Below are positions 1 to 53,542 of a DNA stretch of 53,542 nucleotides, piece after piece. The stretch is from Chloroflexota bacterium (lineage in GTDB: Bacteria; Chloroflexota; Dehalococcoidia; JACPPY01). The number at the start of each line of letters is the position of its first letter. Position 1 is the stretch's first letter. A program made the position numbers and the translations under genes. The notes under the pieces are model-generated. The model worked only from the letters and a program-made list of their open reading frames with translations. It ran no database searches and was not told the origin of the DNA. The stretch is taken from positions 18,656 to 72,197 of the forward strand of contig JBFMDE010000001.1 in NCBI GenBank assembly GCA_040754215.1. The letters run 5' to 3'.

Positions 1-510
1 GTCCTGTACCAGGTGGTTGACTACCAGCACATAAAGATGGGGCGTGGCTCAGCACAGATATCGTTGAAGCTGCGCAATCTACGCGATGGACATATCATAG
101 AGCGTGGTTTTCAGGCCAGCGAGAAGTTCACCAAAGCCTTTATCGAGTACCGGCCTGTGCAGTATCTTTACAGCGACGGCGACCTTTACCACTTCATGGA
201 TACGGAGAACTTCAACCAACTCAGCCTTAACGAGGCACAGCTCGGCGATGCCATAAAATACCTCAAGGAAGAGATGAACCTTGAGCTCCTGGTGCATCGC
301 GATGAACCCATAGGTGTGGAGATGCCCAAGGCCGTAGAGCTCAAGGTGGCAGAGACGGGCCCTGGCTTCAAAGGAGATACCGCGAGTGCCGGTAGTAAGC
401 CGTCAAAACTGGAGACAGGCATCACGGTCAATGTCCCTCTTTTCGTGAACAAAGGTGACACCATCAAGGTGGATACTCGCACCGGCCAGTACATAGAAAG
501 GGTCGGCTGA
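1..510 (+). CDS. efp: Elongation factor P (5' end cut by window edge)
   Basis: Frame open from nt 1. The translation (KFTKAFIEYRPVQYLYSDGDLYHFMD ... GITVNVPLFVNKGDTIKVDTRTGQYIERV) matches conserved EF-P domains II/III. The N-terminus lies upstream of the window. Confidence 0.95.
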   Translation, partial: VLYQVVDYQHIKMGRGSAQISLKLRNLRDGHIIERGFQASEKFTKAFIEYRPVQYLYSDGDLYHFMDTENFNQLSLNEAQLGDAIKYLKEEMNLELLVHRDEPIGVEMPKAVELKVAETGPGFKGDTASAGSKPSKLETGITVNVPLFVNKGDTIKVDTRTGQYIERVG

Positions 511-527
511 CAGGGAGTATCCTCGTC

Positions 528-1178
528 TTGCTGAGAGCTGACCTCCACATACACACGGCCTACTCGATGGACTCGGCAACCACGCTGGAGCAGGTGGTTG
601 ACCGCTGTCTTAAGGTCGGCATCAACTGCGTTGCCGTGGCCGACCATGGCACAGTCGCAGGCGCCATCGAGTTGCGCAAGATAGCCCCGTTCAAGGTAGT
701 AGTTGCCGAAGAGGTGCTGACTGACCAGGGGGAGGTCATCGGGCTCTTCCTCGAGCGTGATGTCCCCAGCGGAGTCCCTGCTGCGGATGCCATAGCCATG
801 ATACGGGAACAAGGTGGGTTGGTCTGCCTGCCTCACCCTTGCGACCGACTGCGCTCGTCAATGCTACGGGATGGCCGGGGAATCCTGAATCTGCTACCCT
901 CGGTGGACATCATCGAGGTCTTCAATTCACGTACCCTGGTGCCTGATGCCAATGCCAGGGCACACAAGCTGGCAAAGCAGCATCACCTTCTGTGCAGCGC
1001 TGGCAGCGATGCCCATACTGCTGCCGAGATCGGCAATGCCTGGGTGGAGATGCCAGAGTTCGAGAACCAGCAAGGATTCCTTCGTGCTCTAGCTCAGGGC
1101 CGGATATACGGAAGACGTTCCAACCCGGTGCATCGCTTTGCCAGTGTTTGGGCCCGCCTCACTAGCCTGTTCAGTTAG
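528..1178 (+). CDS. PHP-domain metal-dependent phosphoesterase
   Basis: N-terminal ADLHIHTAYSMDS motif, later HP and GSDAH histidine motifs typical of the PHP fold. TTG start 10 nt after GGAG. 18 nt downstream of efp. Confidence 0.8.
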   Translation: MLRADLHIHTAYSMDSATTLEQVVDRCLKVGINCVAVADHGTVAGAIELRKIAPFKVVVAEEVLTDQGEVIGLFLERDVPSGVPAADAIAMIREQGGLVCLPHPCDRLRSSMLRDGRGILNLLPSVDIIEVFNSRTLVPDANARAHKLAKQHHLLCSAGSDAHTAAEIGNAWVEMPEFENQQGFLRALAQGRIYGRRSNPVHRFASVWARLTSLFS

Positions 1179-1252
1179 GTATCGGGAGGGTCGGAGCCAT
1201 TACACTCCGAATCGGCTGGTTCTCTTCCGGCAGAGATGAGGCAGCGCGCGAC

Positions 1253-2026
1253 TTGCTCATAGCTGTCCAGTCCGCCATAGAGGCACGCCATCTGGACGCA
1301 CAAATCATCTTCGTCTTCAGCAGCCGCGGCCGGGGCGAGAGCAAGGACGGAGACCTGTTCCTCGACCTCGTGGCGAGCTACCATATACCCTTGGTGTGTC
1401 TCCCTTACCAGAAGTTCAGGGCCATCCACGAGGACGAAGTGCCAGCGGTGGGACAGCCCCTGCCGCAGTGGCGCTTGAGCTATGACAGGCGGGCCATGGA
1501 GATGCTCCAGGGATATAATGCTGATGTGTGTCTGCTTGCCGGGTATATGCTGATAGTCGGCGAGGAGATGTGCCGCCGATACAGGATGGTCAACCTGCAC
1601 CCTGCCTTGCCCTGTGGGCCGACCGGCACCTGGCAGGAGGTGATATGGAAGCTAATGGAAACCAGGGCTGGGAGCACTGGAGCGATGATGCATCTGGTGA
1701 CCCCTGAGCTGGACAGAGGCCCGGTGGTAACATATTGCAACTTCAGCATCCGTGGACCCGGATTCGACCGCCACTGGCGCGAGGTGGAAACCCTGTCAGT
1801 CGCATCCATCAAGAGAACGCAGGGCGAGCGCAACGCGCTTTTCCAACTCATCCGTGCTCACGGCGTGGCCAGGGAGCTTCCCCTGGTGGTCTCCACCTTG
1901 CGGGCCCTGAGTGAGGGCAGGGTGAAGATATCGAATGGGAAGGTGCTGAATTCGGGTGGGCAGCCTGTTGCTGGGCATGACCTGACGGGTGAAATAGACG
2001 AAGCCGTGAAGGACGTATTGCAGTGA
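1253..2026 (+). CDS. Formyltransferase-family protein (PurN-like core with C-terminal extension)
   Basis: VNLHPALP and ELDRGPVV motifs (Asn/His/Asp of the formyltransferase active site). 1253 is the first canonical start (TTG), but a PurN-like N-terminal strand (LRIGWFSSGRD) is encoded in frame upstream (see finding at 1166-1255). Confidence 0.7.
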   Translation: MLIAVQSAIEARHLDAQIIFVFSSRGRGESKDGDLFLDLVASYHIPLVCLPYQKFRAIHEDEVPAVGQPLPQWRLSYDRRAMEMLQGYNADVCLLAGYMLIVGEEMCRRYRMVNLHPALPCGPTGTWQEVIWKLMETRAGSTGAMMHLVTPELDRGPVVTYCNFSIRGPGFDRHWREVETLSVASIKRTQGERNALFQLIRAHGVARELPLVVSTLRALSEGRVKISNGKVLNSGGQPVAGHDLTGEIDEAVKDVLQ

Positions 2027-3009
2027 GACTGGTCTGCTTCGACCTCGAGGGGCCATTGTCGCCCCAGGACAACGCCTATGAGCTTATGAAACTCGCTCCT
2101 CAGGGCGGCAGCGTGTTCGAAGCGATCAGCAGATATGATGACCTCCTCACTTTGGACAGGAGGCGGGGTTACGAGCCTGGAGATACGTTGGCGCTCATCG
2201 TCCCCTTCCTGTTGAGATACAACATTCATGAGGCTGACATCGTGAGGTTGGCCAGCAAGGCCACGCTGACTCCGGGCGCTGACACCCTCTCGACGTGGTT
2301 GACGCGTGACGGCTGGGGCCTGTTTTGTATCAGCACCAGCTATGAACAGTATGCTCTGCGAATCACCAGCAGATTGGGGTTCTCACCCGATAATGTTGCC
2401 TCTACCTCCTTTCCGTTGGACCGTTTCTACTGCAACCTGCCTCTTGAAGATCTCTCTCTGGTGGAGAGGGTAGAGTGGGACCTTCTTTCCGGCCCTGCCT
2501 CCAGAGATGAGGGAGTGATGAAGCAGCGCCTGGACCGCTTTTACTGGCACGACCTGCCACGGACAAAGTTGGGAGCGATGGTGTCCAGCGTCAGGCCCAG
2601 GGGTGGTCAGCGTAAGGTGAAGGCGCTGAGACAATTTGCCCGCTCTCAAGGACAACCGCTCTCCGCCTGGGTGGTTGTGGGCGACAGCATTACAGACTTC
2701 AAGATGCTGCAGGCTGTGAATCAGGCCGGGGGACTGGCGGTGGCCTTCAACTCCAACGAATATGCCTTGCCCTATGCCACCGTTGGCCTGGCGTCAGGCC
2801 GTATTCATGACCTGCTGCCAGTGCTGGAGACATGGCGGGATGGCGGTCGCCCTAAGGTCAAGGAGCTGGCCGAGCATTGGGGTGCATCTGTGAAGGACGG
2901 TGGCGTTTACCTGCACTGGCTTGCTGGTGCCAAGGACATGACACCTATCCTAGGGGTGCACAAGCACATGCGACGGCTGGTAAGGGAAGGGGCTGCGAAG
3001 CTGGGGTGA
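2023..3009 (+). CDS. HAD-superfamily-like hydrolase (D-x-E-G-P N-terminal motif)
   Basis: CFDLEGPLSPQDNAYELM at the N-terminus and VVVGDSITDFKML (HAD motif IV-like) near the C-terminus. GTG start overlaps the upstream stop (GTGA). Confidence 0.55.
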   Translation: MRLVCFDLEGPLSPQDNAYELMKLAPQGGSVFEAISRYDDLLTLDRRRGYEPGDTLALIVPFLLRYNIHEADIVRLASKATLTPGADTLSTWLTRDGWGLFCISTSYEQYALRITSRLGFSPDNVASTSFPLDRFYCNLPLEDLSLVERVEWDLLSGPASRDEGVMKQRLDRFYWHDLPRTKLGAMVSSVRPRGGQRKVKALRQFARSQGQPLSAWVVVGDSITDFKMLQAVNQAGGLAVAFNSNEYALPYATVGLASGRIHDLLPVLETWRDGGRPKVKELAEHWGASVKDGGVYLHWLAGAKDMTPILGVHKHMRRLVREGAAKLG

Positions 3010-3022
3010 TAGGAAGGGAAAA

Positions 3023-3991
3023 GTGAGCATGGGGGGTACGTATCAAGACATGGATGTGGTCGGCTGCGGCGCCCTAAACATGGACTACATCTACCAGGTG
3101 GACCGGATACTTCAAGACGGTGAGGGCATAGTCCAGGGCGTCAAGGCCTCGCCGGGGGGTTCGGCCGCCAACACCGTCTACGCTCTGGCCAGGCTCGGCT
3201 TGAGGACCGGATTCGTCGGTGCCGTGGGTGATGACGAAGAGGGCAGAGCAATGGTGCAAGAGCTTGAGTCCGTTGGCATAGATACTACCTGCATCAAGGT
3301 CAAGCCAACGGCCAGGAGTGGCTCGGTGCTCAGTATAGCCGACCGCAAGGGCAATCGCGCACTATACGTCTCTCCAGGCGCGAATGACCTCCTGACCAAG
3401 AAGGACATCGAATCGGTACTCGCTCAGAGGGCCGGATTCCTGCACCTCTCTTCCTTCGTGGGTCGAAAACAGATGCTGCTCCAGGTGTACCTTGTGGAGA
3501 GCCTGGGTATGCCGACCAGGGTCAGTTTAGCTCCGGGGATGCTATACGCTCGGCGTGGGCTGGATGCGCTGGCACCGCTGTTGCGTCATACCCATGTCCT
3601 GTTCTTGAACCAGGACGAGATGAACACGTTGACCGATAGAGAGACTGAGGCTGGTGCAGCCGTGTGCCACCGGCACGGGGCTGCGATCGTGGTGGTGACG
3701 CTGGGCAAGGGGGTGAGGCGCGGGGATGGTGTGGCTGTGGCTTACGTCTATGACGGGAATATCGGGACTTATGTCACTCCTGCCGATACAACCCCGGTTG
3801 CCATGGCTGAGGGCACTGGTGCCGGCGATGCCTTCGCGGCCGGCTTTCTCTTCGGGCTAGCGGGTGGCCGCGACCTCAGAATGTGCGGGCTGCTAGGTGA
3901 CACGGTAGCCAGGTTCTCTCTCCGAGGGGTAGGTGCAAGAGAGGGGTTGCCCTCTCTTGCTCAGCTCAGGCAGGCCTTTCACGGACTATGA
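3023..3991 (+). CDS. PfkB-family carbohydrate/nucleoside kinase
   Basis: GGSAANTV near the N-terminus and the GAGDAFAAGFL ATP-binding signature near the C-terminus. 13 nt after the HAD-like gene. Start could be GTG 3023, ATG 3029 or ATG 3050. Confidence 0.8.
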   Translation: MSMGGTYQDMDVVGCGALNMDYIYQVDRILQDGEGIVQGVKASPGGSAANTVYALARLGLRTGFVGAVGDDEEGRAMVQELESVGIDTTCIKVKPTARSGSVLSIADRKGNRALYVSPGANDLLTKKDIESVLAQRAGFLHLSSFVGRKQMLLQVYLVESLGMPTRVSLAPGMLYARRGLDALAPLLRHTHVLFLNQDEMNTLTDRETEAGAAVCHRHGAAIVVVTLGKGVRRGDGVAVAYVYDGNIGTYVTPADTTPVAMAEGTGAGDAFAAGFLFGLAGGRDLRMCGLLGDTVARFSLRGVGAREGLPSLAQLRQAFHGL

Positions 3992-4026
3992 TAGTGGCAG
4001 CCGAGTGGCCGACGAAATAGGGCCAG

Positions 4027-4662
4027 CTACTTCTTGGCTTCTTCCTTCGCGGGCTTGGTCAGGACCTCATCTATTATCCCGTACTCTATCGCCTGCGCGG
4101 GGTTGAGGTAGAAGTCGCGGTCGGTATCACGGGCGATCTTCTCCAGCGCCTGTCCAGTGTGCTTGACCAGAATGTGCCTTATTGTGTCCTGCAGGCGCAG
4201 TATCTCGCGGGCAGCGATCTCAATATCGGCGGCCTGACCATGTGCCCCACCGACTGCCTGGTGCAGGTGGATGGTAGCATTGGGCAGAGCGTAGCGCTTG
4301 CCCTTGGTGCCAGCACAGAGCAACAGTGTGGCCATGCTCGCTGCCAGACCAACGCAGATGGTCGAGATGTCACAGCGCAGGAGCTGTATTGTATCGTAGA
4401 TGGCCAGGCCAGAGCTGATCACGCCTCCAGGGCTATTGATGTAGAGGCTTATGTCCTTGTTCGGGTCTTCCCGGTCCAGATACAGCAGCTCAGCGATGAT
4501 GAGGTTAGCGACCTGGTCATTGATAGGCGTGCCCAAGAACACGATACGTTCCCTGAGCAGGAGGGAGTAGATGTCAAAGGCACGCTCACCACGCGCGCTG
4601 CCCTCTATCACCATGGGAATTACGTTCGCCGGGTAATGTTCCATGGTCCTATCTTCTCTCAT
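4027..4662 (-). CDS. clpP: ATP-dependent Clp protease proteolytic subunit
   Basis: [20 protein letters not shown], catalytic-Ser region [11 protein letters not shown], and HQ motif. GAGGAGG lies 7 nt upstream of ATG 4662. Confidence 0.95.
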
Positions 4663-4709
4663 CCTTCATCCTCCTCGGTTGTCTTGTCCAGTTTCAAGAC
4701 GGCTTGTTA

Positions 4710-6062
4710 CTACTTCGAGGTGTCTTCGACCTCGCCTGTTACAGGCGGCGGTGTCTCGACTCCGGATGTCTCGCCGGCTTCGAGCTTGCCCTGAGCTATC
4801 TCGACAAGATGCGCCACTGTCTTTCGCGCCAGTATGGTATTCTCCAGAGAGCTACGTACTGATGGTAGTTCGAAGAACTTCCTGAGTTCCTCCTTCTTCT
4901 CTCCGGCATCCTTGCTCATCCGCTCTGCCTCGGCAGCTATCTCCTCTGGGGTGACGACGACCTTCTCGTCTTCAGCCAACTGGCCGAGAGCCAGCGAGCG
5001 CAACAACCGTCTCTCTGCAACCGGCTGTGCTTCCTCTCTCAGTTGCTCCATGGTCTTGTTGACTGATTTCAGGTAGTCCCCCATCTTCAGGCCACCCCGC
5101 TCCACCCGTTCCACCTGCTGCTTTATGAGTCGGTCTACCTCGGCTTCGAGCAGGACCGGAGGGTACTCTATTTGAGCACACTCCACCAGCATCTGGAGCG
5201 CCCTGTCTTCGAAGCGAGCCCGTTCTACAGCCTCGACCCTGACCTTCAGGTCTGCCTTGACCTTCTCTCTCAGCGCCTCCGACGTCTCGCAGGCGACGCC
5301 TAAGCTCTTGGCGAAGGCGTCGTCAACCGCGGGAAGTGTCTGTTCCTTGACCTCAGTGACCTTGACCTTGAATTGACATTCCTTGCCCCTGAACTCAGTT
5401 GCCGGATGGTCCTCCGGAAATATCAGCCCGAATTCTCGCTCCTCCCCTATTGCAGCCCCTTCCAGCTTCTCGGCGAAGCCGGGCAGGGGCATGTCCAGGC
5501 CCTTCAACACGCGGTATGGGGCGTCTTTCTCATTCAGCAGCTGTCTGTCCCCAATCCGGCTCTCCACGGTCATGCTGAGGAAATCGTTGAAGCGGACTGG
5601 CCGCTCGACCGGAGTGAGCACTGCTTGCTGCAGTCGCAGTTGCTCTATGGCTGCGTCCACCTGCTCTTCCGTGACTTCCACAGGTTGAGATTCCACCCTG
5701 ATCGCCCTGTAGTCGCAGAGCTTCACAGTCGGACGTACCGGGACTATCGCCTTAAAGCTGACGGGGTCCATGCTAACTAACTCTATCCGGGGCTGACCGA
5801 TGGCGTCTACCTTTTGTTCTTGGATGGCATGGCCACATGTTTCTGGTATTGCATGCTCGAGGGCATCTTCCATAAGGGCACCCTTGCCGATATGTCGCTC
5901 CAGCACAGCACGAGGAGCTTTCCCTCTGCGGAAGCCGGGGATGTTCACCTTCTGTACCAGCCGACGGTAGGCCTTTTCCAGGGACTTCTCAACCTCTGCA
6001 GGCTCCAACTCGATACTCAGCGCTACCTGGCTTTTTTCGATCTTCTCGGTGGATACCTTCAC
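4710..6062 (-). CDS. tig: Trigger factor
   Basis: MKVSTEKIEKSQVALSIELEP N-terminus, GFRRGKAP ribosome-binding motif, 450 aa, directly upstream of clpP. Confidence 0.95.
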   Translation of the reverse strand: MKVSTEKIEKSQVALSIELEPAEVEKSLEKAYRRLVQKVNIPGFRRGKAPRAVLERHIGKGALMEDALEHAIPETCGHAIQEQKVDAIGQPRIELVSMDPVSFKAIVPVRPTVKLCDYRAIRVESQPVEVTEEQVDAAIEQLRLQQAVLTPVERPVRFNDFLSMTVESRIGDRQLLNEKDAPYRVLKGLDMPLPGFAEKLEGAAIGEEREFGLIFPEDHPATEFRGKECQFKVKVTEVKEQTLPAVDDAFAKSLGVACETSEALREKVKADLKVRVEAVERARFEDRALQMLVECAQIEYPPVLLEAEVDRLIKQQVERVERGGLKMGDYLKSVNKTMEQLREEAQPVAERRLLRSLALGQLAEDEKVVVTPEEIAAEAERMSKDAGEKKEELRKFFELPSVRSSLENTILARKTVAHLVEIAQGKLEAGETSGVETPPPVTGEVEDTSK

Positions 6063-6105
6063 ACTGTCCTCCGTGTTCTCAAGCCATAACGAATGACCGT
6101 ACCTG

Positions 6106-7908
6106 TCAGGACTTGTCCGGTCTCAGGCTCAAGTGAAGCTCGGCCATCTGCTCCTCAGATACCGCCGACGGGGCGTCGGTCATCAGGTCAACTGCGTTTT
6201 GGTTTTTGGGGAATGCGATTACCTCTCTTATGGTCTTTTCACCCGCGAGCAGCATCACAAGTCGGTCTATGCCCGGTGCTATCCCGCCGTGTGGTGGAGC
6301 CCCATACTCGAAAGCCTCCAACATGTGTCCGAAGCGGGCCATTATTTCCTCCTGTTTGTATCCGAGAAGGCGGAATATCTTGTCCTGGACTTCCCTGGTG
6401 TGTATTCGGATACTCCCACTGGAGAGTTCATACCCGTTGCATACTATGTCATAGTGTCTGGCTCGGACCTTTTCCGGCGCTGTGTCGAGCAACGGAATGT
6501 CCTCCTCCACGGGTGCAGTGAACGGGTGGTGCATCGGCTCCCAGTGACCCAGGTCCTTGTTCCATTCCATCAGAGGGAAGTTGAGGATGAAAACGAAGCC
6601 GAGCATCCTCGGGTCGGCAAGGCCAAGTCGCTGGCCCATTTCAGCCCTCAAGTCACTGAGGGCCCGGCGCACCATGTCTGTGCTTCCGGCCACAATCAGT
6701 ACCAGGTCTCCAGGCTTCGCCTCCATGCGCTTCGCCAGCTGACGAAGGTCCTCTGTTGAAAGGAACTTGGTCAGGCTCGACTTTACCGTGTCCAACGTCA
6801 GCTGGTCTGGATTCACCGGGGCGTCCCCGCTGACGGCCAGGGTGATGAGGCCTTTCGCGCCTCGCATCTTGACGAACTCCGTGAGCTCATCCAGTTGACG
6901 GCGAGAGTAGGAGCCACAGCTCGGAACACAGATTCCCTTGACCGCGCCGCCTTCAGCGAGGGCACTACGGAAGGGGGCAAAGTCGGTTCGAGCGGCTATG
7001 TCAGAGATATCACGTAGCTCGAGGCCGAAGCGCACATCCGGCTTGTCAACGCCGAAGCGCTCCATGACATCCGTGTAGGAGAGCCGTGGGAAAGGCTTCA
7101 CTAGCTTCATATCAGGGCATATTGTCTCTACCAAGGAGGTGAACAACTCTTCCAGCAGGTCGAGGATGTCTTCCTCATCAACGAAGCTCATCTCCAGGTC
7201 CAACTGGGTGAACTCTGGCTGGCGGTCGGCACGCAAATCCTCGTCCCGGAAGCAGCGGGCGATCTGATAATACTTTTCGACCCCGGCAACCATGAGGAGC
7301 TGTTTCAACTGCTGTGGTGACTGCGGCAGGGCGTAGAACTTCCCTGGCTGCACCCGGCTTGGCACCAGGTAGTCGCGTGCGCCCTCTGGAGTGCTCTTGA
7401 TGAGTATCGGCGTTTCGACCTCGATGAACCCTCTGGCATCAAGGAAGTCGCGCATGAATTTGATTACCCGGTGCCTGAGGACAAGGTTGTCCTTCATGCG
7501 CGGCCGGCGCAGGTCCAGATAGCGATATTTGAGGCGCAGGTTTTCGTCTATCTCTATGTCTTCATTTATGTAAAAGGGAGGGGTCTTGGACGGATTCAGA
7601 ATCCGTAGTTCTGTGGCTATGACCTCTACTTCCCCGGTGGGCAGGTTCGGGTTTTCCGTGCCCTTTGGACGTACGGATACTTTACCCTTGACCTGTACCA
7701 CACATTCGTTGCGCAGCTTCTGTGCCCCTTCGTGTGCCCTGGGCGAGGTGTCGGGATTGACCACCACCTGGACGATACCTTCCCTGTCGCGGAGGTCAAG
7801 GAAGATCAGGCCCCCGTGGTCACGACGTCGGTGTACCCAACCCGCAAGTGTCACCTCGGCGTCAGCACTCTGCCTAGTAAGCTCACCGCAACTTTTCGTC
7901 TTCAGCAA
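6106..7908 (-). CDS. aspS: Aspartate--tRNA ligase
   Basis: CGELT...GWVHRRRDHGGLIFLDLRD, FRDEDLRADRQPEFTQLD and GGIAPGIDRLVML class-II motifs. I place the start at TTG 7908 (GGAG 6 nt upstream, giving a 600-aa product). The longer ORF to 7989 would run through the predicted promoter. Confidence 0.93.
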   Translation of the reverse strand: MLKTKSCGELTRQSADAEVTLAGWVHRRRDHGGLIFLDLRDREGIVQVVVNPDTSPRAHEGAQKLRNECVVQVKGKVSVRPKGTENPNLPTGEVEVIATELRILNPSKTPPFYINEDIEIDENLRLKYRYLDLRRPRMKDNLVLRHRVIKFMRDFLDARGFIEVETPILIKSTPEGARDYLVPSRVQPGKFYALPQSPQQLKQLLMVAGVEKYYQIARCFRDEDLRADRQPEFTQLDLEMSFVDEEDILDLLEELFTSLVETICPDMKLVKPFPRLSYTDVMERFGVDKPDVRFGLELRDISDIAARTDFAPFRSALAEGGAVKGICVPSCGSYSRRQLDELTEFVKMRGAKGLITLAVSGDAPVNPDQLTLDTVKSSLTKFLSTEDLRQLAKRMEAKPGDLVLIVAGSTDMVRRALSDLRAEMGQRLGLADPRMLGFVFILNFPLMEWNKDLGHWEPMHHPFTAPVEEDIPLLDTAPEKVRARHYDIVCNGYELSSGSIRIHTREVQDKIFRLLGYKQEEIMARFGHMLEAFEYGAPPHGGIAPGIDRLVMLLAGEKTIREVIAFPKNQNAVDLMTDAPSAVSEEQMAELHLSLRPDKS

Positions 7909-7959
7909 GGTCGTCTCCGTGGGGATGACTTGTGCAACAGGATTCGGCTCTGAAGTTTT

Positions 7960-7989
7960 AGTATATCTTAGCTGCAACACCCGCTTCAA
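7960..7989 (-). promoter_or_regulatory. Sigma70-type promoter for aspS-tig-clpP
   Basis: On the minus strand, TTGAAG (7989-7984), 18-nt spacer, TATACT (7965-7960), about 45 nt upstream of TTG 7908. Confidence 0.45.
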
Positions 7990-8125
7990 CTTTGTTGCCC
8001 CCGGGAGGCTATTGTAGACGCCGGTTGTGGCACGATGATAGACTACGTTGAGTTTGTCTGGTTTCGAGCTCTCAGCAGGAGTCTACGAGCCTATTCGAAT
8101 CCGAACGGCTGGAGGTGATGCAAAG

Positions 8126-9567
8126 TTGAACGGCGCCGTGGAGCAGATGAGGCGATTCATGGAACCACGGTCTATCGCTGTTGTCGGTGTGACAAGAGAG
8201 ACGGGACCAACCGCCTTTAATATAGTGCAACATCTCCGGAACAAGGGGTACCAGGGCCAGGTCTTCCCTGTTCACCCCGCTCTCGAGACCCTGCTGGGCC
8301 TGAAGGCGTACCCCAGCGTGGATGCGCTCCCAGCAGGCATTGACCTGGCTGTGGTGTCTACGCCGCGAAACACTGTCCCAGTGTTGCTGGAAAAGTGTGC
8401 TGCCAGAGGGATAAAGGCAGCAGTAGTAATCGCCCAGGGATTTGCCGATGCTGACGACGAAGGCAAAAGGTTACAGGCTGAGATTGCCAGGGTGGTCCAA
8501 CAGACAGGGCTTCGTGTGATGGGGCCGAACACCTTCGGTGTGGCCAATGCCTTCCTCAACCTGAGCACGGCACTGCCCCCGCTCCCGCTGGGCAGGTCGC
8601 CGATAGCTATCATCTGTCAGACCGGCTTCTTCTTCGTCGGTTTGGCCAGAACCTGCTTCGGCAAGGTCATAGACCTGGGCAATGCCTGCGATGTGGACTT
8701 CGCCGATAGCCTGGAATACCTTGAGCACGACCCTGATATCAAGGTCATAGCCCTTCACATTGAAGGCCTGCGAGGTGGGAAGAGGTTCTTTGAGGTAGCC
8801 CGACGGGTGGCGAACAAAAAGCCACTCGTTGCCCTCAAGACTGGCCGTAGCGAGCGAGGAGCAAGGGCAGCAGCGTCGCATACGGGCTCGATGGCTGGGA
8901 GATACCAGGCATATGCCGCTGCCTTCAGGCAAGCAGGGATTGTCCAGGTGGAAGACGTGGAGGAGTTGGAAGATGTGTGCCAGGCATTTGTCCGTCTGCC
9001 CCCGCTGCGAGGCAAGCGTCTTGGCGTTACTTCGTGGGCTGGCTCCACTGCCGTAATGTCTGTGGACGCATGTGAGAAACACGGGATAGGGCTGCGCGCT
9101 TCTCCGAGGTCACGACCTCCAAAGTGCGCAGTGTGGGAGCACCAGCGTGGTTGTCGGCAGAAAACCCTGTTGACCTATGGGGTCACGTTGGTCTGGCTGC
9201 TTTCCACCCCAGCAAGTTCAAACAGGGCATAGGTACTATTCTGGAAGCCCTCATGTCCGATGACGGGTCCGATGCTACCTTAGTGGTGATTCCGGACTTT
9301 GTACGTTTGTTCCCAGGGGAGTACTTTGACCTGTCGACAGTCATAGCCGAGACAGTGCGGGTACATGAGAGGCGCCCCCTTCTGATAGCCTTCTTCGGCC
9401 CCACCGGGGAAATGTTGCGGAGGGTAGAGGTAACCGGCGGAGTTGCCACATTCTCTACGCCAGAACGTGCGGTGAGGGCCATGGCGAAGCTGTGGCAATA
9501 CTATGGCGGCAGAGACGGAGCCAGGGTCTCAAGGGGCCGGACAGCGGGGGCTGCGGGCACAGTGTAG
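8126..9567 (+). pseudogene. ADP-forming acyl/acetyl-CoA synthetase alpha subunit (CoA-binding + SCS-like), disrupted by a 1-nt frameshift near 9092-9100
   Basis: ORFs 8048-9232 (frame 2) and 9124-9567 (frame 1) form one family member: PRSIAVVGV, MGPNTFG, and phosphohistidine loop ASHTGSMAG, continuing as ...HGIGL | (A)RFSEVTTSKVRSVGAPAWLSAENPVDLWG. Total length is 3n+2. TTG 8126 is preceded by GGAGGTG at 8 nt. Confidence 0.75.
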
Positions 9568-9600
9568 GGGATGCCCGATGGCAATAGGGGCTCGACCGGG

Positions 9601-10782
9601 TCACCCGGAGGCGTTTTGTCGGCTCCTGGTTTCGAGCCACTTCTGTTTCTGCGTTATGCGCACCTGCTCGTCTGACGGCTGGTAGCGGTCCAGGAACTCT
9701 TTCTTGAAGGAGTCAAAGCTGCCTGCGGAGAGCGAGCTTCTGACCTGGGCCATCAGGCACACCATGAAGCGCACGTTGTGCAGGGTGGCCAGCCGGTAGG
9801 CGAGCATTTCCTCACATTTGAACAGGTGGTGGAGATAGGCCACAGGGAAGGTACGGCAGGTGTAGCAGTCGCAGCTCTGGTCCAGCGGACGGTCGCTTAG
9901 CCTGTACTCCGCGTTGCGCAAGTTGAATCTCCCTGCGTTGGTGTACACACCGCCATGGCGCGCCACGCGGGTAGGAAGGGCACTGTCGAACAGGTCCACA
10001 CCCCTGGCCACTGCCCGGATGATGTCGTCCGGGGCACCTACCCCCATCAGGTAGCGTGGCCGGTCAGCGGGCAGGAGAGCGACCACCTCCTCTATGAGTG
10101 TCCACATCAGCGCCTTCGGTTCGCCTATGCTCAGGCCGCCTATGGCATATCCAGGAAAGCCAAGAGCGGTGAGAAAGCGGGCAGACTCTCTCCTCAAGGT
10201 CATGCTGGTGCCTCCCTGGACGATGGCATACAGGGCCTGGTCGCTTCTCCTGTGGCTGTTCAGGCACCTTATTGCCCATCGGTGTGTCCTCTCCATGGCC
10301 TCGCGGGTGCTGGCCTCGTCGAGGTCATGGCGATGACACTCGTCGAGGGTCATGATGATGTCTGCCCCGAGCCCCTCTTGGACTTCGATGGCTATCTCGG
10401 GTGCGAGGAAGTATTCAGTCCCGTCAATGTGAGAGCGGAAGGCTATCCCTTTATCGTCAACGTGGCGCAGCGCTGCCAGGCTAAAGACCTGGTAGCCACC
10501 GCTGTCGGTCAGTATGGGGCCATCCCAGCCTGTGAACCGGTGAATCCCACCCAGTCCTTCAACCACCTGGATACCTGGTCTGAGGAACAGATGGTAAGCA
10601 TTTCCCAGGATGATGTCCACGCCAGTCGACCTCAGGTCGGCTGGCGAGAGGGTTTTCACAGTTCCCTGGCTGCCCACGGGCATGAACGCTGGCGTGGGAA
10701 CCATACCATGGCTGGTTGTTAGCTCTCCAGCCCTGGCCATCGTGAGCGGACAGCTTGCCTTAGCTTTCCACGCATGACTCAT
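9601..10782 (-). CDS. tgt: Queuine tRNA-ribosyltransferase (tRNA-guanine transglycosylase)
   Basis: ARAGELTTSHGMVPTPAFMPVGSQGTVK, LGNAYHL, DSGGYQV, and the zinc motif CDCYTC...H. Confidence 0.95.
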   Translation of the reverse strand: MSHAWKAKASCPLTMARAGELTTSHGMVPTPAFMPVGSQGTVKTLSPADLRSTGVDIILGNAYHLFLRPGIQVVEGLGGIHRFTGWDGPILTDSGGYQVFSLAALRHVDDKGIAFRSHIDGTEYFLAPEIAIEVQEGLGADIIMTLDECHRHDLDEASTREAMERTHRWAIRCLNSHRRSDQALYAIVQGGTSMTLRRESARFLTALGFPGYAIGGLSIGEPKALMWTLIEEVVALLPADRPRYLMGVGAPDDIIRAVARGVDLFDSALPTRVARHGGVYTNAGRFNLRNAEYRLSDRPLDQSCDCYTCRTFPVAYLHHLFKCEEMLAYRLATLHNVRFMVCLMAQVRSSLSAGSFDSFKKEFLDRYQPSDEQVRITQKQKWLETRSRQNASG

Positions 10783-10800
10783 ATCATGTCACATGCATCT

Positions 10801-11355
10801 TCAGGCAGTGGTCGTGATCTCGAGGCGGTCTTCTCTGGTCAAAGACAGGACGTTGACCTGAGCGTTAGTGTAAATGCAAATCCTGGCTGCGATCCCCATC
10901 GCGATGCGTGCTATCTCTGAGGCGCTGAGACCGGAGTGTTTGAGCAGTGCCATCGCGGCCGCCTGAGCTTGGCTGCCACCAGAGCCGATACCCACAACGT
11001 CCTCATCGGGTTCGATCACGTCACCCTCGCCGGACAGTACCAGAAGGTTGTCGCGGTCGGCGGCTACCAGCCAGGCATCCAGACGGCGCAGCACCCTGTC
11101 GGTGCGCCACTCCTTCGCCAGTTCAACGGCTGCCTTTCTTAGTTGCCCGCTGTGTTTTTCGAGGTGGTTCTCGAACCGTTCGAACAAGGTAAGGGCGTCT
11201 GCCACTGCCCCTGCAAAGCCAGCGATTATCTGCCCATGGTATAGCGTACGGAGCTTGTTGGCCGTATGTTTCATCACCATCTCGCCCACTGTTACCTGTC
11301 CATCTCCGGCGATAGCCACCTCTTCGCCGCGCTTCACTGCCAGTATTGTAGTCAT
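10801..11355 (-). CDS. hslV: ATP-dependent protease subunit HslV
   Basis: [22 protein letters not shown] (N-terminal Thr nucleophile), 184 aa, [11 protein letters not shown] motif. Confidence 0.9.
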
Positions 11356-11412
11356 CCTTCAGCCTCTTATTGTTCTCCAGCTTGCCCTGCACGTCTAGCA
11401 GTCGTTTGCTGT

Positions 11413-11421
11413 ATTATATCA
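11413..11421 (-). promoter_or_regulatory. Extended -10 promoter (TGaTATAAT) for hslV-tgt
   Basis: The minus strand reads ggTGaTATAATac, about 58 nt upstream of the hslV ATG. No good -35. Confidence 0.4.
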
Positions 11422-11456
11422 CCCGCCCATGAGGCATCACATGCTTCGTGTCCGCA

Positions 11457-11465
11457 TGGTACAAT
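11457..11465 (+). promoter_or_regulatory. Extended -10 promoter (TGgTACAAT) for the FAD-oxidoreductase/NDH-2 pair
   Basis: cgcaTGgTACAATtg, 30 nt upstream of ATG 11495. It lies inside the longer ORF call (11429), which argues for the 11495 start. Confidence 0.4.
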
Positions 11466-11494
11466 TGTTTACGCTTGGTGAGACAGAGGTGGTG

Positions 11495-12787
11495 ATGTTG
11501 AGTAACCGGTTGGAGAATGGCTCCAGAGTAGGTGTCATAGGAGGAGGGCCAGCGGGAAGCTTCTTCGCCCTCTTCCTTCTCAAGTATGCCAGGGCGAAAG
11601 GGGTCGACCTTGAGGTGGACATCTATGAGTGGAGGTCATTCTCTGACCCAGGTCCCAAGGGGTGCAACCGCTGTGCTGGCATACTATCGGCCTCTCTGCT
11701 CAAGAACCTCAAGGAACTCGACCTCGTTGTGCCCGAGGAGGTCATCCGTGTCCACATCTCCTCCTACTATCTGCACAGCCCCTTTGGCGTCATTCACGTA
11801 GACAACCCCGACCCAGGGGCCGAGATACTGAGCGTGTTCCGGGGAGGCGGGCCATGGCACAACCCTGGAGAGAAGATGGCCAGTTTCGACGGCTTCCTCA
11901 TTGAGCAGGCACGTTCGCAGGGAGCAAGTGTTCAGGCCCGTCGCGTGCAGCAAGTGAGAGTTTTCCCGAGGCCTGGTGTCGTGTTGGACGATGGCATCAG
12001 GCCCTATGACCTTCTGGTCCTGGCCAGTGGCCTGAACAGCGGCTCGGTGGAGGTCAAGGGCCCGCTGTACTCTCCAGCGACCACATTGACCATGAGCCAG
12101 GATGAGCTGTATGTCAGGAAAGAAGATATCCAGGAGTACTTCGGTACCGGCGTTCGCGTCTTCCTTATCCCGCATTCCGACCTGGTCTTTGGCACCCTGG
12201 TGCCGAAGGGGAACTTCATAAACGTGTCGTTGCTGGGTAAGGGAGGACCCCCGGACCTGGAGGGTTTCCTTGACCACGATATTGTGAGGAGGGCAATGCC
12301 CTTCCCGTACCAGAGGTCCTGTGGCTGCCGCCCCCGAATCGCCGTCGGCATGGCATCCCGCTACTATACCGACGGCTTCGTGGCTGTCGGGGATGCAGCG
12401 GTGTCGCGGCTTTACAAGGATGGCATTGGTTCTGCTTTCCTCACCGCGCGCAAGGCGGCCCAGGTTGCCCTATACCATGGTGTGTCTCGAGGCGATTTCC
12501 ACAAGCACTACGCTCCCTTTACTCGCGCCTTGCACCATGACAACCTGCTGGGACACCTGCTTTTTGCCCTTCATCATCGCACCAAGGACTCCTCTCCATT
12601 CTTCCGAGCACATTCGAGGTTGATTGACTCAGAGAGGTCGCTCTCTGCCCCTGCGCAGGTCTTTAGCCGCGTACTCTGGGGCATGTTCACCGGGAGCTAT
12701 ACATACCGCGAGATCTGGGGCATGGTCGCCGATGCCGGTGCCATCGCTCGCTTGGCTCAAGAGTATGTGAAGGAGAAGCTGACTTGA
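11495..12787 (+). CDS. FAD-dependent oxidoreductase (geranylgeranyl-reductase-like family)
   Basis: RVGVIGGGPAGSFFALFL dinucleotide-binding motif at the N-terminus, and VAVGDAA later. Start ATG 11495 preceded by AGAGGTGG. Confidence 0.7.
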   Translation: MLSNRLENGSRVGVIGGGPAGSFFALFLLKYARAKGVDLEVDIYEWRSFSDPGPKGCNRCAGILSASLLKNLKELDLVVPEEVIRVHISSYYLHSPFGVIHVDNPDPGAEILSVFRGGGPWHNPGEKMASFDGFLIEQARSQGASVQARRVQQVRVFPRPGVVLDDGIRPYDLLVLASGLNSGSVEVKGPLYSPATTLTMSQDELYVRKEDIQEYFGTGVRVFLIPHSDLVFGTLVPKGNFINVSLLGKGGPPDLEGFLDHDIVRRAMPFPYQRSCGCRPRIAVGMASRYYTDGFVAVGDAAVSRLYKDGIGSAFLTARKAAQVALYHGVSRGDFHKHYAPFTRALHHDNLLGHLLFALHHRTKDSSPFFRAHSRLIDSERSLSAPAQVFSRVLWGMFTGSYTYREIWGMVADAGAIARLAQEYVKEKLT

Positions 12788-14064
12788 AACGGAAAGACGG
12801 TATCACAGAGATTGTGGTTCTCGGCGGAGGTTTTGGCGGCGTCTACTCGGTAATCCGTCTGGAGCGGGCCTTGCGTCGCGACCTGAGCAAGAACATCACC
12901 CTTGTCAGCGATGAGAACTTCCTTCTCTACACTCCCCTTCTGCATGAGGTAGCGACAGGTGGCGTGGAAACACGGCACATCGCATACCCCATACGGCGTC
13001 TCCTCAGCAGACGGCGATTCAGCTTCCGCCGCAGTCGGGTACTGAAGATAGACCTTGCCGACAGAAAAGTAACGACGAGCGGTGGCATACTCAGCTACGA
13101 CTATCTGATTCTTGCGCTGGGCAGCACTACAGACTTGAGTAACCTCCCGAATGCTAGTGCTAACGTCTTCACGCTGAAGAACCTACACGATGGTATGGTC
13201 ATCAGGAACCACATCATTCGCATGTTCGAACTGGCTGACGCTGAGACAGACCTGAAGCGTAAGAAGCAGTTGCTCACCTTCGTCGTGGTCGGTGCTGGAT
13301 ACACCGGTGTGCAACTAGTGACAGAGGTCAGAAGCTTCATTGACCGGTCTCTCATCAGGGGTTATAGGAACATTGACCCTGCAGCGGTGAGCGTGAAACT
13401 TGTCGAAGAGAGGGGATACGTCCTTTCAGGAGAAGACGCTCGATTGTCCGCCACTGCGCTGAGGTTACTCCGACACCAGGGTGTGGGAGTACGGCTGGGC
13501 TCGCGGGTCACCCGGTTGTGGGACCATGGTATGGAACTCGACCATTTGGAGACGGAACCTACCGGGACGGTGGTCTGGACTGCAGGGGTAGTGGCGAATC
13601 CTGTAGTTGCAGCGCTCCCGGTGGAAAAGGATGAGAAGGGGCGTGTGATAGTTGACCAGTACCTGCGCATCCCCGAGTATCCGATGGTCTATGCCCTCGG
13701 CGATAACGCCCACTTCGCCGACCCCAAGACGGGTGCGGTGTTGCCTCCTCGAGCTCACTACGCTGTACGACAGCCAAGAGTGGTTGTTGCCAACATACTA
13801 GCCGACCTCGATGGGAGGGGGCTGAGACCTTACCGGTACCAGCCAGCATCGGAGCTGGTCTCACTGGGACCGCGGAATGCCGCCATGAACCTGTACGGTG
13901 TACACCTGTCCGGGCTGCTAGCCCGCATTGTCTGGCTGGTGGGCTACTTGAGCATCATGATGGGTTCCTATAACAGGACCCGCGTGGCGCTTGACTGGTT
14001 GCTGGCGCTCATCTTTGGCCGCGACAATACCCTGCTCTCGGTGGAACGGCAGCGATTGCCCTGA
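12784..14064 (+). CDS. Type II NADH dehydrogenase (NDH-2)-like FAD/NAD oxidoreductase
   Basis: IVVLGGGFGGVY, LLYTPLLHEVATG, VVVGAGYTGVQ, and ALGDNAHF motifs. TTG start overlaps the upstream stop (TTGA). Confidence 0.8.
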   Translation: MKRKDGITEIVVLGGGFGGVYSVIRLERALRRDLSKNITLVSDENFLLYTPLLHEVATGGVETRHIAYPIRRLLSRRRFSFRRSRVLKIDLADRKVTTSGGILSYDYLILALGSTTDLSNLPNASANVFTLKNLHDGMVIRNHIIRMFELADAETDLKRKKQLLTFVVVGAGYTGVQLVTEVRSFIDRSLIRGYRNIDPAAVSVKLVEERGYVLSGEDARLSATALRLLRHQGVGVRLGSRVTRLWDHGMELDHLETEPTGTVVWTAGVVANPVVAALPVEKDEKGRVIVDQYLRIPEYPMVYALGDNAHFADPKTGAVLPPRAHYAVRQPRVVVANILADLDGRGLRPYRYQPASELVSLGPRNAAMNLYGVHLSGLLARIVWLVGYLSIMMGSYNRTRVALDWLLALIFGRDNTLLSVERQRLP

Positions 14065-14073
14065 CGAGCTTGT

Positions 14074-15351
14074 CTACTTCCACACCCTCTTGTCTACCAC
14101 CTTCTTCACCTGGTCGTCTGGGATAGAGCCAAGGGGAACGAACTCCACCGAGTCGGGTCTGAGGTGGCACAGCTCAGGGAACTTGCTGAGAATACCTTCT
14201 CTAATCTGTGCAACGTCCCCAGCACCCTGGTCCAACTCGACCTTCAGGGTCAACTCGTCTCGCTGACCAGGACGGGTCACAAGCACAGTCCATCGGGAGA
14301 TGATGGGGAAGCGAGACATCACTTCATCCACCTGCTTGGGGTGAACGAACATACCCCTTATCTTAGCTGCTTCACCTACCCTGCCCACTATCTTGACCAG
14401 ACGGTTGGAGGTGCGGCCGCAGGGGCATGGCTCTTCGGTATACAGGGACAGGTCACCGGTGGCGAAGCGGATCCAGGGATAGACCCTCACGTCGAGGGTA
14501 GTGACGACGATCTCTCCGACCTCACCCGGTCCCAGCCTTGTCTTGGTAACCGGGTCCAGTATTTCTATGATCGTCTCCTCGCACATGTGGAACCCGTTCT
14601 TGTGGCGGCATTCGTAGGCAAAGAGGCCGACATCGGCCGTGCCATACGACTGGATGATGTCAACCCCGTAGCTCTCCAGTGTAGCCCTCATGGAAGGACT
14701 CAGCATCTCGGCTGTGGTCAATGCCTTGCGCAAACGGAACTGCTTGTGGAAGTCGTAGCCCATCTCCTGGGCCTTGGTGATGAGGGTATAGAGGAAGCTA
14801 GGCGTTCCGATGTAGGCAGTGACGCCGAGGTCGTGCAGTATCCTGACCTGCAACTCGGTGTTCCCCGGCCCTGCTGGCACTGCTGTAGCCCCCAGACGCC
14901 TCGCCGCAGTATGGAGCCACAAGCCGGCCGGAACCAGGTGATATGACAGAGTGCAGGTGATGATGTCCCCTCTGCCAACGCCTGTCGCATGCAAGCACTT
15001 CAGCAGCCTAGCCCAGAAGGCGTCTGAGGGGTCCTGGGGCTCGAAGATCGGTCCTGGGGAACAGTATATCGTTTCGACATCCTGCATGGGGATGGATAGG
15101 AAACCACCGAACGGCGGGTTCTTCTCCTGTAGGCGCCTGAGCTCATCCTTGGTGGTGAGCGGGACACGCTGGAGGCCCTCGAGCATTCTTATGTCAGCCG
15201 GTCGAATGCCTGCGGCGTCGAACTTCTCCTTCACACCTGAACAGCGTGCGTAGGTGTATTTGAGAAGGTCACGCAGAGCCTTGAGTTGGAAGGCAGTCCT
15301 TTCCTCCGGAGACATGGTCTCGATACTAGCGTTGAAGTATTGGGCTCCCAT
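14074..15351 (-). CDS. Phenylacetate-CoA ligase-like (PaaK / coenzyme F390 synthetase family) adenylating enzyme
   Basis: About 425 aa. LPLTTKDELR, SYGTADVG and GRTSNRLVKIVGRVGEAAKIRGMFVHP are typical of the PaaK family. ATG 15351 follows GGAGGTG. Confidence 0.8.
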   Translation of the reverse strand: MGAQYFNASIETMSPEERTAFQLKALRDLLKYTYARCSGVKEKFDAAGIRPADIRMLEGLQRVPLTTKDELRRLQEKNPPFGGFLSIPMQDVETIYCSPGPIFEPQDPSDAFWARLLKCLHATGVGRGDIITCTLSYHLVPAGLWLHTAARRLGATAVPAGPGNTELQVRILHDLGVTAYIGTPSFLYTLITKAQEMGYDFHKQFRLRKALTTAEMLSPSMRATLESYGVDIIQSYGTADVGLFAYECRHKNGFHMCEETIIEILDPVTKTRLGPGEVGEIVVTTLDVRVYPWIRFATGDLSLYTEEPCPCGRTSNRLVKIVGRVGEAAKIRGMFVHPKQVDEVMSRFPIISRWTVLVTRPGQRDELTLKVELDQGAGDVAQIREGILSKFPELCHLRPDSVEFVPLGSIPDDQVKKVVDKRVWK

Positions 15352-15444
15352 GTCACCTCCCACTCATCTCTTTGGCCCCAGGCTGGCCTTTCTGTGTCGT
15401 CATCCGTTCCCGCAGCACGAGTGCATGGCAGTGCAGCGTCAGAG

Positions 15445-16239
15445 CTAGCCCAACCACCTCTTGCGCCTCTTGTAGTGCTTCACTTCGCGGTAGCTCTTGC
15501 GCTTGCCCACCTCGGTGAGGCCGAGGTAGAACTCCCTTACGTCCTGGTTGTCTCGCAGCTTCTCCGCCGGGCCATCGAGCACGATCCTGCCGTTCTCCAT
15601 CACGTAGCCGTAGTCTGAAACCTCAAGGGCGGCACGGGCATTCTGCTCTACCAGCAGTATAGCTGCCTTCTCCTCCTTGTTGATGCGGCGCACGATCTCG
15701 AAGATCTCCGTAGTCAGTATCGGGCTGAGGCCCAGCGATGGCTCGTCGAGCAACATCAGCCGCGGATGCGACATCAGGGCACGCCCCACCACCAGCATCT
15801 GCTGCTCTCCTCCAGAGAGGTAGCCACTGATGGAGCGGTGAAGCAGCTTCAGCTTGGGGAAGTAGCCGTACACCATCTCGATGTCATCCTTGACGCTGCT
15901 GCCATCCCGACGCACCCCTGCACCTACCCTCAGGTTCTCCTCCACGGTGAGGTGCTCAAAGAGTCGGCGTCCCTCCATCACCTGCACGATCCCCAGGCGC
16001 ACGATGTCCTCGGGCGTCATGCCGTTGATCTTCTTGCCATCCCATTGGATAGAGCCATCGGTCACATGGCCCTCCTCGGTTTCCAGCAACCCGGAGATGG
16101 CCTTGAGCGTGGTAGTCTTTCCCGCGCCGTTGGCTCCAAGCAGAGCGACGATGGAGCCATCCGGTACCTTGAGGGAGACACCACGTAGTACCAGGATGAC
16201 ATTCATATAGACCACTTCAATGCTATTTACCTCCAACAC
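15445..16239 (-). CDS. ABC transporter ATP-binding protein, LivF-type, with basic C-terminal tail
   Basis: LLGANGAGKTTTLK (Walker A), LSGGEQQML (signature), LMLLDEPS (Walker B). Extra tail KSYREVKHYKRRKRWLG. TTG start 8 nt after GAGGAGGTG. Confidence 0.9.
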   Translation of the reverse strand: MLEVNSIEVVYMNVILVLRGVSLKVPDGSIVALLGANGAGKTTTLKAISGLLETEEGHVTDGSIQWDGKKINGMTPEDIVRLGIVQVMEGRRLFEHLTVEENLRVGAGVRRDGSSVKDDIEMVYGYFPKLKLLHRSISGYLSGGEQQMLVVGRALMSHPRLMLLDEPSLGLSPILTTEIFEIVRRINKEEKAAILLVEQNARAALEVSDYGYVMENGRIVLDGPAEKLRDNQDVREFYLGLTEVGKRKSYREVKHYKRRKRWLG

Positions 16240-16278
16240 AGGGACACCTCCTCTGACAGCTCTGAAGAGCGAGACTGC

Positions 16279-18234
16279 CTAGACCACCGACTTCACCCTG
16301 ATGGTGGTCTTTATGATGCCGGTACGGCCATCACGGTACTTCACCGGCGCCTCGATGTCGAAGCCCTCTTTGCCTCCGTATATAGCCCCTATCACGTCCG
16401 CATACCGGTTCTCCACAAACTTCCGCCGCAGCTTCCGCGACCGCGTGAGCTCCGCCTCGTCCGGGTCGAACTCCTTGTGCAGGTTGACGAACTTCCTCAC
16501 CTTCATCTCGTCCGGCAGATACCGGTTCACCCGCTCCATGTCCTTCAGTATCAGGTCGTAAACCTGCTCCTTCTGCGATAGGTCCACAAAGGTGGTGTAG
16601 TTGATGCGGTGCTCCTCGGCCCAGTCGCTCACGTTCTCAAAGTCTATGTTCACCATCGCCGAGACAAAAGGCTTGTCCGGCCCTCCCATCACCATCACAT
16701 CCTTGACGTACGGGCTGAACCGTAGCTTCCCTTCTATGTACGACGGGGCAAACTTCCTCCCCGAGGACAGCTCCACCATCTCCTTTATGCGGTCGTAGAA
16801 CACGAGGTGGCCCTTCTCATTGATGTGCCCCGAGTCCCCGGTGTGCAGCCAGCCCTCGGAGTCTATGAGCTCCCTGGTAGCCTCCGGGTCCTTGTAGTAC
16901 CCTTTGGAGCGCAGCGGTCCGGTGAGGAGTATTTCGCCCTGTGGACTGATCCTGACCCAGTCCATATGGATAGGCCGGCCTACCGTCTCCGGGTCAATGT
17001 CATCATCGGTATGGAAGCAGAACACGCCGCCCTCGGTGAGGCCATAAAGTTGCTTCAGGTTCACTCCGATGGCGTGGAAGAACTTCAGGGTGTCGGCGCT
17101 CAGTGAAGAGCCAGCCTGGAATCCGGACCTGAGCCGCAGCATCCCCAGCTTGTCCCGCAGAGGCCGGAACACAAGCCAGTCGGCGATGGAGAAGAGCCCC
17201 CTCTCAATGATGGAGGGCCTTTTCCCTTGAAACTTCAAGTCGGCCCTACGGTACCCGACTCGGAGAAACGTGTTGAACAACCATCTTTTCAGCCGGGTAG
17301 TATCGTTGTTCTTCGACTGCGTTAGCGAGGCGTAGTTCTCCCAGAGGCGAGCACCCATGAACAGTATCTGCGGTCCGACCTCACGGATGTTCTCGGTTAC
17401 GGTCTCTGGTTCCTCGGGGAAATTCACCTCGGTGCCGGAGAGCAGACAGCCGGCGATGCCGGTGATCTGCTCCGCGCCCCAGGCCGGCGGCACGAAGGAA
17501 AGCCAGACATCGTTGTCGAACCACGGGTCCACTTCGTGCCATGCACTGGCATTTGTGATCAGGAACCCGTGCGAGAGCATCACGCCCTTTTGCTTGGCGA
17601 TACCATCCTCCGTGGCCCTGGTGGTGCCCGAGGTGTAGCACAAGACGGCGATGTCGTCCGGCTTTGTCCTGTCTATGTTCTCGTCAAAGGCTGCGGGGTG
17701 TTCCTCGTCGTATTTCTTACCCAGACCCTCCAGTTCCTCCCAGCTCATCAGGAAGGGTAGGTCGTAGTACCACAGTCCCTTGGCCTCCCAGTAGATGACC
17801 TTCTGCAACGCGGGGAGGTCGCCCTTGACCTCCAACACCTTATCCACCTGCTCCTGGTCCTTGGCAAAGACAAACTTCGCTTCAGAGTGTGACAGGAGGT
17901 ACTTGATCTCGGTGAAGTGGGCGTCAACGTACATCCCGACGGCGATGCCGCCCGCTGCCTGTGTTGCGTACTCTGCCCAGAACCACTGAGGGTCGCTGTC
18001 GCCGACGATGGCTACCACATCTCCGGGCTTGAGCCCAATACTCACCAGACCCAGCGAGACCCGGCGCACATGCTGATAGGAATCCTTCCAGGTGTACTCG
18101 TTCCAGATCCCGAACTCCTTCTTGCGCATGGCGACCTTCTTGTCGCCATACTTCTGGTACTGCGCCCGGAGCAGCTTCGGTAGAGTATCAACAGTGGCAG
18201 CAATAGCGGTATCAACAGCGATAGCCATATCCAC
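16279..18234 (-). CDS. AMP-dependent acyl-CoA synthetase/ligase (long-chain-type, 651 aa)
   Basis: YTSGTT...KGVMLSH adenylation motif (with an insertion), YGLTEGG, GWLHTGDSG, and the SGRKFAPSYIE region. Confidence 0.85.
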   Translation of the reverse strand: MDMAIAVDTAIAATVDTLPKLLRAQYQKYGDKKVAMRKKEFGIWNEYTWKDSYQHVRRVSLGLVSIGLKPGDVVAIVGDSDPQWFWAEYATQAAGGIAVGMYVDAHFTEIKYLLSHSEAKFVFAKDQEQVDKVLEVKGDLPALQKVIYWEAKGLWYYDLPFLMSWEELEGLGKKYDEEHPAAFDENIDRTKPDDIAVLCYTSGTTRATEDGIAKQKGVMLSHGFLITNASAWHEVDPWFDNDVWLSFVPPAWGAEQITGIAGCLLSGTEVNFPEEPETVTENIREVGPQILFMGARLWENYASLTQSKNNDTTRLKRWLFNTFLRVGYRRADLKFQGKRPSIIERGLFSIADWLVFRPLRDKLGMLRLRSGFQAGSSLSADTLKFFHAIGVNLKQLYGLTEGGVFCFHTDDDIDPETVGRPIHMDWVRISPQGEILLTGPLRSKGYYKDPEATRELIDSEGWLHTGDSGHINEKGHLVFYDRIKEMVELSSGRKFAPSYIEGKLRFSPYVKDVMVMGGPDKPFVSAMVNIDFENVSDWAEEHRINYTTFVDLSQKEQVYDLILKDMERVNRYLPDEMKVRKFVNLHKEFDPDEAELTRSRKLRRKFVENRYADVIGAIYGGKEGFDIEAPVKYRDGRTGIIKTTIRVKSVV

Positions 18235-18267
18235 CTACCTCATCTAGAACAACTCGGTCCTGTGGCC

Positions 18268-19548
18268 TTACTTCGGTAATTGTAGTTCCAGCACAGGGGC
18301 CTGTATCCAATCCCCGACAGGCTGGATCTTTCCTCCCTTGATCACGGCCGCCCTCAGGCGTGTGTTAAGCACAGGCCAGTTGGGGTCTACTGTGATGGGG
18401 GAAGTCACGCCACCAGTGTCAACGTTCTTCAGGTTGTGGAAGGCATCGTTTATAGCCTCTCGTGTCAGACCATCATGGCCCGTCTTCTGCAATGCCTGCT
18501 TCAGCCCCTCCACAAATGCCACAGCAGTGTAGAGTCCCTGGACTTCTAGCAGGGTGGCGTCGCGGTCGTAGTATTTTCTCATCACCTTATGTGCCAGTTT
18601 TACCCCCGGCAGGTCTTCATCTGGTGAGGCGTTGAGCGTCAGACCGTACACACCTTCTGCCGCCGCCCCAGCCAGGCGGATAACAGACTCGTCAAAGGAG
18701 GCTGAGCTTACCATCACATTCATCTTGAGGTTCAGTCTCGCCATATCCTTGAGCAAGACCACCGCACCGGCTATCTCCTGAGTCGTGTACACCCAGTCGG
18801 TGCCTGCGTTGCTCAACCTGGTGAGCTCAATGGTGACGTCTGTTGGCATCACCCGTGGGTACTCATGCATGGTGAGTTCAGCCCCGTACTTGGCCTTGAT
18901 GGCCTCAGGCGTCATGACGGCCACCATGGTGTTGGCTCCTACCCTGACGGCGGGAACTTCTACCCAGGTAAACCCAACCTTGGGCGGCCTGGCCTCCTTC
19001 CAGTTCAGTTTTAGCCACTCCAGGAAGGTCGCAGCCATGTCGGCATAGGAGGGATAGGCAACGGTAACATAGTTGGGCTGGGCTCCCAGGACGACCGGGC
19101 TGGCGTTGCCATGACACATTATCGGAATACGGTCGCGGGATGCGGGCTCGGCCAGGGGCTCAGCCGGCGTCGTGCTGATTACATAGTGCGCCATTATCCC
19201 CTTCTCTTTTTGCCTCTTGTAGATGGAGAGGGCTTTGGGCACCGAGTAGGCGTTGTCCTCCCAGATGACGTCCAGCATCACCTTGTCTTTCTCGCCGTCG
19301 GGGCCGGTGTACTCTATGCCGCCCAGCTCGTCGTTGACATATCTAAAGTATGCCAGGGCAACATAGCTCCAGGGTGCCACCGATGATGCTACTGTGCCCG
19401 TGAGGACGAGGTTCAAGCCGACCTTTATGGTCTTCTGTGGGGCTGCTGGTGCCGTCTTGGCCGCAGGCGCACAACTCGCTATGAGCAGTACGACGCTTGT
19501 CAAGACCAATAATGCCACCACCGCCATGTGGCTTAATCTCTGCTTCAC
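18268..19548 (-). CDS. LIV-family (type 1 periplasmic-binding-fold) substrate-binding lipoprotein
   Basis: Signal peptide with lipobox LLIASC. Size and position fit a Leu/Ile/Val-binding-family receptor in the ABC cluster. Start ambiguous: GTG 19548, ATG 19527 or ATG 19596, because of the duplicated initiation region. Confidence 0.8.
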   Translation of the reverse strand: MKQRLSHMAVVALLVLTSVVLLIASCAPAAKTAPAAPQKTIKVGLNLVLTGTVASSVAPWSYVALAYFRYVNDELGGIEYTGPDGEKDKVMLDVIWEDNAYSVPKALSIYKRQKEKGIMAHYVISTTPAEPLAEPASRDRIPIMCHGNASPVVLGAQPNYVTVAYPSYADMAATFLEWLKLNWKEARPPKVGFTWVEVPAVRVGANTMVAVMTPEAIKAKYGAELTMHEYPRVMPTDVTIELTRLSNAGTDWVYTTQEIAGAVVLLKDMARLNLKMNVMVSSASFDESVIRLAGAAAEGVYGLTLNASPDEDLPGVKLAHKVMRKYYDRDATLLEVQGLYTAVAFVEGLKQALQKTGHDGLTREAINDAFHNLKNVDTGGVTSPITVDPNWPVLNTRLRAAVIKGGKIQPVGDWIQAPVLELQLPK

Positions 19549-19615
19549 TATCGTCAACCTCCTTTCCTCCATGTGACCTAACCCCTGTTTTACCATCGTC
19601 AACCTCCTTTCCTCC
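19526..19615. repeat. 45-bp tandem duplication (2 copies) of the SD + start-codon region of the binding-protein gene
   Basis: 19526-19570 versus 19571-19615: 38/45 identical, including a perfect 22-mer (atcgtcaacctcctttcctcca). All 7 differences are transitions. Confidence 0.9.
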
Positions 19616-19651
19616 AGTCCAGCGATATGCCACGTCGCGTCCCAGGCAATT

Positions 19652-20692
19652 CTAGTGTGCCCAGGGATGCAGCCGGTATGAAGCCTTAAAGATCTCCCAG
19701 CGATGTGCCAATCCTCTAGGCTCGAAGATGAGGAACAGCAGTATGATCAAGCTGAACACCAGGATTTCGAGAGCAGAGAGCAGGTTCCCGGAGAGAGCAG
19801 GGACCATGGTACCCAATGTGGGTGCCACAAGCTGTGTCAGGTACTCGACCACCCTGATGAACACCACGCCGAAGATAGTGCCCGCGATCGAGCCCATCCC
19901 TCCGACCACGATCATGCCCAAGAGCCACACCGACTCAAGCAGGGTATAGTGTTCAACGGAAGCCAGGCCCATGTAGGTGGCCCACAGTGCCCCGGCAACG
20001 CCGGCGAAGAAGCAACCGATGAAGAAGGCGAGAAGCTTGTAGCGGAAGATGTCGATGCCCATGACCTCGGCGGCGATGTCGTTGTCCCGGATGGCGATGA
20101 AGGCACGGCCCACACGGGTGCGCACGATGTTCTTGGCCAAGAAGGTAAACAGGATGACGGAGACGAGGGCGATGTAGTAGAAGCTCCTATCAGTGGCGAA
20201 TACGAGTGGACCCAGGGAGGGTGGTTTCACATGGACACCCGTATCCCCGCCGAAGAAGTGGACGAGGACGAAGTGGATGATGAACTGCGCTGCGAGCGTG
20301 GCCAATGCCAGGTAGAGGCCCTTGACCCTCAGCGAGGGAATGCCGAAGAACAACCCGACGAGCCCGGCGGTGATGCCGGCTATGGGGACGGCGAACCAGA
20401 AGGGTATTTGGAACCTGCTGATGAGGATGCCCGCGCTAAAGGCGCCGACGCCCATGAAGGCTGCCTGCCCGATGGAGATCTGGCCACAGAAACCGGTCAG
20501 GATATTGAGTCCTAGCGCAGCGATGATGCCCACGCTGATATAGATTGCGAGGTATATATACTCCGCTGGCAGGAACAGGGGCAGGGCGAACAGCAAAAGG
20601 AGGAAGGCGACGAGTATGCCCCACTGCAGGTTGGTGCGGACGACGGCCATGTCCTGAGCATAGGTCCTGTTGAACGTTCCACAAGGCAGCAT
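19652..20692 (-). CDS. LIV-family ABC permease (LivM-type)
   Basis: 346-aa polytopic membrane protein. GQISIGQAAFMGVGAF motif typical of HAAT-family permeases. Confidence 0.85.
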   Translation of the reverse strand: MLPCGTFNRTYAQDMAVVRTNLQWGILVAFLLLLFALPLFLPAEYIYLAIYISVGIIAALGLNILTGFCGQISIGQAAFMGVGAFSAGILISRFQIPFWFAVPIAGITAGLVGLFFGIPSLRVKGLYLALATLAAQFIIHFVLVHFFGGDTGVHVKPPSLGPLVFATDRSFYYIALVSVILFTFLAKNIVRTRVGRAFIAIRDNDIAAEVMGIDIFRYKLLAFFIGCFFAGVAGALWATYMGLASVEHYTLLESVWLLGMIVVGGMGSIAGTIFGVVFIRVVEYLTQLVAPTLGTMVPALSGNLLSALEILVFSLIILLFLIFEPRGLAHRWEIFKASYRLHPWAH

Positions 20693-20693
20693 G

Positions 20694-21578
20694 TCACACC
20701 CTCTCTATTCTCTTCCAGCCGAAGAGGCCGTATGGTCGAATCATCAGGACAAGTATGAGCACCACAAAGGCAGTAACATCCCTCATCCCACCACCAACCA
20801 GGGGGTCGAGGTAGCCAGCCGAGATGCCCTCCATGGCGCCGATGAGGGGACCAGCAATGAGTACACCACCTACGGACTCGAGACCTCCGGCGAGCACGAC
20901 GGCGATGGCCCTGAGGCCGATGCCTACAGCGCTGTAGTGGACACCGGTGATGGAGGTGAGAAGGATGCCGCCGGTGGCGGAGACCAGGGCGGCGATGGCC
21001 CAGGCCATGGCCAGTACCATGGTGACCCTGACGCCAACGCTCTGGGATGCCTGTTGGTCGTCGGCCACGGCCATCATGGACAGCCCGCGCTGGGAGTAGC
21101 GGAAGAAGAGAAAGAGCACGGCGAAGAGCACTACCGAGACCAGCACGAAGAAGAGGTGGGCATAGGAGATGGAGACGCCGAGGAAATCGACTCCGCCCAG
21201 GGGAAAGAGGCGTGGCAGTGATAGCGTATCAGGGCCCCAGACCAGGATCATGATGCCGCGGAGCAGGCCGGCTACTGCCAGGGTGACCAGGATAACGGCC
21301 AATATCGGCTGACCGATGAGGGGCCGCATCACGAGTCTCTCTACGAGGAAGCCGAGGCCAATAGCCAGGAGAAGGGTCCCGACTATGCCGACCCCGGCAG
21401 GCAGTCCGGCCTGGGCAGACAGGGCATAGAACATGTAGGCGCCGATGATGACCAGCTCACCCTGTGCCAGATTAAGGACGCCGGAGCATTTATAGATGAG
21501 GACAAAGCCGAGAGCGATGAGGGCGTACACGAAGCCGGTCATGACCCCCGGGATGAGGTAACTCAGCATCTCGCTCAT
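20694..21578 (-). CDS. LIV-family ABC permease (LivH-type)
   Basis: 294-aa polytopic protein. GVLNLAQGELVIIGAY motif. Stop and the next start are adjacent (TGAcATG). Confidence 0.85.
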   Translation of the reverse strand: MSEMLSYLIPGVMTGFVYALIALGFVLIYKCSGVLNLAQGELVIIGAYMFYALSAQAGLPAGVGIVGTLLLAIGLGFLVERLVMRPLIGQPILAVILVTLAVAGLLRGIMILVWGPDTLSLPRLFPLGGVDFLGVSISYAHLFFVLVSVVLFAVLFLFFRYSQRGLSMMAVADDQQASQSVGVRVTMVLAMAWAIAALVSATGGILLTSITGVHYSAVGIGLRAIAVVLAGGLESVGGVLIAGPLIGAMEGISAGYLDPLVGGGMRDVTAFVVLILVLMIRPYGLFGWKRIERV

Positions 21579-21771
21579 ACTTCCTCCTCAACTCTCTCGA
21601 CTCTGACTCCCGATTCGGAGTAGTTAATCGGCTGTCGCAGCTACTACGCTGAGCTCGGTTGGCCAGTCCTGACGACCGTTCGAGCCTGTGTTGCCATAGG
21701 TACAGACAAGAGCTGCTTGCCACCATGGGACAGTACGGTCGGCGCGCGAGGTAAAAGGGTGCCCCTTGCTT

Positions 21772-22335
21772 CTATCGCTGAAGGGTAAGGGAGAATTTGG
21801 TGTCCAGTCGCTTGCCCTCGCCCACCACATAGGCCATACCCGCAGCGCTCCAGGTCGTCTTGGGGTCTACTGCGTCCCAGACGGGTTTCATCGCGTCAAC
21901 GGGGAGCACGCCGCCAGTGTTCTTCCATACCGGTAGCACTGTCTTCAGCGCGTCTGCCTGCGTCATGCCACTCCCGATCATCAGATTCGCCAGCATGTTG
22001 GAGAATGGCACGTTGATGGCTCCGGACAGCGCCAGCTCACCCCCCGCCGGGATGTAGTAGTCGTTCGGAATTTGCGCTGCGCCAATGCTGAGGCCATTGC
22101 AGACGAGACTGAATTCGAAGGAGTCCAGCTTGACCTCTACGTTGCTGGGGTTCTTGAGCTTGAAGTCGGCCTGCAGGGTTATGCTTTCCTTGCCCCCGAA
22201 GAGGGTGTAGACGTCGGCCAAACTCACTTCGGCAGGTTTCACCTCCACAGGAGTAGCTTTCCCTCCTGCACAGGCAGCCAGTCCCAGCGTCGAGACCACC
22301 ACGATGATTGCAACTACCAGGAAGCACTTGCGCAT
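21772..22335 (-). CDS. Lipoprotein with LEA_2/LEA14-like (WHy-type) beta-sandwich domain
   Basis: Lipobox LGLAAC. FKLKNPSNVEVKLDSFEFSLVCNGLSIG...IPAGGE resembles the LEA14-like pattern. ATG 22335 is 6 nt after AGGAGG. Confidence 0.5.
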   Translation of the reverse strand: MRKCFLVVAIIVVVSTLGLAACAGGKATPVEVKPAEVSLADVYTLFGGKESITLQADFKLKNPSNVEVKLDSFEFSLVCNGLSIGAAQIPNDYYIPAGGELALSGAINVPFSNMLANLMIGSGMTQADALKTVLPVWKNTGGVLPVDAMKPVWDAVDPKTTWSAAGMAYVVGEGKRLDTKFSLTLQR

Positions 22336-22389
22336 CCCTGTCCTCCTTTCCCTGGCATAGTTGGCCAATCTGAGGTTTGGTTGTCATAG

Positions 22390-22418
22390 ACGATACCACC
22401 GGTAGAACATGATGTCAA
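22390..22418 (-). promoter_or_regulatory. Sigma70-type promoter for the LEA-like lipoprotein gene
   Basis: Minus strand: TTGACA (22418-22413), 17-nt spacer, TGgTATCGT (-10 at 22395-22390). Confidence 0.5.
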
Positions 22419-22525
22419 TAGTAGCTTCCGACATTGCTTGGCCAGAAGCGGTAGAACCACGTCAAGTGCATGTACTAATCCGACTCAAGCATAACAGTCC
22501 AGCATCAAATCTCCGTCGTCCTTTC

Positions 22526-22554
22526 TTGACGTACAGTGAGGTGGCTGCTACACT
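22526..22554 (+). promoter_or_regulatory. Sigma70-type promoter for dedA-PHP, placing the TSS at or next to the ATG (leaderless)
   Basis: TTGACG (22526-22531), 17-nt spacer, TACACT (22549-22554). The ATG begins 9 nt after the -10. Confidence 0.5.
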
Positions 22555-22562
22555 CGCTCGAT

Positions 22563-23192
22563 ATGGCCAGCATCGAACAGGCGATATTGTCTTTCGTCCA
22601 GCAGGCCTATACGCTGATGGGGTGGCCCGGGGTTGTGCTGCTCATGGCCATTGAAAGCGCCTGCATACCGCTGCCCAGCGAGATAGTCATGCCGCTAAGC
22701 GGTTGGATGTTGATAAAGGAGGCAGGGCTTGGCGTCGGCTATACCGTGGTCGCAGCCTTTGCCGGTGCTCTGGGCAACACCCTGGGTTCTGTCGCGGCCT
22801 ACTGGGTCGGGTGGAAGGGGGGGCGTGTGTTCCTGGAGAGATATGGCAGGTTTTTGCTCATCTCTCACCACGACCTGGAGCGTGCCGATGCCTGGTTTGC
22901 CAGGTACGGCCACCAGACGGCCTTCTTCTCCCGTCTCCTGCCAGTGGTGCGCACCTTCATTAGCCTTCCGGCCGGCATCGCCAGAATGCCGCTGTTCAAG
23001 TTCACTGCCTACACCTTTGCCGGCTCCTTTCTGTGGTCGTGGGCCCTGGCATACGGCGGTTTCCTTCTCGGACAACACTGGGAGAAGATAAGAGCCGTGA
23101 TGCGCCCCTTCGACATCCCGATCGTCATCGCTGTTGTGGTTTTCGTGGTATGGTTCGTTGTTCATCGCTTGAGACAGAGGTCACCTTCATAG
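22563..23192 (+). CDS. DedA-family membrane protein
   Basis: VLLMAIESACIPLPSEIVMPLSG and SRLLPVVRTFISLPAGIARMP are typical DedA/SNARE-associated motifs. Confidence 0.85.
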   Translation: MASIEQAILSFVQQAYTLMGWPGVVLLMAIESACIPLPSEIVMPLSGWMLIKEAGLGVGYTVVAAFAGALGNTLGSVAAYWVGWKGGRVFLERYGRFLLISHHDLERADAWFARYGHQTAFFSRLLPVVRTFISLPAGIARMPLFKFTAYTFAGSFLWSWALAYGGFLLGQHWEKIRAVMRPFDIPIVIAVVVFVVWFVVHRLRQRSPS

Positions 23193-23193
23193 C

Positions 23194-23859
23194 ATGACAC
23201 CCTGCAAATATGGCTTTGCCGACCTGCACATACACACCAGGTTCAGCGACGGCATAGCTGAGCTCTCTGAAGTGTTGGAGCACGTCCAGTTGCACACTAA
23301 TCTGGACGTGATAGCCATCACCGACCATGACTCCTTCAGAGGTGCCTGGCTGGCCCGGGAACTGGCAGCCAAGGACGACTATCGTTTTCAGGTAGTTCCA
23401 GGGATGGAGGTGTCCACCATGGAGGGCCACCTGCTGGTACTTTTCCTCGAAAACCCGGTCTCAAGCTATGAGTCCCTACGACATACGATCGAGGCGACCC
23501 ATGCCCAGGGCGGCATCTGCGTTGTGCCGCATCCCATGAGCCGCCAGCGGGATAGCATCGACAGGAAGACCATCGAGGGTCTACTGGCTTCTGGAGATGA
23601 GAACGTCCATCTCGACGGATTAGAGATACTGGACCCTCACGCCGCTCGAATCATGTGTCTGGAGGATGTGGAGGCCCTCAACAGGGAGTGTTATCACCTC
23701 GCCGAACTGGGCAATAGCGACGGCCATGCCCTCTCGGTCATCGCATCCAGGTACACGGTCTTTTGCGGCAGGACTATCCAAGACCTCCGGGAGAGCATCC
23801 GCAGCCGCAGAACCCGAGGATGGACCGGTCCCTTCACTGGCTTTGCCAACGACCTCTAG
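23194..23859 (+). CDS. PHP-domain metal-dependent phosphoesterase (paralogue of 528-1178)
   Basis: FADLHIHTRFSDG, AITDHD, VVPHP, and GNSDGH motifs. Starts 1 nt after the dedA stop. Confidence 0.8.
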   Translation: MTPCKYGFADLHIHTRFSDGIAELSEVLEHVQLHTNLDVIAITDHDSFRGAWLARELAAKDDYRFQVVPGMEVSTMEGHLLVLFLENPVSSYESLRHTIEATHAQGGICVVPHPMSRQRDSIDRKTIEGLLASGDENVHLDGLEILDPHAARIMCLEDVEALNRECYHLAELGNSDGHALSVIASRYTVFCGRTIQDLRESIRSRRTRGWTGPFTGFANDL

Positions 23860-24401
23860 GGTGTAAGGAAGGACTCGACCGTCCGGAGGACCTCTTTCTT
23901 GCTGGAGAAGGCACCCACCTTTGTTCGGCGCACTATGCCCTCTCCATCAATGATGACCGTATGGGGCAGGTAGTATACATTGTACTGTTCCGCCACCTTA
24001 CCGCTCTGGTCGAGCACCACCGGGAAGGTGTACCCGTTGTCCTTGATGAATTTCTCTACTACTGCCCTGCTCTCCTTGATATTCACCGCCAGCACTATCA
24101 GCCCTGATGACTCCTTCTCGGCGTACGCAGCCTGCAACAGAGGCATCTCCTCCCGACAGGCCGGACACCACGTGGTCCAGAAGTTAAGCAGCACCGTCTT
24201 GCCTCTCAACTCGCTGAGGGTAACAGTGTCGCCAGCGATTGTGGGCAGTGTGAAGTCAATGGCCAGTTCGCCTTTGGCTTCGGTGGTTATGCTCGGCCCG
24301 CTGGCTGGACCGGAGCGGCAAGCGGAGATCAAGGGTAATGCCAACAGCAACGCTGTCAAGCAGAGCATTATGGCGCGGAACAGGGTAGGGCAGTCTCTCA
24401 T
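23856..24401 (-). CDS. TlpA/ResA-like thiol-disulfide oxidoreductase lipoprotein
   Basis: Lipobox LISAC. Thioredoxin-fold motif NFWTTWCPACREEMP. Confidence 0.85.
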   Translation of the reverse strand: MRDCPTLFRAIMLCLTALLLALPLISACRSGPASGPSITTEAKGELAIDFTLPTIAGDTVTLSELRGKTVLLNFWTTWCPACREEMPLLQAAYAEKESSGLIVLAVNIKESRAVVEKFIKDNGYTFPVVLDQSGKVAEQYNVYYLPHTVIIDGEGIVRRTKVGAFSSKKEVLRTVESFLTP

Positions 24402-24402
24402 A

Positions 24403-25134
24403 TCAAGCTATGACTCCACTCAGGCGGCCAAGCTGACCGCTGAGCATGAGCACACCTAGAGCAATGAGCATGATGCCACCGACCACGGACACGATTCTCA
24501 TGTGACGGTTGAGTGCCCTCAGATACTTCATCGCTGGCACCAGGGCCAGGGACACCGCCATGAAGGGTAGCCCCAGTCCCAGGCAGTACACAAGGAGCAG
24601 AAGGATACCCTGCCACGCGGTCTGTGAACTCCATGCCAGGGTCAGTATCCCGGCCAGGACCGGTCCCACGCAGGGGGTCCATCCCAGCGCAAACGCTGTC
24701 CCTAGAAAGAGGGAGCGGAGGTAGCCTGGCAACTTGCCGACGCCGATGCGAGCGTGTGCTTCCTTGTATAGCAGGGGTACCCTGAGAATCCCTGTCATTG
24801 TGATACCAGCAAGGATCAGGAAGGCACCTCCGACCATGCGTAAGATGTTCAGATGTCCTGAGTCCAGCCAGCCAAGAAGCCCGGCGAGAGCTCCCAGCGA
24901 GATGAAGACCACGGAGAACCCTGTGACAAAGGCCAGCGCCTGGAAGAATGTGCTGCGGTCGGGCTGAGATTCAGGGGTCATCACGGCGGAGCCAGCCAGA
25001 TTGCCGATGTATACCGGTACCAGGGGCAGGACACAGGGTGAGACGAACGAGAGTACCCCGGCGACGAAAGCTACTAAAGGGGTGAGAGTGTCCAAACCGC
25101 AACCCCACAGACGGCTTTCGAGTGAGAACGGCAT
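24403..25134 (-). CDS. ccdA: Cytochrome c biogenesis / thiol-reductant transfer protein CcdA (DsbD core)
   Basis: SPCVLPLVPVY and TPCVGPVL paired Cys-Pro motifs in a six-TM protein. Confidence 0.85.
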   Translation of the reverse strand: MPFSLESRLWGCGLDTLTPLVAFVAGVLSFVSPCVLPLVPVYIGNLAGSAVMTPESQPDRSTFFQALAFVTGFSVVFISLGALAGLLGWLDSGHLNILRMVGGAFLILAGITMTGILRVPLLYKEAHARIGVGKLPGYLRSLFLGTAFALGWTPCVGPVLAGILTLAWSSQTAWQGILLLLVYCLGLGLPFMAVSLALVPAMKYLRALNRHMRIVSVVGGIMLIALGVLMLSGQLGRLSGVIA

Positions 25135-25155
25135 TCGAGGACGTAAAGCGGCATC

Positions 25156-25986
25156 CTATGGCGTCTCCTCCCTGTCGCTAGTGCCCTCACTCTGCGCCGT
25201 TGTACTCGCCTCTGCCTTCACCCAGCGTGTCCTGGCCGCCAGTAGCGGCACAGTCACCAGCAGGACCAACAATGAGATGACCTGGGCCTGCATCAGCCAA
25301 CCCCACAGCAGGGTCCCTTGTGAGCCCGGGTCGCGCGTCGCGGTGATGAAGAACCTGCCCGCCGAATACAGGGCCAGATAGAGCAGGAACAATGAACCCT
25401 CTGGCTTCAGCTTCCCCTGCAACTTCCAGATGACGCCGAAGAGGACGAGGTCATAGATAAGCTCATAGACCACCGCAGGTTCAGTCGGCACACCAAGGGG
25501 TGCAAAGGAGTTGGGATGGGTGTAGACCAGGCCCCAAGGGCTGGAGGTGGGGGCACCGTAACAACAGCCGTTTATCACACAACCCACCCTGCCCACAGCC
25601 TGTGCCAGCAGCGCACCCGGAGCGACCAGGTCTGCCAGAGGGGCGAAGGAGAAACGGTGCACCTTACTGGCTATCCACAGGGCCAGGGCGGCACCCAGTA
25701 TTGCCCCGTATACGGCTGTCCCCTGGAAGCCGATAATCTGACCAGGGTTGGCCAGGTAGTAGTCCAGCTGGTCAATGACGTGTACCATGCGGGCCCCGAC
25801 GAGGCCTCCTATGATGGACCAGATGGCAGCGACATAGATGAAGTCTGTGGGGAACTTCGCCCGTCTGGCTGCCCAGAGCGCCCAACCTACAACCACGACT
25901 ACAGCAAGGGCTGTCGTGATGCTGTACCACCTCACCGAGACGCTGCCTATGGAAAAGGCCACCGGGTCTATGCCTATGGGTATCAT
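25156..25986 (-). CDS. lgt: Prolipoprotein diacylglyceryl transferase
   Basis: VRWYSITTALAV, GARMVH, RVGCVINGCCYG, and LYSAGRFF motifs. Confidence 0.9.
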   Translation of the reverse strand: MIPIGIDPVAFSIGSVSVRWYSITTALAVVVVVGWALWAARRAKFPTDFIYVAAIWSIIGGLVGARMVHVIDQLDYYLANPGQIIGFQGTAVYGAILGAALALWIASKVHRFSFAPLADLVAPGALLAQAVGRVGCVINGCCYGAPTSSPWGLVYTHPNSFAPLGVPTEPAVVYELIYDLVLFGVIWKLQGKLKPEGSLFLLYLALYSAGRFFITATRDPGSQGTLLWGWLMQAQVISLLVLLVTVPLLAARTRWVKAEASTTAQSEGTSDREETP

Positions 25987-26939
25987 GTCTTTGTCCCAGT
26001 CTGGGCAGAGTCACGTGGTTGGACACCTTCCTCGGGAATGAATAGTGCGTCCACGAATGCCTCGGGGTCGAAGGGCGCGATATCGTCAACGCCCTCGCCG
26101 GTGCCGATGAACAGCAGGGGCAGGTTCAACTGGTCACAGATGGCCAGTACGACCCCCCCCTTGGCTGTCCCGTCCAGCTTGGATAGGAATATCCCTGTCA
26201 GCTCCACCGTTTCAGTGAAATACTTAGCCTGTGTCAGGCCGTTTTGCCCTGTGGTGGCATCGAGGACCAGGATGACCTCCAGTACAGTCGCGCCAGCACG
26301 CGAGGCGACGCGCTTCATCTTCTTGAGCTCCTCCATCAGGTTGAACTTGGTGTGGAGGCGACCGGCAGTGTCCACAATCACCACACCTGTCTTTCTGCTC
26401 AGCGCTGCCTGGAGTGCATCGAAGACCACAGCGCCGGGGTCGCCGCCTGGCTGGTGTGCGACCACTTCAACCCCAACGCGTCTTCCCCAGGCCTGCAGTT
26501 GTTCTACCGCCGCTGCCCTGAAGGTGTCGCCGGCTGCCAGAAGCACGCTCTTACCCTCACCCTTGTAGTGACGTGCCAGCTTGGCGATGCTGGTGGTCTT
26601 GCCGGAACCGTTGACACCTACCACCATGATGACGAGTGGGCCCTGATACCCTGCCAGGGGCGCCGGGCGTATGTTCAGCATCCGCACCATCTCTTGTTTG
26701 AGTGCCGTGCGTAGTTGAAGCGGGTCATTCAGGCCTTCTTTTCGGGTCCTCTCCCGGACCAGCGTGATCAGCTTCCCCGCTGTGGTAACACCAACATCGG
26801 CGGAGATGAGCAACTCTTCAAGCTCCTCCCACAGGGCATCGCTGACCTTGGCGCGTTCGAAGAGACGTGTCACCTTGCCGAACCAGCTATCTCTGGTCCG
26901 TTGTACTGCGTTGTGTGTCTTCTCGAACAGCCCTAACAA
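25983..26939 (-). CDS. ftsY: Signal recognition particle receptor FtsY
   Basis: VGVNGSGKTTSIAKLA, DTAGRLH and TKLDGTAKGG GTPase motifs. Overlaps the lgt start by 4 nt. Confidence 0.95.
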   Translation of the reverse strand: MLGLFEKTHNAVQRTRDSWFGKVTRLFERAKVSDALWEELEELLISADVGVTTAGKLITLVRERTRKEGLNDPLQLRTALKQEMVRMLNIRPAPLAGYQGPLVIMVVGVNGSGKTTSIAKLARHYKGEGKSVLLAAGDTFRAAAVEQLQAWGRRVGVEVVAHQPGGDPGAVVFDALQAALSRKTGVVIVDTAGRLHTKFNLMEELKKMKRVASRAGATVLEVILVLDATTGQNGLTQAKYFTETVELTGIFLSKLDGTAKGGVVLAICDQLNLPLLFIGTGEGVDDIAPFDPEAFVDALFIPEEGVQPRDSAQTGTKT

Positions 26940-26943
26940 ATCC

Positions 26944-27744
26944 TCAACCTCTTCGCCCGGCTTCGCAGGACTGATGCAACTCTCTGAAGACCTCGGCGGT
27001 CATTTTTTCCAGCACAGACCTGAGGGGACGGAGCGGGCTGGCCACGAGCGGAGTCACCGAGACCATCTTGCGTTCCACTGCCCAGTGGTCCGTGTCCTCT
27101 CGGGCATGCCACTGTGCCATTCCCCTGGCGATCCAGTAGTACTTCCTCCTCCCATCGTGTCCCTCCTGAATTTCGTCTGCATAGGAGCGCCCGGCCAGCC
27201 GTGTAACCCGCACATCCTGGATTTCCCTCAGCGGCACGTTGGGCAGGTTGACGTTGAGCAGTATCTTCCCGGGCAAAGAGCCGTTCTTGATACGGGTGGC
27301 AAGCAGGCCAGCCACCATTGCAGCAGTCCCGAAGTCGGAGACCTGCGGTGCCCCCACCGAGATGCTGATGGCGGAGATGCCATAGAAGTACCCCTGGAGG
27401 GCAGCGCCCACCGTGCCAGAAATGAAGACATCGTCGCCGAGATTGGCACCTTCGTTGATCCCGGAGACGACCAGGTCTGGCATACCATCCACGAGTGGCA
27501 GACGCAATGCCAGGATGATGCTGTCTGCTGGTGTTCCCTCCACGGAGTACGCCTCAACGCCTGACACGTCCGAGTCTTCCTTCTTCAGGCGCAGCGGCTG
27601 GTGAAAGGTAACGGAGGTGCCGACGCCGCTCTGCTCACGGTCTGGAGCGACCACGGTGACTCTTGCCCTGGTGCTCAGCTCTCGGGCTGCTGCCCATAAG
27701 CCGGGTGAGCGTATCCCGTCGTCATTGCTCAGCAGTATCCTCAC
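26944..27744 (-). CDS. surE: 5'/3'-nucleotidase SurE
   Basis: MRILLSNDDGIRSPG N-terminus, GINEGANLGDDVFISGTVGAA. Confidence 0.9.
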   Translation of the reverse strand: MRILLSNDDGIRSPGLWAAARELSTRARVTVVAPDREQSGVGTSVTFHQPLRLKKEDSDVSGVEAYSVEGTPADSIILALRLPLVDGMPDLVVSGINEGANLGDDVFISGTVGAALQGYFYGISAISISVGAPQVSDFGTAAMVAGLLATRIKNGSLPGKILLNVNLPNVPLREIQDVRVTRLAGRSYADEIQEGHDGRRKYYWIARGMAQWHAREDTDHWAVERKMVSVTPLVASPLRPLRSVLEKMTAEVFRELHQSCEAGRRG

Positions 27745-27825
27745 GTCCTGTCAGTCCTCGGCCACATTGGGATAGTCTATCATGTGCCCTGGGATGCGGC
27801 AAACGGCACGTGGGTCACAGGTGGG

Positions 27826-28914
27826 TCACAGGTCGAACCTTTGTCTGAGCACCTGCGATAGTTCTTCAAGCCTGGCGAAGGCAGTCTCCACCAGGTACTC
27901 CTCTATGCTGCTTGGACGAGAGCCGCTGCTGGCCTGGCGCATAGGTTCGTCAGCAGCACCCACCTCGCCGATGTTTTTGAGGCAGCACCTTGCCGGCGCG
28001 AGCAGGGACTGTTTGGCCACCTGCTGAACGGGGATGCCGGCTCCATCCGATACTACTCGCCAGTAGCCTTCCAGTAACCGTGCCAGTGATGCCACAGTCT
28101 CCTTGCCCAGATTAGTGGAATCGGTAGGCACGATGCCCCAGGCTATGATACCCCCGCGCTCGAGAAATGCAGCTACTGAGGAGGCATATCCCTTGGGCAT
28201 GACCTCGATCTGGTAGGCGTCGAAGGACAGCAGTTCAACTCCCAGGTCCAGCAGGTAAGGCAAGTTGACGTTGGCGCACAGATGGAGCGCCCTCGGGCCC
28301 GCAAGTCCCTCAAGAAATCCATGGTAGTCCTGTGTGGCCTGGGCATCGTTGTATCCAGACAGCCCGCTGAACACCCAGCCCAGTCCGGGCTCATCAACCC
28401 AGACAAAAGCGTTCGCATTCTTCTGCCTGAGCTCGGCATATTGAGCGTTTGTCTTCTTCTGTACGAAATCGAAGAACAGTGCCCTTACCGCATCGTTATA
28501 GATGATCGGCCTCTGGTTCTCATCAACCACCCTGAAGCCGAAGCTCACCGGCCCGGTAACCTGGCCCCTGATGGCCACTCGAGCCCTCAAGTCCTGCTCC
28601 ATGAACCTGTGGTACACCACCGAGAACGCATCGCCGAGGGCAAAGTAGCCTGGCTCAGCCATCTTCTCCGAGTAGAGCGCTATCTCACTGTCGAAGCGGC
28701 GAGAGTCGAAGCTGACACGCTGGGCTTCGGGGTCAATCACAACTCCGGGAAAGCCTTCCGAGGTCTGGGCGTACATGTCCTCACGGAAGCTCACGTTGGG
28801 GAGCTGTGGCCAGAAAGGGACGTCCAGACTGAGGGCCAGTTCGAGGGCCTTGCCCACGTCTCGGTGGGGCATGATGCCCATGGCCGTGGTCCTACAACAT
28901 GCCTCTAGATTCAA
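27826..28914 (-). CDS. MetE-C-terminal/UROD-like fold protein (possible cobalamin-independent-type methyltransferase core)
   Basis: RTTAMGIMPH (compare TTxIGSFP), VWVDEPGLG (compare IDEPAL), LHLCAN and APARCCL (possible His/Cys zinc ligands). Start uncertain between 28881 and 29010. I chose TTG 28914 because it has an SD-like GGGGA 7 nt upstream and does not overlap the upstream gene. Confidence 0.45.
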   Translation of the reverse strand: MNLEACCRTTAMGIMPHRDVGKALELALSLDVPFWPQLPNVSFREDMYAQTSEGFPGVVIDPEAQRVSFDSRRFDSEIALYSEKMAEPGYFALGDAFSVVYHRFMEQDLRARVAIRGQVTGPVSFGFRVVDENQRPIIYNDAVRALFFDFVQKKTNAQYAELRQKNANAFVWVDEPGLGWVFSGLSGYNDAQATQDYHGFLEGLAGPRALHLCANVNLPYLLDLGVELLSFDAYQIEVMPKGYASSVAAFLERGGIIAWGIVPTDSTNLGKETVASLARLLEGYWRVVSDGAGIPVQQVAKQSLLAPARCCLKNIGEVGAADEPMRQASSGSRPSSIEEYLVETAFARLEELSQVLRQRFDL

Positions 28915-28951
28915 CGCTCGGTCCCCTGCCCGCAAAAGACCACCAGACGTA

Positions 28952-30148
28952 TCACCGACCCCCCCTAATTTTCCTGGCCACATTGCGGCCAAGCTCGATA
29001 GCACGCTCAAGGTCCTTCTCTGTTGGCGGGCCTTTGATGTCCACGGAGTCCACGAGTACCATTTTCAAGGGCTCGAGCGCGCCCTTGGTCTGGGCGAGCG
29101 CTCCACCGCTCCAACCGTATGAGCCGAAGAAGGCCCCCAGTTTCGCGCGCGGACGCAGGGTACGCAATAGGAGTAGGGCGTACCCGGCGAGGGGATGTGG
29201 ACCTCCCAGAACAGTGGGGGAACCAAGCACGATGGCACTGGCATCAACCAGGTCTGCAGCGAGATGGGAGAGGTCAACCATCTCAAGGTTATAGGGGATG
29301 ACCTCCACACCCTCGGCGGAGATACCGCTGGCGGCGGCTTGTGCCAGGCGCTGTGTGCTGCCCCACATGGTGACATAGGTCAGCACCACCTTGTTTTGCA
29401 GGGGGCCACGCGTCCATGTTTCGTAGGCGGTCATAATGCGCCCTGGATTGCGATACACCGGGCCGTGACTGGGTGCGATGATGCTGGGCCGCAGTGCCAG
29501 TGCCTTATCGAGCGCAGACGCTGCCATCTTCGCGTAGGGCATCATGATCATGGCGTAATAGGCCTTAGCCAGTGGAAGCAGAGCGTCCCCTACCTCATCG
29601 TCGAAAAGCCTGTCGGAGGCCAGATGGGCGCCGAAGAGGTCGCAGGGAAGCAGTACCTTCTCCTGTTCCACGAAGGTGAACATCGTCTCGGGCCAGTGGA
29701 CCCAGGGAGCGGAGACGAACCGTAGAGTCTTGTCACCCAGGTCCAGGACAGCTCCGTCATTGACTGCCAGGCACCTTTTCTCCGGCACCTGGTACTGCAT
29801 CCTCGCCATCTCCACCCCCTTCTCCGTCGCCACCAGTGTGGCGTTCTTGGCCACGGACATCACCTCGGGTATCGACCCTGCATGGTCGGGCTCTGCGTGG
29901 TTCATCACCACGTAGTCTATCCTGGCCGGGTCAGCGATAGCCGAGACCTTGGCCAGGAGTTCCGCAGAGGAACCAAGGTCAACAGTATCGACCAGAGCCG
30001 TCTTTGTTTTCCCTACCACCAGGTAGGCGTTATAGGACGTACCGTAGGGCACTGGGATGAGTGCGTCAAACACCCGCCGGTGCCAGTCCTCTACCCCAAC
30101 CCAGTATATCCCTGGTGCTACTGAGACCACTTTAGCTGGAACAGCCAT
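28952..30148 (-). CDS. Flavodiiron protein (A-type flavoprotein; metallo-beta-lactamase-like + flavodoxin-like domains)
   Basis: GIYWVGVEDW, TSYNAYLV, MNHAEPDHAGS di-iron motif, C-terminal flavodoxin-like VVLTYVTMWGSTQ. Confidence 0.85.
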   Translation of the reverse strand: MAVPAKVVSVAPGIYWVGVEDWHRRVFDALIPVPYGTSYNAYLVVGKTKTALVDTVDLGSSAELLAKVSAIADPARIDYVVMNHAEPDHAGSIPEVMSVAKNATLVATEKGVEMARMQYQVPEKRCLAVNDGAVLDLGDKTLRFVSAPWVHWPETMFTFVEQEKVLLPCDLFGAHLASDRLFDDEVGDALLPLAKAYYAMIMMPYAKMAASALDKALALRPSIIAPSHGPVYRNPGRIMTAYETWTRGPLQNKVVLTYVTMWGSTQRLAQAAASGISAEGVEVIPYNLEMVDLSHLAADLVDASAIVLGSPTVLGGPHPLAGYALLLLRTLRPRAKLGAFFGSYGWSGGALAQTKGALEPLKMVLVDSVDIKGPPTEKDLERAIELGRNVARKIRGGR

Positions 30149-30290
30149 CTTCTACCTCCGCGTGAGTGTTGACCGTGATACGAAGTGCCATCATCACATT
30201 ATAAAGTACGAACCTCAGCCTGGGCCAGAACTGCTCCACTGACCATTGCAGGCGTATTCGGGTGCCTCCGCCTCCACGGCAGACCTGCCA

Positions 30291-30299
30291 TGCTATAAT
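30291..30299 (+). promoter_or_regulatory. Extended -10 promoter (TGcTATAAT) for 30327-32547
   Basis: ccaTGcTATAATaa, 28 nt upstream of GTG 30327. No convincing -35. Confidence 0.45.
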
Positions 30300-30326
30300 A
30301 ATGCAACTCTCATCCCTGGAGTTGGG

Positions 30327-30818
30327 GTGGTGAAGCAGTCCAACCGTCTGTTGCTCATCTTCGGTGCCGTGGTGGGCGTGCTCGCCATCGTGGCGATAGC
30401 GCTGGTCCTCACCCGTGGTCAGGATGAAGTCGCTCTATTATCTGAGGACGACCCGGCTGGCGTGGTGCAACGCTATCTCCGGGCAATACAGGATGACGAC
30501 TACGAAGGGGCGGTCAAGTACCTTTCTGCATCGGCCTGGGCCGATTGGTATCTTGGGGGCCCTGTCCCTGGTCCCCCTGGGCCAGAGCTCGTGGCCAGGC
30601 TGCGCGGTTCGATACGCTCCGATGTAAGCTGGAGAGCGGTATTGGATGCCACGCGACTCTCAGTAGAGAGGGCAGAGGTGGACATCACAGCCTACGTGTT
30701 CCGTCCCGGTGCCCCCTTCAGTAACCCGGTACGTACACACCGAGAGACCTTTGTTCTGCAACGAGAGAATGATGCCTGGCGCATAATCAGCCCGGTGGAG
30801 CTCTGGTGGCTGTACTAG
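30327..30818 (+). CDS. Membrane-anchored hypothetical protein (N-terminal TM helix + small NTF2/SnoaL-like-looking domain)
   Basis: VKQSNRLLLIFGAVVGVLAIVAIALVL anchor, then VVQRYLRAIQDDDYEGAVKYL. GTG 30327/30330 follows GGAG. No family assignment is possible by eye. Confidence 0.5.
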   Translation: MVKQSNRLLLIFGAVVGVLAIVAIALVLTRGQDEVALLSEDDPAGVVQRYLRAIQDDDYEGAVKYLSASAWADWYLGGPVPGPPGPELVARLRGSIRSDVSWRAVLDATRLSVERAEVDITAYVFRPGAPFSNPVRTHRETFVLQRENDAWRIISPVELWWLY

Positions 30819-30840
30819 TGCCCTGCATGGAGGCAGGCCT

Positions 30841-32547
30841 TTGAGCACGGTAAGACGGGCATACTTCTACGCCGTATCACTGGTGACACTGGTGGTGTCA
30901 TCGTGGGGCATTGGCATCCTGTTGCGGTTGCTCCTGGACCTGCTTTTTTCCCGCACTACCATATCTGTTACACCGGGGTTCTTCCGCGACCAGCTTAGCC
31001 TAGGACTGGCGATGGTAGTCATAGCCGGCCCCATCTGGTTCATCCACTGGCGAGTGGCGCAGAGACATGCGTGCTGTGATTCCGGCGAGGCAGGGGCAGC
31101 ACTGCGGAAGCTACATCTGTGCCTGGTCCTGACGGCGTCCTCGCTCACCGCCCTAATGACCGGCGTGGGCGTGCTGCACTGGCTACTTGGGGGGCTCTCA
31201 GCCACGGAGTTCCAAGCCGGAACACTCGCTGCCTTCATCGTCTCACTTGGCGTCTGGTACCACCATTGGCGTGTAGACCTCGCAGATGGAGAACCCTGCT
31301 CTAGAGGTAAGACACTACAGCGCTGGTACTGGTACACCGTCTCGGCGTGGGCCCTCGTCCTCTTCGCCAGCGGTGTGATAAACGCACTCGGCATCATGCT
31401 CCAGACTTCAGGCGTCTGGGGAGGAGAGTCTATCGTCCAGGGCCCCTTGTGGAGCGCCGACGTGAGGACGCGGGTGGCATCACTGCTCCTGGGATTGCTC
31501 TGGTGGTGTTTCCAATGGCTGTGGACGGCACGCCGCGACATCGGCTCTGTACTGCGCCAGGTGTACCTGTACTTGTTCGCCATACTCAGTGGGGCCATTG
31601 CCACATTGGTGTCTCTATCTATCACGTTGTTCCAGTCGTTGAAGTTCGGCCTGGGAAGTCGTGGCAGCTCTGGAGAGCCATATTTCCAGTTTCTCAGTTG
31701 GACCTTACCGGCCATGGTCGTGGGGCTCGCTGTATGGGTGTACCATTGGCAGAAGGTCAAGGAAGAGGCGATGGCTAACGAGGGACGACGGTCATCGGCT
31801 CGCAGGGTCTACTACTATCTTCTCTCGGGTGTAGGGCTGGGGGCTGCGTTAGCAGGGCTGGTGGTGCTGGTTGGACTCTTGCTCGACCTGCTGTTAGGGG
31901 CACTTGACCCGTCGCAAGTGATGGCTACTACGCCCGGATGGCGGCGTGACCCGTTAGCGCTTTTTGCAGTGTTGATGTTGGTGGGAAGCGCGATATGGCT
32001 GTACCACTGGCTGGGCATGCAGCGCGAAGCAACAGAAAAGGACGTCACCGAACGCGGAGCGCGGTCACGGCGGGTATACCTCTATACCTTCCTGTGCCTG
32101 GGTATCGTTGCGCTGGTCGCCAGTCTGGTGAACATCGTCTATCGGCTACTTGCTGGTGGGCTGCAGGGCACTCCACTGCTGAGCGTCCTGCAGGATACGA
32201 AGTGGAGCCTGCAGGTCTTTCTCGTCGCTGCACCAACGCTGGCCTACCACTGGAGGGTACTGAGAGAGGACCATGGTGTGGGAGCCGAGAAGGCAACCGC
32301 GGAGAAGGTGGTCGTTGCCGTGATTGACGATAGCTCACGGCTAGCCCTGGTCCCCAGGCTACAGACTGCACTGGGCACTCGCATCAGGGTACTCTCTATA
32401 CAGGGGGAGAAGGCAGGGCCGAGTCTTGTGCTTTCAGATGAGGAGCTACGGTTGCTGGCCCGTGATGTATTGGCGTCCCCGCATGAACGATTGCTGCTTC
32501 TGGTCCATGGGACAGAGGTCGAGCTGTACCCGTACCGTGAGGCGTAG
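30841..32547 (+). CDS. 12-TM membrane protein built from six tandem two-helix repeats, plus an ~85-aa C-terminal soluble domain
   Basis: Six units each start with a basic-aromatic motif (RRAYFY, RKLHL, QRWYWY, RQVYLY, RRVYYY, RRVYLY) and end with W-x-Y-H-W-basic (WFIHWR, WYHHWR, CFQWLW, VYHWQK, LYHWLG, AYHWRV). TTG start 7 nt after GGAGG. Confidence 0.6.
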   Translation: MSTVRRAYFYAVSLVTLVVSSWGIGILLRLLLDLLFSRTTISVTPGFFRDQLSLGLAMVVIAGPIWFIHWRVAQRHACCDSGEAGAALRKLHLCLVLTASSLTALMTGVGVLHWLLGGLSATEFQAGTLAAFIVSLGVWYHHWRVDLADGEPCSRGKTLQRWYWYTVSAWALVLFASGVINALGIMLQTSGVWGGESIVQGPLWSADVRTRVASLLLGLLWWCFQWLWTARRDIGSVLRQVYLYLFAILSGAIATLVSLSITLFQSLKFGLGSRGSSGEPYFQFLSWTLPAMVVGLAVWVYHWQKVKEEAMANEGRRSSARRVYYYLLSGVGLGAALAGLVVLVGLLLDLLLGALDPSQVMATTPGWRRDPLALFAVLMLVGSAIWLYHWLGMQREATEKDVTERGARSRRVYLYTFLCLGIVALVASLVNIVYRLLAGGLQGTPLLSVLQDTKWSLQVFLVAAPTLAYHWRVLREDHGVGAEKATAEKVVVAVIDDSSRLALVPRLQTALGTRIRVLSIQGEKAGPSLVLSDEELRLLARDVLASPHERLLLLVHGTEVELYPYREA

Positions 32548-32564
32548 CAGACAGCCGGTGCGGC

Positions 32565-33005
32565 CTAGTTGAACCCGCGGACGAACTCCACCAGGTTCCC
32601 ACGTCCGAACCCGGCTGAGGTCAGAAATCCCTTGAGTCGCTGGTTGCCCTCGTCGAAAAGCACACGTGCCTTCACGCCCCTCTCGCGGCAGCCCCGCACA
32701 AATGCCTCCATGAGTTTCCGTCCAATGCCTTTCCCTTGATAGGAAGGCTCGACTCCCATGATATCTAGCCAGCCGCTGAGCGGCAGGGCATATTCGGCGC
32801 CGCGGATGTCCCCTATGATGAAGCCAACGACCTTACCCTCAACCTCTGCGATGAATGAGAGCGGGGCATGATACGTACTAAAGTGGCTGCTGGCGCGTTG
32901 CGGCCAATCGCGGTCAGCGCCGACTATCTTCCGGTCTATCTCCACGATGCTAACCATGTCACCATCGGTCATGTTTCGTATCCGTAATCCCGGAATCTGC
33001 TCCAC
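32565..33005 (-). CDS. GNAT-family N-acetyltransferase
   Basis: VGFIIGD..., YQGKGIGRKLMEAF acetyl-CoA-binding motif. GTG start 4 nt after GGGGAGGTG. Confidence 0.8.
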   Translation of the reverse strand: MEQIPGLRIRNMTDGDMVSIVEIDRKIVGADRDWPQRASSHFSTYHAPLSFIAEVEGKVVGFIIGDIRGAEYALPLSGWLDIMGVEPSYQGKGIGRKLMEAFVRGCRERGVKARVLFDEGNQRLKGFLTSAGFGRGNLVEFVRGFN

Positions 33006-33241
33006 GTGGCACCTCCCCTTACTTTAGTCATCTATCCCCGCTCCAACCTGCAGAGACTGGCCACCCGACGCCCTGGGCTGGCTGACCTCCGGGAGGCTTA
33101 CACCTCCCAATACGGCCACTGCTACCCGATACTATATCACACCACCAATGATGTCAAGGTAGAGAAGGTTGATGCTGACCAGTCTGGTACGATGGCGATG
33201 CCAGGGAAGATGTATAATCTGCACGGCAGGGCGATTTCAGC

Positions 33242-34081
33242 ATGACGACGTTGGCCAGGGGGCTCCTCTTCGGCACCGGCGGTACACCGCTCAGTGCATC
33301 CTCGCGCTCCACTGTGGCTGGCATCCAGCGCATAGCTGAACTCGACTTGGATTGCATGGAGATAGAGTTCGTCCAGGGAGTGAAGATGTCGGAGCAGTCC
33401 GCCCTGCAGGTTCACGCTGTGGCGCGCCGGCACGGCATCAGGCTTACCGCCCACGGACCCTATGCCATAAACCTGAACTCTACCGACCCGGAAAAGGCTG
33501 AGGCGAGCAGGGAAAGAGTGCTCCAGACTGCCCGCATCGGTGCCCTGTGCGGCGCGGAGAGCGTGGTATTTCATGCTGCTTTCTATGGCGAGAGTGGTCC
33601 TGGCCATGCATACCAGACGGTCAAGGAATACTTGGCTGACATCCTGGACCGATTGCACAGGGAAGGCAACCATATCTGGGTCAGGCCCGAACTGACCGGC
33701 AAAGACGGCCAGTTCGGCACACTGGAGGAGGTAGTGCAGCTCAGCTCCGAACTGGAAGGTGTGGCCCCCTGCATTGACTTCGCACACTGGCATGCCCGCA
33801 CCGGTCGCTTCAATTCCTACGAAGGGTTCACCTCCATGCTTCAACAGGTTGAGGACACCCTGGGACGGAAGGCCTTGGACAACATGCACATGCACGTATC
33901 CGGCATTCAGTACGGCAAACATGGTGAACAGGAGCATTTGCCGCTGAGGGAGTCCGATTTTCAGTATCAGGAGCTCATCCGAGCACTCAAGGATTTCCAG
34001 GTCAAGGGCTTCGTCATCTGCGAGAGCCCCAATCTGGAGGAGGATGCGCTGCTTCTCCAGCGGACCTTCGGCTCCACGTAA
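33242..34081 (+). CDS. Xylose-isomerase-like TIM-barrel protein of the AP endonuclease 2 / endonuclease IV family
   Basis: HGPYAINL, VVFHAAFY, CIDFAHWHA, and NMHMHVSG resemble the metal-ligand blocks of endonuclease IV-type barrels. Confidence 0.65.
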   Translation: MTTLARGLLFGTGGTPLSASSRSTVAGIQRIAELDLDCMEIEFVQGVKMSEQSALQVHAVARRHGIRLTAHGPYAINLNSTDPEKAEASRERVLQTARIGALCGAESVVFHAAFYGESGPGHAYQTVKEYLADILDRLHREGNHIWVRPELTGKDGQFGTLEEVVQLSSELEGVAPCIDFAHWHARTGRFNSYEGFTSMLQQVEDTLGRKALDNMHMHVSGIQYGKHGEQEHLPLRESDFQYQELIRALKDFQVKGFVICESPNLEEDALLLQRTFGST

Positions 34082-34118
34082 TGAGTAAGGGAAAGACGAA
34101 GCAATCACGCCCTAGACC

Positions 34119-34127
34119 TGCTATAAT
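34119..34127 (+). promoter_or_regulatory. Extended -10 promoter (TGcTATAAT) for the lipoprotein/regulator pair
   Basis: gaccTGcTATAATac, 43 nt upstream of ATG 34170, which has a strong SD (GGTAGTAGGAGGAAAAGA). Confidence 0.45.
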
Positions 34128-34169
34128 ACGTACCGTCTGTTTCCCGGGCATGGTAGTAGGAGGAAAAGA

Positions 34170-34631
34170 ATGCGCAAGGCAGTCCTGACCACGCTGCTGC
34201 TAGTGCTGGTTTTGAGCCCGACGCTTGCACTCATCGCTTGTGGGACGCCGTCTTCCTCCGCTCCCAACGCGACGGCTGACGATGTGCTGAAGTCGGACTT
34301 CCGATACACTGGCAAGCTCGACACGGAAAAGGACGCCCTGGATGCTGTGCTCGCGTTCCTCCACTCGGAGGCAGATAGCGATGCGGCAAAGCTGTACCTG
34401 TCCGAGTATCTGATGGTAGTGTCCTACAAGTATGTGAAGCCATCTGAGGACAAGCAGACATGGTATGTTTCCTTCCTCATGGACAGGAAGCCGTCTGCTG
34501 AGGATGGTGAGAAGCCGTACTGGGACGGCGCAGCATGGGTCGCGTTCAAAGATGGTAAGGTGATGCCCTCCAGCCGTCACAACAGCAATGCCGTGCGAAT
34601 CATCCAGGACCTGCGTGTTGCTAGTCGCTAG
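34170..34631 (+). CDS. Hypothetical lipoprotein
   Basis: MRKAVLTTLLLVLVLSPTLALIACG signal peptide with lipobox. No recognisable domain. Confidence 0.6.
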   Translation: MRKAVLTTLLLVLVLSPTLALIACGTPSSSAPNATADDVLKSDFRYTGKLDTEKDALDAVLAFLHSEADSDAAKLYLSEYLMVVSYKYVKPSEDKQTWYVSFLMDRKPSAEDGEKPYWDGAAWVAFKDGKVMPSSRHNSNAVRIIQDLRVASR

Positions 34632-34636
34632 CTGCT

Positions 34637-35347
34637 GTGACCCCTCGCTGGCACTGCCAGCCTGAAGGCACCAGAGATTTGGCTACCATATTACTGCTCA
34701 CCACCGATCAACAGAAGCTGTCAGCTTTACAGACTGACCTGGGGCCTCTTGGATACGTGTGCTTGCATGCGGCCGACAGCAAGACGTTGACAAGGTCATT
34801 GACGAAGGAGCCCGAGATAGTGGTCCTTGATGGAACAGCGTTCTCCACCGATTCAGAAGTGTGGCAATGGCTCTCCACCTCCTCCGGCACAAAGTCGATT
34901 CCTGTCCTGATACTGGCACCTGAGAGAGCGCTACAGGATTGGGAGCTCAATCAAGAGATAGACGATTTCCTAATTGAGCCCTACCGGAAGGCCGAACTGG
35001 TCTCCAGGGTGAGGCGGTTGCTCCGAAAGGCAGGGAAGTCAAGTGAGGGGGAGGCCATAACGCGCGGAGCACTGACCGTAAATAGTGCGAACTACGAGGT
35101 CAGGGTTGGGGAGCGGCGGGTAGACCTTACCTACCGGGAGTACCGGTTGCTCGAATACCTGGCGCGTAACCCGGGCCGCGTTATCACCAGGGAGACGCTG
35201 TTGAACAAGGTTTGGGGGTTTGACTACTTCGGCGGCGACCGCACCGTGGATGTACATATCAGGAGGCTGCGCAGCAAACTGGAAGACGCTGAGCACATCT
35301 TCATAGACACGGTGAGAAACGTGGGATACCGCTTCCGGGAGCAGTGA
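34637..35347 (+). CDS. OmpR/PhoB-family winged-helix regulator with degenerate (pseudo-)receiver domain
   Basis: C-terminal LTYREYRLLEYLARNPGRVITRETLL...DRTVDVHIRRLRSKL...VRNVGYRF. The receiver has TT for the acidic pair, A for the conserved Thr, and E for the conserved Lys. Start uncertain (GTG 34637 or TTG ~34679). Confidence 0.8.
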   Translation: MTPRWHCQPEGTRDLATILLLTTDQQKLSALQTDLGPLGYVCLHAADSKTLTRSLTKEPEIVVLDGTAFSTDSEVWQWLSTSSGTKSIPVLILAPERALQDWELNQEIDDFLIEPYRKAELVSRVRRLLRKAGKSSEGEAITRGALTVNSANYEVRVGERRVDLTYREYRLLEYLARNPGRVITRETLLNKVWGFDYFGGDRTVDVHIRRLRSKLEDAEHIFIDTVRNVGYRFREQ

Positions 35348-35457
35348 GTTGTCTCTCAGGCTAGAGGTTCAGGTAACATTCTCGAAACATAAGCCATGTA
35401 TCCTTCGCGCCAGAGCAGATAACTGGAAAGAACGACGAATTCAGGAGGACTATAGCA

Positions 35458-36801
35458 GTGGCACCCACTGACAGAGAACAGGCCAAGGAATATGTGCTGA
35501 AGAAAGCGAAGGAACTGGATGTCAAGTTCATTCGCCTCTGGTTCTCCGACATACTGGGGTTCCTCAAAAGCTTCGCCATCACGGTCGAGGAACTGGAGAC
35601 AGCACTGGAACGTGGCATGGGGTTCGACGGGTCCTCGATCGAGGGGTTTGTCAGGATAGACGAGAGCGACATGGTGGCCCACCCCGACCCCACCACCTTC
35701 CAGATAGTTCCCTGGCGCCCTAGAGAACACCGCGCTGTGGCCAGGATGTTCTGCGATATCACCTGGCCAGGAGGGAAGCCTTTCGAGGGTGACCCCAGAT
35801 TCGTTTTGAAGAGAAACCTCCAGCGGGCTGCAGAAATGGGCTACACTTTCTACATCGGCCCCGAGCTGGAGTTCTTCTACTTCCCCAATTCAAAGGAGCC
35901 CAAGTTCTTGGATAACAGCGGCTACTTCGACAACACCCCGGAAGATGTCGCTACCGACCTGAGGCGTGAGACCATCCTCATACTGGAGGAAATGGGTATC
36001 GGCGTTGAATACAGCCATCACGAGGTGGCTCCAAGTCAACACGAGATAGACCTGCGCTACACCGATGCGCTGACCATGGCCGACAACGTGATGACGCACC
36101 GGGCGGTGGTGAAGCAGGTAGCACAGAGGCATGGACTTTATGCTACCTTCATGCCGAAGCCGGTGTTTGGAGTCAACGGCAGCGGCATGCACTGCCACAT
36201 GTCCCTGTTCAAGAGCAACAGGAACGCCTTCTTTAGCCCCAATGACCCCTACCATCTCTCTAGGGAAGCCAGGGCGTTCCTCGCCGGGCTGTTGAGGCAC
36301 GCGCCAGAGATCACCGCCGTGACCAGTCAGTGGGTGAACTCCTACAAGCGTTTGGTTCCCGGCTATGAGGCACCGGTTTACATCACCTGGGCGAGACGCA
36401 ACCGTGCCGACCTGATCAGGGTGCCGGAGTACCAGCCAGGCAGAGAAGATGCGACCAGGCTAGAGTACCGGTCGCCCGACCCCGCCTGCAACCCTTACCT
36501 TGCCTTTGCCGTGATGCTGGCAGCAGGACTTGAAGGGGTCGAAAAGGGGTACGAACCACCGCCACCGGTGGAGGAGAACGTGTACGAGATGAGCGAGGAG
36601 GAGCGCGAGAGGCGAGGTATTGACACGCTCCCAGGTAACCTCTATGAGGCGGTGTGCCTTGCTGAAGGAAGTCAGGTGGTACGCAAGGCCCTTGGAGAGC
36701 ACGTGCTCACCTCCTTCATTGGCAACAAGAAAGTCGAGTGGAACAACTACCGCACCCACGTGACCGACTTCGAGATATCTAGGTACCTTCCTCTCCTATA
36801 G
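35458..36801 (+). CDS. glnA: Glutamine synthetase, type I
   Basis: FDGSSIEGF, EVAPSQHEI, GSGMHCHMSLF, and NSYKRLVPGYEAP motifs, 447 aa. GTG start 9 nt after AGGAGG. Confidence 0.95.
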   Translation: MAPTDREQAKEYVLKKAKELDVKFIRLWFSDILGFLKSFAITVEELETALERGMGFDGSSIEGFVRIDESDMVAHPDPTTFQIVPWRPREHRAVARMFCDITWPGGKPFEGDPRFVLKRNLQRAAEMGYTFYIGPELEFFYFPNSKEPKFLDNSGYFDNTPEDVATDLRRETILILEEMGIGVEYSHHEVAPSQHEIDLRYTDALTMADNVMTHRAVVKQVAQRHGLYATFMPKPVFGVNGSGMHCHMSLFKSNRNAFFSPNDPYHLSREARAFLAGLLRHAPEITAVTSQWVNSYKRLVPGYEAPVYITWARRNRADLIRVPEYQPGREDATRLEYRSPDPACNPYLAFAVMLAAGLEGVEKGYEPPPPVEENVYEMSEEERERRGIDTLPGNLYEAVCLAEGSQVVRKALGEHVLTSFIGNKKVEWNNYRTHVTDFEISRYLPLL

Positions 36802-36826
36802 AGTTCAGGTATACCTGCAGCCCAAC

Positions 36827-36862
36827 CCGGGGAGCCTCTGCCTATCAGGTGAGGCTCCCCGG
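36827..36862 (+). terminator. Perfect 12-bp stem-loop downstream of glnA (terminator or mRNA-stabilising hairpin; no U-tract)
   Basis: CCGGGGAGCCTC - 12-nt loop - GAGGCTCCCCGG, 26 nt after the glnA stop. Confidence 0.5.
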
Positions 36863-36901
36863 CTGCTACTGCTCGCAACAACCCCGCGGCAGGCCTCTGT
36901 T

Positions 36902-36929
36902 TCGACATATGGCCACCTTGTGGTATATT
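36902..36929 (+). promoter_or_regulatory. Sigma70-type promoter with extended -10 for nadE; ATG 9 nt after the -10 (leaderless candidate)
   Basis: TCGACA (36902-36907), 16-nt spacer including TG (36921-22), TATATT (36924-36929). ATG at 36938 with no SD. Confidence 0.4.
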
Positions 36930-36937
36930 CTAGTGCC

Positions 36938-38677
<1,740 letters not shown>

Positions 38678-38681
38678 CGAC

Positions 38682-39305
38682 CTAACCCGCCTGCGCCTTC
38701 TCCCCGGCAAACTCCAGGAAATTGGCCAGCAGCATCAGTCCTTGCTTTCCGCTCTTTTCCGGGTGGAACTGCGTGGCCACGAGGTTGTTCTTTACCAGCA
38801 GGCTACAGAAGGTCACCCCATACTCCGTGTCTCCAGCGACTGTGCTCTGGTCATGAGGAGAGACATAGTAGCTGTGCACGAAGTAGAAGTCCGAGTTGTC
38901 GGGGATGCCACAGAACACCTGGTGTTGCCTTCTCTGATGCACCTGGTTCCATCCCATGTGTGGGACCTTCAATCCTTCAGGTAGCCGTCGTACCTCTCCC
39001 GGGACTACATCCAGGCATGGTTGGCCCCCGCTTTCCTCCGACGTGGTCAGGAGTATCTGAAGACCCAGGCAGATGCCCAGGAAAGGTACACCCCTGGCGA
39101 TTGCTTCCACAATGGCACTTTTCAAGCCAATGGCCTCGAGCGCTGCCATGGCATGGCCAGCGGCGCCAACCCCAGGAAGAACCAGTGTCCGGGCCCTCTC
39201 GATAGCACTACGTTCTGAGGTCACCACCGGGGCACATCCCAGCTTGGTCAGAGCCTTGACCACGCTGGAGAGGTTACCTGCGCCATAGTCAATGACAGCG
39301 ATCAT
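38682..39305 (-). CDS. hisH: Imidazole glycerol phosphate synthase glutaminase subunit HisH-type amidotransferase
   Basis: MIAVIDYGAGNLSSV, GICLGLQ (catalytic Cys), VPHMGWN, FHPEKS. No hisF or hisA adjacent. Confidence 0.85.
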   Translation of the reverse strand: MIAVIDYGAGNLSSVVKALTKLGCAPVVTSERSAIERARTLVLPGVGAAGHAMAALEAIGLKSAIVEAIARGVPFLGICLGLQILLTTSEESGGQPCLDVVPGEVRRLPEGLKVPHMGWNQVHQRRQHQVFCGIPDNSDFYFVHSYYVSPHDQSTVAGDTEYGVTFCSLLVKNNLVATQFHPEKSGKQGLMLLANFLEFAGEKAQAG

Positions 39306-39318
39306 CGAAGTCTCGCCG

Positions 39319-39537
39319 CTATCCCCCGCCCTTTCCCTTTCTGGTGCTACCGGTAACCGAGACCTCGATGACCTTGCCACAGTTCGGGCACGTCACCTGC
39401 AAGGTTAGGGTCTGCCGCATCACCCTCTCTACAAGGGTGGTGACGACCGAATCAATGTTGTCCAGCCGCTGGTCGAGCATCTCCAGGCGTTCAGCAATGC
39501 GCTTCTGGTCCAACCCCTCAGTGCTCTCCGTAGCCAA
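39319..39537 (-). CDS. Small hypothetical protein (72 aa; helical N-half, single CPNCG motif)
   Basis: TTG start 6 nt after AAGGAGG. Ends 13 nt before hisH. No recognisable family. Confidence 0.4.
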   Translation of the reverse strand: MATESTEGLDQKRIAERLEMLDQRLDNIDSVVTTLVERVMRQTLTLQVTCPNCGKVIEVSVTGSTRKGKGGG

Positions 39538-39590
39538 GTGCACCCTCCTTATACCGTGTCACCAGAAACACCAGGCCTGCGGCAAGAACG

Positions 39591-39636
39591 AAAAAGGGGG
39601 AGGCACTCACCATCGAGAGTAGCTGGCACCTCTCCC
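39591..39636 (-). terminator. Rho-independent-type terminator after the 102-aa gene
   Basis: Minus strand: GGGAGAGGTGC ... GCCTCCCCC (9 bp with one A/C mismatch) followed by TTTTT. Confidence 0.4.
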
Positions 39637-39664
39637 TTGTCGTTCGCAGACGATGGGCTGCCGC

Positions 39665-39973
39665 CTATAGAGACTTCTCCTGGACTCCCAGGGCCTCTAA
39701 CTCTGCCTTGTCCGACTTTATCTTGTCCTCTATCAACTGTGAGACGATGCGCTGCATATGTTCTCGCGCCGCCTCCCTTGCTGCCGGTGATGACCTCACT
39801 GCCTCCTTGGCCGCTTTCCATTCTTGGTCTGTAAGTTCAGCCAGCCTCCTCTGGTCAAGGGGCATCCCCTCTTCAAGAGCCTTCTCGGCAGCCTCCACCA
39901 CCCGGCTCGTCACCGCCCGCTTCATCCTGTCAAAGGAGATTACCTCCTCTACTGCGTATGGACGACTGGCCAT
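39665..39973 (-). CDS. Hypothetical helical protein (102 aa)
   Basis: ATG 39973 preceded by GGGAGGAGACAGGAG. Charged, Ala/Glu-rich sequence. No recognisable domain. Confidence 0.4.
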   Translation of the reverse strand: MASRPYAVEEVISFDRMKRAVTSRVVEAAEKALEEGMPLDQRRLAELTDQEWKAAKEAVRSSPAAREAAREHMQRIVSQLIEDKIKSDKAELEALGVQEKSL

Positions 39974-40135
39974 CTCCTGTCTCCTCCCATTCATGATTGC
40001 CACTATGATACGACCGGCCGATGCTCCTGTCAAGGGGGTATGCTATATGTTGCGGTTGCGGCTGCGAAATGCCCACTATCTTGTCCCCAGACATGCGCTG
40101 CGTTTGACACTCACACTGTCGGGTACCAGGGCATC

Positions 40136-40164
40136 TTGACATCAGCGCAATAACTGTTTATACT
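40136..40164 (+). promoter_or_regulatory. Near-consensus sigma70 promoter of the glutamate-synthase operon
   Basis: TTGACA (40136-41), 17-nt spacer, TATACT (40159-64), 39 nt upstream of ATG 40203. A GTTTA-N11-TAAAC inverted repeat (40156-40176) overlaps the -10/TSS. Confidence 0.6.
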
Positions 40165-40202
40165 GAGGCGGTAAACGGTTGCCGATGACCTAGAGGTGTA
40201 CC

Positions 40203-40658
40203 ATGGTCTATGTTCAATTGAACGAGCAGGTGTGTATCAGCTGTGGGCTGTGCCGCGTTCATTGTGCGGTACAGCACTCGCGCTCGCGGGATCTGCTGAA
40301 GGCGTTCAAGTCAGAAACGCCGCGCCCTTCGGCACGCCTGAGATTGGATGCGAGCGGGCCTGTTTCCTTGGCAATACCGTGCCGTCACTGCATCGAGCCA
40401 TGGTGTGTCTATAGCTGCCTCACAGGGGCGCTCTCCCGCGATGTTGCCACGGGGAACGTGAGCCACGACCCGAAGAAGTGCATCGGGTGCTGGACCTGTG
40501 TGCTCTCTTGCCCCTATGGTGCCATCTTCCCCGACCCGGCAACGGGGAAGGTCATGAAGTGCGACCTCTGTCCAGGTCGTGAAACGCCGGCGTGTGTCGA
40601 GAACTGTCCCAACGAGGCCCTGTCATACCACATCTTAGAGGCAGGAAATGGGCTCTGA
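40203..40658 (+). CDS. 4Fe-4S ferredoxin-domain protein (multiple-cluster)
   Basis: CISCGLCRVHC, CRHC...C, CIGCWTCVLSCP, and CDLCPGRETPACVENCP cysteine motifs. Confidence 0.8.
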   Translation: MVYVQLNEQVCISCGLCRVHCAVQHSRSRDLLKAFKSETPRPSARLRLDASGPVSLAIPCRHCIEPWCVYSCLTGALSRDVATGNVSHDPKKCIGCWTCVLSCPYGAIFPDPATGKVMKCDLCPGRETPACVENCPNEALSYHILEAGNGL

Positions 40659-41985
40659 GCACCCCGAATACCGTTACGTGATAGTGGGCAACTCCGCAGG
40701 GGGTATCGGTGCTGCAGAGGCCATTCGCGAGGCGGACAGTGACGGCAGCATGCTCATAGTATCTGATGAGCCCTATCCTGCCTACTCTCGCCCCATGATA
40801 TCCGAGTACCTTGCTGGCGAGAAGGAGATTGATGACATCCTGTTTCGCCCTCGGGGGTTCTACGCTGAGAAGAGAATCGAGACCCTGCTGAGTAAGAAGG
40901 CCAGCGCACTCGATGTTGCGCGCCGGATACTGGTGATGGAGGACGGCACTGCCCTCTGCTGGGAGCATATCTTGCTCGCATGCGGCGGCTCACCGATATT
41001 CCCCAGGATGACCGGGAGTGAGAAGATGGGCGTCTTTACCTTCACTACACTGAGGGATGCCGACAGGATGTCCGCTTACTTGCACCGCGTGCGGAGCGCC
41101 GTGGTCATTGGTGGTGGACTCATCGGTGTGAGTGTTGCCGAGGCATTGGTCAAACACAGCGTACAGGTCACCATTGTGGAGATGAGAGACCATGTCCTGA
41201 GCCTGATGCTGGATGAGGAGACTTCAGAGATGGAGGCAGCCGCCATTCGCAACAAGGGTGTATCCATCGTCACAGGACATACTGTCGTTGCTATCAACGG
41301 TCTGCCCGGGGACAGTGACCATGTCGGCGGCGTGGTCCTCGATGATGGGACTGAGCTGACCTGCGACATGGTGGTCGTGGCTATAGGGGTGTCGCCGAGG
41401 CTTGAGCTGGCGAAGAGTGCCGGGATAAGGGTCAACCGGGGCATCTTGGTCGGCCATGACATGCAGACCAGCCACAATGGCGTGTACGCCTGCGGAGACG
41501 TAGCAGAGGCCTACGACTTCGCCTATGGTACTGAGCGCCTGACACCGATATGGCCGAATGCATATCTCGGAGGCAAGGTTGCCGGGTACAACATGGCAGG
41601 TCAGAAAGCATCCTACCCCGGCGGCACAGCCATGAACTCGCTCAAGTACTTCCACCTACCCATCGTCTCCGCTGGCCTGGTGTCCCCTGTCGAGGGTGAT
41701 TACGAGGTGTTATCACGGACGCAGGACAGTGTGCATCGCAAGGTGGTGCTGAAGGACGGACGAATAGTGGGAATGGTATTCGTCTTGGCGATCGAGAATG
41801 CTGGAATAGTCTACGGCCTGATGAGGGACGGTGTGATTGTGTCCGACTTCAAGCAGAAATTGCTGGATGATGACTTCGGACTGGCCTCGCTGCCATATGA
41901 GTTGCGTCAGGAACGGCTGAAGGCATCAACTGTCAGAAAGATAAGGTCATATTACGAACCCTTGGCCACCGGTGCAGCGGGCTGA
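40648..41985 (+). CDS. FAD/NAD(P)-dependent pyridine-nucleotide-disulfide-family oxidoreductase
   Basis: YVIVGNSAGGIGAAEAI and AVVIGGGLIGVSVAEAL Rossmann motifs, ACGDVA. Overlaps the ferredoxin gene by 11 nt. Confidence 0.8.
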   Translation: MGSEHPEYRYVIVGNSAGGIGAAEAIREADSDGSMLIVSDEPYPAYSRPMISEYLAGEKEIDDILFRPRGFYAEKRIETLLSKKASALDVARRILVMEDGTALCWEHILLACGGSPIFPRMTGSEKMGVFTFTTLRDADRMSAYLHRVRSAVVIGGGLIGVSVAEALVKHSVQVTIVEMRDHVLSLMLDEETSEMEAAAIRNKGVSIVTGHTVVAINGLPGDSDHVGGVVLDDGTELTCDMVVVAIGVSPRLELAKSAGIRVNRGILVGHDMQTSHNGVYACGDVAEAYDFAYGTERLTPIWPNAYLGGKVAGYNMAGQKASYPGGTAMNSLKYFHLPIVSAGLVSPVEGDYEVLSRTQDSVHRKVVLKDGRIVGMVFVLAIENAGIVYGLMRDGVIVSDFKQKLLDDDFGLASLPYELRQERLKASTVRKIRSYYEPLATGAAG

Positions 41986-42020
41986 GAGTCAGTCACTATG
42001 GGAAAAGGTGGACGGCTAAG

Positions 42021-43160
42021 ATGAAGAACATAGAGCAGTGGAACAACCCTTACAATGAAGACAAAGTGATCGCCGCATGTGGTCTGTTCGGAATAATGGA
42101 CACCAGCGGCCGGGCGTTCAGCGGCCAGGATGTGGTCAAGGGAATAACCAACATGCATGACCGCTCCAACGGCCTAGGTGGTGGTTTTGCCGCTTACGGT
42201 ATATACCCAGACTGCTCCGACCACTATGCCTTTCACGTGATGTACCTTACGCCCCGGGCACGAGAGGAGACGGAAGCCTTTTTTACCACCAGCTTCCGCC
42301 TGGCTAGCTCACAGGAACTGCCGACGCGCAAGACAAAGAACATCGTAGACCCTCCGCTGATGGTCAGGTACTTCATTCCACCCGACGGCGCTCGCAACAT
42401 GGACTTCGTTGACGATGACTGTGTGACCAGGACGGTGATGCACATAAACTACTGCATAGAGGGTGCCTTCGTGTTTTCCAGCGGGAAGAACATGGGTGTG
42501 TTCAAGGGTGTCGGCTACCCCGAGGACATCGCCAACTTCTTCAGGCTGGATGAGTACTGCGGCTACATGTGGGTAGCGCACGGCAGGTTCCCCACCAATA
42601 CCCCGGGGTGGTGGGGAGGCGCCCACCCCTTTAACATCCTTGATTGGACCGTAGTACACAATGGAGAGATCTCCTCCTATGGCATCAATCGGCGCTTCCT
42701 GGAGATGTATGGATACCGATGCACGATGCAGACTGATACTGAGGTGGTGGCTTACGCGGTCGACCTGCTGGTAAGGAAGCACCACCTGCCCATCGAAGTC
42801 GCGGCCAGGGTCATGGCACCGCCATTCTGGGAGGAGATGCAGCGTCAGTCAGACAAAGAACGGGCCTTGAATATGGCATTGCGACAGACCTATGGAAGCC
42901 TGCTGATGAACGGCCCGTTCACGGTCATCGTCGCCCATCAGGGCGAGATGATGGGGCTCGGAGACCGTATCAGGCTGCGCCCTCTGACCGCTGCTACCAA
43001 GGATGACCTCGTCTTCCTCTCCTCCGAGGAGTCAGCCATCCGCCTGGTATGTCCGGAGTTGGACAGGGTCTGGACTCCTATGGGTGGTGAGCCGGTCATA
43101 GCCAGGTTGAAAGAGAAACGAGAACAGGAGGCAATGGCAGCAGTACGCAGCACTGCCTGA
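42021..43160 (+). CDS. Class-II (Ntn) glutamine amidotransferase, archaeal-type glutamate synthase domain 1
   Basis: AACGLFGIMD nucleophile-Cys region, HGRFPTNT, and VVHNGEISSYG motifs. Confidence 0.85.
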   Translation: MKNIEQWNNPYNEDKVIAACGLFGIMDTSGRAFSGQDVVKGITNMHDRSNGLGGGFAAYGIYPDCSDHYAFHVMYLTPRAREETEAFFTTSFRLASSQELPTRKTKNIVDPPLMVRYFIPPDGARNMDFVDDDCVTRTVMHINYCIEGAFVFSSGKNMGVFKGVGYPEDIANFFRLDEYCGYMWVAHGRFPTNTPGWWGGAHPFNILDWTVVHNGEISSYGINRRFLEMYGYRCTMQTDTEVVAYAVDLLVRKHHLPIEVAARVMAPPFWEEMQRQSDKERALNMALRQTYGSLLMNGPFTVIVAHQGEMMGLGDRIRLRPLTAATKDDLVFLSSEESAIRLVCPELDRVWTPMGGEPVIARLKEKREQEAMAAVRSTA

Positions 43161-43172
43161 ACGAAGAGTGGC

Positions 43173-44678
43173 GTGAAAACATACCTGGCGCCAAAGTTCT
43201 CGGTAGGACGAGACGAGACTCGTTGCATCGGCTGTAAGGCCTGTGTGAGCCAGTGCAGCTTCAAGGTGCATGCCTACGACGAGCATGACGACCGAGTGTG
43301 TTCTGCCTCGGAGAACTGCGTTGGTTGTCATCGCTGTGCTACGTTCTGCCCCACTGGCGCTATCAGCATTCGCCACAACCCCCTTGAGTACCGTAACAAC
43401 GAGTACTGGAAGGCCGAGGCTATCGAGGACATCATCAAGCAGGCCGAGACCGGGGGCATGCTACTCACCGGTATGGGCAATGACAAGCCCTATCCCATCT
43501 ACTGGGACCATCTGGTGCTCAACGCCAGCCAGGTGACCAACCCCTCGATTGACCCTTTGAGGGAACCCATGGAGCTGCGGACTTTCCTCGGTGCCAAGCC
43601 CGACATGCTGCAGGTGGACCCTCAGGCGGTGGAACTCAAGACCCTACTGGCGCCGCAAGTGCCGATAGAGGTCCCTGTCCTTTTCAGCGCCCTGTCGTAC
43701 GGGGCTGTCAGTCTCAATGTACATGAGTCTCTGGCCAGGGCAGCCTCTGAAACAGGAACCTTGTTCAACACCGGGGAAGGTGGGCTGCACCGCAAGCTGT
43801 ACAAGTATGGACCCAACACCATCGTCCAGGTGGCTTCAGGACGCTTCGGTGTACATCCCGAGTACCTCGACGTGGGACGGGTGATAGAAATCAAGATCGG
43901 CCAGGGGGCCAAGCCAGGCATCGGTGGGCACCTACCTGGCGAGAAGGTAAGTGCGGATGTCGCCGCCACTCGCATGATACCTAAGGGCACCGATGCTCTG
44001 TCCCCGGCTCCCCACCATGACATCTACTCCATTGAGGACCTGGCACAGCTCATCTACGCGCTGAAGGAGGCGACGAACTACACAAAGCCGGTCAGTGTCA
44101 AGATAGCGGCTGTCCACAACTCAGCGGCCATCGCCAGCGGCATCGCCCGTGCCGGTGCAGACATCATAGCTCTGGACGGCCTGCGCGGCTCCACTGGAGC
44201 GGCACCAAAGGTCATCAGGGACAATGTAGGCATCCCCATTGAACTGGCGCTGGCTTCCGTGGATACAAGGCTGAGACAGGAAGGCATCCGCAACCGCGTA
44301 TCACTTGTTGCTGCAGGCGGCATCAGGAGTAGCTCAGACGTGGTCAAGGCGATAGCGCTGGGTGCCGATGCAGTGTACATCGCCACTGCAGCATTGGTCG
44401 CACTGGGTTGCAGGGTGTGCCAGCAATGCCACACCGGAAAGTGCGCCTGGGGGATCTGCACCACAGACCCCATCCTGAGCAAACGGGTCAACCCCGATAT
44501 TGGCACCAGACGTCTTGTCAACCTGCTGCGGGCATGGAGCCTGGAGATCAAAGACATGCTCGGAGGCATGGGAATAAACGCCCTGGAGAGCCTGAGGGGC
44601 AACCGTCTTCATCTCCGTGGCGTTGGCCTGACAGACACCGAGTTGGCGGTACTCGGCGTCAGGATGGCAGGCGATTAG
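43173..44678 (+). CDS. Glutamate synthase FMN-binding (GltB central/synthase) domain protein with N-terminal 2x[4Fe-4S] ferredoxin domain
   Basis: CIGCKACVSQC and CVGCHRCATFCPTGAI, then EIKIGQGAKPGIGGHLPG, SPAPHHDIYSIEDL, GLRGSTGAAP, and the CxxCxxxxC cluster motif CRVCQQCHTGKC. Confidence 0.9.
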   Translation: MKTYLAPKFSVGRDETRCIGCKACVSQCSFKVHAYDEHDDRVCSASENCVGCHRCATFCPTGAISIRHNPLEYRNNEYWKAEAIEDIIKQAETGGMLLTGMGNDKPYPIYWDHLVLNASQVTNPSIDPLREPMELRTFLGAKPDMLQVDPQAVELKTLLAPQVPIEVPVLFSALSYGAVSLNVHESLARAASETGTLFNTGEGGLHRKLYKYGPNTIVQVASGRFGVHPEYLDVGRVIEIKIGQGAKPGIGGHLPGEKVSADVAATRMIPKGTDALSPAPHHDIYSIEDLAQLIYALKEATNYTKPVSVKIAAVHNSAAIASGIARAGADIIALDGLRGSTGAAPKVIRDNVGIPIELALASVDTRLRQEGIRNRVSLVAAGGIRSSSDVVKAIALGADAVYIATAALVALGCRVCQQCHTGKCAWGICTTDPILSKRVNPDIGTRRLVNLLRAWSLEIKDMLGGMGINALESLRGNRLHLRGVGLTDTELAVLGVRMAGD

Positions 44679-44720
44679 TCATCCCGGAAGGACCGCGTTA
44701 TTCGGGAGAAGGCGACCACC

Positions 44721-45500
44721 ATGGTTCCACGATCAGCACATCAGGACCCAAACGCAGACCAGGTTGTCCAACTGGATGCCGCAGGGCTCCACTACAGGCA
44801 GTTGAACGAGTTGGTGCGTGCCACAGTGGCCGGTGGAATGCGGAAGATAAAACTCCTCAATGTGCACGGCCAGAGGTACATCGGTACTGGCCTTGACCTC
44901 GCCGTAGACATCGAGGTCTTTGGAACGCCGGGCAATGACCTGGGTGCCTTCATGAGGGGTTCCCGCATCCTCGTCCACGGCAATGTACAGGATGGATGCG
45001 GGAACACCATGGATGATGGCTACATCACAGTTGAGGGAAGGGCAGGAGACATCCTGGGACTGGCAGCCCGTGGTGGGAAGATATTCGTCAGGGACAATGT
45101 GGGGTATCGTACCGGCATTCATATGAAGGAATACCAGGAGAAATGTCCCATTGTGGTTATTGGCGGCACAGCCCAGGACTTCCTCGGGGAATACATGGCC
45201 GGAGGCATCATAGTCCTCCTCGGGCTGAACCTGGACAGCGGCGAATTTCACCAGTGTCGCTTCGTGGGCACTGGCATGCACGGCGGCGCCGTCTACATTC
45301 GGGGCCAGATGAGGGAAACGCAGTTGGGCAAAGAGGTGGGCGTGCAAGAGCTGAGCCCAGAGGACAAGGAGTTGCTGCGAGGCTTGATTATGGAATTCTC
45401 TGGACATTTTGGCTATAATGGTGACGAAATCCTATCCGGCACGTTTATCAAACTCATTCCCCGTCACCTGCGCCCTTATGGCAGGTTGTACGCGTACTAG
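44721..45500 (+). CDS. Glutamate synthase GXGXG-motif (alpha-subunit C-terminal) domain protein
   Basis: Repeated G-x-G-x-G beta-helix pattern: VFGTPGNDLGAFMRGSRILVHGNVQDGCGNTMDDGYITVEGRAGD... Confidence 0.85.
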   Translation: MVPRSAHQDPNADQVVQLDAAGLHYRQLNELVRATVAGGMRKIKLLNVHGQRYIGTGLDLAVDIEVFGTPGNDLGAFMRGSRILVHGNVQDGCGNTMDDGYITVEGRAGDILGLAARGGKIFVRDNVGYRTGIHMKEYQEKCPIVVIGGTAQDFLGEYMAGGIIVLLGLNLDSGEFHQCRFVGTGMHGGAVYIRGQMRETQLGKEVGVQELSPEDKELLRGLIMEFSGHFGYNGDEILSGTFIKLIPRHLRPYGRLYAY

Positions 45501-45534
45501 GTTGGCGTAGCTGTGACTGTGATCGGTTGTAGTT

Positions 45535-46530
45535 ATGATCGTCCAAAGCGCTCGCGAAGTTGAACGGAAGGTCATCTCCATCCTCAGGGTTCTCAACGAT
45601 AACCCTCGGCCTGTTGGCGCCAGGATCATCTCCAGGGAACTTAAGCATCACGGAGTAGACCTCACGGAACGGGCTGTGAGGTATCACCTCAAGTTCATGG
45701 ATGAGCGAGGACTAACCCGGCCTTCTGGCAACGATGGCAGAACTATCACGGAGCGAGGAGCGGAAGAGCTCCGAAATGCACTGGTCACTGACAAGGTCGG
45801 CTTCGTCATCAACCACATAGAGATCCTGGCCTACCGTACCACATTCGACCCTAACACCACCTCCGGCGACATCGTCATCAACGTGTCTTTCTTCCCGCGT
45901 GCACGGTTCAAGGATGCCCTGAGGGCGATGCGCCCTGCTTTCAAAGCAGGTTTGTGTGTCAGCGAGCTGGTAGCGGTGACAGGTGAAGGAGAGAGGCTGG
46001 GACAGGCGCTGGTGCCACATGGCAAGGTCGGGTTTGCCACCGTTTGCAGCATCACCACAAACGGAGTGCTGCTCAAGGCTGGCATTCCCATGGGTTCACG
46101 GTTCGGCGGCATACTGGAGATTCGCGACTCGCGGCCGCACCGCTTCGCTGAGCTGATTAACTACGAGGGCTCTACACTTGACCCTTCCGAGATATTCATC
46201 AGCGGCAGGATGACCTCGGTGGCGCGGGCAGCAACAAGCGGCGAGGGCAAGGTGCTGGCCAATTTCCGTGAGATACCGGCGCAGTGCCGTGAGACCGCCC
46301 AATCAGCCATTGCGGCACTGGAGAAGGCCGGAATTCGAGGGCCGATAGCAATGAGTGGCGTGAGCGAACCGGTGTGTGAGATTCCGGTGGGACTCAACCG
46401 GATCGGCATAGTACTGCTTGGCGGACTGAACCCGGTGGCTGCAGCCGAGGAGTCTGGTGTGGGTGCGAGCAGCACAGCCATGGCCGGCGTGATGGAGTAC
46501 AAGAAGCTCGTCAGTTTCTGGGAACTGTGA
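45535..46530 (+). CDS. nrpR: NrpR-like transcriptional regulator (winged helix + one NrpR/DUF128 regulatory domain)
   Basis: ISILRVLNDNPRPVGARIISRELKHHGVDLTERAVRYHLKFMDERGLT wHTH, then STLDPSEIFISG and GKVLANFREIP motifs that I associate with the NrpR domain. 34 nt after the previous gene. Confidence 0.65.
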   Translation: MIVQSAREVERKVISILRVLNDNPRPVGARIISRELKHHGVDLTERAVRYHLKFMDERGLTRPSGNDGRTITERGAEELRNALVTDKVGFVINHIEILAYRTTFDPNTTSGDIVINVSFFPRARFKDALRAMRPAFKAGLCVSELVAVTGEGERLGQALVPHGKVGFATVCSITTNGVLLKAGIPMGSRFGGILEIRDSRPHRFAELINYEGSTLDPSEIFISGRMTSVARAATSGEGKVLANFREIPAQCRETAQSAIAALEKAGIRGPIAMSGVSEPVCEIPVGLNRIGIVLLGGLNPVAAAEESGVGASSTAMAGVMEYKKLVSFWEL

Positions 46531-46599
46531 TAGCTCATCGAAGGAACAAACGGCCAGAGAGAAGCGACCGATAGTCAATCGCAACTAAGGAGGTGTGTT

Positions 46600-46854
46600 G
46601 TGCCTGAAGTGGAGATTGGTGCAGTAAGCGATTTCTTCCATAGGGTGATGGCAGCCGGTATTCAACTCACAGGTACGCTGTGTGTTGGCGACAAGATTCA
46701 CATCAAGGGGCATACTACGGACATGGAGTTGGTGGTCTCCTCGATGCAGATACAGAACAAGGACGTGAAAGAGGGCAAGCCGGGTGAGGCAGTGGGCGTC
46801 AAGGTACCCGATAGGGTGAGGCGAGGAGACAAGGTATTCAAGGTAACAGCCTGA
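46600..46854 (+). CDS. Small EF-Tu-domain-2-like beta-barrel protein (translation elongation factor-like protein family)
   Basis: VGDKIHIKGHTTDMELVVSSMQIQNKDVKEGKPGEAVGVKV. GTG start after AAGGAGG. Confidence 0.6.
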   Translation: MPEVEIGAVSDFFHRVMAAGIQLTGTLCVGDKIHIKGHTTDMELVVSSMQIQNKDVKEGKPGEAVGVKVPDRVRRGDKVFKVTA

Positions 46855-46926
46855 GAGTCCAGGGCTGCTCAGACTTTCCTCTCACCAGCCGATGTCCTCT
46901 CGGCTGATGCTCATAGCCGAGTGTGC

Positions 46927-47394
46927 TCAGGGCAGGCTCTTCAGCAGGTTGACCATCTCGATTGCAGACACAGCCGCAGCAAAGCCCCTGTTGCCCTCTT
47001 TGGTACCAGCACGTTCGATAGCCTGTTCCAGTGTATCTGCGGTGATGACCCCATAAATGACTGGTACCCCGGACTCGAGACCTACTCTGGCAACCCCTCT
47101 GCTTACCTCGGCAGCGACGTACTCAAAGTGCGGTGTCGCACCACGAATGACGGCCCCGAGGCAGATGACTGCCTGGTACTTGCCGGATTGAGCCAGCTTA
47201 CGCGCAACCAGCGGTATCTCGAAACAACCCGGCGTCCGGGCGATGTCTACATCCTCGTCCTTCACACCATGCCGGGACAGTGCGTCCTTTGCTCCTTCCA
47301 AGAGGCGGGTGGTGATAAATTCATTGAAGCGGGCTACCACGATGCCAAACCTCAGTCCCGCACCCAACAGTGTGCCTTCAAACTGTTTGCCCAT
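46927..47394 (-). CDS. ribH: 6,7-dimethyl-8-ribityllumazine synthase
   Basis: [20 protein letters not shown], and [14 protein letters not shown] motifs. ATG 2 nt after the ribBA stop. Confidence 0.9.
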
Positions 47395-47396
47395 TT

Positions 47397-48626
47397 CTAA
47401 CTCTCCCTTCCCTTTTCGGACGATTCCGCGCACTCCAGCACATGCCCAAGCTTCTTCTGCTTCGTTTCTAGGTAGTGTCGGTTGTGAGGGTTGGGACGAG
47501 CTCTGATGGGCATGGTCTCGACAACACGGAGCCCATAGCCTTCCAGTCCCACCACCTTCTTCGGGTTATTTGTCAGCAGCCTTACCTGCCTCAGACCCAG
47601 GTCCGCCAGGATCTGCGCCCCGATGCCGTAGTCCCTCAGGTCGGGAGCGAACCCCAGTGATATGTTCGCCTCCACGGTATCCATGCCCTTGTCCTGGAGG
47701 GCATAGGCACGGAGCTTGTTGTGAATCCCGATACCACGTCCCTCCTGACGCATGTAGAGAAAGACGCCGCGTCCCTCTTCTGCTATGGCCCGCATGGCCA
47801 GTTCCACCTGCTCACCGCAGTCGCAGCGCAAGCTGCCAAACACGTCGCCAGTAAGGCATTCGCTATGGACGCGCACCAGTACCGGCTCATCGCTTGAGAT
47901 GTCCCCTCTCACCAGGGCCACATGTTCGTCCGGGTCAATCGTGCTCCGGTAGGCGATGGCCACGAACTCGCCATACCTGCTGGGGAGCTTCGCCTCAGCA
48001 ACCCGTTGCACCAGCTTCTCGGTGCGTCGCCGATAGGCGATCAGGTCGGCCACGCTTACGACCTTTAAACCAAATCTGTCCGCCATGGCCTCGAGCTGCG
48101 GCAGGCGCGCCATGGTGCCATCCTCATTCAGTATCTCGCATATGACACCGGCTGGGTACAGCCCGGCCAGCCTCGCCAGGTCGACGATGGCCTCGGTGTG
48201 ACCGGCACGTACCAGCACCCCACCTTCGCGCGCCCTTAATGGGAACATGTGTCCCGGACGCGCGATATCCTCTGGCTTGGTTGTCGGGTCCAGAACAGCC
48301 TTTACCGTGGTCGCTCGGTCGCGGGCCGATATGCCAGTGGTAGTCGCATTCCTGGCCTCGACGGATACGGTGAACGCCGTGCAAAACGGGGAGGTGTTTT
48401 CTTGTACCATAAGCGGTATCTTTAGCTCATCCAGCCTCTGCCCGACAACGGGCATGCAGATCAGACCCCGGCCATGTTTGGCCATGAAGTTTATTGCCTC
48501 TGCGGTTACTTTCTCTGCCGCGAGCGCCAGGTCACCTTCGTTCTCGCGGGACTCATCATCCACAATGATGATGAACCTACCGGCCTTCAGTTCTTCTATT
48601 GCCTCTCGGATACTCGATAGAGCCAT
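47397..48626 (-). CDS. ribBA: Bifunctional 3,4-dihydroxy-2-butanone-4-phosphate synthase / GTP cyclohydrolase II
   Basis: [16 protein letters not shown], and then [21 protein letters not shown] and RQEGRGIG. Confidence 0.9.
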
Positions 48627-48657
48627 TGCCTCTCGTTTCAACCTGCTTGAAGAATGT

Positions 48658-49287
48658 TTACGGGACGACATACCCATGCTCAGCGAGGAAACCCATGGTT
48701 ATGCCGGACCCCCCTGTCCTGACGAAATGCTCCACATATTTGGCCACGATGTCAACTTCAAGGTTGACCAACTGGCCCGGTTTCTTCCCTCCGAGGGTCG
48801 TGTTGTGCATAGTATACTCAACCAGAGAGACGGTGAAGCTGGAACTATCTGTTCTGGCTATGGTGAGGCTGGCACCGTCAACAGCGATGAACGCCTTCTC
48901 TACCAGATAGCGCATCACGTTCTCCGGAGCTGATATCCGAAACAAGACGGCTTTCCCCTCCGTCACCAGCGACATGACCCTGCCCGTCGCATCCACGTGC
49001 CCTTGCACCAGATGGCCCCCTACTCGACCACCGAGCACCGCTGCCCTTTCCAAATTCACCCGCTCGCCCTGCACCAGGCTGCCCAGATTGGAGCGACGCA
49101 GGGTCTCTGGCATCACGTCAACGCTGAAACCATGGCCGGTGACGGCAGTGACGGTGAGACAAGCACCATTGATGGCCATGCTATCGCCGGGCTTAAGTCC
49201 ACCCGGGGTCTTGGTCGCCGTCACCAGGAGTCTCGTACCAGCATTGGACTCGACTATGCCTACCTCTTCCACTATCCCGGTAAACAT
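48658..49287 (-). CDS. ribE: Riboflavin synthase alpha chain
   Basis: [11 protein letters not shown]-terminus, [13 protein letters not shown] and VDGASLTI duplicated-barrel motifs. Confidence 0.9.
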
Positions 49288-49294
49288 ATCTCGA

Positions 49295-50455
49295 CTAGGT
49301 GGCTCCCGGCCTGGCAACATACCCGGTAATCATCACGTCGTCTCCAAACCTCTTCACCGCCATACGCCGCAGCGTCAACGCCTCTGACACTTTGTCCACG
49401 CCGTTGCCCGCCACAGCAGGTCGAGCATCCGCGCCGCCAACGATCATCGGAGCAATGAAGACCACCAGCTTGTCCACCAGGCAGGCGTCCAGCAACGAGC
49501 CCATGAGCGCTCCACCGCCTTCCACCAGCACGTGGCAGACCTCCCGTCTTCCCATCTCCTTCAGGAGTTGCTCCAGGTCAACCAGGTCTTCCCGTGACCC
49601 CTGTGACGGAAGCTGCAGCACTTCAGCACCCAGCCTCGCATAGGCCCGGGCATGGTCGGGGTCAACCAGTCGGGTAACGGCGACCAGGGTATTGCCCGGC
49701 TCCTTGAATATCTGGGCAGAGGCCGGTGTCCGGCCCTTGCCGTCAATGATTACCCGTAGCGGTTGCACCTTGGCTTTCCCACCCTTGCCCGAACTGAACC
49801 TCGCCGTCAGATGGGGGTCGTCACAGATAACGGTGTTGACTCCCACCATTACCGCGTCCACCGCATGCCTCAGCATGTGGACGAACTTCCTGGCATCTTC
49901 GCCGCTGATCCACTTCGAGTCCCCGGTCTTGGTAGCTATCCTGCCGTCCAGGCTCATGGCCAGCTTCGCGGTGACAAAGGGCATGCCGGTCGTTATGTAT
50001 TTGATGTAGGCCTCATTCACTTCCCGGGCCTCTTCTTCGAGCTCCCCCATGATGACCCTGACGCCCGCCTTTTTCAGGGCAGCAATGCCTTTGCCAGATA
50101 CCACCGGGTTCGGGTCCATCACGGCGATGTGTACTTCTTCGATACCAGCCGAGATCACAGCCTCGACACAGGGTGGGGTCCTGCCGTAGTGACAACATGG
50201 CTCAAGTGTCACGTACATGGTTGCACCGTAGGCCTTAGGGCCGGCCTGGTGCAGGGCCATGACCTCAGCGTGCCAGGCCCCTGGTGGCTGCGTGTGACCC
50301 ATCCCCACCACCACACCGTTCTTCACTACCACCGCTCCGACAGCGGGGTTAGGGCTGGTGTGACCCAATGCCAGCCTCGCGAGCGACAGAGCGCCGCGCA
50401 TGTAGTCTGTGGGGCGTCCCCACACCTCATCCGGCTGCTGATGGACCATCTGCAT
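49295..50455 (-). CDS. ribD: Bifunctional riboflavin biosynthesis deaminase/reductase RibD
   Basis: TSPNPAVGAVVV, HAEVMAL, and TLEPCCHYGRTPPC zinc deaminase motifs, with a C-terminal reductase domain. Confidence 0.9.
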   Translation of the reverse strand: MQMVHQQPDEVWGRPTDYMRGALSLARLALGHTSPNPAVGAVVVKNGVVVGMGHTQPPGAWHAEVMALHQAGPKAYGATMYVTLEPCCHYGRTPPCVEAVISAGIEEVHIAVMDPNPVVSGKGIAALKKAGVRVIMGELEEEAREVNEAYIKYITTGMPFVTAKLAMSLDGRIATKTGDSKWISGEDARKFVHMLRHAVDAVMVGVNTVICDDPHLTARFSSGKGGKAKVQPLRVIIDGKGRTPASAQIFKEPGNTLVAVTRLVDPDHARAYARLGAEVLQLPSQGSREDLVDLEQLLKEMGRREVCHVLVEGGGALMGSLLDACLVDKLVVFIAPMIVGGADARPAVAGNGVDKVSEALTLRRMAVKRFGDDVMITGYVARPGAT

Positions 50456-50526
50456 GTACAGGCAGGGTGACTGCGGACAATCCCTTTGCTACCCTGCCGC
50501 TGTATCCCTATCAGATACTGAGGTAC

Positions 50527-50555
50527 ATTCTATCATAGAGGCCACGGCCTAACAA
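50527..50555 (-). promoter_or_regulatory. Candidate promoter of the rib operon
   Basis: Minus strand: TTGTTA (50555-50550), 17-nt spacer ending in TGa, TAGAAT (50532-50527). It predicts a ~65-nt leader. Confidence 0.4.
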
Positions 50556-50602
50556 AAAGGCGATGCTGGAGGGAGTTGGATGGTGATATCCGGCACAGAA
50601 AT

Positions 50603-50640
50603 GGGGGGGCAGGAAACAGCCGAAGGTCCATTCCCTGCCC
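50603..50640 (-). terminator. Stem-loop after the SIMPL gene (weak terminator candidate)
   Basis: Minus strand: GGGCAGGGAA - 15 nt - TTCCTGCCC (9 bp, one bulge) followed by CCCCATTTCTG. The U-tract is poor. Confidence 0.3.
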
Positions 50641-50666
50641 TGGAGGACGTGTTGAGGGGGCTGGAG

Positions 50667-51425
50667 CTAGTCTATGGCATATGCGGCCTGGACTGTGGCC
50701 TGGACGCTTATCTCGCCTGGGCTTATCGGTGTCTGGCCGCCGGCGGCAGCCTCTCTGACGATGACCGGAGTGGGCGATGGCGTATATGCGCTTACTTGAG
50801 CATAGGTGAGCTTACCCAACCTCACCCCCATCGTATCGGCGATTGCTCGTGCCTTCTCCTTGGCGTCCTTGAGTGCGAGCTCTTGAGCCTGTGCCTGGAG
50901 GGCCTTGGGGTCATCCACGGTGAAGGAGATGCTTTCGATACGCGTCAGGTCGCCACCGGCCTCAGCGACGGCATCTATGACTATCCCGGCATCGTCCACC
51001 TGCCTGACCTTGGCTACGACCATGTTACTCACACGGTAGCCGATGGTCTCCGGCTTGTCCTCCTTCTCATCCCATCTGGTCACAGGGGTGATGCTGAAAC
51101 GTTGCGTCTGGATGTCCTTGTCCTTGACTCCATTGGCCTTAAGCGCTGACATCACGCTGTTCATGGCTCCCTGTGCCTGCTTCTGAGCCTCCGTCACCGA
51201 GGCAGCCTGGGCCTCGATCCCGAGGGTAAGCACAGCTATGTCGGGTGTGGTCGTCACCTTCCCCTCACCGGTGACCCATATTCCGGTCTGCTGAGGGTTC
51301 GTGACCACGATGCTGGTCGGTGAGTTGCCTCCGGCTACGGTCTCCGCGGCGCATCCCACAACAAGCAGGGAAACCAGTACCACCGCGGTGCCCAGCACCA
51401 GTAGGGGCCAACTTCGCTTCTTCAT
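50667..51425 (-). CDS. SIMPL-domain (DUF541) lipoprotein
   Basis: Lipobox LVVGC. GYRVSNMVVAKV and the TVQAAYAI C-terminal pattern are typical of 26-kDa periplasmic immunogenic protein-like proteins. Confidence 0.7.
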   Translation of the reverse strand: MKKRSWPLLVLGTAVVLVSLLVVGCAAETVAGGNSPTSIVVTNPQQTGIWVTGEGKVTTTPDIAVLTLGIEAQAASVTEAQKQAQGAMNSVMSALKANGVKDKDIQTQRFSITPVTRWDEKEDKPETIGYRVSNMVVAKVRQVDDAGIVIDAVAEAGGDLTRIESISFTVDDPKALQAQAQELALKDAKEKARAIADTMGVRLGKLTYAQVSAYTPSPTPVIVREAAAGGQTPISPGEISVQATVQAAYAID

Positions 51426-51645
51426 GCCATCTCCTTTCAGAACCCTTGCATTATCTGAGGTCCACAGTCAGTTGCGCGAGGGTATTCAACTCTAATTATA
51501 AAACGACAGAAGGCGGCGGGGGTTAGGGGTCACAGCACCATCCCTATGCGCCCCCGAACCACCAGCCCAGCTAGCGATGTGGCAGACAGTCTTTGGCCCG
51601 CGTATAATAGCTTGCCGACCGTCAGGAGGCCAACCACACGACATC

Positions 51646-52242
51646 ATGAAATCTATAGTCCGCGAAGTCCTATGGACCCTTCTCTTCGCTGTATTGGTCT
51701 TCGTGCTGTTACGGGTCAGCGTACAGACCTTCAGGGTCGAAATGCCGAGCATGAAGCCCACGATAGAGCCGGGGTGGTGGCTAGTGCTGGACAAGGTCAG
51801 CTACCGCTTCGGACAGCCGCGCCGTGGCGACATCGTCGTGTTCCATGCACCCACCGAACCCGGGCACGACTTCATCAAGAGAGTGATAGCCATTCCCGGC
51901 GACACGGTGGAGGTGAAGGACGGCAAGGTCTATCTGAACGGCCAACCTGTCGAGGAGCCTTATCTGGCCAATCCTCCGCATTACACCATGGCATTGTGGG
52001 AAATACCTCCCAACGAGTACTTCGTACTGGGAGACAACCGCGATACGAGCGTGGATTCCCACTATGGCTGGCTTGTGCCTCGAGCCAACCTGGTGGGCAG
52101 GGCCTGGCTCATCGTCTGGCCGTTCAGCAAATGGGGCCTGGCCCCAAACCATGCGCTCTCAGCAGGCCAGGTGAGTCCGGGTATGGTATCTGATGTAGCA
52201 TCATCAGGGCCAACCCTTGTCTTTGACCAAGGTGAGCCATGA
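51646..52242 (+). CDS. lepB: Signal peptidase I
   Basis: N-terminal TM helix, PSMKPT (catalytic Ser), RGDIVVF, KRVIAIPGD (catalytic Lys), and VLGDNRDTSVDS motifs. Confidence 0.9.
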   Translation: MKSIVREVLWTLLFAVLVFVLLRVSVQTFRVEMPSMKPTIEPGWWLVLDKVSYRFGQPRRGDIVVFHAPTEPGHDFIKRVIAIPGDTVEVKDGKVYLNGQPVEEPYLANPPHYTMALWEIPPNEYFVLGDNRDTSVDSHYGWLVPRANLVGRAWLIVWPFSKWGLAPNHALSAGQVSPGMVSDVASSGPTLVFDQGEP

Positions 52243-52802
52243 GCATGGATGTGGAAAAGACCTTCGAAGAGTCAGGAGCCGTGCTACGCGGGCATTTCCT
52301 GCTTACCTCAGGAAGGCACTCTCCCGTTTACTGGGAGAAGTTCCGGGTGCTTCAGTCGCCGCGCCATACGGTTGAGCTATGCCGCCTGGTGGCAGAGCGG
52401 TTCCGCAATGATGGCGTCCAGGTTGTCGCGGGACCAACACTGGGCGGCGTGATTCTCGCCTTCGAGGTCGCCCGTCAGCTTCAGGTGCGGAGCGCCTATG
52501 CGGAAAAAGACGACTCCGGGAGGACATTCCGACGCGGTCTCAGCATCAAGCCGGGTGAGCGGGTGCTCATCGTAGATGATGTCCTCACCACCGGAACATC
52601 CGTCAAGGATGTAATACAGGCGGTACAGCGAAGCGGAGGCCACATAGTTGGCATCGGGGTGCTGGTGGACCGGAGCGAAGAGACGGTGGACCTGGGCCTC
52701 CCGCTATTCTCCTGCCTGCGCAGCCCGGCGGTGAGCTATCCTCCGGACAACTGTCCCCTCTGTCAGCAGGGGTTACCCCTGACCAGGCCGGGCGGCCTCT
52801 GA
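52239..52802 (+). CDS. pyrE: Orotate phosphoribosyltransferase
   Basis: FLLTSGRHSPVY and the VLIVDDVLTTGTS PRPP-binding motif. ATGA overlap with lepB. Confidence 0.9.
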   Translation: MSMDVEKTFEESGAVLRGHFLLTSGRHSPVYWEKFRVLQSPRHTVELCRLVAERFRNDGVQVVAGPTLGGVILAFEVARQLQVRSAYAEKDDSGRTFRRGLSIKPGERVLIVDDVLTTGTSVKDVIQAVQRSGGHIVGIGVLVDRSEETVDLGLPLFSCLRSPAVSYPPDNCPLCQQGLPLTRPGGL

Positions 52803-52815
52803 GCCGGTTTTTTTC

Positions 52816-52845
52816 TTGACACCTCCGAATCTGAGCGACTACAAT
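52816..52845 (+). promoter_or_regulatory. Sigma70-type promoter for tRNA-Phe, with upstream T-tract (UP-element-like)
   Basis: TTTTTTTc TTGACA (52816-21), 18-nt spacer, TACAAT (52840-45), 47 nt upstream of the tRNA. Confidence 0.55.
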
Positions 52846-52892
52846 AGCCCCGCTGTCTTGCCGGCTTCTACGGCCCGCAGCCGCGTATGGAT

Positions 52893-52968
<76 letters not shown>

Positions 52969-53012
52969 CTCATTTTTGAAGGTACGAGGGAGGGGCAGGC
53001 CCATCCTTGATA

Positions 53013-53021
53013 TGGTACAAT
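53013..53021 (+). promoter_or_regulatory. Extended -10 promoter (TGgTACAAT) upstream of the zinc-finger mini-ORF
   Basis: ataTGgTACAATag, 22 nt upstream of ATG 53043. Identical 9-mer to the one at 11457-11465. Confidence 0.35.
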
Positions 53022-53042
53022 AGCAAGCAAGGGGGTGGAGAT

Positions 53043-53189
53043 ATGGCACCAGGATCAGAGATAGTAGAATGCCCTACGTGCAAGGGTGAGGGCATGATAC
53101 GCCACTGCGGGCAGGCTGTTGTTTGCTGGAGATGCAAGGGTTTGGGCGAGCTGGACAGGGACGAGGCGGCCAAGCCGGCGACGGCCTGA
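53043..53189 (+). CDS. 48-aa DnaJ-type zinc-finger mini-protein (two CxxCxGxG repeats)
   Basis: MAPGSEIVECPTCKGEGMIRHCGQAVVCWRCKGLGELD... The SD-like GGGGGTGGAG lies just upstream of the ATG. Confidence 0.55.
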   Translation: MAPGSEIVECPTCKGEGMIRHCGQAVVCWRCKGLGELDRDEAAKPATA

Positions 53190-53220
53190 GCTCAGCACCC
53201 AGGTTGTGTCCGAGGGCCGT

Positions 53221-53309
53221 GCCGAAGTGGCGGAACTGGTAGACGCGACAGTCTCAAAAACTGTTGAGGGGCAACTCTCGTGTCGGTTCGAGCCCGACCT
53301 TCGGCACCA
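53221..53309 (+). tRNA. tRNA-Leu (anticodon CAA), long variable arm, CCA encoded
   Basis: Acceptor GCCGAAG/CTTCGGC, anticodon stem-loop ACAGT-CTCAAAA-ACTGT, variable arm TGAGGGGCAACTCTCGTG, T arm GTCGGTTCGAGCCCGAC. Confidence 0.93.
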
Positions 53310-53336
53310 CACTTTGTCCGAGACCCTGCCTCATGT

Positions 53337-53410
53337 TGCCGAGTTGTGTAGTGGTAGCACGGGGGACTTTGGATCCCCTAGCCCAGGTTCGAATCCTGGC
53401 TCGGCAGCCA
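53337..53410 (+). tRNA. tRNA-Gln (anticodon TTG), U1:A72, CCA encoded
   Basis: Acceptor TGCCGAG/CTCGGCA, anticodon stem-loop GGGGA-CTTTGGA-TCCCC, T arm CCAGGTTCGAATCCTGG. Confidence 0.9.
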
Positions 53411-53424
53411 CACACCCCACTCAT

Positions 53425-53499
53425 TCCCCGATAGCTCAGCGGTAGAGCGGGCGGCTGTTAACCGCTAGGTCGTAGGTTCGAATCCTACTCGGGGAGCCA
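53425..53499 (+). tRNA. tRNA-Asn (anticodon GTT), CCA encoded
   Basis: Acceptor TCCCCGA/TCGGGGA, D arm GCTCAGCGGTAGAGC, anticodon loop CTGTTAA, T arm GTAGGTTCGAATCCTAC. Confidence 0.93.
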
Positions 53500-53542
53500 A
53501 GTTTATCAATAGACAGAACCTCCTTTTTTAAGCAAGATGGGA

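Follow-up and report, generated by a model that had tools for sequence, protein, structure and literature searches.

A bacterial NrpR homologue, encoded last in a split glutamate synthase operon, as a probable self-repressing regulator of glutamate synthesis

The methanococcal form of the nitrogen repressor NrpR has two regulatory domains, methanogen NrpR operators lie at or just past the promoter core, and control of nif, glnA and amtB is the function of the protein in methanogens rather than a defining feature of the NrpR family. In Methanosarcina mazei and M. acetivorans, NrpRI is reportedly a protein of about 330 aa in which a winged helix is joined to a single regulatory domain. Its Methanosarcina partner, NrpRII, is a regulatory domain only, and contacts archaeal general transcription factors according to the title of a report on it (Weidenbach 2010). 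The NrpR of Methanococcus maripaludis represses nif, glnA and glnK-amtB, also has molybdate transport among its targets, and uses a palindromic operator, GGAAN6TTCC (PMC2723118). The action of 2-oxoglutarate on methanogen NrpR has been described (PMC11957540, PMC9765008). Among bacteria, Dehalococcoides was stated in 2007 to have NrpR homologues, probably gained by lateral transfer (PMC1852104). This was the one relevant mention found, in keeping with the view of an earlier note on this DNA that bacterial homologues had been mentioned only in passing, and no paper dealing with what a bacterial NrpR does came up in our literature search.

This study focused on a 331-aa protein encoded, from an ATG start, at 45535–46530 on the forward strand of the window (the whole stretch of 53,542 nt that was analysed). 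Its named best homologues come from Chloroflexota/Dehalococcoidia, which marks the host as bacterial. Pfam detects an HTH_12 winged helix (PF08461) at residues 14–79 (45574–45771), covering profile positions 1–66 of 66 with an E-value of 3.8e-23, followed by one copy of the NrpR regulatory domain NRD1_2 (PF01995, formerly DUF128) at residues 88–325 (45796–46509), covering profile positions 1–236 of 238 with an E-value of 2.2e-83 and 279.6 bits against a cut-off of 25. The earlier note had proposed precisely such a protein, a winged helix plus DUF128, and the profile search confirms it; the peptides it had quoted (ISILRVLNDNPRPVGARIISRELKHHGVDLTERAVRYHLKFMDERGLT, INYEGSTLDPSEIFISG and GEGKVLANFREIP) are all contained in the translation. 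A scan against NCBIfam, which has no NrpR model, returned noise only, and a search for contigs encoding exactly this protein found no record. The ORF is a true member of the NrpR family with one regulatory domain. Like the M. maripaludis protein it places an HTH_12 winged helix ahead of the regulatory region, and in domain layout it can be likened, by description, to Methanosarcina NrpRI; no gene for an NrpRII-like partner was seen in the window. The family itself is already known and its homologues are already annotated in databases as NrpR-domain proteins, so that what is new here is one member and its predicted regulon. The GC content varies little over the region (0.56–0.60), so base composition does not point to a recent transfer.

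The sole PDB match found by sequence was 3NEK, the NrpR-like domain of MJ0159 from Methanocaldococcus jannaschii (E 5e-25), which is also the only solved NrpR domain. An AlphaFold2 model of the 331-aa protein (pLDDT 85.8) aligned with it in Foldseek at a TM-score of 0.87–0.88 normalised to the target, with an rmsd of 2.7 Å, an E-value of 5e-19 and 26% identity, so the structural comparison with methanogen NrpR suggested in the earlier note also bore out the assignment. The regulatory-domain fold is common to both proteins, but the crystallised chain of 3NEK consists of that domain only, whereas the window protein adds a DNA-binding domain, the modelled helices and hairpin of which resemble the DNA-binding domain of CggR (7oyk, rmsd 1.3–1.5 Å). 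Two sequence blocks, I-x-Y-[ED]-G-S-x-L-D-P-x-E-[IV]-F and GGIL[EQ], are common to the homologue and MJ0159, and among the residues in the blocks best kept relative to MJ0159 are Y210, G212, D216, P217, N243, R245 and G296–G297, which are invariant across the family.

The gene is preceded on the same strand by five others. These encode, in order, a 4Fe-4S dicluster ferredoxin-like protein (Fer4; 40203–40658; PF13247, E 5e-18), an FAD/NAD(P)-dependent oxidoreductase that is the likely electron-input subunit (Pyr_redox_2; 40648–41985; PF07992, E 3e-57), the class II glutamine amidotransferase subunit of a split glutamate synthase (GOGAT) (GATase_2; 42021–43160; PF00310, E 2e-12), the FMN/Fe-S subunit (Glu_synthase; 43173–44678; PF01645, E 6e-142) and the GXGXG-motif subunit (44721–45500; PF01493, E 4e-28). 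We take this to be the split, archaeal-style form of GOGAT rather than the typical bacterial one. The nrpR start codon follows the stop codon of the GXGXG gene by 34 nt, as the earlier note had given it. A sigma-70-type promoter at 40136–40164, with TTGACA and TATACT separated by 17 nt (11 of 12 consensus positions), is the only promoter-like site on the forward strand between 39600 and 47000; none occurs on that strand from 40165 to 46530, and no forward-strand terminator-like site was found at the gene junctions, the two such matches within the operon span (40242 and 45934) both lying inside coding sequence. Judged by these signals, the NrpR gene is the sixth and last gene of one operon with a single strong promoter, which upholds the claim that it is the terminal gene of a bacterial glutamate synthase operon. 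An identical six-gene order, with the Fer4 gene first, was found in two related loci (L007 and L027).

Linkage of this kind is usual among bacterial NrpR genes of Dehalococcoidia and Syntrophales, which adjoin genes for glutamate-forming enzymes: a split GOGAT, a GltB-like protein or glutamate dehydrogenase (GDH). From the Pfam matches of their neighbours, a glutamate-forming gene lies at most three genes away, on the strand of NrpR itself, for 27 of 46 NrpR genes in genomes and 49 of 83 in metagenomes, both counts being lower bounds given that many contigs are short, and the expectation that homologues in relatives would be linked to nitrogen assimilation was thus borne out. The linkage is not fixed, because in the closest relative (L001, 79% identity) NrpR stands without the GOGAT genes, and the region upstream of it has no recognisable site of the kind described below. 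In that intergenic region, the first ~90 nt alone, beside the divergent gene, align with the window.

When the promoters of operons starting with NrpR were lined up, a relaxed form of the methanogen operator, GGNAA-N4-TTNCC, emerged. In the window it takes the form GGTAAACGGTTGCC at 40170–40183, beginning 5 nt past the -10 element and lying over the likely transcription start; it differs from GGAA-N6-TTCC at two bases. The exact sequence GGNAAACGGTTNCC occurs once in the window, at 40170–40183, and the site at 40170 is the only match to the derived matrix of at least 12 bits. The motif was found at the equivalent position in 26 genome loci. In intergenic DNA (62.4 kb) it occurs 23 times, whereas 200 dinucleotide shuffles gave 1.15 ± 1.06 occurrences, so that the enrichment is 20-fold. 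All 26 listed genome sites lie 5' of an operon that holds NrpR, and each follows the -10 of a TTGACA promoter, starting immediately behind it or up to ~20 nt on, mostly within a few nt; the TTGACA/-10 arrangement also precedes the motif in related loci. The operon types concerned are Fer4..NrpR, hisF-gdh-NrpR, Glt527-fer-NrpR, NrpR-hisF-gdh, NrpR-hisF-Glt527 and NrpR-gdh. Of the genome-locus and window sites, 23 served to train a matrix, which was then applied to 80 metagenome loci outside the training set, where 63 sites were recovered in 63 loci (78 scoring positions against 0–2 in 20 shuffles); the site was not found in the other 17, some of which are on contigs too short to reach the promoter. 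Genome and metagenome loci taken together, almost every site lies upstream of an operon containing NrpR, and the motif is conserved over about 90 related loci. The extended consensus, atcGGcAAACGGTTGCCgATTnCC, retains information content at downstream positions, and the window has a possible third half-site, TGACC (40186–40190), that directly repeats TTGCC at a distance of two bases on its downstream side; this half-site is weaker than the palindrome.

The published NrpR operator is GGAAN6TTCC (PMC2723118), and since the motif is a relaxed version of it, with 19 of 95 promoter-linked sites matching the strict form exactly, we tie the GGTAAACGGTTGCC site to NrpR and infer that it is the operator bound by the homologue. 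The earlier note was right that the strict form is absent from the upstream regions of both GOGAT and glnA, but its conclusion that the operator would be new does not hold, as the site is a close variant. Strict GGAA-N6-TTCC occurs once in the window (6923, inside a gene, at chance level) and 16 times over the genome loci and window together, nearly always in genes. A look-alike with two mismatches at 21750 lies between unrelated minus-strand genes, for a branched-chain permease and an LEA_2 protein, and is taken as chance. The sites precede GOGAT, GDH and GltB-like operons, and the nif, glnA and amtB regulon of methanogens was not found. As in M. maripaludis, a palindromic operator and a role in nitrogen assimilation go together, but the archaeal TBP/TFB promoters of that host are replaced here by a bacterial TTGACA/TATACT promoter, and the targets nif, glnA, amtB and molybdate transport by predicted GOGAT and GDH-type genes, with glnA having no site.

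It is likely, in our view, that the locus encodes a self-repressing NrpR regulator of glutamate synthesis that is probably released by 2-oxoglutarate. The six-gene operon would be transcribed from its one sigma-70-type promoter, and its last product, probably as a dimer, would bind the palindrome GGTAAACGGTTGCC over the transcription start, where the third half-site may strengthen binding. Bound NrpR would block RNA polymerase, and the operon would repress itself. By analogy with the methanogen protein, 2-oxoglutarate would free NrpR from the DNA. Because GOGAT and GDH both use 2-oxoglutarate as substrate, the glutamate-forming enzymes would be induced when the carbon substrate builds up under nitrogen limitation, and glnA would be handled separately, probably by a GlnR-like regulator. 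A functional analogue is GltC of Bacillus subtilis, a LysR-type regulator of gltAB that likewise links the expression of GOGAT to the levels of 2-oxoglutarate and glutamate, although it belongs to an unrelated family, is an activator and is divergently transcribed. Whereas methanogen nrpR is not nitrogen-regulated (PMC9765008), the gene described here lies inside an operon that is apparently controlled by its own product.

NrpR could bind this site and yet respond to another signal (glutamine, glutamate or a partner protein, for example), or act as an activator. An identity of 26% to the archaeal domain is low, and the target set has shifted from nif and glnA towards glutamate synthesis, but the invariant residues listed above fall within the blocks best kept relative to MJ0159, and a site over +1 directly past the -10 is in the position of a repressor rather than of an activator. 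All the linked enzymes use 2-oxoglutarate as substrate, which makes it the most economical choice of signal, and we regard these variants as unlikely.

Another alternative, close to that of the earlier note, would make NrpR a global nitrogen regulator whose targets would include glnA and GOGAT along with other genes, and whose new operator would be the inverted repeat GTTTA-N11-TAAAC. Methanogen NrpR does control glnA (PMC2723118), and glnA (35458–36801), nadE, a class I amidotransferase gene and GOGAT all lie inside 11 kb of the window. The repeat is indeed present at 40156–40176 and overlaps the -10, but the orthologous promoters in L007 and L027 retain the GGNAAACGGTTGCC motif and lack the repeat; only the right arm of the repeat overlaps that motif, and the repeat was rejected as an operator candidate. 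No site of at least 12 bits occurs upstream of glnA in the window, and the genome loci (L001–L042) have none ahead of either glnA or amtB. What lies upstream of glnA instead is GTAAC-n6-GAAAC (35373–35388, forward strand), which has the form of the actinomycete GlnR box, gTnAc-n6-GaAAc (PMC10704036). Such a box fits the adjoining OmpR/PhoB-type regulator gene (34637–35347, forward strand), which lies outside the NrpR unit; its product matches Trans_reg_C (PF00486, E 2e-29), has no Pfam match to Response_reg and has a weak one to GlnR_1st (20.3 bits, below the cut-off of 27). Its atypical receiver keeps the Asp, with Ala and Glu at the positions of PhoB T83 and K105. It resembles the orphan OmpR-type GlnR of actinomycetes in its atypical receiver with Asp, in its C-terminal domain and in the box near glnA, but differs in the subthreshold GlnR_1st match and in a host belonging to Chloroflexota rather than Actinomycetota. 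In L019 and L036 a homologue separates NrpR from amtB-PII-glnA, in L013 one separates NrpR from amtB genes, and L022 also has one; in all four loci GlnR-type boxes of four half-sites are found upstream of amtB. A search of the window itself for amtB, PII, gdh, hisF and NtrC homologues gave nothing at E ≤ 1e-3, and nif is also absent, in agreement with the earlier note as regards PII and amtB. These sequence features point to separate control of glnA, probably by the GlnR-like regulator as an activator, so that NrpR control of glnA, as formerly proposed, is not upheld and a global role for NrpR seems decidedly improbable.

The palindrome might also be read as a 5' stem-loop of the mRNA (5 bp with a 4-nt loop) affecting transcript stability or translation rather than as a protein site, as it is transcribed from about +1 and a short hairpin can form. 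This reading was rejected because the variable stem position, 3/12, does not covary: 19 of the 37 distinct 14-mers could pair there and 18 could not, and the commonest form in Dehalococcoidia sets A opposite G. The conserved centre (ACGG/ACAG), a conserved third half-site outside the stem, the lack of any RNA family at this place in Rfam and the agreement with the known NrpR DNA operator also speak against it, and make it very improbable. That another regulator, such as the GlnR-like OmpR protein, binds the site and NrpR is a passenger gene is scarcely credible: an OmpR-type gene does adjoin NrpR in L013, L019, L022 and L036, but the site accompanies NrpR in loci without such a gene within 7–10 kb, the gene is lacking near almost all of the 63 metagenome site loci (L067 being the exception), and the site is an NrpR-type palindrome, whereas OmpR-family proteins bind direct repeats like the GTAAC/GAAAC boxes at amtB and glnA.

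Returning to NrpR as the self-repressing regulator of its own operon, we lean towards extending this to a large bacterial NrpR clade, in Dehalococcoidia and Syntrophales, that would derive from methanogen-like archaea, with an operator kept nearly unchanged and re-wired to sigma-70 promoters. It would serve as a self-repressing 2-oxoglutarate switch for split GOGAT, GltB-like/NuoEF complexes and GDH, with a GlnR-like regulator for glnA and amtB. The gene itself is no surprise, given that NrpR-domain proteins are named in databases and Dehalococcoides homologues were noted in 2007. Nitrogen control in Dehalococcoidia, including the organohalide-respiring Dehalococcoides used in bioremediation, and in the syntrophic Syntrophales is essentially uncharted, and their genomes are often without the classical NtrBC scheme. 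The predictions can be tested with a single protein, a single candidate ligand and a 14-bp site whose place in the promoter is defined, and NrpR may find use as a 2-oxoglutarate sensor in bacteria. If correct, they would describe a two-regulator scheme of nitrogen control so far not reported from any bacterium, and would clearly exemplify a transcription factor that, together with its DNA site, functions on both sides of the archaeal–bacterial divide; an archaeal repressor and its operator would be movable to bacterial promoters with little change, which bears on how regulators cross between domains.

The open reading frame at 45535–46530 (+) was confirmed as described in the earlier note: it encodes 331 aa from an ATG start, 34 nt past the stop of the preceding gene, and all three peptides quoted there (3/3) are present in its translation. 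Its membership of the NrpR family is firm, since Pfam domains, sequence match and structural match agree. As had been anticipated, Pfam matched both a winged-helix domain, HTH_12 (PF08461, residues 14–79, E 3.8e-23), and the NrpR regulatory domain (PF01995, residues 88–325, E 2.2e-83). The PF01995 profile was covered from 1 to 236 of 238, uninterrupted, so the protein carries a single regulatory domain. NCBIfam holds no model for the NrpR family. By sequence, the sole solved relative is the NrpR-like protein MJ0159 (3NEK, E 5e-25), and this methanogen structure was also the top PDB structural match (E 5e-19, rmsd 2.7 Å, 26% identity; TM 0.87–0.88, normalised to target) of an AlphaFold2 model (46 aligned sequences as input; mean pLDDT 85.8). 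The N-terminal domain of the model is similar to the DNA-binding domains of winged-helix proteins, CggR among them. The top homologues share 61–79% identity. With more than 7,000 clusters (90% identity) matching at E ≤ 1e-5, the family is a large one in bacteria and has annotation in the databases. Homologues in Dehalococcoides were noted by Gao and Gupta in 2007 and ascribed to lateral transfer (PMC1852104), and the window gene is an addition to a known family.

Five genes precede nrpR, matching, in order, Fer4, Pyr_redox_2, GATase_2, Glu_synthase and GXGXG in Pfam. Glutamate synthase (GOGAT) is thus split into separate polypeptides, which we take to be an archaeal-type arrangement. The sole strong + strand promoter-like site in 39600–47000 is TTGACA-17-TATACT (40136–40164, +; 11/12 positions), and with no + strand promoter-like site inside the six genes and no + strand terminator-like site in their junctions, they are best read as one operon ending in nrpR. 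GC content is even throughout the region. Further upstream lie an OmpR-type regulator, glnA, a glutamine-dependent NAD synthase (36920–38677, +) and a class I glutamine amidotransferase (38682–39380, −), so that glutamine-using genes are clustered around glnA and GOGAT. Homology checks agreed that amtB, PII and NtrC are absent from the window, which also has no gdh or hisF homologue and no second NrpR. Directly downstream of nrpR is a gene for an 84-aa protein (46600–46854) with a weak match to EF-Tu domain 2 (E 3e-6, below the Pfam cut-off), kept directly 3′ of NrpR in four related genome loci (L001, L002, L005, L037), and after it come the riboflavin genes ribH, ribBA and ribD on the opposite strand. 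Elsewhere in the window, a 568-aa protein (30841–32547) has four DUF5671 copies (E 9e-56), and Rfam matches are confined to four consecutive tRNA genes (52893–53496, +), neither a glutamine nor an FMN riboswitch being reported.

Searching a single genome from each species gave 42 related loci (L001–L042), from Dehalococcoidia and Syntrophales/Smithella ('Deltaproteobacteria'), in which ORFs were called and clustered, and cluster representatives searched with Pfam. NrpR adjoins glutamate-forming genes, but their order varies. L007, L027, L019 and L022 have the window's GluSyn-GXGXG-NrpR (partial in L013, L036), and the other orders are NrpR-hisF-gdh, NrpR-hisF-Glt527, Glt527-(ferredoxin)-NrpR and NrpR-gdh. 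Glt527, 527 aa long, contains a glutamate-synthase domain and is frequently accompanied by NuoE/F-like and 2Fe-2S genes. The expected link to nitrogen genes held, with 27/46 genome and 49/83 metagenome NrpR genes having a glutamate-forming gene on their own strand no more than three genes away, both lower bounds as many contigs are short. The commonest neighbour is a hisF-like gene (PF00977, E 3e-83; 16/46 genome, 53/83 metagenome), which encodes a homologue of a histidine-pathway cyclase and is found in L009, L014–L017, L040 and most of the metagenome loci L043–L122, usually between NrpR and gdh or a GltB-like gene; in L019 and L022 it immediately precedes the GluSyn gene. Adjacent NrpR pairs on opposite strands also occur, divergent in L006 (8651/9881), L069 and L096 and convergent in L106 and L110, one member being very divergent (43% identity in L006).

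The window NrpR groups in the glutamate-enzyme clade, beside L001, L002 and L005. A separate paralogue clade is positioned after glnA or glnA-nadE; its members (L013:9944, L018:2118, L019:9944, L022:10001, L036:10001) sometimes share a locus with a GOGAT-linked copy. In the closest relative, L001 (NrpR 79% identity), the five GOGAT genes are lacking: NrpR comes directly after the small divergent gene that the window also has, and no operator could be recognised upstream of NrpR (L001:1385–1589 versus window 40034–45534); the GOGAT module was either inserted in the window lineage or lost in L001. The downstream small EF-Tu-domain-2 protein and riboflavin genes are retained in L002, L005 and L037; of these, L002 and L005 differ from the window in the glutamate-synthase module that precedes NrpR. 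These differences among L001, L002 and L005 indicate that the module beside NrpR is exchangeable. The window arrangement is a minority form, seen in 0 of the 80 best metagenome loci.

Lining up regions upstream of NrpR-first operons revealed a palindrome directly following TTGACA/−10, with the forms AGGAAAACGGTTGCCT, AGGCAAACGGTTACCT and AGGAAAACGGTTTCCT in Dehalococcoidia and GGCAAACGATTGCC in Syntrophales. Its general form, GGNAA-N4-TTNCC, relaxes the third base in both half-sites of the published NrpR operator GGAAN6TTCC (PMC2723118). Pattern search supported the earlier statement that the local promoters lack strict GGAA-N6-TTCC; the exact form occurs in 19/95 promoter-linked sites. The predicted window operator, GGTAAACGGTTGCC (40170–40183), lies 5 nt past the −10 and 19 nt ahead of the Fer4 start codon; exact GGNAAACGGTTNCC occurs only there in the 53.5 kb, and L007 and L027 have GGAAAACGGTTGCC at the same position of their orthologous promoters. 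The GTTTA-N11-TAAAC repeat (40156–40176) put forward earlier as operator is missing in L007 and L027, and its right arm alone overlaps the conserved palindrome.

In 62.4 kb of intergenic DNA (genome loci and window) GGNAA-N4-TTNCC occurs 23 times, against 1.15 ± 1.06 expected (maximum 6; 200 dinucleotide-preserving shuffles). All 26 listed genome sites begin directly after the −10 or within about 20 nt beyond it, mostly within a few nt, and all 26 lie upstream of an NrpR-containing operon, regardless of its other genes. With a position matrix trained on 23 of these sites, no high score was obtained ahead of glnA or amtB, and 40170 is the sole window position scoring at least 12 bits. In a hold-out set of 80 metagenome loci, none used in building the matrix, 63 had exactly one site of at least 18 bits, nearly always behind a TTGACA promoter and ahead of NrpR or hisF-NrpR; counting both strands, the metagenome loci have 78 scoring positions, against 0–2 per shuffle (20 shuffles). 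For the glnA-linked NrpR clade no GGNAA-N4-TTNCC site was found. In metagenome locus L058, a high-scoring predicted operator, GGCAAACGGTTACC (L058:670, −), stands behind a TTGACA promoter ahead of a Fer4-led operon without NrpR, the NrpR gene lying on the opposite strand at a distance of about 6 kb; the regulon can therefore reach past the regulator's own operon.

The conserved NrpR-type palindrome overlies the transcription start of the single operon promoter, at a locus where family, fold and operon are established. NrpR would bind the palindrome and, when bound, block RNA polymerase, so repressing the operon and nrpR itself. It is unlikely that another protein binds there, since the site accompanies NrpR into loci sharing no other regulator. 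An mRNA hairpin is also an unlikely reading of the palindrome, because pairing at the variable stem position is possible in just 19/37 distinct sequences, whereas the centre (ACGG/ACAG) and a third half-site outside the stem are conserved. By likeness to methanogen NrpR, for which release by 2-oxoglutarate is described (PMC11957540; PMC9765008), the bound NrpR would be released by this metabolite, an attractive logic because 2-oxoglutarate is a substrate of both GOGAT and GDH, encoded beside nearly all of these NrpR genes. The proposed self-regulation would be a departure from methanogens, whose nrpR expression is unresponsive to nitrogen (PMC9765008).

The suggested NrpR control of glnA (35458–36801) was not supported, as no NrpR-type site lies upstream of it. 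That region contains GTAAC-n6-GAAAC (35373–35388), of the form of the actinomycete GlnR box gTnAc-n6-GaAAc (PMC10704036). The neighbouring gene (34637–35347) encodes an OmpR/PhoB-type protein whose receiver retains Asp and has Ala and Glu at the PhoB T83 and K105 positions; Pfam gave a weak GlnR_1st match and no Response_reg match. A homologue lies between NrpR and amtB in L013, L019, L022 and L036, with PII and glnA after amtB in L019 and L036, and the amtB upstream region of all four has four half-sites, GTAAC-n6-TTAAC-n6-GTAAT-n6-GAAAC. An altered-receiver regulator beside glnA, together with GlnR-form boxes at glnA and amtB, suggests a GlnR-like system in Chloroflexota. As a lead, a division of labour is likely, in which ammonium uptake and glutamine synthetase would fall to a GlnR-like activator and glutamate formation to NrpR.

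Full-text literature searching, mostly of non-subscription journals, found no work on what any bacterial NrpR does or on its operator or regulon. The predicted operator and regulon of NrpR in bacteria appear to be new, and both are easily testable.
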